Source: Macrostomum lignano
Lineage: Eukaryota
Assembly: GCA_002269645.1 (NCBI GenBank)
Contig: NIVC01000208.1
Span: 248,001 to 312,000, forward strand
Length of the DNA: 64,000 nt
Direction of reading: 5' to 3'
The position numbers and the translations under genes were made by a program. Shown in pieces: positions 1 to 64,000 of the stretch. The notes beneath the pieces were generated by a model that saw nothing but the letters and a program-made list of their open reading frames with translations, was not told where the DNA came from and made no database searches. The stretch's first letter is position 1. Every line of letters begins with the position of its first letter.

Positions 1-3000
1 CTAGAATAAATGGGATCGGGATTCGATAAATGGGATTAGGAGTGCAAGCTTGGAATAAATGGGATTAGGAGTGCAAAATTGGAATAAATGGGATCGGGAT
101 TGGAATAAATGGGATCAGGATTGCAAGATTGGAAAAAATGGGATCGGGATTGGGATAAATCGGATCAGGATTGCAAGATTGGAATCATCGGGATTGGGAT
201 AAATGGGGTCAGGAGTGCAAAATTGGAATAAATGGGATCGGGATTGGGATAGATCGGATCAGGATTGCAAGATTGGAATAAATGGAATCGGGATCGGAAT
301 AAATGGGATCAGGATTGCAAGATTGGAAAAAATGGGATCGGGATTGGGATAAATAGGATCAGGATTGCAAGATTGGAATAAATGGGATCGGGATTGGAAT
401 AAATGGGATCAGGATTGCAAGATTGGAATAAATGGGATCGGGATTGGAATAAATGGGATCAGGATTGCAAGATAGGAATAAATGGGATCGGGATTGAGAT
501 AAATCGGATCAGGATTGCAAGATTGGAATAAATGGAATCGGGATTGGAATAAATGGGATCAGGATTGCAAGATTAGAATAAATGGGATCGGGATTAAGAT
601 AAATGGGATCAGGAGTGCAAGATTGGAATAAATGGGATTAGGAGTGCAAAATTGGAATAAATGGGATCGGGATTGGGATAAATCGGATCAGGATTGCAAG
701 ATTGGAATCATCGGGATTGGGATAAATGGGGTCAGGAGTGCAAAATTGGAATAAATGGGATCGGGATTGGAATAAATGGGATCAGGATTGCAAGATTGGA
801 ATAAATGGGATCGGGATTGGGATAAATCGGATCAGGATTGCAAGATTGGAATAAATGGAATCGGGATTGGAATAAATGGGATCAGGATTGCAAGATTGGA
901 ATAAATGGGATCGGGATTGAGATAATTCGGATCAGGATTGCAAGATTGGAATAAATGGGATCGGGATTGGAATAAATGGGATCAGGATTGCAAGATTAGA
1001 ATAAATGGGATCGGGATTGGAATAAATGGGATCAGGACTGCAAGATTGAAATAAATGGGATCGGGATTGAGATAAATCGGATCGGGATTGAGATAAATCG
1101 GATCAGGATTGCAAGATTGGAATAAATGGGATCGGGATTAGAATAAATGGGATCAGGATTGCAAGATTGGAATAAATGGGATCGGGATTGGAATAAATGG
1201 GATCAGGATTGCAAGATTAGAATAAATGGGATCGGGATTGGGATAAATGGAATCAGGAGTGCAAGATTGGAATAAATGAGATCAGGATTGCAAGATTGGA
1301 ATAAATGGGATCGGGATTGGGATAGATCGGATCAGGATTGCAAGATTGGAATAAATGGAATCGGGATTGGAATAAATGGGATCAGGATTGCAAGATTGGA
1401 ATAAATGGGATCGGGATTGGAATAAATGGGATCAGGATTGCAAGATTGGAATAAATGGGATCGGGATTGAGATAAATCGGATCAGGATTGCAAGATTGGA
1501 ATAAATGGGATCGGGATTGGAATAAATGGGATCAGGATTGCAAGATTAGAATAAATGGGATCGGGATTGGGATAAATGGGATCAGGACTGCAAGATTGAA
1601 ATAAATGGGATCGGGATTGAGATAAATCGGATCGGGATTGAGATAAATCGGATCAGGATTGCAAGATTGGAATAAATGGGATCGGGATTAGAATAAATGG
1701 GATCAGGATTGCAAGATTGGAATAAATGGGATCGGGATTGGAATAAATGGGATCAGGATTGCAAGATTAGAATAAATGGGATCGGGATTGGGATAAATGG
1801 AATCAGGAGTGCAAGATTGGAATAAATGAGATCAGGATTGCAAGATTGGAATAAATGGGATCGGGATTGGGATAGATCGGATCAGGATTGCAAGATTGGA
1901 ATAAATGGAATCGGGATTGGAATAAATGGGATCAGGATTGCAAGATTGGAATAAATGGGATCGGGATTGGAATAAATGGGATCAGGATTGCAAGATTGGA
2001 ATAAATGGGATCGGGATTGAGATAAATCGGATCAGGATTGCAAGATTGGAATAAATGGGATCGGGATTGAAATAAATGGGATCAGGATTGCAAGATTGGA
2101 ATAAATGGGATCGGGATTAGAATAAAAGGGATCAGGATTGCAAGATTGGAATAAATGGGATCGGGATTGGGATAAATAGGATCAGGATTGCAAGATTGGA
2201 ATAAATGGAATCGGGATTGGAATAAATGGGATCAGGATTGCAAGATTGGAATAAATGGGATCGGGATTGAAATAAATGGGATCAGGATTGCAAGATTGGA
2301 ATAAATGGGATCGGGATTGAGATAAATCGGATCAGGATTGCAAGATTGGAATAAATGGGATCGGGATTGGAATAAATGGGATCAGGATTGCAAGACTAGA
2401 ATAAATGGGATCGGGATTCGGATAAATGGGATTAGGAGTGCAAGCTTGGAATAAATGGGATTAGGAGTGCAAAATTGGAATAAATGGGATCGGGATTGGA
2501 ATAAATGGGATCAGGATTGCAAGATTGGAAAAAATGGGATCGGGATTGGGATAAATCGGATCAGGATTGCAAGATTGGAATCATCGGGATTGGGATAAAT
2601 GGGGTCAGGAGTGCAAAATTGGAATAAATGGGATCGGGATTGGGATAGATCGGATCAGGATTGCAAGATTGGAATAAATGGAATCGGGATCGGAATAAAT
2701 GGGATCAGGATTGCAAGATTGGAAAAAATGGGATCGGGATTGGGATAAATAGGATCAGGATTGCAAGATTGGAATAAATGGGATCGGGATTGGAATAAAT
2801 GGGATCAGGATTGCAAGATTGGAATAAATGGGATCGGGATTGGAATAAATGGCATCAGGATTGCAAGATAGGAATAAATGGGATCGGGATTGAGATAAAT
2901 CGGATCAGGATTGCAAGATTGGAATAAATGGAATCGGGATTGGAATAAATGGGATCAGGATTGCAAGATTAGAATAAATGGGATCGGGATTAAGATAAAT

Positions 3001-4100
3001 GGGATCAGGAGTGCAAGATTGGAATAAATGGGATTAGGAGTGCAAAATTGGAATAAATGGGATCGGGATTGGGATAAATCGGATCAGGATTGCAAGATTG
3101 GAATCATCGGGATTGGGATAAATGGGGTCAGGAGTGCAAAATTGGAATAAATGGGATCGGGATTGGAATAAATGGGATCAGGATTGCAAGATTGGAATAA
3201 ATGGGATCGGGATTGGGATAAATCGGATCAGGATTGCAAGATTGGAATAAATGGAATCGGGATTGGAATAAATGGGATCAGGATTGCAAGATTGGAATAA
3301 ATGGGATCGGGATTGAGATAATTCGGATCAGGATTGCAAGATTGGAATAAATGGGATCGGGATTGGAATAAATGGGATCAGGATTGCAAGATTAGAATAA
3401 ATGGGATCGGGATTGGAATAAATGGGATCAGGACTGCAAGATTGAAATAAATGGGATCGGGATTGAGATAAATCGGATCGGGATTGAGATAAATCGGATC
3501 AGGATTGCAAGATTGGAATAAATGGGATCGGGATTAGAATAAATGGGATCAGGATTGCAAGATTGGAATAAATGGGATCGGGATTGGAATAAATGGGATC
3601 AGGATTGCAAGATTAGAATAAATGGGATCGGGATTGGGATAAATGGAATCAGGAGTGCAAGATTGGAATAAATGAGATCAGGATTGCAAGATTGGAATAA
3701 ATGGGATCGGGATTGGGATAGATCGGATCAGGATTGCAAGATTGGAATAAATGGAATCGGGATTGGAATAAATGGGATCAGGATTGCAAGATTGGAATAA
3801 ATGGGATCGGGATTGGAATAAATGGGATCAGGATTGCAAGATTGGAATAAATGGGATCGGGATTGAGATAAATCGGATCAGGATTGCAAGATTGGAATAA
3901 ATGGGATCGGGATTGGAATAAATGGGATCAGGATTGCAAGATTAGAATAAATGGGATCGGGATTGGGATAAATGGGATCAGGAGTGCAAGATTGGAATAA
4001 ATGGGATTAGGAGTGCAAAATTGGAATAAATGGGATCGGGATTGGGATAAATCGGATAAGGATTGCAAGATTGGAACCATCGGGATTGGGATAAATGGGG
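1..4100. repeat. Satellite array, ~50-bp unit (21+29-bp subunits), runs off the window start
   Basis: Unit GGAATAAATGGGATCGGGATT + GGAATAAATGGGATCAGGATTGCAAGATT. Rare variants recur at a 2396-bp offset (CAAGCTT at 45/2441, GATAATTCGG at 921/3317) and at a 550-bp offset (1021/1571). Confidence 0.98.
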
Positions 4101-4329
4101 GCAACTTTTGGGAACTTTTGGGACTCCCTATCCCCTAACGTGTAAAATAGAAATGGTAACTTTTGGTAACTTTTCTGCAAAAAGTTACCATATTCCGGCC
4201 CTCTGATTGGCTATGTGTGTAAATGTTTCCTAAGGCGTACGCCTTCCAATTGGCTGCGAGAATGGTAAATTTTTGGTAACTTTCATAGGCAAAAGTTCCC
4301 ATAAATGTTTCCATAATTTTTCAACGGGT

Positions 4330-4570
4330 TCCCTCCCTCCTGACCCTTGTTTCCCTCCCTTCTGACCTGTGGCTTCCCTCCCTCCTGACCCATGGCTCCC
4401 TCTCTTCTGAACCCTGGATTCCCTCACTCCTGACCCATGGCTTCCCTCACTCCTGACTAGTGGCTCTGCCTCCTTGCTCTTTCCCCCGTGCTCTGCCTCC
4501 TGGTTATCTGCCCTCTGCTCTGTCCGCACGGCTTTTCTTCCTGCTCTGCCCTCCCTGCTGTCTGCTCTAC
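4330..4570. repeat. Degenerate C/T-rich short tandem repeat
   Basis: Recurring CCCTC(A/C)CTCCTGACC and CCCTCTGCT motifs; the overlapping 99-aa minus ORF is a by-product. Confidence 0.7.
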
Positions 4571-5134
4571 CCTGCTTCTCCGCCCTCTGCTAAAGTAGTC
4601 TCGTATTAGTACCAAGCAACACAGCTTATTGAAAGCACATTCTTCCTTCAGAAAAAGCTACCGGTGAAGCCCAGCTGCTGTCCCATTGGCACCTTTGCTT
4701 TGGTCTCCGCCTCGAACAACGCTGCTGCGGCCGGGACTGCCGCTGGTTCTGCTCGAACAGCCGCCTCGAACGCTACAGTCGGCGCAAAGCGTACTATAAC
4801 CTTCAGCAATGCGGTGATCGTACCAAAGTTAGCTCAGAATGGAACGGTCGTTGAAAGGATTTTGTCTTGAGCTGTCAGCAAATGGAAATTCGTATCATTG
4901 ACAGTTCATGTTAGCTTTATTTACAGTCAAGTTTTTAACTTTGCTTATCTGTACCTTTTACCCTTGCTCTACTTTTATCCATAACTTGTTAGTTTCTTGC
5001 TCATGTACTCTATGCATGCACATATACATGCATTAGTACTTCCGATCACCGTTAGTGAGGTTTCACAAGTCACCAATAGCCATAACACAAAAGCCATGGA
5101 TTGACAAGCCATATCTAACTTTTGCAGAGGCGAG

Positions 5135-5334
5135 GAGAGCGGTAAGGTGGCATGAGCTGAGAGCGGGAAGGTAGCATGAGCTGAGAGCGGGAAGGTGGCG
5201 GGAGCTGAGAGCGGGAAGGTGGCGGGAGCTGAGAGCGGAAAGGTGGCATGAGCTGAGAGCGGTAAAGTAGCATGAGCTGAGAGCGGGAAGGTGGCGGGAG
5301 CTGAGAGCGGGAAGGTGGCGGGAGCTGAGAGCAT
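5135..5334. repeat. 24-bp minisatellite, ~8 copies
   Basis: Unit GAGCTGAGAGCGGGAAGGTGGCGG with variants. Confidence 0.92.
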
Positions 5335-5706
5335 ATATGAGAATATATTAGGAAGATAGTAAAAATAGGCAATAAGTTTTATACTACCTTGGCAACTTCG
5401 ACTATCACAAAATAAAACAAAAAAGTTATTTTAATTGTTGATAAAGCTTATATGCAGCCTAGAGTTGCTTTGAAAATGTAGTTCTTAAAGTGCACTTTAA
5501 TGTTATAAAATTTCATTCGTATATATATTGCTAATCAATAGATAAAACACTGCAAAGTTGCCTTCGACCATCACACAAAAATTGAGCAAGTTGTCTCCCA
5601 TTTGATCTATGGTATAAAGTTTTTATTTTCAGTAATTTTATTAAACCAAGTAGGGGTTCCAAGTAGAATATAACCAAATAATACATTTCATGTATGCCAG
5701 TAGATA

Positions 5707-6660
5707 ATGAATTCCAATAGTGCCCAGCCAAATGTTAGTGCCCAAGCTAAGTCCAATGCCCAACGTAGTAAGGAGTATCGGGCTAGAAATGCTGATAGGT
5801 TGAAAACTAAGGAAAAAGAGCGCAGAAGACTTCGTCGTCTACTTAGCTCTGATGAGCAAAAGGCCAAGGCCAAGGCACAAACCCTAGTGCGATATCAAAA
5901 GAACTCTGCCATTGCCCTTGAAAAAGCTGCCAATGCGATCCAGAGTACATCATCTGCTTATGCCAACAGACAGGCCGAATCTCGCGCTGTTAACAGGTAC
6001 AGTTTCAAGTTTGGTGTTCTCAGTAAAACATACTGTAATGTGCTACATAACTTTCTTAAGTAACTTTGTGACAACTACCAATACCAACAGAGCTCGCGCT
6101 GCACTGCCTGAAACACCAAATCGTAGACAGGCTGTCTTGGCAAAGCTCTCCGCTGAGCATGGTGTTGTTGTAGCAAAGCCTGTGATCTTGAGGCCTCGTT
6201 TATCACAGGAAACTGTCGATGCTGTATTGGCTTTTTTCCTGCGAGAAGACGTTTCTCAGTGGTCGCTGGTCGCCGCGAATTCGTCAAGGTTCAAGGCGAG
6301 AAAGTGCAGAAGCGGTACCTACTTATGAGCTTAAAGGAAGCTCATGCACTTTTTCTGCAAGAGTTCGACTGCTTCAAGATATCTCGAGCTGCATTTTGTG
6401 AGCTCCGATCAGCGCATGTTGTGCCATTCGGAAATACTCCGCTGATTGCCTGCTGCTGCACTGAGCATGAGAACTTTCGAAGGTAATAATTTTAGCTAGT
6501 GTTAGTATTAACGTATTTACATTTTAGTAGGGAATAAAAATTAGCTCAACACTGACTTGAATGTTTTTTCGTTCACTAATGTTTTAGTATCTGCAATGCT
6601 TTGAGTGGCAAGTTGCCTGGGCTACCACCATATTCATCAGATTGGTTGAATGAAGTGGTG
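5707..6660 (+). pseudogene. Spliced, frameshifted, truncated DNA-transposon-like protein (superfamily not assigned)
   Basis: Likely introns near 5997-6090 and 6483-6587. Peptides ALPETPNRRQAVL, LSQETVDAVLAFFLREDVSQW / PGRREFVKVQGEKVQKRYLLMSLKEAHALF (1-nt frameshift near 6265), FCELRSAHVV and CCCTEHENF follow the LP.SP..K / PG.KD.V / QKR.LL / F..LRP / C.C..HEN pattern I recall from invertebrate transposon proteins. Confidence 0.55.
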
Positions 6661-7900
6661 CTTTTTTGTTGTGTTTATTTTGCTTTGACGGAACTGCAGT
6701 AACATAGTCTATACATGCACTCCGCTTCACAACCTAATTGTTGAGCGCACTTGATTTTGTTTCTTTAGTTTTAGTACAAACATAAAAGCTTCTTTGATTT
6801 CTCTGATTTTGGTACTTGGCCTATTTTACAATTTTTGTTCTTTTTGAGTTAATTTAAGTGTTCTAGGGCCTAATATATACGAGCTTTATATTTCTGCTTC
6901 GGGCATCCATCCCCTATACTAAAAATCAGAAAGTATTAGTCAAGATATTATCGATACACTATGTCCAAAACTGCGTCTCAACGGCATGCAAAAATAAAGT
7001 TTGATGAATTGCTTCAAGAGGTAGCTTCAACATCTGATGTTGATGAAGAAGATGCACCTAATTATGCTGTCACTGGGCCTAGTGAACATGTTCATACTAT
7101 AACTACTTCTGCCATTGACAATGAATGCTGTGGAGCAATGGATGTTGATTCAATGTTTGCTACTGATCTATATGACTTTGAATCATCATCTGATGAATCA
7201 TCTGTTGATTCAGTTAGTGCAAGTGGAGCTTCTTTAATTGAACAGCTACGAGATTGGGCAAAGGCTTACAACATTACACTAACAGCAATAACTGCTCTTT
7301 TAAAGATCCCTTGTCTGCTACTTTACTTTTCTTCCACGGTGCTATAACACTCTTGCAAACTCCTCGTAATATCAAGGTTGAACCAATGGGATCTGGTAGT
7401 TTTCTATATTTTGGACTTGATTGTATTAGTAAAACCCTTGAGTTGTCAACATCTAAGCTACAGCTTCAAATTAATATTGATGGTCTCCCAATTTCAAAAA
7501 GTACTCAAGATGCATTTTGGCCTATTCTTGGAGCATTAGATGGCTCTGAGCCATTCATTATTGCTATCTTTCATGGAGTTGGCAAACCACCAATTAAAAG
7601 TTTCCTAAAGCAACGTGTTTATGATTTGCTAATTATTGAGTCAAAAGTCAATATTATGTTCATTTGTGATGCACCAGCTCGTGCCTTTATTAAGTGTATA
7701 AAAGGGCATAGTGGCTATGCTTCTTGTGAAAGGTGCATAGTTCATGGCTATTTTGAAAAACATGTTATTTTAGATGAGACCAATGCAGCATTGCGAACAG
7801 ACCAATCCTTTCGAGCCCAAACTGATGAAGATCATCATACTGGTATTAGTCCACGAATTTTACTAAAAGTAAATATGATTTTGGCATTTCCATTAGACTA

Positions 7901-9237
7901 CTTCGCCTGTCCGGAAAGTCGTGAGAATGTGTCAGTCAAGCAAGAAAGCAGCAAGCTGATGACATGGCACACATAAAATTTCAATAATAGACTTATATAT
8001 GTCTATGGTGAAAATTCTTGTTATTCTAGCAGCAAAATTGGGGGCAGGGGCGAGCTCAGCATAAAGTGCTCAATAACCAATGCAACGCGGTGATCAAGCT
8101 TGAAAAATTTAATAGCGAGTTCGTCAAAATGGAAGATTTCCAGGCTTATGCCTACGCTACGAGCGTAGATACCGTCTTGGAATCTCTGTTATTAGTTGTT
8201 ATGACGAACTAATTAAAGTTTATGGAGATGCCGCACCAGGTCAGTCAACGGTTTACAGATGGTACTCAAAGTTCCGTGATGAAGCATTTCCCCTGGCCTC
8301 AGCTCCTCGGACTGGCCGGCCACGGTCAACAAGGACAACGGAACTGATCGGATGATTCAAAAGTTAGTGTCCGAGACCTCGCTGACTTTTTGGAAGTTGA
8401 TAAAACAACAGTGCACGAAATTTTGACCGAGGATTTGCACCTTCGAAACGTTTCTGCCGTCTGGGTTCCTCATGCTCTATCCGAGGAGAACAAGACTGCT
8501 CGCATCAATTGTGCCAAGCAAATCCGCAGGCTTTTTTACAACGAGGGGGTGGAAAACTTTTGCGACAAGTACGTTGTGGAAGATGAGACGTGGGTGTACC
8601 TGAACAACACTGGCACAAAGCAAAACAACAGGTGCTGGCTTGGCCAAGGAGATCATCGGCCCCAGGTTGTCAGGCACTCGGTCGGGAATGCAAAGACAAT
8701 GCTTCTGGTTGCTTTCACTCCAAGCAAGCGCTTCTCCATTAAATCCACAGCCCCGAAGCAAACTGTTGATGCAGATGGCATAGTTGAATTCATTCGGCAC
8801 ACTGGAGACCTATGGCGTACTCTGAGGTCAAAGCCAATTCACCTGTCGGATGTTCTTTGGCAGTGGGACAATGCGCGACCTCACGTAGCCCGTTCTGTGC
8901 AGCAGTACATGGAGTCCCGTGGAGTTCAGCTGGTATTTCAGAGTCCTTACAGCCCAGACTTCAATCTGTGCGACCGTTTTTTGTTCAGTTGGATGAAGAA
9001 TGATTTCTCCAGGCGAGTGTTCAGCGACCACAATGAAGTTCGAGAAGCTGCGTTGCAGTGGGCAAGAGGCCTTGACGAAGATTGCTTAAAAAGAGAGGTT
9101 CAGCGACTCGTTGACCATTGCCAAGCTGTAATCAATGCAACGGGAGATTACATTACCAACTAGTGCTGTTATCGTGTTTTTTGATAGTTCTGACTGATTT
9201 TTTAAATACATTCTCGCGACTTTCTGGACAGCCGAAG
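7901..9237 (+). mobile_element. Full-length mariner transposon (1337 bp) with 30-bp TIRs and TA target duplication
   Basis: Left TIR CTTCGCCTGTCCGGAAAGTCGTGAGAATGT (7901-7930) versus reverse complement of the right end CTTCGGCTGTCCAGAAAGTCGCGAGAATGT (3 mismatches). TA at 7899-7900 and 9238-9239. Confidence 0.97.
8129..9163 (+). pseudogene. Mariner DD34D transposase; catalytic domain open, N-terminal HTH region disrupted
   Basis: WVPHAL, VEDETW, WDNARPH and SPYSPDFNLCD with exactly 34 residues between D2 and D3. The upstream HTH peptide (VYRWYSKFRD...GRP) is cut by a frameshift and by a TGA at ~8352. Confidence 0.93.
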
Positions 9238-10320
9238 TATATGCATTTAGTATGTCTTGGAGTTGTGAAGCGGCTTTTGATGCTATGGACTTGTGGACCT
9301 CTTCCTTATAGACTTCAGTCCAGGGTCATTACTCATATTAGTGATAATCTTCAAGTCATGTCTTCCTTTTTCCCATCTGAATTTTTAAGGAATCCAAGAG
9401 GACTAAATGATCTAACGTTTTGGGAAGCAAATGAATTCCGTACCTTTTTGCTCTATTCTGGATTAGTAGCATTAAAGTCAGCTATTCCAACTAAGTTGTA
9501 CAAAAACTTTCTGCTTCTAAGCACTGCAATTACAATTTTATGTAACCGTATTTTGAGTATTGAAATCTATGCATACGCTAATACACTGCTTCAAACTTTT
9601 GTGTCAACAAGTATTAATATTTATGGTATACAGTTCCTAACCTATAATGTGCATAATCTTGTTTACATTGCTGATGATGTCAAAAGCAATGGCAGTTTAG
9701 ATAGTTTCTCAGCATTCAAGTTTGAAAATTTCATGCAAAAAAATTAAAAGAATGCTTCGTTCCAGTGATCTTCCTTTAACACAAATTGGTGGCAGGTTGC
9801 AAGAATTTAATATGATAAAATCAACTAAAGATAAAATCACAACTTCAAACCTAAAATATATTAAGCAACATTCTAATGGACCTATCCCAAACAATGTTTC
9901 TTTCAACTTTGTGTCTCAACAATACCATGCTGTGTGCACAAATCAGCATCGACTTTCTGCTTCTCAAAGAGATTGTAATATTGAAGATAAGAATGGAATC
10001 CTTTATAAAATACATAATATTTTATGTATTAACCAGCAGGCAATGCTTATTTGTCAGCAATTTAAATCAAAAGAATCTTTCTTTAATTATCCTATGGAAT
10101 CTAGCAAACTATCTATTCATCTTGTGTCTAACCTAGATAATACACTTACATGTATCCCACTTAATAATGTTATTAGGAAGTACTGTGGAATTCCAGTAGA
10201 TAGAAAGGTTTTGTTTATTCCAATGTTTTATAAGTGAAATATATCTGTTATGAAGATTCTATAATGCTCAATAACAATTTATTATATGCAAAATAATTTA
10301 TATTCTTAAACAATCTATAG

Positions 10321-12441
10321 GATACATTCAGCATTGTCCTTTTTGACCATGATTTAGTTGAGTATGTCAGTGGCAACTGGCTAATTGGTCGAACTCAGTG
10401 TCTTTGGCCAAAATGTGACTCAACTGAATTAAGATCTTTACGGAGTAGGCATGCAAAGCCAGAAGAAGGTTGAGAGTTGCATCCTTGCAAAATTTTGTCT
10501 ACAACATCCTGTGAAATAATTGCACGACGTCGGCTGAGAAAGGCAACAATGGGAAATGATGACTTGTCCACAGATACAGAACAGAGAAGGGTATCTGTGC
10601 CACCACAAAGATTTGCCAACGAGAGTTTCACTAGCAGGCAGGGTCCTAGCAAAAAGTCACATGTACCAGCTGAAAATTCTGACTCTGATAGTGACAATGA
10701 AGCTGATAACATGGTCAATGATTTTATCCCACCATTTCCTGAACGGACAGGTATGTAAAAAATTGGTATCAATTGCCATATATTTATTACATCTTGTAAT
10801 TCAAAAGTTGTTTCCACTTTTTCATCAAGGCTGCTCAACAATTTTCAATCCTGAGTTTGCTGGTGTCAATCAGCCAGAGATTTCTGCTAACTCAAATCTG
10901 GTGTTGCACACACAGTCTGGACTTGCTTGTAAGTGCTTAATGTTGCTATTGGCATTGGTGTGCTTTTGCATAGTTTTATTTTAAACAAATTCAAATGCTT
11001 TCAGCAGCCTCCATTTCACATGAACAACCTGCTGGTATTGACGCAGGTGCTGTTGGCTATGGTTTACAGTCCGAGTTAAACTCAGACTTTCTGGCTGCTG
11101 AGCAGATTTGTGCCTATGGACAGGAAGGTATGTATCTAGTAGAATATTCTTATAGGTTTTTAATACACCTTTTTTTGGCCATACAGTAGCATGGTAAAGA
11201 AACGAAAAACTATTTCAGTTAATTATACCAGCAAGTAGTTTGTATTTTGTATAGATATGATTGATTGTTGTATGCAATTAAACTACCCCCCCTCCACCCT
11301 TTTAACATAGATCCAGGCGGATTAGTAGCTAAGCTTTATGCAGATGATGGCAGTCACAGGCAAAGTGCCAGCTCAATTGTGACAGCTCAACACACATGTA
11401 AGTATATATTTGTTACAATTTCCTGTGATTTTTTCAATCCGGTTTATGCTCAATTATTTTTTGTTTAACAGCCGACATTGCATTAACACCAAATGGTTTC
11501 CGAACAGCTGCATGTCGACGATCAAAACATTGCCGCCAGAGAACAAAATGATTTGTTTGGGGACTTTGGTCGAAACTCCAGCTTACAGAGTCAGCCAACA
11601 AGTAAGCATTTGTTAGTGGAAAGTTTTATCGCTGATGCGAGGCAAAAATTAAAATTATATGTTTTGCAGGAGTTGAGCGGATCATACTGCGAGAGCTGGC
11701 GGCCATACGGCAGCAAAACTGTGAAATTGCTCGGAGTCTAGCCTACTTGACCAGCCGTCGGGGTGTTGCCATTGCCATGCCTATCTCATTGCCGTGTCGC
11801 TCTGAAGTAGACTTTTAGAGACTCTCTGAATTCGTTACTACTGAAGCAAACGCTGAAAATCTGGTAAGAGCATTTGGCTATTCGCTGGGTTAGATTGTAT
11901 AATACTCCGAGTCGTGTCTTGTTTTTAATTGTAAATTTTGGATTGAGTGAATTAGTGAGGCACTATAATGTATTCTAGATTGTCGCAATTTCCAGTATGT
12001 ACTATAATCATCTTGATAATTTTGCAACTGTACTCTTTCTTTTATTTAACTTACGTATTTCATTGTTATGTACCTGTTAATCTGTACATAGTGATTTTTT
12101 ATGTTCTTTTCTAGCAAAGGCAGCTATCATGTGCTGGTGGCAATGATCTGCGGGATGTTGTGCGGCGAATACTTCGCAATCTACTGACACCTGGAGTGGC
12201 CGCACTCTTTAATTTCCGTGGAAGAGGAGCAAAGATGCCATTCAAAGGTACTCCACTGTGGCCAGTTGTGCGAGGTGCAGCAATGCTGTCAATACGAACA
12301 ACCGAAAAGGATGTTGAGGATGCTACCAAAGATTGCCTAAAGCATGCCAAAGACCCTGAGCGCATTAGGGTAGCAACCTCTTCGCTTCGAACGGCGGGGC
12401 AGCGGATGTCCTCTGGCTCTGGTGGAGGTATCAATTATTAA
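10321..12441 (+). pseudogene. Spliced second ORF of the EnSpm/CACTA-type element (DUF4806-like)
   Basis: First recognisable exon FSIVLFDHDLVEYVSGNWL..QCLWPK..P.EG*ELHPCKIL (Trp replaced by TGA), several small GT-AG exons, last exon LSCAGGNDLRDVVRRILRNLLTPGVAALFNFRGRGAKMPFKG...DCLKHAKD. This matches the DUF4806-type ORF that accompanies this transposase class. Confidence 0.75.
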
Positions 12442-12639
12442 AAATTTACAAATGTACATTTGTTTATAGTTAATTTTTCATAATAATATAACTCATAATT
12501 TATACATATAATGTGTATAATGTATAATATAGGATAGCATTGTTTTAATTTATAAAGTTTATATGTATAGATAGAAGATAGCCACAAACAGTACCAATAC
12601 CAATAAATGCTAATATAATACTACCCTTTTTCTTTTTAG

Positions 12640-13529
12640 GTATAAGAAATGCATTTGATTTATTGATGCCACCACAAACAAGCCAGAAGAGGCCTAGCGC
12701 TAGCCAAGATGTATATACCACTTTAAAAACAGGGCTAGATGGTGAGCCTGAACTTAAAAGACGAAAAAAAGACTTTACCAAGAGAATAAGGGCACCTGGT
12801 TTTGCTAAGGATACACACTACTGTGTGCATTGCTTGAAATCTAGCCAGCCTCTTCAGTTTTGCAAAATATATAATGCTGCTGATAGGGCTTGTAACCGCC
12901 ACAAAGCCAGGTAATTTGTCTATTGAATATTTATATATATTCATCATTAACAATATATTTATAGTTATTTTTCATTAGAAACTTAGAAAACAATAAACAT
13001 ATTGGACAGCATTTGAAATAACCCCAAATACTACCTTAATCCAGGCACCATAAAAACCAAACTGGCTATGTAGAGCAATTTCTAAGGCCTGATTGCCTTG
13101 TTGTGCAGCAGCTTTTGGCTTCTCGGAGTCAGAGTCAGCAGTCTCAGCAGCCACCCTTGGCAGAGGCCACAAAGCCAGAGGCAGAGGCTTCAGTGCTCAC
13201 CATTGAAACAGCTGAACCTTCTGCTGCTGCTGTTAACAGCAATGTCAACATATCAGCTGCTTGTGCAGATGCTGCAACAACTGTTGCTAAAAAAACTGGG
13301 CAATTAGAAGACTGTCAGCATCTGCTCTCTATCGGGCCATTCACCCAGTCTCAATTTCAACTGAGCTTTAATGCTCCGCAATCATCGCCTGCTCCTGTAG
13401 AACAAGCCATGGCTGCAGGTACAGGCATGTTGGGTATGCTTCAGCAAATAGCATCTCAACAGGAGAGACTGGTGAAGATGTTCGAAGCTACTCTTCAGCA
13501 AGAAAAGATCAGTGTTTCTGCAGCTGTTG
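12640..13529 (+). pseudogene. Two spliced exons (Cys/His cluster, then low-complexity Q/A/S), possibly the 5' part of the hAT transposase
   Basis: Acceptor TTTTTAG/G near 12640, HYCVHCLKSS...CNRH, donor GTAAT at ~12911, second exon ~13110-13529 ending at GTATG. The link to the hAT gene is inferred from position only. Confidence 0.4.
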
Positions 13530-13555
13530 GTATGTATTTTTCTGTTTATATTTAG

Positions 13556-15240
13556 AAGTGTTTAGGGAGCTTATGGGCTTGTAGCCTACAGGAAGATTTT
13601 ATCTTCTTCTTAATGCTTAATGCTTCTTAGAGCTTCTGACCTAGTGGCAAAAAAGACTAAATTAAAGTGGACAGAGGAAGCAAACCACACCTTCGATGCT
13701 ATGAAAAAATGGATAGCAGAGGATCTCAGACTAGCACACCCGGATTTTAACAACCAGTTTATAGTCTCAAGTGACGCCTCAACTAAGGGAATAGGAGCGA
13801 TGCTTTCGCAGAAAGATGAGATGGGAAGGGAGAGACCGATAGCGTTTACGAGTAGACAGCTTAGAGATGCAGAAACGAGATACGGAATTACTCACCTGGA
13901 ACTCTTAGCAGTTTACCATGCGTTCAGAACTTTTGAACAGTTCTTATACGCTGCTCCCATACCCACACTACTAAGAGTAGACCACGCCCCACTCAGAGGT
14001 TTACTTACAGGTAGAATACTGCAAAACAACCAAATCTTGAGATGGTTACTGTACTTACAGCAGTTCCAGATACAAATCGAATATGTACCTGGAGCTTCAG
14101 TCACACATGCAGTACCAGATGCACTCTCAAGATTATACGACGAGAAACCAACTGATCAAATCAATTACGTAACAATATCTCATCCGATTCCACACCTGCA
14201 AGCACTCAAGGACGCCCAGGCAGAAGATTCATTCTGTCAGCAAATCCGAGCACTTTGGAACGGTGAACCAGCAGTGGAATCACTGGCCCCGAAGTATAGG
14301 CGTCACATCGAGCGACACCTGGCAGACTATGCGGAGATTGCAGGAGTCCTGCACAGAACTGCAGATCAGACACAGCAGATCATCCTACCGTTCAAGTATC
14401 GTGAGACCATCTGTCACTAACTACACGCATTGCCATTAGCGGCACATTTGGGATTTGAGAAAATCTTAGAGAGAATCCGTAGACACTACTTCTGGATCAC
14501 CATGGTATCAGACATCAAGGGATTCTGCAACAGTTGCATAGAGTGCGCCAGGAATAAATCAGGAAAAATCCATAAGGGATTAATTCAGTTTTCGGAGATC
14601 CCAATGAAGCCAATGGACAAATTGTCGGTTGACATAGTGGGTCCTATGGTTCCCACCAAAGTGAGAAATGAGACTGTGACGCACATTCTCACGATTCTCT
14701 GCTGCTTCTCAAAATTCGCATTCGCGATCCCGATCCCAGACCTCACAGCCGAAACGACTGCTGAGACATTGTTTACAGTGTTTTGTACTTTTGGGATCCC
14801 AGTAGAGATGTCCACTGACAATGGGAAGAACTTCACTGCGACATTGTTAGCTGAAGCTCTAGAGATCCTGGGGATTAAACATACACTAGCTACGTCACTA
14901 CACAGCGGAGAACCCAGATCAGTGGCATAAATACCTGCAGGCCACGATGTTCGCCTACAACACGGCAAAGCAAGCATCATCGACCTACTCCCCATTCGAG
15001 TTAGTCTTTGCGAGTCCTTTCAGGTGCACACTGACAGGCTGAAGCCAATGGCCACGCCAACACCACACGTGATGCTTCCTGACCTCAGACCGAGCGACCC
15101 GCAGCGCCACCAGCGACAGCCAAGGCAGCGATTCACCAAGGAAGTGAGCGTGCAGGCGGAGGAGCTGGACGCGCAGGCCGCCACAGCCCGCAAGAAGTAC
15201 AATCTGAGGAGCAAAGTGAAACTTCCTTGACAATTGATGG
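13556..15240 (+). pseudogene. Gypsy pol fragment: RT end, RNase H, integrase
   Basis: SSDASTKGIGAML, YGITHLELLAV, LRVDHAPL, VPDALSR, HLGFEK..RHYFW..CNSCIEC, SVDIVGP, TDNGKNF and VHTDRLKP. In-frame TAA at 14418-14420 and a frameshift near 14908. Confidence 0.95.
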
Positions 15241-15409
15241 CAAGGAAGAGAGGAAGTAGACGGACAATTTTACATTTTAAACCAATATTTATTACGCTGT
15301 CGGTGTGCGCTCTGATAATTAGAATAGAATAGTTCACACTACTCATACGTAGCCTCTATAAACATATTTAATCACTCACAAATAGTTAACCCACCCTTCG
15401 GACAATCAG

Positions 15410-16171
15410 ATGTACTCGACGGAGCTAGACACAGTGGATGACCGTACCATTGACGAGCCGATTAACGCCTATACCCTAGTCAAGCCACTGTTTGCATCGG
15501 CAGAACCAAGCAGGGCAGCCGGAAAGGAGACGAACCTCAGGAACAGCGCTGCTACTGAACAGCAACGGCGACATCTCCAAGCCCAATGGGAGATCAGAAG
15601 ATCGAGAAACGGACTGCCGCAATGCCCAGCAACACTGAGGGAGAGCTACAAACGGGGAGAAAAAGACCTTCCATTCAATGAGTTCTACAACCTTATGGAC
15701 AAACAGCCCATCCAAAGCAAGCCCAATCGGCATGGTGAGATGAAACTATTCAATATTCACCTGGACATGCTGGATGCGCCACGAATTCCAGCTAATGTAG
15801 TGACGCACTTGACAACGAAGCGCATCCTGGCTGACGACAATAACCCAATATGGCTCCTCTCAGACTACAACATTCTACGTAACCGCACAACAATCTTCTT
15901 TCACTATGGGGAACAAGACGCGTTCACCTGCGTCATAATCAAGGTTCTTTGCCGTACTCTAGCCGTCAATCTGATTCACCCTTGGGGCCCGCAACCCAAT
16001 GCGATATACACCACGTTATTTAATTACTTGTCCCACGTGCTGGCCTATCATGGAATACAGAGTAGTCGCCACGAAATGACAAAACTAGTAGTCCGAACGT
16101 ATTCACCGGCGCTGCTCCAGTGGCCACAACTAAAGACGGCACTGGAAGCCTCGCTAGCGCCTACTCTTTAG
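15410..16171 (+). CDS. Gypsy accessory ORF, 253 aa, with a candidate divergent macrodomain (TARG1/OARD1-like) in its C-terminal ~140 aa
   Basis: Open ATG-TAG ORF directly after integrase. By-eye match: KLFNIHLDMLDAP ~ ITYVKGDLFACP; CVIIKVLCRTLAVNLI ~ VAVLKRDGRYIYYLI; IYTTLFNYL...LQWPQLKTALE ~ PTYENLQKSL...LQWENVSAMIE. Not confirmed by HMM search. Confidence 0.6.
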   Translation: MYSTELDTVDDRTIDEPINAYTLVKPLFASAEPSRAAGKETNLRNSAATEQQRRHLQAQWEIRRSRNGLPQCPATLRESYKRGEKDLPFNEFYNLMDKQPIQSKPNRHGEMKLFNIHLDMLDAPRIPANVVTHLTTKRILADDNNPIWLLSDYNILRNRTTIFFHYGEQDAFTCVIIKVLCRTLAVNLIHPWGPQPNAIYTTLFNYLSHVLAYHGIQSSRHEMTKLVVRTYSPALLQWPQLKTALEASLAPTL

Positions 16172-16618
16172 TAGGGATTTCGGGACGCGAAAGTGTAAGG
16201 GCATAAGGAGAAACGAGAGCAGAGACACTGACACAATGGTAGGACAGATGGGTCGTCACGACCGGAAGTCTTATCCTTGTGGCACTCTCACTCGAGGTGC
16301 AATCCTAAGGCAAGAACCAGTCTCACGGAAAGAACTTTGGGAAGCGTCTCGCTACCTGAAATTCTGACGGTGAACTAGGGGAAGCCAGCCCCGTCAATCA
16401 AAGCAAACCCAAACTTAGAATAACCAAGTACAAAGGCAAGGCACTACCAAATTCCATGATCCAGCACTCATTGTTTTATTGTACAAAAATAGTAACCAGC
16501 ACCATTACTCACTCCTACACGTTAAGCACTGCACAACAGTCAATAGCAAAAAATCCAACAAGGGGGATAAGGATAGACAAGAAAAAGCACACGATTATGA
16601 AGTAGCATAGGAAAATTG

Positions 16619-16876
16619 TCAAATTGTCACGACGGTGGACTCGGCTAGGGGGCTCCGACGTCGCCGGCAGCAGACGAACAGCAGAACGAGGCCGAGGATC
16701 ACGAAGACCAGGCCTCCGGCCCCCAGACCGCCAGAGAGTCCACGAACGGTCAGGAGGCCGCTTTCAAGGGACGTCGTCCGAGCTATTTCCACGGCTAGGT
16801 GGGCCTCTAGGCGGCTGACTCGGGCCTCCAGATGAGACAGGAGCTCAATGAGCTGGGCAACCTCATAGCGAGACAT
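16619..16876 (-). CDS. Antisense 85-aa single-pass membrane protein (coiled coil, Gly-rich linker, TM, CC, RRRR) inside the Gypsy element
   Basis: ATG start; 3-4 hydrophobic periodicity over residues 6-41; GGLGAGGLVFVILGLVLLFV followed by CCRRRR; minus-strand AATAAA at 16475-16480. Confidence 0.62.
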   Translation of the reverse strand: MSRYEVAQLIELLSHLEARVSRLEAHLAVEIARTTSLESGLLTVRGLSGGLGAGGLVFVILGLVLLFVCCRRRRSPLAESTVVTI

Positions 16877-17533
16877 GAATTGAAATATGCGAGTGACAAG
16901 AATGAAGCTAGCGATTCGTAATAACGAAGACTAAAAGCTGAAGATAGTCGCTTTAGAAGGAGCAGGGAACCCCAGTGAGGAATTGATATAACACCGCCTC
17001 AGAAGGACGAAGAGAAAGCGAAAATTACAGCCAACCCCTCCGCCGCGGGGAGCGGACCTAAATGTACACTGCGAGAGGGACAGTAAAACCACCCGTGTCG
17101 CCCCAAACCCTCCACGAGACTAAAAATGCAACAAAAGGCCCCACAGAAGTCACAAGTCGAGATTATGTTAGTTCAACCACGGCCCCAACAGAAATAAGAT
17201 ACTGGCGACAGCGGATAACAAACAAACCACACTCGAGAATCGAGATTGATACAAGCAGGGGAAACAGCTAAAATCAGAATACACACAATATTATAACCAA
17301 TTGCTATAATGATATAACTAGAGTGAGGCGCTGGAACAAGAATCAAAACTCGTGCATACTCACTACATAGTTATCCATATATTTATAAAAATGTTTGATT
17401 ACCCATTTACCCTAATTTCAGATCTCAAACGTCTTATATGCTCACAGACCTACTGGTAGTAGGTTGATTAGCAACTCGAGAATAATTTAGGAAGACAATA
17501 GGCCGCATCAACTTGACCAGTCACAGAATTTTC

Positions 17534-18390
17534 AAAAGGGGGATGATATAAGACTTAGAAATCTGAAACGAATTCAAGAGAGCTCTAGGATAAAATCAGG
17601 CAGAAAATAGCAACAGTAGAGAGGGCAAGCAACTGAAAGCAGAGAGGTTAGATGAGGACACGCCCGGAGCTCACCCTTTCATTACAGCGCGAACGCGGCC
17701 CGGACCGACAGCAAAACTGGAACTGGTTGGAACCGGCCCGCGGGGGAGACTGATGAGGAGTTGACCTGGACCCCGCCTGGAGACGAAAGCCGGAGAAGGC
17801 CGGGACCGCACAAGAAGACTGGATCGATGAAGGGGAAAGGGATAACGAACAGTAGGAAAGAGATCTCGGTAAAAGCGCAAACACTTCCTAACTTAGCAAA
17901 TGCGTTTCAGGGCTGCCCCCCCGCTACCATAGAAAAGGGGTTGGTGTGCCTACCAACCAACTAGCTCAAGGCTTATGAGTTATGACTGTGCTAGAGTTGA
18001 GGCTGTGACCTCGTTCAGGACAAATCCTCTTGCTTGCCGTTGCTAAGTTTTTCATCCCCTCGGTTTCGAGAATATTATATAAGTCGGAGCGGAGCGCGGA
18101 AAAACGCACCCGCGGTTTTGCTAGAGAGTTAGCTTGGAGCTCCGTTAGGTTAACCTACCAGATAAACATACTGTGTTCGAGTTCTTTCTTGGTCTGATAT
18201 CCGATCACCGTGGTGAGGATCGAGGAGGGAATTATAGCCGCCAGCCGGGAAACTGAGTATCGATAGTCGTCAGTAGTTATAGCCTTCAAGTCAACGGACT
18301 GCCACAAAACCGCTAGACTACCTATAGGAAAACATAAAGCTGAAGACACATAGAGAAGCCAGATACGAACGACACGTGAAGAGCTATACA
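17534..18390 (+). mobile_element. Polypurine tract plus 3' LTR (~847 bp, 17544-18390)
   Basis: AAAAGGGGGA then TGATATA at 17544; TATATAA near 18076; ends TATACA at 18390. The right boundary is inferred because no second LTR is available for comparison. Confidence 0.72.
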
Positions 18391-21300
18391 GAAGTTGCGC
18401 TCGGCGGCAGTGGTACGTAATTTAATGCGATGCTCGATTGTCGACATTGAATCTGCTGCAGCTGGCTGCCACTACGAGACATTTGTCTGTCTGCTTTCCT
18501 CGTGTGGAGCAAACATAGGCAACATTTGTCACGGATCGTAAGTTTATAGACAGAGATATGTATTTACAATCAGAAAAAATCTGCATTCTTCTCCCCACAT
18601 TCAATTCGCAACGCAAAGCGTTGAAACCAGATCCCTTTTTAACTTTTAGATGTGATGTAAATTGTAAGTTTTTATTGTTTTACATACCCGTAAATGACGC
18701 ACTTTTTGAACAAGCATTAACAAAAAAGCATGAACGTCCCCCGATTTCACATCATCCAGGGACTTTGGGCGGGAGCTTTGGCATGTGTTCGAAGCTTGCC
18801 TCGATGAAAGCACGGTGAGCTTTCTGCGCCGTCCACTGCCGTCGACTGGTCGACCGCCTTGCTTCAGCGTCACGTGCGACAAGAGCATGCCAGGTAAACT
18901 GTTTAACTAGACCTCTCTGGACGCTTTAGGATAGTTTTGTCAAGAAGATGGGATGTTATTTTGTTGTACCTGGGTGGGTAGTGTGGAACACACTAACGGC
19001 ATAAAACAACCAAATCTTTCTACTATAATTGTAAATTATACTAATTATAATTATGAGCTTTACTCATAATTAATAAAGCACCAACGACTCGATTGCCTAG
19101 AGGCTGCTTAGCAGACTAAATCACATTAATCTTGACAAGCAGTTTATTTCAGAGAGCAATTTTCATTTCATTTACAGGCCGGATCACCAATCAGGCTGTT
19201 TTACTTCTGGCCCGCTGTGACACAGGTGCAGCTGTCGCTATCCCTGGCGGAGCTCCGGCCGTTTATGAAGACGACATGGATGCAACAGGTGCCTCTTTGG
19301 CTAACCGCCTGTTTGCAGGCATTGCTAGGTTCGACCCTCCGCTAGGACAGTTGGTTGGTGTCGTTGCTGATGGTCAATACCAGACTGCTCCCTTCAAAAC
19401 AGCGGTGCGCAACAAGCTTAAAGTTGCTCAAGTTGGGGGCACTGTTCCGGTCAATTGGGACGCCAGCCACTTTATTAACTTGGCTGTCAACGAGGTGTGG
19501 GATGGACCAGATGGCAAACCCCTACGCATTTTCATTCGCCGAGCGAATCAATTTGCACAACATTTTGGTCATGGACGGGGATTTGCTGTTCTGGAGGTAA
19601 AAAATACCAGAAATCTGGGTAAAGGGTTATACATTTAATTTGCATTTATACTTTAACTCTGCGCACTCTCACACCCAGGCCACCTCAGAGTCGTCTGCGC
19701 GGGTTGTGCCAACCTTCGCCACGCAACGATTCCTGAGTTTTGCGATGAAACAGTGGGATGCCATTGTGGAGTCCTATGGTAATCTTCGCGCGGCGTTCAT
19801 CCAGGAGTATAGCTCCAATGAGAACGAAACTCTGCAGTATGAGATGTTCAGAAGCGACTTTGTTGCTGAAATTCTCTGCCTGCTAGATCTGCTCGGCCCG
19901 GTGCGCGCGCTGATGATTCTAGTGCAAAACACTCAGCTGCTGCACTGGAAAGTTGCAACTCTGTGGGAAGACATTGCCGAGTATCTGCGAGTCCGCGGAG
20001 AGGCTTTTCGCAGGGAGGGCTATCCCCAGTATGACTGCTATGCAGACGACATCCATCCTGGTGGAAAGTTTACGGGCGCAGAGCTGCTTAAAGGCTGGCT
20101 CGTAGAGACACAGCAGGCTGATAGAGTGGCCAGCGGCAGCCGATGCAAGCCACCACGTATCCAATGGACATACCGCGAGCAGGCAGTAAGTATTATGTGC
20201 ACTTGCTGTTTGTTTATTGGTTGTATGTATCCGAATTGCAAAAATCCTAATTCCATTTGAGCCTATCCAATTTCATAACAAGCTTATTTCATTCACAAAG
20301 TAAAAAAATTAACCCATGCAACCGCTACTGATACTGTCGCAGCCTGAATTATTAGTATTTTCCCCATGAATGCAGGATATTGAGGAAGATATCTGACATC
20401 TCGCTGCCGCCCTGCACCAAGCTTTTGTTGCCAAGATGCAGCGCTGCATGGATGACAGTCTTAAGGACTGCATCGTTTGACGTTGCGAACGTTATCACCA
20501 TACTGGCTTCCCCGGACAGCAAGGTGGCACTTGAGAAAGCAGCCTCACAGCCATGTTGTACGCGGCTTGTCGAACAAGCATCCGGCTTCGCACACCTGTC
20601 AGACCTGAACCCCAAACTCTCACGAAAGTACATTTTGGCATACATGGATGCGATCAAGCATGTAAGACAAGTACATTTTGTATCATATTTCTTAGAAGGG
20701 GATTAGTAGAAGAAAAAATTTCTTTGTTCATGTCAATCATTTATATGGCTACCAAATGTGAGGTTTACTCCCTTATATGTACAAATGCATGATAATTAAT
20801 GACACAAGAAAAACTTGGTTCACATTAACAACTAAGAAAAATATTGCTTTTATAACCAATTTTCAGGTGTCGCTTATAGGCGACGGTCGTGAAGGCTGGC
20901 TTAGCCCGACAATCGAAGGAAAAATTGTTCAGCTGCGTGCTTCGCCCTTTAGCCTTTCTGACCTCCGTCTGCGGTTATGCGGTACGACGCACACTGGTAT
21001 CAACTTTACCACCATGCTCGACGAAGCCGCCGTGTACCGATTGTTTTATTCAAACTCGCGAGTCTACAAACTTGCAGGAAAGCAAGCTTGCTCGCTTCTT
21101 GACTTTGCTCTGCATTGCGGAGGCACCGGTAGGCCATATGTTCGCCATATATGTTGACTGAATTGGCAATGCATGTAAACATAATATATCAATGTATAAA
21201 CAAACTGAAATCCTCTCTCCCTTTTTCTCTCAGAGTCTATAGTCGAGAGTTTTTACTTCACTATGCGTGCGCAGCAATGCTATGGCGGCCAGTCTAACAA

Positions 21301-21553
21301 CACGCTGCAGCAGCAAGCAAAGCTTCGCTGGATGCTGCCACCCATAGGCAGCCTCGCCTGCGAGCACTTTCTAGACACCGCTGCAAAGAAATACTTTGCT
21401 GGTGACACCAGCAGAAGCATCCACTGTCACCGGGTGCCTTTCTTTGTAGCGGGCTTGTGCGCCAACAATTATAGTGTCAGCAAAGTTGTGGACAAGCGGA
21501 AGACGGCAACTTCTCGCTGTCCATTTGTTGGCGCGGTTATAGAATGCAATTAA
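18391..21553 (+). pseudogene. Multi-exon hAT-superfamily transposase with lesions
   Basis: Exon peptides GANIGNICHG, TGRPPCFSVTCDKS, GVVADGQY, WDASHFINLAV, PTFATQRF and GGT/ESIVESFYFTM..GGQS give the hAT D, D, xxH, TR and E pattern. GT-AG introns. Premature TGA (~20392) and a frameshift in the ~20376-20660 exon. Confidence 0.82.
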
Positions 21554-21605
21554 CGACTTAACTTGTCTTAATTTTTGCGATGTAAAAGTGACGTTGTTTA
21601 GAATG

Positions 21606-21796
21606 AAACTGCAAAAAAAGGACCTTTATTGTCATAAGCACAAACTGCAAAAAATGTCCTTTATTGTCGCAAGCGCAAACTGCAAAAAATGTCCTTTATT
21701 TTTGCAAGCACAAACTGCAAAAAATGTCCTTTATTGTCGCAAGCGCAAACTGCAAAAAAGGTCCTTTATTGTCGCAACTGCAAAAAAGGTGGCCTA
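21606..21796. repeat. 35-bp tandem repeat (~5.5 copies), probably subterminal repeats of the hAT element
   Basis: AAACTGCAAAAAATGTCCTTTATTGTCGCAAGCGC starting at 21606, 21642, 21677, 21712 and 21747, ~50 bp after the transposase stop; ends in GGTGGCCTA. Confidence 0.85.
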
Positions 21797-24077
21797 CCAT
21801 TGGCGTACCATATAACGAAAGAGGCTTTTTTTCCAGCGTACCATGCTGCACCATCTGAATTATGGACATTGACGTGATGCAAATGTTTGTCTGGGTTAGA
21901 ACCCCTACTGTCATATTTCATTGAAATAATTTTTATTGAATTCTCATTGATACCATAATCAATTAATAAACTGAGGTTACATTACCATAGGCAAAGAATA
22001 TAGCTTTTTGGTGATTTTTTTTGCTTTTTTATCATTTTGGGCATCTACAAATTGTCTGGTAAAATTAAAAAACCCGGAAAATTGGAAGTATTTTATCAAC
22101 ATAAACTTGAGGAAGGCTAAATTATAGAACATTACTTCTATATAATTTTTTTAGATTAAATCATACAGTTCTATAAATAATATTATTTTTAAATAGTAAA
22201 GGTGCTTTTTGTTTAAAATTCATTTTATAAAATGTTATCAACAACATAATTACTTAAATTATAAATTGTTTTTCATATATTGATTAATTTGAGATAATGA
22301 GATATAGCCATAGGATACTTACTATAGTCTATATAAAACTAATCTACACTATTATTATTAGGTCTAATTTCATTTTTAGTATTATGCATTAAGCTAGGCC
22401 TAGGCTATACTACTACTAAATAAGGCCAAATACACTAATAGGCTAGGCCTAGAAGTAGAAGTAGGCCTACTCATTATAACTAACTAAATTTAAGTCACAT
22501 TGAAAATAATGCAATGTAACATTTTTAAAAAAGAACAAAAACAGAACTTACTTGAGATTGAGACAAAGTAGGCCATTGATTGCTCCTGGGTCCTGGTTAG
22601 TCTGGTCTGGCTTGGTGTTTTCCTGACTTTCCCGCTTAAAAAATTGAAGCCGATTCCTGGTTAAATTCCAAGTTAAACTGTGAATATTCAAGGTTTATCT
22701 AGGAATGAGAGTTAAGATCGCTTCCAAGTTAAACTGGCGTTTAAATTCATTGCACTTTAACAAAGCACGATCAAAAAAGTTGAAAAAATGGCTGTTAAAC
22801 TTAGCTAACTGTAAATTAATTTCAAAGTTTGAAGTTAAAATATTAGGCTGAACTTCTGTACACACATAAATGAAACGCAGCATAAAAAAAGTAATAGATT
22901 TGAATGTTATCGCGCGCTGCTCAGTCTGATAATTTTTATTTTACATGCGCGAGCATTCACTTGTACATAAATGAACTATCGAATTATCACGCGAAATCTT
23001 TTGGGACATAACTTTCAGACCATAATCTATAAGATTTTACTACAGCCGCATCTGGGGCATGAGTTTAAAATTTTGATGCGGCTGAGACGCGGCTAGCAAC
23101 ATGGAAGTGCGCATTCTCAGTTTTTGCCTCAATCTCGAAATTAGCTTTCTTTTGTTCATTTCTACTATTTAAAGGGTATTAATAACCAAAATAATTAAGG
23201 ATCTAAGCGATAGGTGTGCAACTATACTACTAATTACTGTTTAGTCCTTGGCTTGTGTGTCCTGCTATTTATAAAGAATAGATATTTTATATAATATATC
23301 TTTTAAATTCTGTCTTGAAACTTTCATAGTAAAAGACACATTTAACACGAATTATGTTTGATAGTTATCTTAATATATATATTAGCAAAATTTTAATTGC
23401 ATTGTTATAATAAAAAATAATAGTTAGAAAAATCTATAAAGAAGCATTACTTTTTGTTCCTCTATCCTCAATTTTAGCAGCCAAAACATGTAGTTTTTAA
23501 ATGTAAGAACTATCTCAGCTTTTAGGTAGCTTCATTTTAAAGAGATATTTTTGTAAATATTTGAAATAAACAACTAAAATGGTTTACAGTTTTATAGTCA
23601 CTCAAAATCCATCTAAAATCTAGGCATCTAGAATTCAGTATTAAATCATTATAAATCAATAAATAACTTTAAATCATTAAATCACAAAAATAACCTGTTT
23701 GCATGCACTTGCATTTGCACTTTGAGCTCCCATCATTTGATTTTTATCATCAGTAGTATTTTGTCATTGTTATTTTTCATAAATATTTTAAATTGTGATT
23801 AGTGACTTCTAGCTTTATCATGTCAGATAAAAAGCAATGTATAAGCTGTTGGGCATGTAGAAGCTGTCAAAAGCGAGCATAATTTTCTTGAATAATATAG
23901 GTATATTTGTCTGGAATAAGTAGAAAGTTTCAAAAGTACTAACTGTAAAGTTGTAAAACTGCCAAAGTTGGTAGAAGAAACACAAAAGTTAATAAAAAAT
24001 TTGCTTCACAAAAATAGTTCAGTACCATCGAAAAATATGACTAATTTTATTTTCACTGTCCTTGCAGTTATTTCAGG

Positions 24078-25245
24078 TTGCACATTGAGCATCAATTAAA
24101 CAAATGGTTTGTAGTTCGCTTTGCTCAGAATGCGATGCAAGCCGTCAATGAACAGGACGTGCGCCATTACTGCAGCGAGCAAAGAAGAGGCTCCTCTACG
24201 TCTATGCTACGGGAGGAAAGTACATGTAGACGGACGCTCCTCGAGCAGTTTACAACCCGGGACTCTGATGGTCCCTGCTTTGCCTACCTTTGCGCTGATC
24301 AGGAACTGCCTCCCAATCATGGGAATAGAGACGGTGAGAATGATATGCTGGACAGCGCCTGGCACTTATTTGTTACAGTAGGCGGCTAGCTTGCAAAACT
24401 ATAGATTAGAAAATGTGGTATTAGCTGTACAGTATTTGTGTTATGTTTTGTTTTATGAACTTCCCTAACTTTTTAGGGGCGCCGACAATCGGCAACCGTG
24501 CGACTGGAGCAGATGAACAAAAAGCTCGATAAGTTGATCGAATTGTGCAGCGCCCAGAGTCACGGTGGTAGGACGGTTGGACAGGCTACACAAGAAAACA
24601 CGCCTGAGGCTGAACCACAGGACAGGTTGATGGAGGAGCAAAATGGCATCGCGACTGGACAGGACGGCGATGAGGCGGCATGTACATGTAATCTGGATGA
24701 TGAGCTCCCGGCCGTAACAATAAACAAACGGCGACTCGACATCGCCATTCAGGCTAATGCTGCTGCGCTCGATGCTACGGCAGCCACCAAGCTTTGTTAC
24801 TAAGGAGCTGCTAATCGAACTAATAGGTATGGAGGCTTTTCAAACTTAAAATTAACAATGTCTGTCACTTGCTTGCAAATATAAAGAAACTATTATCATA
24901 ATTTGAAGTTTGAGGTTTTGCAATTTTATAATAATAAAAGCGCACTAAAGGTTCGCCATTTATAAAAGTTAAACTTCAACGGCACATTTATATTTGCTGT
25001 TTATTATCATATTTCAGGTCGTGATGCTCTTACATGCGACTCCGGCTCCTATTTGCAAGGACTACTTAAGTAGAAGGACGGAAGACTCAGAATTGGTGAA
25101 AATTTCATTGGAGGCCGATTTTTCAATGTATCTCCTGTGTACGCTATTGATCGACAATCCTCCGCCAGTACTGAGGCCCAGCTTGAAATGGCGAAGACTC
25201 TAGCTGTCCGCGGCGACTTACTCGACGAACTGCTCGCCCCCTAGA
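24078..25245 (+). pseudogene. Degenerate spliced ORF of unknown family
   Basis: Three GC-richer blocks in AT-rich DNA bounded by plausible AG/GT sites; coiled-coil peptide RLEQMNKKLDKLIELC; stops and frameshifts present. Confidence 0.35.
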
Positions 25246-27299
25246 AGCTAAGTGTGTCAGCTAACTGCATTCATTTACAAAAAAATCTTATAAGATAAAT
25301 TTTTTGGATATAAATGCGATTCCCAAAACACACTGCTTTTTTATTTCTTATTTTCTTCAGTTTCTACTTATATATTGTGAATACATTCACGCATTCGCTC
25401 TTTCCCACGCGCATCTCCAACTGATCACTGTTCATTTTTCTTGCATTATGGTTAAAATTAAATAAAGAAATAATCGAGATTGGAGACCGTGTAAAAATTA
25501 AGAAAAAATTCTACGTTTTTGTCATTAAACAGACTCGTATCCGTGATAAGAGTTATGTACTTTTGTTAAATTTAATAGTGTGAGAGCTAGCGTTGCTACG
25601 GCGGGCAAAAAACGGCTGAGATTTGGCGTCAGGGCTTCTAAATATGAAATTCCACATTTACTACTACTGCAAAAAACTTTGCGCACTACTAACTGCAGTA
25701 GATAAATTCGGACATAACTCCTAAATTTTCGCGACGCTCATTAAATTAAACAATTCTTCCGTCTTCCTACTTTAACTAGGAATGTCTTCCGACTTACCTG
25801 ATTGGCTGGCTAACATGGAAGAATAGAGTGATTTTAAACTAGGAATATGGCTTTCATTTTCTATGCGGGATTTCCGAACGAACGAATAGAGACGCACAGG
25901 CTGCGCGATTGAATGGCTGAAAATCCGCCTAACGGAATATGTTACAAAGCGTGTTAAAACAAATGTTTACTGCTTTAAAAACTAAATAAACATCAATGTT
26001 TAAAAAACTCCAACTAAAATACTATATTGTTTCAACCTTTTCTTTTTTATTTATAAGTTTTGGTAGAAACAAGTACTAAAATAAAGGCAAATATTAAAAA
26101 ACTACTGTTTGATCGAGCAGCTCGATCTCTCATTATCGTTTGTATGTGATAATGTAACGATAACGATGTGAAGTAAGAACTCTTTTAAATATGAAAAAAA
26201 TAAACTATTAAATATGTAGAATAAATAAACAAAGCAACTAGTAGGCATTTATAAAATAATGTTTCGTTATTTTTACACTTGATAAAGGCAGTAGTTAACT
26301 ACAGTTTTTAAAGTTAACTACAATTACTTTGAACTCAAAAATTTTGTGTTAATTTAATAAGCTAATTAATATCAATTCAAATAATGGTGTTAATTTACGC
26401 CAAAAATTCGTAAAAGTTTAATTGGTCCTTAAACATGGGTTTTGAATATTACATGTGAAATAAAAACATATATTAATTGAGATAAAAATATTATATAAGA
26501 TAAGATAAATGTAATTTATAAGATTGTGGTGTTAGTTCTCCAGAAGAATACATGTAATTGTCATTAAAAATTCTATCAATAACTTAATACAGTCAATACG
26601 TGAATCCGGATCGTATTGTAATGCACCTTGAATGATTAATTGTAATTTCTCTGCAATTTGTCTCCTTACAAATCTAATTTATCACATATTATACATGTAA
26701 ATATGTTGCACAATTAGATATAATTCTTAGCTTGCATGTGATCAGGGACATCAGCGCGTCGCTATGGATTTTATGGTGGGGGACAAAGTCAAGAATTCTA
26801 AATGACGAAATTCCTACATTATTTTTGGATATCGGTGTTGTTTACGTTAACACTCAATTTTGTTGCCACACAGACACTCATTTTGTTCGTTTTGTCATAG
26901 CTTTTACTCAGGCCAGGGAGAGGGGGGGCATATGCACAGTTGTCCCGATATGTCGGTCCTTGACCCCCGTGGTGACGTGGGCCCTCCTTGCATTTAATGC
27001 ATTTAAAGTACATTTTCGTAAAATGAAACAAAGTACAAGCTGGAATAATTGCATATGAATTGAGTCTGCCGCGCCAGCATGAACCTCGGAAAAATAGGAA
27101 ATTAAAGGAGTTACAACTCTGAAGGGCCGTGGAGACCTTTCACGACTCTGTGATCGAAAGCTGGTCTCGGTCTTTACTCGCCGTTTGTTAGGGTTTTAAA
27201 TTATTATGGCATTATTGATTCAGTGCTAAGAGCAGCACTTCCTTTTGTCCTACGAACCTGTCGAGTCCCCAGCAGCTAGTTGACGCCATCATATCGCTC

Positions 27300-28503
27300 T
27301 ATGGTGATACGCTGTGTTGGTGACGGCAGACGGGGCTTGTCTGACCTGTCTGAAACTTCGTTTAGGAGTGCTACACAGAGCGACACATTCAGCGCCGTTT
27401 CTCTTCGTGCTGCTCCTGGATTGTGCAGCTCCGGAACGCACCCCCTTCAGCAGGCGACGGCTTCCTGCTGCGCAGACACATCGGTCGCCGCCACAATGAG
27501 AAGCGCCTCAGGGTTTCTGAGCTACGCCGACGACCTCACACTCCTGTCCTCGACTGTTGATGGAGCACAGCGCTAGATTAAGGTTGGTCGAGGTGGCATC
27601 AAAGCGTGAGCCTATCTGTCGACACGCTGAAGACCGAGGCGCTGACATGACCATCTCAGCGAGCCAATATTCCAGCGGAGCTGACATGCTGTCTGGTGCC
27701 CAACGTTGAGGACGACGCAGATCTAGATTGAGAGGACTTTCCTGGACAGCCTACCGGTCGATTCGCGTCATCCTTCAGTCCAAAGCGCTGCCCGATCGTC
27801 AGAGGGCTCGGCTGTTGAGACTGTCTTGCTCGACAACGCTGAGACGTGGATGTTTAAGGGACGCTAGAATTCGCGCAAATGGATTTTGCGCTAATTGTTT
27901 TCTTCGAGCCAGGATTTTGCGCGAATCGGATGATTTTAGACGACTTGAAATTAAATCGACTACATCATTTCTCGCGACTTATTTCAAGCGACTAGATTTC
28001 GCGCGACGTAGAATTCAAGCGACTGTATTTCACGCAACCGGATTTCGATCGACTGGATTTAAATCCAGTCGTGTGAAATCCAGTCGCTAGAAAGAAGTCG
28101 CGCGCTTCAATTCCAGGTCGTGCGATTTCCAGTCGCGCAAATCCAGTCGCGCGAATTCTAGCGTCCCGATGTTAACGGCCACGCTGGAGCAACAGCTAGA
28201 CAATTGGAGCACTCGGCCCGCGGGGCTGCTCCATGCGCTCAGGCTGACAAAAGCGTCCTGTCCAAGGACCTGTGCGAGAGGACGCACAGCTGCAAGAAAA
28301 AAAATCCTGCGCCAAGACGGCGACTCCAACTGACAGGCGCTACGTCATCCGGGCTATTGCCCAAGCCTGTCCAGGACATCCTGCCGCTCACTTTGCGGGA
28401 ACCGTTCAGGTGGGCTCAAGCGATCGAGGACACGGAGATACGTGGACTAAATCCTGAGCATCCGAGGCGCCCGACACTGTCGATCAATGGGCCGGACAAT
28501 TGA
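27300..28503 (+). mobile_element. Degenerate RTE-type LINE, RT to 3' end
   Basis: APFLFVLLLD, SYADDLTLLSSTV, AETWMLTATLEQQLD (split by a MITE) and RRRLQL..PVQDIL; many lesions. Confidence 0.8.
27858..28167. mobile_element. 310-bp MITE with perfect 19-bp TIRs
   Basis: GGGACGCTAGAATTCGCGC ... GCGCGAATTCTAGCGTCCC; flanks GATGTTTAA and GATGTTAA (~8-bp TSD with one indel); internal AAATC(C/G)AGTCG repeats. Confidence 0.9.
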
Positions 28504-28647
28504 TTCTTTGCTTGCTGGCGCTTTGTTAACCTGACGCTCCCTCCACTGACTACTGGGGCGACTGCATATTTTTTTTTGCTGTTGTTCTAATCTACGAGTA
28601 TAAGCCGGTTATTCTACAAATTCAACGCTACAAACCTTTGTAGCTAC

Positions 28648-28966
28648 GAAATCGTACAGTATCTGACGTTTCAACATCACGCTATGCAAGATTGGATCCG
28701 TGTACTGAAGAAACAGTAAGGTCTGTGAAGCTGATTTTTTATATAAACACAGATTTCAGATGTTAAATTGCAAAAATAAAATTGATTAACAGTTGTTGTT
28801 TAGTATTTCGTAGTTCCAGGGGCAGATTTATTTGGCCTGTATGCGAAATCCTACAGTTTCTGACGTTTCAACATCACGCTATGCAAGATTGGATACGTGC
28901 ACTGAAGAAACAGTAAGGTCTGTGAATCTGATTTTTTATATATACACAGATTTCAGATGGTAAATT
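28648..28966. repeat. 122-bp direct repeat, two copies 197 bp apart
   Basis: 28648-28769 versus 28845-28966 (GAAATC.TACAGT.TCTGACGTTTCAACATCACGCTATGCAAG...), with a handful of substitutions. Confidence 0.9.
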
Positions 28967-29076
28967 TTAGTTTCGAGTCAAAAATCCTTTTACATTCAAT
29001 TGTTTTTTTGCCAAATCGATTTTTTTGTTATTTTTTTCTTATTGGGAACTAGAACTGAAAAACCGGTCATAAACGC

Positions 29077-29549
29077 GGTCTCCCTAAAACACGCACCGGC
29101 CACCGGGTCTCCCTAAAACACGCCCCACACCGCCCTGCACCGCTACAAATTAAAACAAATTGGACTATAACTGAAGACATTTCAAAATGCGTTTTCTGTT
29201 AAGCTTTAAGTTTTTATTAAATTTAGTTTTTTTTACTTTGAAATATAATATTCGGTGAATAACAAGTGATATTTTTAGTAATATTAATCAAATAATATTA
29301 ATATAATTTAATAATAAAAACGAGAATATGAAAACTAATAATATTATTTAAAATATTAACTAAAGTTATTTATTGCATTACTCGTACAACAAATAGTTTT
29401 CTCTGCGATCAAATACTGCATTGATAAAAAATTTTATAATGTGTAGCGGTTCGGGGCGGTGCGGTGCGTGTTTTAGGGAGACCCCAAGCACCGCAACGGG
29501 CCCCAAACCGCTACACATTATAACATTTTTTGTCAATGCAGTATTTGAT
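29077..29549. mobile_element. Foldback/MITE-like element with nested inverted repeats
   Basis: 50-bp arms at 29408-29457 and 29500-29549 (3 mismatches). The loop carries GCGTGTTTTAGGGAGACC, the inverse of GGTCTCCCTAAAACACGC at 29077 and 29106. Confidence 0.7.
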
Positions 29550-29554
29550 TAAAA

Positions 29555-29900
29555 TTAAGCGCCCGCAACGCTTACCAGCCGGTCCAGCTTGTGATGGGCG
29601 CCCTCGACGGTCGAGGACAGCAGGGCGAGATCGTCAGCGTAGCCAAGCACACTGAACCGCCTCTCCGGTTGGCGTCGACCCACGCGTCGCCGCAGCACGA
29701 AGCCATCTTCGTTAGAAGAGAGAGCAGTCTGCAACACACCTAGTCAAGCACCAGGACGAACAGGAACTGCGCAAGCGTATAGGATGTCTCAAAGAAATCC
29801 GACAGGCCCTCCGGTGTTAGCACAGCAGCGCTCGTGCCTGGTACAGCGCCATGATGGCGGAAATCAGCTGCTCTGACGCGTTGTACGCACGAAGCACCAT
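29555..29900 (-). mobile_element. RTE-type LINE RT fragment, related to the 27.3 kb copy
   Basis: TLAQFLFVLVLD and LGYADDLALLSSTVEGA. Confidence 0.82.
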
Positions 29901-31702
29901 TGGGAGCATGGCCCTCACGACCCGTTTTTGGAATTGGGGGAAGGGGAGGCAATTTGCTCGAATCATTACGAATAGTAACGTTGGTTAGACGATAATAATT
30001 AGCCATTAGTAAAATTTATTCTGGCATTGTGGCATTGATCAAAGAGTGGGAAGAAGGGGAGTGGATGTCTGATGAGCAAAAGAGTAGAAATATCAGAGTT
30101 GCCAGGCTTATACGCATGTTCATAAACTTTTTTCCCTGAGTCAGCCGTTCCCAGTGGAATCCCTGATGCGTCCTGCATTATCTGTGTCCAGAAATAACTG
30201 CATGGTGAATTAGTCTTACCCTGTCCTCATAAAAGATCTGAGTACTCTTAAAACGTCGAAACAGGTTTTTAGGGTGGCCTGTACTCGTACATGTACTTAA
30301 TTTCAATGCCGTCATAAAGCACTTAGGACTTTTTTGTAAGAATTCAAAAGTCCACATGTCTACTGCACCTCCACCATGTTCGGATAACACTGCGCAGCTC
30401 CATCTATTGGTGTCTACTGCCAGTCCTATCTCAAATATACTCCCTAACATAATATCATTACAGCTAGTTGCTGTCATGGTAATAATAACAATAAGAAACA
30501 TAATTGCCGGAGGGTTCCGCTAACTCCTGAGCATACCCGTAGAAGCGTGCGGATACTGTATGTATGCAGGCGCGCACTCTCGTATGTACGGCTCACAACA
30601 GGTGTACAGAGGCCTTGACTCTCTCTAATCGTTTGAATCTCTTTCGTGGCCCTCATTTGGGTTTGAATCGAACTAAGATCCCGGGCCGAAGGGCCGATTG
30701 CTACCAAAAACGTCTAGATCGCCTTTTCTGCACTGGAAAACATTCGAAAAGTTATTGCAAAACTTTCGCTTTCGTGAAATGAAATCACACTATTTGCCAT
30801 AAGCACATGCGAAATTTCTCGAAATTAGACAAGTCAGGTTTGTTCCTAGAAAAAGTGTTTTTGTATTCCATCACCAGGCTGACGTTTGTCAATTCCCACA
30901 CTCTATATTTACTTTGTGGAACCTGATCTGTACACTGCGCAGTTGAGACCCACGCAGCTTTATCTCCTGAAATGTGGCGAAATCTGTTCAAATTCCGTTA
31001 GATTTATTTTGGCTTGATTATTTGAACGGTATTCAGATTCGGTCGTGAAACTCAACTAAGAAATCGACATCCAGCAACCAGTTTAACTGTTGAGATCGAG
31101 TTTGCCTCCGGCATCGCGCGGGTTGGTGCGACATGTAAACATTCATCTTGGCAACTGCAAACTCTGATATTTAACACCGAACCAGAAAGAGTTTGCCAGG
31201 CGAGTTCAGTGCTCAGCTCAGTTATAAACTACTCTTAATTCTTGAGCGGAGAGCTACAAGCATTCTAAATAATTTGACTGTTCCGCTGTTAAATATGCGT
31301 ATAAATTTATTTCAAATCCTGTCAATTGGTAAGACTTTTTTGCTTTTAATAGCCTTGAATTGGTTAATTATTGAGAATATGTAAATTAATGCTCCACTTA
31401 AATTGAAGCAAATAATGTAAAAACATGGCTAATTTTAACCAAGGTTTTGTTATTTTCGAAACGAAATTAAGCTCTATGACTACCAATAGAGCTATAACAG
31501 AGGCAACACGTATCAAAATATGATCGAACATTGGGTCTGCCTGCTATCAAAAGAAATTAAAATTCTTTGCTGATACAATGAAAGCCTTCCATCTCCGTAA
31601 TGTATTGTTTAATCCTCGATCTGCAGGATGAATATAGTTTATGCAATGTGGGATTAGCAAGTACAATTTAAGAACTACTGTTTTCTCAGCTCTCCAATTA
31701 CA

Positions 31703-33356
31703 GTTGTCTGCAGTTCCCTATGCAATGCTCAGCGCAGCTCTGTCCACAAGTACCTGAAGTGCCCCGAGCCGCAGATGTTGCTTTCAAAGGCAGCTGAACG
31801 AGTCTACAACAATGCTACCATGGTCACCACCGCGAGGTCGGACGCTGACTGCTTGGCAAAGTGCCAGAAATTTGACTGCGCAATCGCAGTCTCAATGAAG
31901 AGTCAGGCCAGATGCGAGATTTCCACCATCACGTCTGCGGTTCCGTCGAATGCTGTGAGCTTTTCACTGACTGTCCTGGGTACTCAGACCGGTGCAAAGA
32001 TTTGGAAGGCAACTGGAAGCGATCGGACCATTACTGAAGTGAAGTTCAAGAGTAAGTTCGTGGTATGGCATGACACGGACACCAGAACTGGCGGTGTTGT
32101 TCACTGTAGTTGATCAACCACCAATGTTGTTCCAATTGTAGACAGCCGCACGGGAAGAGCTGGCTCAATCCAAAGCCTCCTGATTGCAACAAGCGGCTGC
32201 TACCTGATCAAAGCTGCCGGTGCCAGAGGTGGTAGCAACACCAAGACGGGCACTCACGGAGGCCAGGGAGCCCAGGTGAGCGCCAGAGTCAGCCTGACAG
32301 CCGGCACCCGGCTGAGCATCGTTGTCGGCCAGGCGGGCGGCTCGACCTCCCGGAGTGAAGAAGGAGGCGGCGGAGGCGGCGGCAGCTTCGTGTACCGGAC
32401 GGGCGACCGGCTGCCGCTGCTGGCTGCTGGCGGTGGCGGGGGCGCTGCGGTTCCAAGGAATGGTGAGCAAGGAGGACTTGAGTCGTTGATTTTAGAACGA
32501 AGTTTATTGACTTAAGGCATCTCAGCAACGCCCCACTAAGCCATATCATCTCAGCAACTCCCAATCGACTCAAAGCATCTCAGCAACTCCCAAATTGACT
32601 CAAAGCATCTCAGCAACTCTCAAATTGACTCAAAGCATCTCAGCAACTCCCAAATTGACTCAAAGCATCTCAGCAACTCCCAATTGACTCAAAGCATCTC
32701 AGCAACTCCCAATTGACTCAAAGCATCTCAGCAACTCCCAATTGACTCAAAGCATCTCAGCAACTCCCAAATTGACTTAAAGCATCTCAGCAACTCCCAA
32801 ATTGACTCAAAGCATCTCAGCAACTCCCAAATATCACCTCAGCAACTAAGCATTGAGCCATAACAATTTCATCGCAGGAAGACCAGGACAGACGGGAACT
32901 GCCGGCTCGGACAGCAAAGGAAATAAGAAGAGAAAAGGTTTAGGCGGCATCAACGGCCAGCCGGGCTCCAACAATCCCGGGCGGACTGCACGAAACTCCA
33001 ACCACGGCGGCTGCGGCGCCGGCTGGCTCGGTAGGGCCGCCAACCCGAGGCGGAGCTCCTGGGATGGGCAGCGAGGCGGCAGTCGGGCCCAAGGCTGGGT
33101 CGGCGGCCGCGCCGGTGGTCGCAGCGCCTGCCACGGCGGTTTCGGTGGCGGTGGCGGCTGCGGCTGCATGCGCGGCACGAAAGGTGGGGCTGGCGGCGGA
33201 GGCGGCGGCTTCAGCGGGGGTGGCGCGGGTGGCGGTCTCAACCACAGCGGCGGCGGCGGTGGCTCCTTCTGCCGGGACGGCTGCGTCTCCGGCGGCAGCT
33301 GGACTGGCAATCACGGCTTCGTGTCTGTGAGGTTCGTGTCAGCCAGCTGCGACTGA
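31703..33356 (+). CDS. Probably secreted protein: PAN/apple-like module plus ALK/LTK-type glycine-rich domain (start/signal exon not located)
   Basis: Exons ~31703-32051, 32142-32462 and 32878-33356 join in frame through phase-1 GT-AG introns. ARSDADCLAKC..C..C; SIQSLLIATSGCYLIKAAGARGG, LSIVVGQAG, GGGGGGGSFV, PLLAAGGGGG, GFGGGG, GGFSGG and NHGFVSV. Confidence 0.85.
32520..32845. repeat. Intronic 29-30-bp minisatellite, ~10 copies
   Basis: CTCAGCAACTCCCAAATTGACTCAAAGCAT. Confidence 0.95.
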
Positions 33357-33649
33357 TGCTTGACAACATAGAAATGTTTTGAGAAACAATCTATTAAAAA
33401 CAAACTGTATGACGATATCCAGGAAGCGTCTTCTCAGAAGATGAAAACCTTCAATCAAATCTTCTAAAACTTTTCACAGCTAAAATTTATAGTGATCTAT
33501 TAAGGTAATTTTTGATTTTTAGTCAATTTATTTAAAGTTTCAAAGTTTAAAGTTTGAGATAAATGTAAAAAGTGTTTTAAAATTTTTAAGCACTACAACC
33601 TACTTTCCGAATCAGGGTTTAGAATGTGCAGCTAAAAACTTGGAGCTTG

Positions 33650-33715
33650 GAGATATTGGAGCTGGGAGATATTGGAGCTGGGAGATATTGGAGCTGGGAG
33701 ATATTGGAGCTTGGA
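33650..33715. repeat. 16-bp tandem repeat, ~4 copies
   Basis: GGAGATATTGGAGCTG. Confidence 0.85.
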
Positions 33716-35989
33716 GGTTGTAGCAAATCAGTTATATAATATTCACCCATGCCTTTTATTCACCATCATTCGTGCTAAAAGTTCTCTAATTCGTTTCAGT
33801 TTGTCATCCATCCCCAAAGGCCTCTTCATATGTTAAAAAATAAATTCGTCAAATTTCTTGAATTATCTCTTTTTGTTTGCAAAATTTCCAACTCATTGAC
33901 TTCATAATTTGGTGCTAACGGCGTATTATGTAGAAGTTAGAAGTATTTAACAATAAAAATATGATTGTGGATGTCAAAAATGTCAAACAGGTGCTAAGAC
34001 ATACACTGTACATACATACAGAACTAAATTTAGGACACCCAATTTTTAGTTTACAGCAGCATTTCAATTACTCGTACGCTCGTTTTGAGAAACATTTTGA
34101 GAAACCGGCAAGCAAATTCAGGCAGCAAAATTGCCGCAAGCAAACTTCGGCAGGCAAACTTCGTACTCCCATTATACAAAGTGCATTCGAATTGCGCAAA
34201 TATGACACGCCCTATTGATTCAAACACCCTTTTTACTCGTCTATCTGCTCCTGATTCTATAGTTTTAGTACGAGGAACATAATATAGATTCCTTTGCCGA
34301 ATGCAGTTATCGAAAAGGAACGAACCGACGCCTTTGCCGTTGTACTTATTGAGCAAATCGCCTACTGGCGCATTCCCCAATATGGACGCAGAACAGAGAG
34401 AAGAGGTGGTGAAACAGTTTATCAAAGGGGCCTGTCGAGGTGTTGCCGATCAGACGATGACAGTGTGAGCAATTTGAGACGACGGTGCTTTCCGGCTTTG
34501 CAGCAGTATAGTCCCGCCTCTTCCTAATCCTATCTATATCCGTCTCGTCGTAACTTGATGCTTTGTAGGCTGCTGTCCTCAGCATAGATACAGTAGACGC
34601 AAAACTAAAAAATCGCTTTTACAGTATTGTGGCGGCCGGCTAGTCCGCGGTCGGTGCACCTGCAACTGAAAGGGGATGTGAACTTAAAAGTCAAAATAGA
34701 AATATTCGGTCCTGATTTCTCTTTGCCAATCTTTTCATTTGGAGCCAAGCTCCCGTAATGTCGAAAACCCGACCACTTTAGCATTCGCAAGGGATCTCTA
34801 TGGGGAGAAATGGAATAAATCGGGATTTCATGTGAACTTAATTTAAAGCTCCAGAATTGAGCATGAAGCTTTAATTATGCTTAAATGACGAGGTGACAAT
34901 GATAAACGCTCTTTTTATGTTTATATAAAGAATAGGAGCGATAGTAATGTTATGTTATGCTCCCAATATCCCAAAATTTTATCTTTTAATGATGTTTATG
35001 TCACCCCCCCCTCAAGCTCTCATGATTTCTACCTCGAAGAAGTAGATCGGGTAACCCGACATTTCGAGACGGAGGGTGGTAAACATCATTTTCGCGCATA
35101 ATACATGTATATATCGTGGTCAATTGTGGAAATCGAAAGTCCAGGAAATTAGATAGCTCGTATATTGTTATTAGGGTGCTAAAAGTTAGTACATTCCTAT
35201 ATCTATCTATAGCTACTCCATTTTTCAAGTGTAGCATTCGATCTGCTCATTTAGTTGGGCATATATCTTCTAGCTAAAACCCCATCTGCGAACTTTAGTC
35301 CTTCTTATAGCATTTCTTCAGCGAAACCATGGCGATCTCGAAAGGAACGGCCAGAAACGGTCCATGGTTTATGGATACTAAGGAGATTAAACGGAACAGC
35401 TTCACGAACTCTTTACTAGTTGTCACCGGGGTAGATCTGATATCAACAAGTGAGGACTTATTTTAAAGCTGAGGTGTTTCTACCTCTCGCTGCAAACTGC
35501 TCAGTATGAATGAGAATAAGTCGCAACTTGTTGTCAGCTCACTGATCTCATTACCCACCTGTCAACTGCCAGCTTCATCCAGTGAAGATGCAGCAGGATT
35601 GCTCAATAAAGTCGATGGCTAAGCATAGAGCCAGTTTTTGCTGCATGAATTCAACCCGTATGAAGTTGGGAACCCCTAGCATTCCCTCTTAATAGCTAGG
35701 CATTCCTTTCTTCCCAACTAATATACTAAAGCAAATAATTTGAGAGAAATATTTTAATAGTATAACTCTGCCCAGTGAATAGCAATTTAAAGCCTCCAAA
35801 TAGCTTTTAAGCTGTGTTTTTATTCCATTAGAGCCTCTCCAATGTGTATACAGTTATGCTGGCAGAGACTGAGCAGTGCCCGAGTGGTAAGACACTGTAA
35901 TATTTGGCCATCTGAAATGCTTTCTTATTATATATATACTACTGGTTCGACAAGTCCTATCACCTATTCATGTCCTAGCTTCCGCCAAC

Positions 35990-38300
35990 ACTGCCTGTCC
36001 TTGATCGCTGCTTTTCTTAGCCTCTCTCCATTGTCCATCCGGTCCATTCTTTCAGGTCATCCTCCCACTGCTTTTTCGGTATTCCTCTTCTTCCTTCACC
36101 TTCCACTTCTCCTTAAACACAGGCATTTGCCATGGCTCCCTTCCTCGTCTGATTTCCGTAATATTTGAGCTTCCTCCACTTGATGATCCCCTCCACAGAA
36201 TCAGGTTCCACCTCTTTAACTTTTCGCCAGACTCAGGCATTTGTCTTTTTCTCTTTCCATGAAATCCTTAGCATTCTTCTGTAACATTTTACTCCAAACG
36301 CTTTGAGTGTCAGCATAATTTTCTTCCCCAGGGTCCAGCTCTTGCACCCATAGAGCAGCGTTGCTTAGGTGACCGCCTTTGTGAACTTGAGCTGATTCTT
36401 CAAAACCGACTCCACGGAGCCGCCAAAGTTCATCAAACCTTGACATTGAGCCGGCTGCCGTCTGAAAACCGCAAGTTGTTGAAGTACTTATGGTTGTCTC
36501 GGGGTTTCTCCTGCTGTCCAGCGCAGTGACTTGGGCTCTCCGTCTTCTCACTCGGAAGCCTTCTCAACTCTTAGTAGCGTAGGTGGTGCTGCCACCAGTT
36601 CCTTCAGGTCTCGGCCTTCGATGAGGTGAGCTTCCCGTCGGAACGAAATAACGAAGTCAACGAACTCAGCACCGGGTGCAGATTTGCAGTTCAACGTAAC
36701 AAGGCGTCTCGTCAGCAGCACCTGACGGGCTTGGTTGGTACAGGGAGGGCTGAGTTAGCCTCTCGTAGGCTTGGGGTTTGCTTTAGTAGGGTCTCAGACA
36801 GACCAATAGCAGAGAACTCAAAGTACGCAGACGTGCGGTCAGTACAGACACTCGGGCTCGGAAGCTCGAGAAACAAGAAACTCAGTCAGAAAACTGGAAG
36901 CTCCTTGACGGAAACAAGGGGGAGAGGGGTCCTATTTATAGCCGGGATTCTCCCGCGCACAAGACCTCGTGACTCGTTCTATTTTTAGAACTGACGTCAC
37001 TTGAGGTCTCCGGCCAGAGTACACGCGGCTGTGACTCAGTTGCTATTTTTAGCAACATGAGTCACTCCTCTCCTTAGAGAAGGGAGGGATCCGAAAGCAC
37101 GTGATTCTCCCGGTAAGCAGGACCAGCGAGTGTAGTAAACATTTTTACTGCACTTTAAGACTCCAAGAACGCAAGATCTGTCATGTGACTTGCTCACAAG
37201 ACAGAGGAAAACGGGACGGGAACGGAACAGAGACAGCCTACAGCAGAGAAGCTGAGGGCTGAGAACAGAGACGCAGAAGGGCAGAACAGGCCAAAGGCAG
37301 CAACAGACGGGCCAGGGGGGCGGGAAGCTAACCAGCGGCAGACAGCAACTCAGGGCGAGGGCGAGGGAGACTGCTGACAAAGGGGGACGCCAAACACAAA
37401 ACTAGCGGCTCACTACATTGTTGATATTCATTCCTCCGCAGCTGATTCCGACCTTATCCAGTTCCTCAATGGGTTTTGTCATTATCCGTTCCAGGAAAAG
37501 ATTGCAGAGAGAGTAGGTGATGGGACGCATCCAGGGGCGTCGCCATGGATTTTATGGTGGGGGGGGGCAAAACCAAGAATCCAACATGTACATGATTAAA
37601 TTAAAAAAATTGCATTATTTTGAGAATCGTGTTGTCAGCGCTCATTTTGGCGCCTAGGGCAATTTTTTGACGCCTTGGCGCCCTGAAGAAAAATTATTGA
37701 CTACCACAACGACTCACAAGGTGGGGTGGGGGGACAAGCGTTGGCATGTCCAACCCCCCATAGCTTTTACTGGGAGGGGGGGGACATGTCCCCTCTATCC
37801 CCCCTCATGTCTTTTGCTTCGTAGCTCCCGTCGCCTGTCACAGCTATCGAGGACCTCTTTGGTAATTCATGGCTTTCTGATTTTTTTAGCGGTTTCTCAG
37901 AACTTTATCTGCTGCTTTCGTTTTGCCATTTTTGAATTCATCACACAAACTTTGTGGCTGCTGCTGGTCTTCTGCGAGTAGTAACAGAGCCCCAAATCTC
38001 GATGCAAGTTGGCTCTGGAATTTGTTTTTAATGTTCTTGTTCTTCAGCTTCTCCGGGTCAAAGTATGTTCTACTGTTTGGAAAGAAAGTCTCAGCTTGAC
38101 AGTTGACGAGTTACCAAGTTGACTGTTATCCCGACCACATTCCATTTTATATTCTCTGATTCTCTATCCAACAGTTCTATTTTTCCAGGCTGGGATAGAC
38201 ATCTCACACTCCAAGTTACAATGACCAAAGGTTTTCCACCTTTAATTTGCCACCTTGAGCGAATTATTCTGATCCTTCGATTTTCTTTACTGCCAGCGCG
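35990..38300 (-). mobile_element. Fragmented RTE-type LINE (endonuclease start, RT, C-terminus) carrying secondary insertions
   Basis: LVIVTWSVRCLSQPGKIELLD..VVGI (AP endonuclease start, ~38130-38250), GCVPSPTLCNLFLERIM..INN (~37420-37530), DLKELVA (~36590-36620) and decayed 3' RT-associated peptides down to ~36000. Confidence 0.72.
36627..37417 (-). mobile_element. LTR-like insertion (~0.8 kb) splitting the LINE RT just before YADD
   Basis: Starts TGTAGTGAG on the minus strand immediately after the LINE codons INN; CTATAAATAGG on the minus strand near 36935. Distal boundary and TSD not resolved. Confidence 0.5.
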
Positions 38301-40137
38301 GGTTTTCTATTATTCTATAATGACTGAGTCGGTTGCAAGACTTGGCTTATATTTTAAACCAGACTCCTGGGAGAGTCGGGGGGAGGAACACCGTCTATTT
38401 ATAATCATGCGAAGGTTGGGAATGGGGTAGATCATTAAAACAACGGGTGATTAAAACAAAAAGGTGCTCGCATTCAAACAAAACTATTACAACTTTAAAT
38501 AAATTAACTTTGTTACGGCGGCACTTCAAAATAGGGCCTGCCTCATGTGTAAAAATACGTCAGTTTTTCGGTCAAAGTTTATAAGAAATTGGGCTTATAA
38601 ATAATCTTTGAGAAAAAAATCATCAATATAAGTTGCAGCGATCCGCGCACAACATTAAGCATAAGAAACTAATGTGTAAATTAGTAACTAAATTCCATAA
38701 TGGCGGGCTATGTATGTTTCCTGTAAATAAAAAGCTTCTTCGTTCAAATGTACGTAAATACAGGTTCAGTCATGCTCAAAACTTTTAGACCGATTTTTGC
38801 ATACATAATTTGTTCGTGACTGAAGGCAAGAAACCTTATTGAATCAATGTGTCACGTTTAGAATCAAGCAACTGATAATTAAGACTGTGGAAACTTAAAA
38901 ATAGAAGCATATTGTAACAAAGCTTTAATATAAAATAGCGAATTATGAAGATAAACGAAGTACCGGCACCCACTTTGCTTATTATCGAATAATTTTTAAA
39001 CTTGTAATTAGTAAAATAAAACATAAGATTTTTTTAAAGTACAGGGGTTACTTTGTTTTTAAATCAGCTTGTTTTTTTTTAAATTTATAATGTTTTACGC
39101 ATTGTGGCGCCTAATTTAAGGCACTTTAATCTGGTAATTTTACATTCTACACTTCTAACGCGCAGTTAAAGACTTTTCTCATTCTAATTAATTGCATGAA
39201 ATGAAAATAAAAGCAAAAAATAGTATCTTAAACATTACGCTCGTATATTTGCATCAAAATATGATGACTGGGTAAAGTACATGGTATTAAAATTTGCCAT
39301 CGTGTAAAAAATATTCCGTTTGTTGTTTTATTGTTGTGTCGTAAAATTTGACGGGTCAGTTTAATGATAATATTGTTACGCTGATATTTTTACTATAAGT
39401 ATGGTATAGCGTAAATGCTAACTATATTAATATTATTCTTGTCTTTTACTTATACTGCCACTTTCAGTAGTGTAGTTGATAAATTATCTGTATAATGTAT
39501 TATTGATCACGTGACATCTCTGGCTCTTAATTTACCAATCGTGTAGGTTTTCTGAGGGGACTAAAATATAAACAAAGCAACTGTGCGCACCTACAACTAC
39601 AACTGGAAACATCAAGTCTTGGCTACACAACATTTATCATGGACGTCTAACACGGACTTTTGGTGGAGAAAAGGCTTAAACTGACAAAAAATGCTGGTAT
39701 TTTCTCGATTTGCAATTCAGAAGTCTAGAAAGGTGAAATATCTTCTAGCTTGTATAACAAGTTTAAGTTCTGCATCCTGAGTTTTTTAGTATTCCTTGGT
39801 TTAACGTCCTGATCAAGTGATTAAATTCTCATAACGTAGCATTTTGCAGTCTAGTTTGAACAGCGGGCATTCGATTTAGACGCTTGTGAAACTTCGTTAA
39901 AAAGCAAAAGCAGTCTTATGGTCATAGACAAAGTTGCAGATTAAAGTCCAGTTAGACATGGGGTACAATGTCAACTAATATGCTATAGTTGGCATATAGT
40001 TTGAATTTGTTAAAATTAACCCTTAAAATATGTTCTATCGGTGTTCAGCAATATCTGTTGTGGTGCGACGAGTACTAGCTAATTTGACGAAATTTAACAG
40101 GCAAAATAGGAAGATTATAGCCAAGCTTTTGAAAAAG

Positions 40138-40910
40138 TGTTGGGCTGCGCCCTTCTGGTGCTGGTGCACCTTGCCCTTCAGTTGCCCTTGTTTTTGTTTT
40201 CGTGCCGCCCCGCCCCGTCCCCCGTCTGTGCGCCCGGGCCAGGGTTTGTGAGAGGCGTAGGCCTTTTCTGCACCCAGCCCCTGTCCAATTCTTGTCCAAT
40301 CTGGGTGCTTGTCCTACCCCTCCCTCTTTGCCCCGCCTCACCCTGGGGCTGCTTGCATTGGCTGGCTGGCTGATAAGCCGCCTGGGCTTCAGGGTTTGGC
40401 TCGCCCCTCTCTTTTCGGCCCCCTCCCCCTTTTGTGTGCAATCTTATTTAACTTCCCGCCCTGGGCGTTCTGCGCCCCACGTTTGTTCTTTTTCTTTGGT
40501 GTCATCTGCATTAAATTCATTCGCGCGCCTGTTTCTTTCCTGTTTCCGGCCTACGGCCTTTCGGTTGATTCGTTCGTTAGCTTCGGTATTCGCTGGTTAT
40601 CTGCTTTGCTCAACGTATACTGAGTCTCGCCAATAAACACTTCGTCAGTCAAACTAATGAGTCTAAGAACGCGGAGGTGAGCTCGTGCTTCGTCCTTTGG
40701 GGTACCGCGAGGGGTCGGCTGTTGGACTAGGGACCTGGGGCGGCGAATTCTCGCTAATCCCAGGGTGGTCGGTCAGGCGAACTTTCGTCGAGTCGATCGA
40801 GGGACGCGTAGGCGTAGCGTAGGCGTAGCCGGGGTAGAGGGCTGGGACTGGGGTGTCTCTGGTGGGAGGACCCGTACCCTGACCCGTCCAGACGGATCTC
40901 TGCCAGCAAC
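40138..40910 (+). mobile_element. Possible solo LTR
   Basis: GC-rich island starting TGTTGGG, TATTTAA near 40445, AATAAA at ~40632; no TSD identified. Confidence 0.4.
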
Positions 40911-41843
40911 TACTGCATGGAATGAAAAAAAATTTAAACTGCTATTCTGTAGACTGAGCAATATTATGAAAATATTTTACTCAGATATTTTGTTTCAACA
41001 TCATATATATTGGGGTTGGGGAGGAGGAATGCTCAGCTATTGGGTGGGGGCTTTTAACTTTATACGGGTTGAATTCACGCAGTAAAGAACTGGTCTACGC
41101 TGGTCTTTGTCATCAATTTTTAATGAGGGGTCCTGCTGCAGAGTCAGTGGATGCAAGGCTGCTTCTGCTGACATACGGAGGGTAATCCGATTAATGAGCT
41201 GACGACAACTTGGAATGGGAAGGAAATGCTATTTTTAATAATATCATTATTGAATACTCGCGCCCATTTTATAGCGTATGATACTCTTTGAAAATTAGTA
41301 AATAGTTCGTAAGAGGCTTTGCTTCCTCATAGCGCTGGGCGGAAAGTTTCAAGCCAGATTTTTTAAAATTGGACTGGGGCTGTTATGGTGGATGCGGCAT
41401 CACTTTCCAGTTCAGATGCAGTTTTTAGTACAGTACGCTGAAGATATTCTAAGAGAAACTGAATTTCCGATTATATTCTAGTTTGAAGATGTATCATAGA
41501 CGACTATAAAGTAGAAAGAAGTATTGCAATTTATAATTTAAAAAAATTCAGTTATAATTTACAAAGTGGATTATATTTTCTTCACTAAAGATTGCCTGCA
41601 TTGTAAAAAAAGTCATTTTATTAACGTTATTGCCATGCTTTTTATAACAAATAAAAAATATAGTTAACTTTAACTGGGCCGAAAATTAAATTTTAAAATT
41701 TGTTAATTTAACAAGCACATAAACTTCGTATGCAAATTCAAAGTGTAGATAGCAAGGATATATTGTCTTATAGTAGCTGATGCTTGTCAAATCATGCTTT
41801 ATAGCGTCCTCAACATTAACTAATGTAATAACAGGGGTGGGTT

Positions 41844-42859
41844 TCACACAACTAGTCCGGGTGACAGTCCGAAAATTTCAACTTCGCAAAGAGTCAATGA
41901 GCCACTCGGCAGGCCAATTCGAACCCGGCTCCCGTACATGTAGCTTGCGCAGTTCACAGTAAGCGTTGAGAAGCTCTGGGTTCTGTCAACAGCCGCGCAC
42001 TCCACACCGTCAATGAGCACTGTAAATGTATTGAGCCTATGAGCACAACAGTCCTGCCTGTTGTACACCTTGACAGCCGAGATCTTGGACACCTGAGCCA
42101 GCTGCACCTCCCACCACGAGTTCGGTTCATTAACGGTGTGCGTGCAGGAATGCTGAGAAAAATGTTGAATCGAGTTTCCATCGATTGCGCGACTGCAGTC
42201 TGCACCGTAATCTGTTGAGCTCTGATTGCACGAGACAATGCGAATACCAGATTCTGAAATGTTTGGCGTGCCGCAGTGTCTGGGTAGTTTTCTCATCTTG
42301 CTACAAATATTTTTTTTCTTGATAAAGACGGTACTGAAGTATCGGGGGTGGGGATGAGGGGCACAGTAGCTTATTGGGGGATTTTCGAGCGATTCACAGC
42401 CATGTACGTAAAAAAACACAAAATTCTAGTAACCTTCTACAGATAAAGTCAACTGAATTTAGGATTTTTTGAGTCAAAAAATTATCCAGAAACTTTTATT
42501 ATGCAACTTTTTGACGACCACTTACCAACAGTCGGTGACAGAGTGTAGACGGCGGCAGGCTCAGAGCCGGCCACCCAGGTGTTGTTGTTGAAGTACGCCG
42601 ATGCGTTGAACATTCGACACACTGGCGAGCTCTTCAACATGTAGAAGCCGAAGCAGACTTCCAGCTTCAGCTTGCAGAGCATCGGGCACTGCATCCGGTT
42701 AGCAACGATGTTTTCATATGACTTGAAGTGCTCAGGCACAGTTGAGCTGTCTGCTTTGAGCAAAGAAAAAGTGCTCTTGCTGCGGCAGACACCCAGCACT
42801 TGAACAGTCGGCGCAACCAGTAAATATATCAGAATGGTCAGTGCGCTACAGCACTTCAT
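41844..42859 (-). CDS. Secreted PAN/apple-like plus F-type (fucolectin) lectin domain protein
   Basis: Signal peptide MKCCSALTILIYLLVAPTVQVLG; exons 42859-42526 and 42253-41844 (phase 1); SRAIDGN, SCTHT, WWEVQL, VYNRQDCCAHR and LTLCEVEIFG; exact H-x26-R-x-D-x4-R motif. Confidence 0.9.
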
Positions 42860-43266
42860 TGCTCAGCTTGGTGCTTGCTGACTCTCAAAATTTAGCTGTC
42901 CAAAGAGATTTGAGTTGACGGTTCCACGCTGATGAAATGTTTATATCAATAAGGGGAAGTTGATCTACCCTCACAGGCGCGTGTGTCGCCATGACAACCG
43001 CAGCCGCGGCCGCGTACAGTATTTTCCCAAGCCCTTTCCTGTCCCATCGATTGAATCTATTAGCTGTTGAGGCGTAGAACTGCACATTGATTCCAATATA
43101 AATTTTCAACAGGAAAAATATCGATAAAAACTATACCCGGTTTCTAAATATACTACTGCCCTAACTACCTTGAAGTAGGTAGTGCGATATGATAGAAATA
43201 ATTCATGAATTATAAGCTTTAAGGAAAACTTTATTTAAAAAAACAGTACTGGTCAAGACCAATAGG

Positions 43267-44109
43267 GTGCATAACAGAGGTGCATAACAGAGGTGCATAA
43301 CAGAGGTGCATAACAGTGACGTGCATAACAGTGAGGTGCATAACAGTGAGGTGCATAACAGTGACGTGCATAACAGAGGTGCATAACAGTGACGTGCATA
43401 ACAGTGAGGTGCATAACAGAGGTGCATAACAGTGAGGTGCATAACAGTGACGTGCATAACAGAGGTGCATAACAGTGACGTGCATAACAGTGAGGTGCAT
43501 AACAGAGGTGCATAACAGTGAGGTGCATAACAGTGACGTGCATAACAGTGACGTGCATAACAGTGACGTGCATAACAGTGACGTGCATAACAGTGAGGTG
43601 CATAACAGAGGTGCATAACAGTGAGGTTCATAACAGTGACGTGCATAACAGTGACGTGCATAACAGTGACGTGCATAACAGTGACGTGCATAACAGTGAC
43701 GTGCATAACAGTGACGTGCATAACAGAGGTGCATAACAGTGACGTGCATAACAGTGAGGTGCATAACAGAGGTGCATAACAGTGAGGTGCATAACAGTGA
43801 CGTGCATAACAGTGAGGTGCATAACAGTGAGGTGCATAACAGTGAGGTGCATAACAGTGAGGTGCATAACAGTGAGGTACATAACAGTGAGGTGCATAAC
43901 AGTGAGGTGCATAACAGTGAGGTGCATAACAGTGAGGTACATAACAGTGAGGTGCATAACAGTGAGGTGCATAACAGTGAGGTACATAACAGTGAGGTGC
44001 ATAACAGTGAGGTGCATAACAGTGAGGTGCATAACAGTGAGGTGCATAACAGAGGTGCATAACAGTGAGGTGCATAACAGTGAGGTTCATAACACTGATG
44101 TGCATAACA
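43267..44109. repeat. 13/15-bp minisatellite between the two lectin gene starts
   Basis: GTGCATAACAGTGA(G/C) and GTGCATAACAGAG units. Confidence 0.97.
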
Positions 44110-44345
44110 TTGAAATTGTAGAGGGTGGCTCTCGAATTCCACGGAATGTAGGAAGCCCTTTGCTCGGTTTCGCAGGAGGGCGCAGAGGATTATGAAGCAT
44201 CACCCAATCCCAGAGCTTGGATGCAGGGAACGGGGAGCTGATGGGTCAGCTGCCCATTCACCCCTACAAAAATGATTAAAACCATTTGGTTGATTATTTT
44301 TCTTCCAACAAAGCTGTATATCCAACGCCCAGCTACGAGTAAAAT

Positions 44346-45874
44346 ATGGCTTCGTTACGTGTGTTGAAAGTGCTGCTCGTCCTGATTATGGCTGCCTGTG
44401 AGGTAGATTGTGCTACCGATTTCGCCAAGTTCAACGAAATCGTTCTCAACAGCTCTCTGCTTCCAGCCAATTTCTTGTTTGAGTCTCCTGCTAGAAGCGA
44501 TGCTGACTGCGCCTTACAATGCTTGAGCCACGCACCGGACTGCTTCGGGTTTGCCTGGCTGCAAGGCCTGTGCCGTCTGTTCAACATGACGGAGCTGTAC
44601 ACTCGACAGACCTGGCAGGCCGCAGTCCAGCCGGTCGGCGTGTTCGGGAGAGGAATCGGTGAGTGTCGGGGGTGGCCTGCATGCGGGGCAGCTGATCGGC
44701 GTGTTCGGGAGAGGAATCGGTGAGTGTCGGGGGTGGCCCGCATGCGGGGCAGCTGATCGGCGTGTTTGGGAGAGGAATCGGTGTGTCGGGGGTGGCCTGC
44801 ATGCGGTGCAGCTGATCCGCGTGTTTGGGAGAAGAATCGGTGTGTCGGGGGTGGCCTGCATGCGGTGCAGCTGATCGGCGTGTTCGGGAGAGGAATCGGT
44901 GAGTGTCGGGGGTGGCCTGCATGCGGTGCAGCTGAGCAGTTCAACGGTAGAGACGTTTGACACTCGATTTGATTCCGTCTTGGGCTTAATTGTGTGCTCG
45001 AGGGGGGTTGTTCACAGCCATGAAGGCCAACACCGAAGGCACAGAGAGTGTCCATGCTGGACGATTAGAAAGCCAGGACAGCTGTACGGTACACCCTGTG
45101 TGAGCGTGTGCATGAGTTTGTACCTGCGTACAGTATATTGGCGCCCTTGTGTGTGCTCAGGGAGTCAGCGAAATGGGCAGAATTGCCTCATGGGGAGACG
45201 ATGTCGCCGAAGGTCCCGGATTTGTATCATGGATAAATAAGATTGAAGGACGCTAAACTTGCAGATATAGTGTGCAACTTTCAAATAGAGACCGCGGTCT
45301 GTCGCTACAGAATTCTTGGATCTCGATAGAAGGTTTTCAGTTCCCTTAGCACGCTATAAGTTGACAATGACTAACCCTCTGAACTTCCTGAGAAAACCTG
45401 AAGGATCAATAGCAGAAAACATGCAAGAAGCATTTTGAATAACTCATATCCACTAATAACGCCATCGATCTTGCAGAGGTTTCCAAGCTGCAGTTTACCG
45501 GCTGCAATCAGAGCACCGTATTTGGACAAGGCAACTGCTCCAAGGCCCTCGATGGCAACACTGATCAGAACCATATAAACCTCGGCGGTTCCTGCTCTCA
45601 CACTTACTCCGGAAACGCCTGGTGGGAGGCCCATCTGTCAAGCAAAAGTCTGATCTCTCACGTGACCATCTACAACAGGCAGGACTGCTGCGCTGACAGG
45701 TTTAACGAGTTCTCACTGCTGCTAGACGGCCTGGAGTGCAACCGAGTGAGCCTCACGGTGCCGTTCTCCGTGGCCAACTTCAGCTGCATGCGGGTTGGCA
45801 GCTCCGTTCGAATTGTCAATCAGAATGGTGGGGCCGTTCTGCTGTGCGAGTTCATGGCCTACGGTTTGGTGTGA
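44346..45874 (+). CDS. Secreted PAN/apple-like plus F-type lectin domain protein (paralog, divergent orientation)
   Basis: Signal peptide MASLRVLKVLLVLIMAACEVDC; exons 44346-44658 and 45477-45874 (phase 1); PARSDADCALQC..CFGF..C; SKALDGN, SCSHT, WWEAHL, IYNRQDCCADR and LLCEFMAYG. Confidence 0.9.
44637..44935 (+). repeat. 59-61-bp tandem repeat spanning the exon 1/intron 1 junction, 5 copies
   Basis: Units start at 44637, 44698, 44759, 44818 and 44877; GTGAGT at 44659, 44720 and 44899. Confidence 0.95.
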
Positions 45875-46714
45875 TTCTTTTATTAATCAGAGCGGGTTCT
45901 ATCTAACCAGGTAGCACTTTAAGAACCGGAATCGAGCCGAACTCAAGCGTGACAAAATTTAAAAACAGATTTTTGATTGAGAAGTTACTACCTGTACGAT
46001 ATTAAAACACTTATTTTAATTAATTGTTAAGATGCCTAAATTTAGTAATTCCTAATTTCATTAGATAATAATAAGCAGTGACAAATTTTTGTATCTAAAT
46101 TAATTGCTTATTTCTTAAAGTTTGTAATAATTTTGTTATAATGTCCCATAATTTTCGGCTTTAAAACATCTGTTTTAATCAGTTTTTCGTTATTTTAGTT
46201 ACTTGTTTTAATCCTCGGTTCTAATCGCTAGCTAGTTTTGCGTCAGATTAGATGTGTTTGTTATATTTTATTAGAACAAAATTTAAGTCCTTTTTCCTAG
46301 GAAAAAATAACATATTTTTCAATAATGCTGTAATTATTCAGATTAAAAGTCTCTTTAGCTTATATAACTATGTACCCAGACCGATGCACTTGATAACATT
46401 TTTTTCTCGAAGCTAATTTTATATTACCTAATTTTCATTGCTTCATGCTCTTATGAAAAATTTTCCTCTTGCTACTATGTTTAATGTTTTTAAAAATATT
46501 TTTCCAAAATACGATTGCAGCCACTTAATTATACGCAAAGAAGTTTGTTTAATAAAAAAATATACTAATCCTAAACCATTTTGTTTTATCGTTATGTGGC
46601 CGAAATCATTGGTGTGTTTTATTGAAATAAAAATCAAACTGCTCCTGCTCAACGAATGTTTCTGGTATGGTATCGTGGCATTATGGTTTCTAGTATCATT
46701 GTGCCTGGTATCAT

Positions 46715-47528
46715 TGATGTCTGGTATCATGGTGTCTGGTATCATTGATGTCTGGTATCATGGTGTCTGGTATCATGGTGTCTGGTATCATGGTGTCTGG
46801 TATCATGGTGTCTGGTATCATGGTGTCTGGTATCATTGATGTCTGGTATCATGGTGTCTGGTATCATGGTGTCTGGTATCATGGTGTCTGGTATCATTGA
46901 TGTCTGGTATCATGGTGTCTGGTATCATGGTGTCTGGTATCATGGTGTCTGGTATCATGGTGTCTGGTATCATGGTGTCTGGTATCATTGATGTCTGGTA
47001 TCATGGTGTCTGGTATCATGGTGTCTGGTATCATGGTGTCTGGTATCATGGTGTCTGGTATCATGGTGTCTGGTATCATGGTGTCTGGTATCATGGTGTC
47101 TGGTATCATGGTGTCTGGTATCATGGTGTCTGGTATCATGGTGTCTGGTATCATGGTGTCTGGTATCATGGTGTCTGGTATCATGGTGTCTGGTATCATG
47201 GTGTCTGGTATCATGGTGTCTGGTATCATGGTGTCTGGTATCATGGTGTCTGGTATCATGGTGTCTGGTATCATGGTGTCTGGTATCATGGTGTCTGGTA
47301 TCATGGTGTCTGGTATCATGGTGTCTGGTATCATGGTGTCTGGTATCATGGTGTCTGGTATCATGGTGTCTGGTATCATGGTGTCTGGTATCATGGTGTC
47401 TGGTATCATGGTGTCTGGTATCATGGTGTCTGGTATCATGGTGTCTGGTATCATGGTGTCTGGTATCATGGTGTCTGGTATCATGGTGTCTGGTATCATG
47501 GTGTCTGGTATCATGGTGTCTGGTATCA
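46715..47528. repeat. 15-bp minisatellite, nearly perfect
   Basis: TGGTATCATGGTGTC, with occasional 16-bp TGGTATCATTGATGTC units at the left end. Confidence 0.98.
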
Positions 47529-48294
47529 ATCAAGGTGTGTCTGGAAATCTACGTCAAAACTAAGCCATATTGATTTGAGATTTGAAAACAATGCCGTTTG
47601 AGATAGTATACTCGTTGTTGAGCCCATTTGCAAGATACATCCTCATTGCATCATCCTCAAAGCTAGTCAAAAAGACGCAACAAAGTCAGATCCCTGAGGG
47701 TGGCCATCGTTTCCATGGCAACGCGGGGAAGGATGAAGGGAAGGGAGGGAGGGCAGATAACAGCTTAAGTGCCAAAACCTCTAAAAACCAACTGCCCCAT
47801 CACCCCAGCAGCTGTCAACTGGTAACCTCGCGCAAGCGGCCATCATAAACCAATTAACTATGAGCAGCGTTTAAAAGAATTCAATTCCACTCTCTCTGAC
47901 TTCAGGGGGTCGTTGATAAAACCCACCCTCATGCAGCTAGCAGTAAAAAATTGCAATTAGTTAAAACCTTTATTGATTTGGCAGTGAGGACACCAACCCC
48001 ACCAACCTCTGGACTGCAGCTCGCAAGCATTCAGAAGTTATCCCGAAGGTATTTCCACACAGTGAGCTACGAGTACATGACATGCCATACTCCAGCCTTG
48101 TGTTATGCCATTTTTGATCAACTCCTAATACAAGAATTCAAGTTTTTAGCGTGTAAACTTGTATGAGTGATATTACTTTATAAAAGAATACGTAGAAAAA
48201 GCAAAAAGTCTGTCAGACTCCATATTGAGACACGTACCATATAAGCTTCATATACCAGATACATACCAAGCACCAGACATCAAATATATTACTC

Positions 48295-51200
48295 AGACAT
48301 CAGACATCAGACGCCAGACATCAGAAATCGAGAAATGAGACACCAGATATCAGACACCAGACATCAGACACAAGACATCAGACATCAGACACCAGAGATC
48401 AGATATCACTCAGATATCAGACACAAGACATCAGGCACCAGAGATCAGATATCACCCAGACATCAGACACAAGACATCAGACACCAGAGATCAGATATCA
48501 CTCAGATATCAGACACAAGACATCAGGCACCAGAGATCAGATATCACTCAGATATCAGACACAAGACATCAGACACCAGAGATCAGATATCACTCAGATA
48601 TCAGACACAAGACATCAGACACCAGAGATCAGATATCACTCAGATATCAGACACAAGACATCAGGCACCAGAGATCAGATATCACTCAGATATCAGACAC
48701 AAGACATCAGGCACCAGAGATCAGATATCACTCAGATATCAGACACAAGACATCAGGCACCAGAGATCAGATATCACTCAGATATCAGACACAAGACATC
48801 ACGCACCAGAGATCAGATATCACTCAGATATCAGACACAAGACATCACGCACCAGAGATCAGATATCACTCAGATATCAGACACAAGACATCACGCACCA
48901 GAGATCAGATATCACTCAGATATCAGACACAAGACATCAGGCACCAGAGATCAGATATCACTCAGATATCAGACACAAGACATCAGACACCAGAGATCAG
49001 ATATCACTCAGATATCAGACACAAGACATCAGACACCAGAGATCAGATATCACTCAGATATCAGACACCAGACATCAGGCATCAGAGATCAGATATCACT
49101 CAGATATCAGACACAAGACATCAGGCATCAGAGATCAGATATCACTCAGATATCAGACACAAGACATCACGCACCAGAGATCAGATATCACTCAGATATC
49201 AGACACAAGACATCAGGCACTAGAGATCAGATATCGCTCAGATATCAGACACAAGACATCAGGCACCAGAGATCAGATATCACTCAGATATCAGACACAA
49301 GACATCAGGCATTAGAGATCAGATATCACTCAGATATCAGACACCAGACATCAGGCACCAGAGATCAGATATCACTCAGATATCAGACACAAGACATCAG
49401 ACACCAGAGATCAGATATCACTCAGATATCAGACACAAGACATCAGGCACCAGAGATCAGATATCACTCAGATATCAGACACAAGACATCACGCACCAGA
49501 GATCAGATATCACTCAGATATCAGACACAAGACATCACGCACCAGAGATCAGATATCACTCAGATATCAGACACAAGACATCAGGCACCAGAGATCAGAT
49601 ATCACTCAGATATCAGACACAAGACATCAGGCACCAGAGATCAGATATCACTCAGATATCAGACACAAGACATCACGCACCAGAGATCAGATATCACTCA
49701 GATATCAGACACAAGACATCAGGCACTAGAGATCAGATATCGCTCAGATATCAGACACAAGACATCAGACACCAGAGATCAGATATCACTCAGATATCAG
49801 ACACAAGACATCACGCACCAGAGATCAGATATCACTCAGATATCAGACATCAGACACCAGAGATCAGGTATCATTCAGATATCAGACACCAGACATCAGA
49901 CACAAGACATCAGACATCAGACACCAGAGATCAGATATCACTCAGATATCAGACACCAGACATCAGACTTTAGACACCAGACATCAGACACAAGACATCA
50001 GACATCAGGCACCAGAGATCAGATATCACCCAGACATCAGACACAAGACATCAGACATCAGGCACTAGAGATCAGATATCACCCAGACATCAGACACAAG
50101 ACATCAGGCACCAGAGATCAGATATCACCCAGACATCAGACACAAGACATCAGGCACCAGAGATCAGATATCACTCAGATATCAGACACAAGACATCAGA
50201 CACCAGAGATCAGATATCACTCAGATATCAGACACAAGACATCAGGCACTAGAGATCAGATATCACTCAGATATCAGACACAAGACATCAGGCATCAGAG
50301 ATCAGATATCACTCAGATATCAGACACAAGACATCAGGCATCAGAGATCAGATATCACTCAGATATCAGACACAAGACATCAGGCATCAGAGATCAGATA
50401 TCACTCAGATATCAGACACAAGACATCAGGCACCAGAGATCAGATATCACTCAGATATCAGACACAAGACATCAGGCACCAGAGATCAGATATCACTCAG
50501 ATATCAGACACAAGACATCAGGCACCAGAGATCAGATATCACTCAGATATCAGACACAAGACATCACGCACCAGAGATCAGATATCACTCAGATATCAGA
50601 CACAAGACATCAGGCACCAGAGATCAGATATCACTCAGATATCAGACACAAGACATCAGGCACCAGAGATCAGATATCACTCAGATATCAGACACAAGAC
50701 ATCAGGCACCAGAGATCAGATATCACTCAGATATCAGACACAAGACATCAGGCACCAGAGATCAGATATCACTCAGATATCAGACACAAGACATCAGACA
50801 CCAGAGATCAGATATCACTCAGATATCAGACACAAGACATCAGGCATCAGAGATCAGATATCACCCAGACATCAGACACAAGACATCAGACACCAGACAT
50901 CAGGCATCAGAGATCAGATATCACTCAGATATCAGACACAAGACATCAGGCATCAGAGATCAGATATCACTCAGATATCAGACACAAGACATCAGACACC
51001 AGACATCAGACATCAGACATCAGACACAAGACATCAGGCACCAGAGATCAGATATCGCTCAGATATCAGACACAAGACATCAGGCACCAGAGATCAGATA
51101 TCACTCAGATATCAGACACAAGACATCAGACACCAGAGATCAGATATCACTCAGATATCAGACACAAGACATCAGGCATTAGAGATCAGATATCACTCAG

Positions 51201-54200
51201 ATATCAGACACCAGACATCAGGCACCAGAGATCAGATATCACTCAGATATCAGACACAAGACATCAGACACCAGAGATCAGATATCACTCAGATATCAGA
51301 CACAAGACATCAGGCACCAGAGATCAGATATCACTCAGATATCAGACACAAGACATCACGCACCAGAGATCAGATATCACTCAGATATCAGACACAAGAC
51401 ATCACGCACCAGAGATCAGATATCACTCAGATATCAGACACAAGACATCAGGCACCAGAGATCAGATATCACTCAGATATCAGACACAAGACATCAGGCA
51501 CCAGAGATCAGATATCACTCAGATATCAGACACAAGACATCACGCACCAGAGATCAGATATCACTCAGATATCAGACACAAGACATCAGGCACTAGAGAT
51601 CAGATATCGCTCAGATATCAGACACAAGACATCAGACACCAGAGATCAGATATCACTCAGATATCAGACACAAGACATCACGCACCAGAGATCAGATATC
51701 ACTCAGATATCAGACATCAGACACCAGAGATCAGGTATCATTCAGATATCAGACACCAGACATCAGACACAAGACATCAGACATCAGACACCAGAGATCA
51801 GATATCACTCAGATATCAGACACCAGACATCAGACTTTAGACACCAGACATCAGACACAAGACATCAGACATCAGGCACCAGAGATCAGATATCACCCAG
51901 ACATCAGACACAAGACATCAGACATCAGGCACTAGAGATCAGATATCACCCAGACATCAGACACAAGACATCAGGCACCAGAGATCAGATATCACCCAGA
52001 CATCAGACACAAGACATCAGGCACCAGAGATCAGATATCACTCAGATATCAGACACAAGACATCAGACACCAGAGATCAGATATCACTCAGATATCAGAC
52101 ACAAGACATCAGGCACTAGAGATCAGATATCACTCAGATATCAGACACAAGACATCAGGCATCAGAGATCAGATATCACTCAGATATCAGACACAAGACA
52201 TCAGGCATCAGAGATCAGATATCACTCAGATATCAGACACAAGACATCAGGCATCAGAGATCAGATATCACTCAGATATCAGACACAAGACATCAGGCAC
52301 CAGAGATCAGATATCACTCAGATATCAGACACAAGACATCAGGCATCAGAGATCAGATATCACTCAGATATCAGACACAAGACATCAGACACCAGAGATC
52401 AGATATCACTCAGATATCAGACACAAGACATCAGGCACCAGAGATCAGATATCACTCAGATATCAGACACAAGACATCAGGCACCAGAGATCAGATATCA
52501 CTCAGATATCAGACACAAGACATCACGCACCAGAGATCAGATATCACTCAGATATCAGACACAAGACATCAGGCACCAGAGATCAGATATCACTCAGATA
52601 TCAGACACAAGACATCAGGCACCAGAGATCAGATATCACTCAGATATCAGACACAAGACATCAGGCACCAGAGATCAGATATCACTCAGATATCAGACAC
52701 AAGACATCAGGCACCAGAGATCAGATATCACTCAGATATCAGACACAAGACATCAGGCACTAGAGATCAGATATCACTCAGATATCAGACACAAGACATC
52801 ACGCACCAGAGATCAGACATCACTCAGATATCAGACACAAGACATCAGGCACCAGAGATCAGATATCACTCAGATATCAGACACAAGACATCAGGCATCA
52901 GAGATCAGATATCACCCAGACATCAGACACAAGACATCAGACACCAGACATCAGGCATCAGAGATCAGATATCACTCAGATATCAGACACAAGACATCAG
53001 ACACCAGAGATCAGATATCACTCAGATATCAGACACAAGACATCAGACACCAGAGATCAGATATCACTCAGATATCAGACACAAGACATCAGGCACCAGA
53101 GATCAGATATCACTCAGATATCAGACACAAGACATCAGACACCAGACATCAGACATCAGACATCAGACACAAGACATCAGGCACCAGAGATCAGATATCG
53201 CTCAGATATCAGACACAAGACATCAGGCACCAGAGATCAGATATCACTCAGATATCAGACACAAGACATCAGACACCAGAGATCAGATATCACTCAGATA
53301 TCAGACACAAGACATCAGGCACCAGAGATCAGATATCGCTCAGATATCAGACACAAGACATCAGGCACCAGAGATCAGATATCACTCAGATATCAGACAC
53401 AAGACATCAGACACCAGAGATCAGATATCACTCAGATATCAGACACAAGACATCAGACACCAGAGATCAGATATCACTCAGATATCAGACACAAGACATC
53501 AGGCATCAGAGATCAGATATCACTCAGATATCAGACACAAGACATCAGGCACCAGAGATCAGATATCACTCAGATATCAGACACAAGACATCAGACACCA
53601 GAGATCAGATATCACTCAGATATCAGACACAAGACATCAGACACCAGAGATCAGATATCACCCAGACATCAGACACAAGACATCAGGCACTAGAGATCAG
53701 ATATCACTCAGATATCAGACATCAGACACCAGAGATCAGGTATCATTCAGATATCAGACATCAGACACCAGAGATCAGATATCACTCAGATATCAGACAC
53801 AAGACATCAGGCACTAGAGATCAGATATCACTCAGATATCAGACACAAGACATCAGGCACCAGAGATCAGATATCACCCAGACATCAGACACAAGACATC
53901 AGACACCAGAGATCAGATATCACCCAGACATCAGACACAAGACATCAGACACCAGAGATCAGATATCACTCAGATATCAGACACAAGACATCAGACACCA
54001 GAGATCAGATATCACTCAGATATCAGACACAAGACATCAGACACCAGAGATCAGATATCACTCAGATATCAGACACAAGACATCAGGCACCAGAGATCAG
54101 ATATCACTCAGATATCAGACACAAGACATCAGACACCAGAGATCAGATATCACTCAGATATCAGACACAAGACATCAGACACCAGAGATCAGATATCACC

Positions 54201-54590
54201 CAGACATCAGACACAAGACATCAGACACCAGAGATCAGATATCACTCAGATATCAGACACAAGACATCAGGCACCAGAGATCAGACATCACTCAGATATC
54301 AGACACAAGACATCAGACACCAGAGATCAGATATCACTCAGATATCAGACACAAGACATCAGACACCAGAGATCAGATATCGCTCAGATATCAGACACAA
54401 GACATCAGACTTTAGACACCAGACATCAGACACAAGACATCAGACTTTAGACACCAGACATCAGACACAAGACATCAGACATCAGACACCAGAGATCAGA
54501 TATCACCCAGACATCAGACACAAGACATCAGGCATCAGAAATCTGACACCAGACATCAGACTTTAGACATCAGACATCAGACATCAAACA
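48295..54590. repeat. 46-bp satellite, ~6.3 kb
   Basis: CAGAGATCAGATATCACTCAGATATCAGACACAAGACATCAGGCAC; rare variants recur at a 1867-bp offset. Confidence 0.98.
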
Positions 54591-55215
54591 TGTACATTTG
54601 CGCTGAAGCCTGCTAGATGCTATTCTTGACATAATTGTAAATCATAAAAAAAACAGTAAAGTCAGTGTTGCTGAATATGTGGAGTTTCATTTTATTGATG
54701 AGTCTTTCAGAGACAATTCACAAATTTCTAACACGAGTTATTCTGAGAATCGAATACTGCATAACAACACAGATATTTATTCAACAATAGTCAAACTACA
54801 AAATAAATATAAATTTACAAAAGTCGACGCAAGCATCAAAACGAAATCTACTAGTAAATCCGGAAAATTGGAGGACACAATTATTAGAACAAAATCAAAA
54901 GGTTTTGAATGCAGAAATGTTGCAAGAGTTCAAATGAAATTAAACTACTTTTTGAGGCTATTTTTGGATAGTTTTCTATTGACCTTTGACAATATTTAAA
55001 GACAAATTGATAGCAATAGCAATTTAACTCCAAATGTGAACTTGGTCAGTAGTTTCTTTGCGTCAAGGGTCCGCAAACTATTCCCATCTATTCCCTCTCC
55101 CTCTCTCATATGAGCTGGCTTCTTTAGCTGTCCCATGGGGTAACTAGGCGATATGGAGCTGAAAGAAATTCCAAACGGCAATAATTCTTTCAGATGCGTC
55201 AAAACACACAGGCTG

Positions 55216-56092
55216 TCAGACCATGGTAGTCTGGCCGCCATCCTCCTCGGGTATGTTCACGTCCACCTTGAAGGCGGCGTGGGCGGGGCTAAGCTCGCGA
55301 TACTTCAATGCCAAATTAGCTGCCGAGGAGGCTGCTATGGTGGCGGTTGGTTGAGCAGTGCTCACGCCAGTTGCGAGTGCCTGGGGATGATGATGGTTGC
55401 GATTAGGCAGAGTCCAACTGCCTGCAGTCATTCTGTGCTGCTGTTGCTGTTGCTGTTGTTGTTGAAGCTTCTGCTGCTGATGGAGAACGTACTCACTGGT
55501 TGGCAGGCTGGTATAGCCCATTGGAGATGGTTGGGAAGCCAGACGTCCATTTCTAAGAGTGCTTTGTTGCTGTTGTTGCTGCTGTTGTTGCAGTCGCTGT
55601 TGTTGCTGCTGCTGCTGCTGCTGTTGTTGTTGTTGTTGTTGTTGACGCGAACGCAGCCTTCCAACCTGATAGTAGATGCCGAAAAATACCAGAACGTTGA
55701 GCACGAGCAGAGCGCAGCCAGCTGCAATGGTCCAGACCAGAGCCCGGTGACCGTCGGTGCCTCGCCGACTAACTCCGACAACGCCGAAGCCCACGTCGGC
55801 GCCTGCCGAAGACTCGGTGGCCGGGCCGCCCGACTGAACCACCGACGGACCCTCGGCCCAGTTGAAGTTGCTGCCAGATCGCGACGAACTGCCGTCCTTG
55901 CCGGCGGCCACCTGCAAGAGAAATCCGAACGGGCGAGCGCTGCTGAAATTGGAACCTCGGGACCTCCGGGTTGAATCAGAAAACTTTTGCCACAAGAACC
56001 GCACGGGGAATAACTGACTGACTCACTGACTGACTGACTGACTGACTGACTGACTGACTGACTGACTGACTGACTGACTGACTGACTAACTT

Positions 56093-56135
<43 letters not shown>

Positions 56136-56136
56136 G

Positions 56137-56183
<47 letters not shown>

Positions 56184-56252
56184 GACTGACTAACTAAATA
56201 ACTAACTAACTGACTAACTAACTAACTACCTAACTAACTAACTAACTAACTG

Positions 56253-56335
<83 letters not shown>

Positions 56336-56424
56336 GACTGACTAACTAAATAACTAACTAACTGACTAACTAACTAACTACCTAACTAACTAACTAACTA
56401 ACTGACTAACTAACTAACTAACTG

Positions 56425-56471
<47 letters not shown>

Positions 56472-56622
56472 GACTAACTAACTAACTACCTACCTAACTA
56501 ACTAACTAACTAACTAACTAACTGACTAACTAACTGACTAACTAACTAACTAACTAACTACCTAACTAACTAACTAACTGACTAACTAACTGACTAACTA
56601 ACTAACTAACTGACTGACTAAC

Positions 56623-56658
<36 letters not shown>

Positions 56659-56663
56659 GACTG

Positions 56664-56706
<43 letters not shown>

Positions 56707-56707
56707 G

Positions 56708-56740
<33 letters not shown>

Positions 56741-56947
56741 ATAACTAACTAACTAACTAACTGACTAACTGAATAACTAACTAACTAAATGACTAACTAA
56801 CTAACTAACTAACTACCTAACTAACTAACTAACTGACTAACTAACTGACTAACTAACTAACTAAGTAACTAACTAACTGACTAACTAACTGACTAACTAA
56901 CTAACTAACTAACTACCTAACTAACTAACTAACTGACTAACTAACTG

Positions 56948-56978
<31 letters not shown>

Positions 56979-57077
56979 GACTAACTAACTGACTAACTAA
57001 CTAACTAACTAACTACCTAACTAACTAACTAACTGACTAACTAACTGACTAACTAACTAACTAACTGACTGACTAAC

Positions 57078-57117
<40 letters not shown>

Positions 57118-57122
57118 GACTG

Positions 57123-57166
<44 letters not shown>

Positions 57167-57198
57167 CCTAACTAACTAACTAACTGACTAACTAACTG

Positions 57199-57229
<31 letters not shown>

Positions 57230-57326
57230 GACTAACTAACTGACTAACTAACTAACTAACTAACTACCTAACTAACTAACTAACTGACTAACTAACTGAC
57301 TAACTAACTAACTAACTAACTAACTG

Positions 57327-57365
<39 letters not shown>

Positions 57366-57555
57366 GACTAACTAACTAACTAACTGACTAACTAACTAAC
57401 TAACTAACTACCTAACTAACTAACTGACTAACTAAATAACTAACTAACTAAATGACTAACTAACTAACTAACTAACTACCTAACTAACTAACTAACTGAC
57501 TAACTAACTGACTAACTAACTAACTGACTAACTAACTAACTAACTAACTAACTAG

Positions 57556-57589
<34 letters not shown>

Positions 57590-57590
57590 G

Positions 57591-57629
<39 letters not shown>

Positions 57630-57686
57630 GACTAACTAACTAACTGACTAACTAACTGACTAACTAACTAACTAACTAACTAACTG

Positions 57687-57725
<39 letters not shown>

Positions 57726-57771
57726 GACTAACTAACTAACTAACTGACTAACTAACTAACTAACTAACTAC

Positions 57772-57803
<32 letters not shown>

Positions 57804-57874
57804 ATAACTAACTAACTAACTAACTAACTACCTAACTAACTAACTGACTAACTAAATAACTAACTAACTAACTG

Positions 57875-57914
<40 letters not shown>

Positions 57915-58059
57915 CCTAACTAACTAACTGACTAACTAAATAACTAACTAACTAAATGACTAACTAACTAACTAACTAACTACCTAACTAACTAACTAAC
58001 TGACTAACTAACTGACTAACTAACTAACTGACTAACTAACTAACTAACTAACTAACTAG

Positions 58060-58093
<34 letters not shown>

Positions 58094-58094
58094 G

Positions 58095-58133
<39 letters not shown>

Positions 58134-58190
58134 GACTAACTAACTAACTGACTAACTAACTGACTAACTAACTAACTAACTAACTAACTG

Positions 58191-58229
<39 letters not shown>

Positions 58230-61200
58230 GACTAACTAACTAACTAACTGACTAACTAACTAACTAACTAACTACCTAACTAACTAACTGACTAACTAAT
58301 CAAGGATCATCGCACCTGCGCGGTTCCATCCGGTCGGCTGTCTCGCCACCAGGACGCGGGCTTCTGCCGCCAGCTGTCTGCGTCACCCGCTGAGGCCGCG
58401 GACGCCGCCCTCGGTGGCAGGGCGATGGGGGACGGGGTCGGCCTCGCCCGAGGAGCAACCAGCGCAGGAGTGGAAAACTTGGTTTTCAAATCGATGAGGG
58501 CCGCCTCGGCTTCAAACAGGGACACGTTGCGAAGGTCCTTGAGCACGTGATAACTGGCTGGCAGGCCTTCATCCTGGTGAAGCGCCGGCAGCAGACGGTT
58601 CCACAGGCTCATGGTGCGGGGCTCGTAGTGGCTGCGCATCGCCTCCGTGGAGCCTTTGTCTGCCGCGACGGGGAGTTCGGATGGCGTCGATTCAGATATT
58701 GGGATCAAGTTTTTTCAATGGGATCTGTGGTATTGGGATCTGTGAGATGGGATCTGTGTGATTGGGATTGGGATCTGTGGGATTGGGAACTGTGAGATGG
58801 GATCTGAGGGATTGGAATCTGTGGGATTGGGAGCTGTGGGGTTGGGAGCTGTGGGATTGGGATCTGTGAGATTGGGATCTGTGGGATGGGATCTGTGGGA
58901 TTGGGATCTGTGGGATTGGGATCTGGGGGATTGGGATCTGTGGGGATGGGATCTGTGGGATTGGGATGTGGGGTATTGGGATCTGTGGGATTTGAATTTA
59001 TGGGATTGTGATCTGTGAGATGTTATCTGTGGGATTGGGATCTGTGGGATTTGGATGTGTGATTGGGATCTGTGAGATTGGGATCTGTGGGATTGGGATC
59101 TGTGGGGTTGGGAGCTGTGGGATTGGGATCTGTGAGATTGGGATCTGTGGGGTTGGGAGCTGTGGGATTGGGATCTGTGAGATTGGGATCTGTGGGATGG
59201 GATCTGTGGGATTGGGATCTGTGGGATTGGGATCTGGGGGATTGGGATCTGTGGGGATGGGATCTGTGGGATTGGGATGTGGGGTATTGGGATCTGTGGG
59301 ATTTGAATTTATGGGATTGTGATCTGTGAGATGTTATCTGTGGGATTGGGATCTGTGGGATTTGGATGTGTGATTGGGATCTGTGAGATAAGATCTGTGG
59401 GATTGGGATCTGTGTGATTGGGATCTGTGGGATTGGGATCTGGGGGAATGGGATCTGTTGGAATGGGATCTGTGGGATTGGGATCTGTGGGGTTGGGAGC
59501 TGTGGGGTTGGGAGCTGTGGGATTGGGATCTGTGAGATTGGGATCTGGGGGATTGGGATCTGTGGGATTGGAATCTGTGGGATGGGATCTGTGGGATTAG
59601 GATCTGTGGGATTGGGATCTGTGGGATGGGATCTGTGGGATTGGGATCTGTGGGATTGGGATCTGTGGGATGGGATCTGTGGGATTAGGATCTGTGGGAT
59701 TAGGATCTGTGGGATTGGGATCTGTGGGATTGGGATCTGTGGGATGGGATCTGTGGGATTAGGATCTGTGGGATTGGGATCTGGGGGATTGGGATCTGTG
59801 GGATTGGAATCTGTGGGATGGGATCTGTGGGATTAGGATCTGTGGGATTGGGATCTGTGGGATGGGATCTGTGGGATGGGATCAGTGGGATTGGGATCTG
59901 TGGGATTGGGATCTGTGGGATGGGATCTGTGGGATTAGGATCTGTGGGATTAGGATCTGTGGGATTGGGATCTGTGGGATTGGGATCTGTGGGATGGGAT
60001 CTGTGGGATTAGGATCTGTGGGATTGGGATCTGTGGGGATGGGATCTGTGGGATTGGGATGTGGGGTATTGGGATCTGTGGGATTTGAATTTATGGGATT
60101 GGGATGTGGGGTATTGGGATCTGTGGGATTTGAATTTATAGGATAGGGATCTGAAGGACAGGGATCTGAAGGATTGGGATCTGAAGGATTGGGATCTGAA
60201 GGATTGGGATTTGTAGGATTGGGATCTGTGGGATTGAGATTTGTTTGATTTGGATTTATGGGATAGGGATCTGAAGGACAGGGATTTGTGGGATTGGGAT
60301 CTGTGGGATTGCGATCTGTGGGATTGGGATTAGGATCTGAGAGAATGGCGGATCTATGGGAGATTTTAATCCTACAATACTACTCATTATCAGTAGTCAG
60401 CAGGCAATAGTGAAGCTAGATGTAACACTAAGCAGAAGCCTCACCAATATACAGGTAGCTCTCAGACTGGGCCGTGAACGCAGGCCACGTGACTCCAACA
60501 AACCGATTGGTTATGTGGCCTCCAAATTTTGAAGTTTGATTCAAAGGGCTGTTGGGATTTCTGGAAGCATGACGGGTGGATCAGGTATCTGAATATACTT
60601 TTTGATAGATAAGCATACAGGAAGGCATATACTTAAGCACATTCCTTTTTTGAGCGAAGCCACGCCCTACAGACCTACAGACCATATGATTAAAGAGTCT
60701 GACACAGAAATGACTGAATAGATATTATCGGCGATAGTAAATCATCGAGTTTTATGATGAAATTACAGTAATTACCTTCTGCTATTAAAAGGCCGGATTT
60801 TGCGCTTTTTTAAAACCACCGATCCGTAGATAATACAATAATCTTAGAAACTTTCCTAGAAAGACAGTCGGACGGAACGAGACTAATATTTCTTAGAAAG
60901 AAGCTAAATAGGACTATTAAATGCTGCAGAAACCTGCTCGAGCAAATAGGACCAAGAGAAATTTCCTAGAAAAAATGATTCACGCTTGAAGCTCACTGAA
61001 CGTTTCTTAGAAACTGAAGTTATAACTACACGAAGAGTTTTGCTTCTAGAAAAATTTGTGAACCGAAACCCACTGAAGTTTCTTAAAATGCCTGAAAATG
61101 CTTAGAGAAAAACGTTCTTAAAAAGCGATTCAACCGACAGAAATTTCAATAATTCTTAGAAAATAGTTTTTTTAACTGAGACGGATTCAAACACTTTCGT

Positions 61201-62152
61201 AGAAAGACAGCGAATAAACAAACATTTCCTAGAAAGAAATATCCATTCCGCCAATTTTCTAAAACAGCCATAGAAAAAGAGCGGAAACAAATACTACTAC
61301 CATATACTACTCACCCAGAGGTGGCAAAATTTCCAAAATACCGCATGCTGGCCTCGGCAAGCATCTGGTCCTCCAGCAGGTAGCTCCCCGACCACGGCGC
61401 CAACGGGTGCTGCTCGTTGGACAGCAGCGGAGCCCCCAGAACGAAGGCGAGGTCGTCAGTCCAGACTCCGCCAGCCCAGCGCTGATGCTGCGGCACTGAT
61501 GAAGCATAGCCGAACACGTAAGCGTAGGTAGCCGAGCCGCTCGTCCTGGCGTGAAGCTGAGCAGTTCTGAGGCTGGGAGCAGCAAAAAGTGCATCGGTGA
61601 GCAGATCGACGCATCGTCTGGCTAGCGAGGCCTGAGCCGAGCCGCCCCGACGAGGCACCCCGGCGTCGGAATAATGATTGGCCAAAACGTCCAACAAGAT
61701 CTGCTGCCGATAGCGGAACGTTTGATGCACCAGCGTTCGCAATACCCGATCGAACTCAGCCGAATCCATGCCGGAGTTCAAATAGAGCTCGGAGATCAAA
61801 TGCTGGCCGGAGTGCCGGCCGAATCCCACTAGAAGGTTCGCGCCGTTCAGTCCGGCCTCTCGAGCTGCCAGCTCAACGGCTACGTTGTTTGAGAAGAAGC
61901 CGCTTTCGGAGGCCACCGGGCCGAGTCGGCTGGCGTATTTTAACGACGGTATCGCCAGTTCGGCTTCCAGGATCCGACCGACTGATAGGTGACGCATCCG
62001 GGACATCAGAGACTCGTGGGTTGCTATGGAGCTGAGGTTGAGTCGATTCAGGAGGCGTTCGGAGAAGAACTGGAAGAACGGGCTGGTAGCCCAGGGGGCG
62101 TGCGCAGTGCCACCCATCAGGATGACGTTTCGGACGCCTAGGAAAGTCTCTC
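55216..62152 (-). CDS. NLGN: Neuroligin-like cholinesterase-fold adhesion protein, 3' exons (5' exons not seen in the window)
   Basis: Exons ~62152-61315, 60560-60445, 58659-58316 and 55911-55216 join in frame. VILMGGTAHAPWA, FDRVLRTLV, LTDALFAAP, TYAYVF, YFGNFATSG/NPNSPLNQTSKF..NRF..VTWPAF..SYLYI, RSHY..LWNRLLP, TM LVWTIAAGCALLVLNVLVFFGIYY, C-terminal TTMV (vertebrate NLGN ends TTRV). The start of the 5'-most and last exons is inferred from the best acceptor. Confidence 0.88.
56013..58299. repeat. (CTAA)n/(CTGA)n tetranucleotide microsatellite, ~2.3 kb, intronic
   Basis: Continuous CTAA with CTGA, CTAC and ATAA variants. Confidence 0.99.
58719..60335. repeat. G-rich 15-bp satellite, intronic
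   Basis: GGGATCTGTGGGATT units with variants. Confidence 0.97.
60853..61234. promoter_or_regulatory. Intronic cluster of TTC-N3-GAA motifs (possible transcription-factor site array)
   Basis: Perfect copies at 60853, 60890, 60963, 61004, 61153, 61196 and 61226; near copies at ~61044, 61079 and 61116. Function is inferred only. Confidence 0.45.
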
Positions 62153-63120
62153 CTGGTGACACTGCGGGGTGTTCGAGGCGTAGTGATGACTGGTTCGGTT
62201 TCATGCAGGAGAGTGGTGAGTGTACACTGTACATGCCTGAAGAGCACTTTTTATTACAGTCAGAGGGCTGTGTGCACCCTGGCGCACTTTAAGCGACATT
62301 GTCACACAACCGGCGAAAGGCATTGCTCTGCCCATTCCGCCGACTCCCCTGAGCAGGCACACAAGCGCGCGGATACGTACGCAGTCATAAGCACAGGCAC
62401 ACACTCACACAGATATGTACACTTCACTGTGCCTTAGGGGTTGGCCCTCAAGGACATTGTTAATTGCACGAGCAGAGCCAAACCGAGATTCCAATTTAGT
62501 CCCAAATTAATGTGACTGCACTTCGAATCAGATTCTGAATCTGCGAAAGTTATTATTACTTAGAAAAGCCACCACAGTAGTGCATGATTAAACTCCTCAA
62601 CAACCAAGTCCCATAAGACAGCAGGTCCCACCAATTCTCCTACAGATTGACTCTCGAATAGCCAGCAGTTTGCAAATAGCTTGGGACAACCGCCCAGCTA
62701 GAAGTCCAGAGCTGAGCTACCGTGAGGCTCTCCGGAGACTTTCGTGACCGAGTGAAGAAGTGGGTGGCAGATGAAGGAGGTCTTGCAGGCCACGTCATCC
62801 TGTCAAAATTTTCCTGCTTATCTGCTTGGCTTGTGGCTCTTCTTATAGAAGCATTTACTTTAGGCAGAAAAAGCCTGGCGTGACCCAGCTGCTTTGTTGC
62901 TTTGGCTGAAGAAGAAGCAGCTTCGAGCTCGGCTTTGAAGGAAGAGAAAAAGCATACGGCTCTGCATTAATAATGATTTTTCGATGTGTGACTGTGGGAA
63001 TCAATATGCAGCAGTGCCAATAAGCATGGATAATTTGACCCAGAATTTTTGCCGGATTGGAATTATCTGGGTCGAAGCCAGGACTTTTCATAGCGTCTCT
63101 GCGGAGGGGGCACCTCTTTT

Positions 63121-63820
63121 CTATTTGAGATGGCGCCTCATTTCATTTTGAGATGGCGCCTCATTTCTATTTTGAGATGGCGCCTCATTTCTAGTTTGAG
63201 ATGGCACCTCATTTCAATTTGAGATGGCGCCTCATTTCTATTTTGAGATGGCGCCTCATTTCATTTTGAGATGACGCCTCATTTCAATTTGAGATGGCGC
63301 CTGATTTCGTTTTCGAGATGGCGCCTCATTTCATTTTCGAGATGGCGCCTCATTTCAATTTGAGATGGCGCCTGATTTCGTTTTCGAGATGGCGCCTCAT
63401 TTCATTTTCGAGGTGGCGTCTCATTTCATTTTCGAGATGGTGCCTCATTTCTAATTGAGATGGCGCCTGATTTCAATTTGAGATGGCGCCTCATTTCATT
63501 TTGAGATGGCGTCTCATTTCATTTCGAGATAGCGCCTCATTTCATTTTCGAGATGGCGCCTCATTTCATTTTTGAGATGGCGCCTCATTTCTATTTGAGA
63601 TGGCGCCTCATTTCTATTTGAGATGGCGCCTCATTTCATTTTCGAGATGGCGCCTCATTTCAATTTGAGATGGCGCCTGATTTCATTTTCGAGATGGCGC
63701 CTCATTTCAATTTGAGATGGCGCCTCATTTCTATTTGAGATGGCGCCTCATTTCATTTTCGAGATGGCGCCTCATTTCAATTTGAGATGGCGCCTGATTT
63801 CATTTTGAGATGGTGCCTCA
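63121..63820. repeat. 23-25-bp minisatellite
   Basis: GAGATGGCGCCTCATTTC(A/T)ATTT(T) units, roughly 29 copies. Confidence 0.96.
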
Positions 63821-64000
63821 TCCGCTGTACACCCTGTGTGAGCCTCCTTTAAGGTGTTTTAAAGCAACTAGAAGGCTCAAGCCAAGAAATTAGAAAAAAG
63901 CATTTGCAAAGCTTTTAAGAAAATTTGCTTCTGTTAATCAAAGACCAGAAGCCACTTAACCAATTAGGTCAGAAAGGATCAGTGACGACTTCCTGAGAGG

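Follow-up and report, generated by a model that had tools for sequence, protein, structure and literature searches.

A conserved antisense gene for a predicted trimeric membrane protein in env-carrying Gypsy elements of Macrostomum lignano

A 64,000-nt stretch of the Macrostomum lignano genome (contig NIVC01000208.1, positions 248,001 to 312,000; hereafter the window) contains a Gypsy element in which an open 85-aa ATG frame lies antisense to pol, and this raises the questions of whether such a frame is a gene and, if it is, what a retroelement would do with it. A preliminary description had proposed a FAST-fusogen-like membrane protein that could substitute for env. The frame lies where that description had placed it, between the end of the integrase at 15230 and the 3′ LTR at 17547-18388, and its product has all of the motifs that had been listed: heptad positions V6/L9/L13/L16/V20/L23/L27, an RVSRLE motif at R19-E24, a dicysteine at C69-C70 and a basic cluster at R71-R74. 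It is not the sole frame behind pol, as a 253-aa sense frame, ORF3, precedes it. The features of the element are as follows, in window coordinates:

13647..15230 (+), pol remnant with RT connection/RNase H and integrase (Pfam RT_RNaseH, Integrase_H2C2, rve)
15408..15409 (+), splice acceptor AG directly before the ORF3 ATG, at the junction of contigs from runs X5 and X6
15410..16171 (+), ORF3, sense accessory gene of 253 aa with a predicted C-terminal Ulp1/SENP (clan CE) fold
16475..16480 (-), AATAAA, a weak candidate for an antisense poly(A) signal
16619..16876 (-), antisense small membrane-protein gene, 85 aa from the ATG: coiled coil at about residues 6-52, Gly hinge 46-55, hydrophobic core 56-68, CC, RRRR, 15-residue tail
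16952..16957 (-), TATA-like hexamer 81 nt before the ATG, a weak candidate for an internal antisense promoter
17534..17543 (+), polypurine tract, recognized from sequence
17547..18388 (+), 3′ LTR of 842 bp with TA at both ends, ~70% identical to the LTR of the C4628 copy

Elsewhere in the window, large tandem arrays that are strongly strand-skewed, with units of ~50 nt and 46 nt, occupy 1-4100 and 48227-55000, and a 271-codon frame at 8348-9163 (+), which by eye resembles a mariner-type transposase, lies among other transposon remnants.

Frames of this kind can arise by chance at a low rate. With a filter set after the ORF was seen (an ATG ORF of 60-210 aa with a hydrophobic span and at least three K/R behind it), 10 of 500 shuffles of 16172-17547 (2%) yielded a passing ORF, and the antisense ORF was the one that passed among the 94 qualifying ATG ORFs of the window. 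The frame had been described as a single copy, and a protein search of the genome corrects this, as 22 of 22 candidates matched at identities of 33-100%; 21 of these matches keep an open frame that starts with ATG-Ser, and the remaining one, C99, has a frame shift. A local profile run over the fetched loci added three further frame-shifted copies, which makes four, and one remnant. Assembly indels were contradicted by all four sequencing runs examined, so some of the frame breaks may be assembly errors, and the C2433 and C2003 matches are not independent, being near-identical duplicates of the whole window region. The 13 non-identical intact proteins among the 21 (alignment A1) are 79-90 aa long and form two subfamilies whose length difference is one heptad, and outside its own subfamily the window protein is 31-39% identical to the others.

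The check on conservation and dN/dS that had been suggested for the ORF came out in its favor. Pooled over six separate pairs, pN/pS in the antisense frame was 0.31; dN/dS was 0.05/0.44 and 0.10/0.66 in two unsaturated pairs and 1.49 in one very close pair, where it rests on 5 changes. The other five frames contain stops in 12-13 of the 13 sequences. That the ORF is no gene at all, having arisen by chance or as a by-product of some feature on the sense strand, would agree with the 2% of shuffles, with a pN/pS of 0.46 in the opposite frame that shares third positions, and with the gathering of homologues by protein search, which biases toward open frames. That opposite frame, however, is stopped in 13/13 sequences, an excess of third-position changes cannot arise from such a bias, and the start codon, the heptad indel and the order of motifs are preserved even at 33-39% identity, so that this explanation is already largely refuted and we regard it as very improbable. 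Conservation together with codon-level selection settles the matter, and the small antisense ORF is a gene under purifying selection. It is also a dispensable one, frame-shifted in four copies, absent from C1674, whose two LTRs are 99.1% alike and whose pol is 97% identical to that of C4628, and lost from C368, which has env. In an integrase tree, the carriers and two non-carriers form one clade (support 100/99), which under the midpoint root, the only one used, agrees with a gain before the split followed by loss.

We then considered whether the gene could stand in for env. The window copy has no 5′ LTR, gag, env or RT and is for that reason uninformative on the env of its family; its pol remnant is 5′-truncated, with a stop at 14418-14420 and integrase deletions relative to the C4628 copy, to which the window element is 87-95% identical with gaps. 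Compared with C4628, the segment 13647-18388 looks mosaic (pol 87%, accessory region 95%, LTR ~70%), and the LTRs of the window, C4628, C1878 and C1674 start and end with TA and not with the usual TG..CA. The C4628 copy is complete, with LTRs that are 99.5% alike, a first ORF of 1218 codons in which Gag is followed in frame by an envelope, and then a pol with the order protease-RT-RNase H-integrase. The C4628 env scores above the cut-off for PF24664 (E 2.3e-8) over about 140 residues, as does that of C1189, and has a hydrophobic N-terminal stretch, a basic cleavage-like site and a C-terminal span; phmmer searches of env against the PDB gave no match, and a single-sequence env model had a pLDDT of 30. 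Judged from sequence, the family env is class III (gB-type) in the order GAG-ENV-POL, an arrangement with HSV/gB-type env that is known from elements of nematodes, bryozoans and flatworms (PMC13524379). The elements studied here resemble GAG-ENV-POL errantiviruses in gene order, class III-type env and recent multi-copy insertions (PMC13524379). At L088 (C1189), env falls within one uninterrupted frame of 2458 codons, and frames of ~2500 codons are also open in several distant lineages; together these suggest a single Gag-Env-Pol polyprotein.

Across 19 mapped regions, five are full-length with two LTRs and the remainder are mostly fragments. All five full-length copies carry env. The antisense ORF is intact in C4628, C1878 and C1189, frame-shifted in C1405 and absent from C1674, and env is present in 4/4 full-length two-LTR copies holding the ORF. 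C1524 likewise has env and a shifted ORF, and none of the 19 regions showed the ORF in a gag-pol copy lacking env. We also looked for an intact member of the subfamily of 79-80 aa and found fragments only, so the env tally excludes that subfamily. As the family carries its own class III env, we reject the proposal of an env substitute.

What the gene encodes was examined in the 13 aligned proteins. All 13 have Ser2, an R-h-x-x-h-E motif, a Gly hinge preceded by 45-52 residues with a predicted coiled coil, a span with Cys at its end (CC in 10/13), at least three juxtamembrane K/R and a tail of 9-15 residues, and none has a Cys in the N-terminal part, which precludes a cystine noose. By hydropathy and charge, 12/13 have a single 25-residue uncharged stretch; in the window protein it covers residues 46-70, Gly hinge included, and is long enough for a span, contrary to the short hydrophobic core noted earlier. 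R-h-x-x-h-E motifs are linked with trimeric coiled coils. The predicted trimer received support from a three-copy model with a score of 0.64, compared with 0.00 for the best control, with a pLDDT of 77-78 and contacts at heptad positions across residues 6-52, at least 90% of which were shared by repeat runs. This scoring mark is reached by 21/30 microbial and 17/29 eukaryotic homo-oligomers and by 0/23 and 0/30 monomers; the trimer was the sole oligomer state modelled, generic coiled coils can pass through likeness to solved ones, and solved coiled-coil trimers resemble the model weakly. We therefore describe residues 6-52 as a predicted parallel trimeric coiled coil.

The orientation of this rod can be read in two ways. 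Net charge is +3 behind the span and 0 to +1 before it, and a Tyr-x-x-L/V motif lies behind the span in 11/13 proteins (it is missing from those of the window and C4628); charge, Cys and Tyr all point to an inside C-terminus. Candidate acylation features, from sequence alone, are the Cys at the span end, with residue 2 being Ser throughout, in keeping with the earlier remark that there is no N-terminal myristoylation Gly. The alternative is a tail-anchored protein with a cytosolic coiled coil that would serve as an adaptor between ER or mitochondrial membranes and either capsids or host factors; basic tails steer tail-anchored proteins to mitochondria. The lack of a signal peptide and the tail of 9-15 residues fit that geometry, the class being defined by one span within 50 aa of the C-terminus and an N-terminus inside (PMC13220792), but Cys, a basic cluster and a Tyr signal behind the span are what a cytosolic flank typically carries, and the positive-inside rule speaks against it, and we think it unlikely to be the correct topology.

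The membrane-proximal part invites comparison with viral fusogens. FAST proteins are acylated, carry a basic cluster and have an ectodomain of <40 residues and an endodomain of ~40-140 that includes an amphipathic helix, to which reovirus p10 adds a cystine noose, a Gly run and a Cys pair (PMC7412057, PMC12945298), and p10 needs its Gly/span/Cys/basic module (PMC7412057). The antisense protein is like FAST proteins in being small, predicted single-pass and equipped with a juxtamembrane polybasic cluster, and like p10 in having a Gly run at the start of the span, a Cys pair at its end and that polybasic cluster. It is unlike them in having no noose, no 40-140 aa endodomain, no amphipathic tail helix and no Gly2, and in place of an ectodomain of <40 residues that serves as a flexible fusion peptide it has 45-52 residues and a predicted coiled coil, followed by a tail of 9-15 residues versus ~40-140. 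On these grounds (N-terminal part, tail, myristoylation Gly and cystine noose) membership in the FAST family was rejected; of the FAST-like architecture proposed at first, the p10- and sORF2-like membrane module stands, whereas the size of the ectodomain, the length of the tail, myristoylation and the noose do not fit.

The earlier mention of FAST-like small ORFs in env-less insect Gypsy elements proved sound, as such sORF2 proteins have been described in the Drosophila MDG1 group and other insect Gypsy elements (bioRxiv 10.1101/2025.03.14.642691). The antisense protein shares with them a similar length, a small single-pass form, and a basic cluster and Tyr behind the span; sORF2 is likewise under purifying selection and sometimes downstream of pol (bioRxiv 10.1101/2025.03.14.642691; PMC13486581). 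sORF2 is sense-encoded and mostly myristoylated, with a ~30 aa ectodomain and a longer tail in env-less elements (bioRxiv 10.1101/2025.03.14.642691; PMC13486581), whereas the gene described here is antisense, without a myristoylation Gly, with a long predicted trimeric coiled coil and a short tail, in env-carrying elements. In the account of the insect proteins, all 105 candidates are on the sense strand and were selected by a myristoylation motif, with palmitoylated variants left out of the selection; sORF2, which has a Tyr behind the span, co-located with capsids at the plasma membrane and was negative in the syncytium and content-mixing assays reported there (bioRxiv 10.1101/2025.03.14.642691).

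It is quite improbable, in our estimate, that the protein is nonetheless a stand-alone FAST-type cell-cell fusogen, acting in addition to Env or in its place. Such a role would draw on the p10-like Gly run, Cys pair and basic cluster, on matches of Orthoreo_P10 to 2/13 members (best E 0.069, not significant), on the occurrence of FAST proteins in coronaviruses, which are enveloped (bioRxiv 10.1101/2025.03.14.642691), and on the 79-80 aa subfamily, which is known from fragments only and lies outside the env tally; weighing against it are the env in every full-length carrier seen, the sizes of N-terminal part and tail, the missing amphipathic tail helix, Gly2 and ectodomain Cys, and the sense orientation of 105/105 insect candidates.

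Evidence on transcription comes from three runs of three studies, guessed to be RNA and available as contigs only, which carry no strand, start or level. All three cover ORF3 through to the 3′ LTR with almost no pol (run X16 covers 30/30 bins), and contigs from X5 and X6 start exactly at 15410, joined to the leader behind the 5′ LTR; the 8649 bases skipped in C4628 have GT..AG ends, and the ORF3 start codon has CAG before it in the window, C4628, C1674, C1878 and C1113 copies. These observations indicate that ORF3 is made from a spliced sense RNA. Of 40 variants listed, 21 were checked and all of these agree with C4628, so that the spliced RNA comes from the intact type and not from the window copy, and the intact family appears to be transcribed. 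The same spliced RNA crosses the small ORF on the opposite strand, which explains the contigs there, and it is from selection alone that we infer expression of the antisense gene. Possible antisense signals are weak. Within 500 nt, AATAAA occurs in 8/13 sequences, ATTAAA in 2 more and neither in 3, with hexamers on the other strand in 7/13; a TATA-like hexamer, a motif chosen by eye, lies at -79 to -102 in 8/9 sequences, and 7/9, the window not among them, have a GC word behind it at -67 to -77.

Two to three conserved accessory genes lie behind pol in these elements. ORF3 has 30 matches in the genome, and its model (mean pLDDT 51, mostly 60-75 over residues 112-250) gave a structure match of Z 12.1 with an rmsd of 3.5 Å over 144 residues, the top rows being SENP/Ulp1 and related proteases; Foldseek (E 4.8e-4 to SENP/Ulp1) and an ESM Atlas lead point to the same fold, and word-index searches with ORF3 and env gave no matches. 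No Cys precedes the last helix in 9/9 aligned ORF3 rows, the placement of the catalytic site being taken from the model, so ORF3 is predicted to be a pseudo-protease of Ulp1/SENP fold, which might act as a SUMO decoy against SUMO-dependent silencing. A third gene of ~105-113 aa, sense and head-to-head with the antisense ORF, is present in most relatives, for example at L068 (C1878:50186-50500), where an acceptor-like AG precedes it, and is missing from the window and C4628.

Small antisense membrane ORFs are not confined to this clade. Env has 78 scored matches in the genome, and 12 of 14 further env loci that were fetched have pol. Two of these lineages, C1884 and C172, both in a second clade of the integrase tree, carry different antisense small ORFs 0.7-2 kb behind pol, each with a span, a Cys cluster and basic residues:

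L141:6947-7147 (+) and L142:5554-5820 (-), two differing antisense small membrane ORFs of the second env-bearing clade

The C172 type has 21 matches with the ATG kept and a pN/pS of 0.28, and is less certain since 8/9 have no stop in the opposite frame that shares third positions (0.35); the C1884 type starts with Met-Gly and has three copies, two of them broken. At L154-L156 (C108, C2283, C625) there are three copies of an ORF of 81 aa whose product has a single span and a basic tail and is 34-36% similar to the C1884 type; gag, env and pol gave no match in 26 kb of C108. Other env lineages have sense Cys-rich ORFs behind pol (L135, L137, L143, L144), which by eye resemble tandem RING fingers, and one type of these starts with Met-Gly, as in a myristoylation motif.

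The reading that we favor, at a probability of roughly 40%, is that the ORF serves an env-carrying Gypsy element of the GAG-ENV-POL order as an antisense accessory gene, and that its product, a predicted single-pass trimeric membrane protein, would act beside Env as a tether or scaffold that holds particles at the membrane. The protein would be made from its own antisense transcript, started at a promoter between the small ORF and the 3′ LTR, and would insert with its N-terminus outside and its C-terminus inside, be palmitoylated at its Cys residues and traffic through the Tyr-x-x-hydrophobic signal. The rod, on its flexible Gly hinge, might then cluster capsids or Env or draw membranes near, with fusion left to Env, and at cell-cell contacts it could help Env to pass particles between cells. 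Several points count against this: minus-strand RNA evidence is absent, the contigs over the ORF being accounted for by the spliced sense RNA; the span has the geometry of a tail anchor, with the N-terminus inside; the gene can be lost or broken; nothing ties the protein directly to Gag or Env; and the trimer alone was modelled, by a score that generic coiled coils may pass.

The same features could also belong to an interference or protective factor, which would use the Tyr signal to remove Env, the Env receptor or an immune sensor from the surface and could be produced by silent or truncated copies as well. Vpu and adenovirus RID would be its analogues. The Tyr-x-x-L/V motif of 11/13 proteins, an antisense position that would uncouple the protein from genomic RNA, an ORF that is intact where pol is broken or missing (window, C832, C1391) and weak, below-cut-off Pfam similarities to the juxtamembrane parts of DAP10, ErbB1 and adenovirus E3 are consistent with it, but the window and C4628 proteins have no such Tyr, intactness in broken copies may merely mirror youth, and there is no known partner; we hold this role to be possible, though on the unlikely side.

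Relatives of the gene outside this genome were not found with a profile of A1 against 1.84 billion representatives, which returned the protein itself and five long proteins matched over the coiled-coil part; the self-match is a one-member cluster in NCBI/UniRef and may stem from the same genome. Viral contigs gave 112 pattern matches with none confirmed, and the ESM Atlas a best feature score of 0.77 with no useful structure match. These libraries contain few unannotated animal transposon ORFs, so the blanks carry little weight. In the literature searched, which covered few subscription papers, we found no report of an antisense membrane ORF or of a Ulp1-like ORF in an env-carrying animal Gypsy element; the words ‘antisense’ and ‘accessory’ do not occur in the main text of PMC13524379, whose supplements may list these elements. 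Plant elements do have antisense ORFs in the same position and polarity, and gene23 of Grande has its own upstream antisense promoter (PMC7264820), but the plant proteins are described there as nuclear or of unassigned function and not as small membrane proteins, and homology is not expected.

The evidence establishes a real, conserved and new accessory gene of a “complex” invertebrate errantivirus, neither an env substitute nor a FAST family member. We also entertain a broader proposal, itself doubtful, that invertebrate GAG-ENV-POL errantiviruses are complex retrovirus-like viruses and carry a modular accessory cassette in which a spliced, dead SUMO-protease decoy is combined with an antisense FAST-like protein that would open cell-to-cell routes with Env; the mRNA of the latter would have the polarity of antisense piRNAs and so would escape them, and antisense membrane genes of this kind, present in at least two env-bearing clades, would have been missed by sense-only, myristoylation-based sORF2 screens. 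Env and sORF2 are regarded as two alternatives by which a Gypsy element becomes infectious. In the lineage described here, which carries env, a small antisense membrane gene with part of the FAST toolkit is kept under purifying selection. Screens as now designed are blind to such a gene, and its presence suggests that invertebrate Gypsy elements evolved accessory-gene complexity of the HIV/HTLV type.
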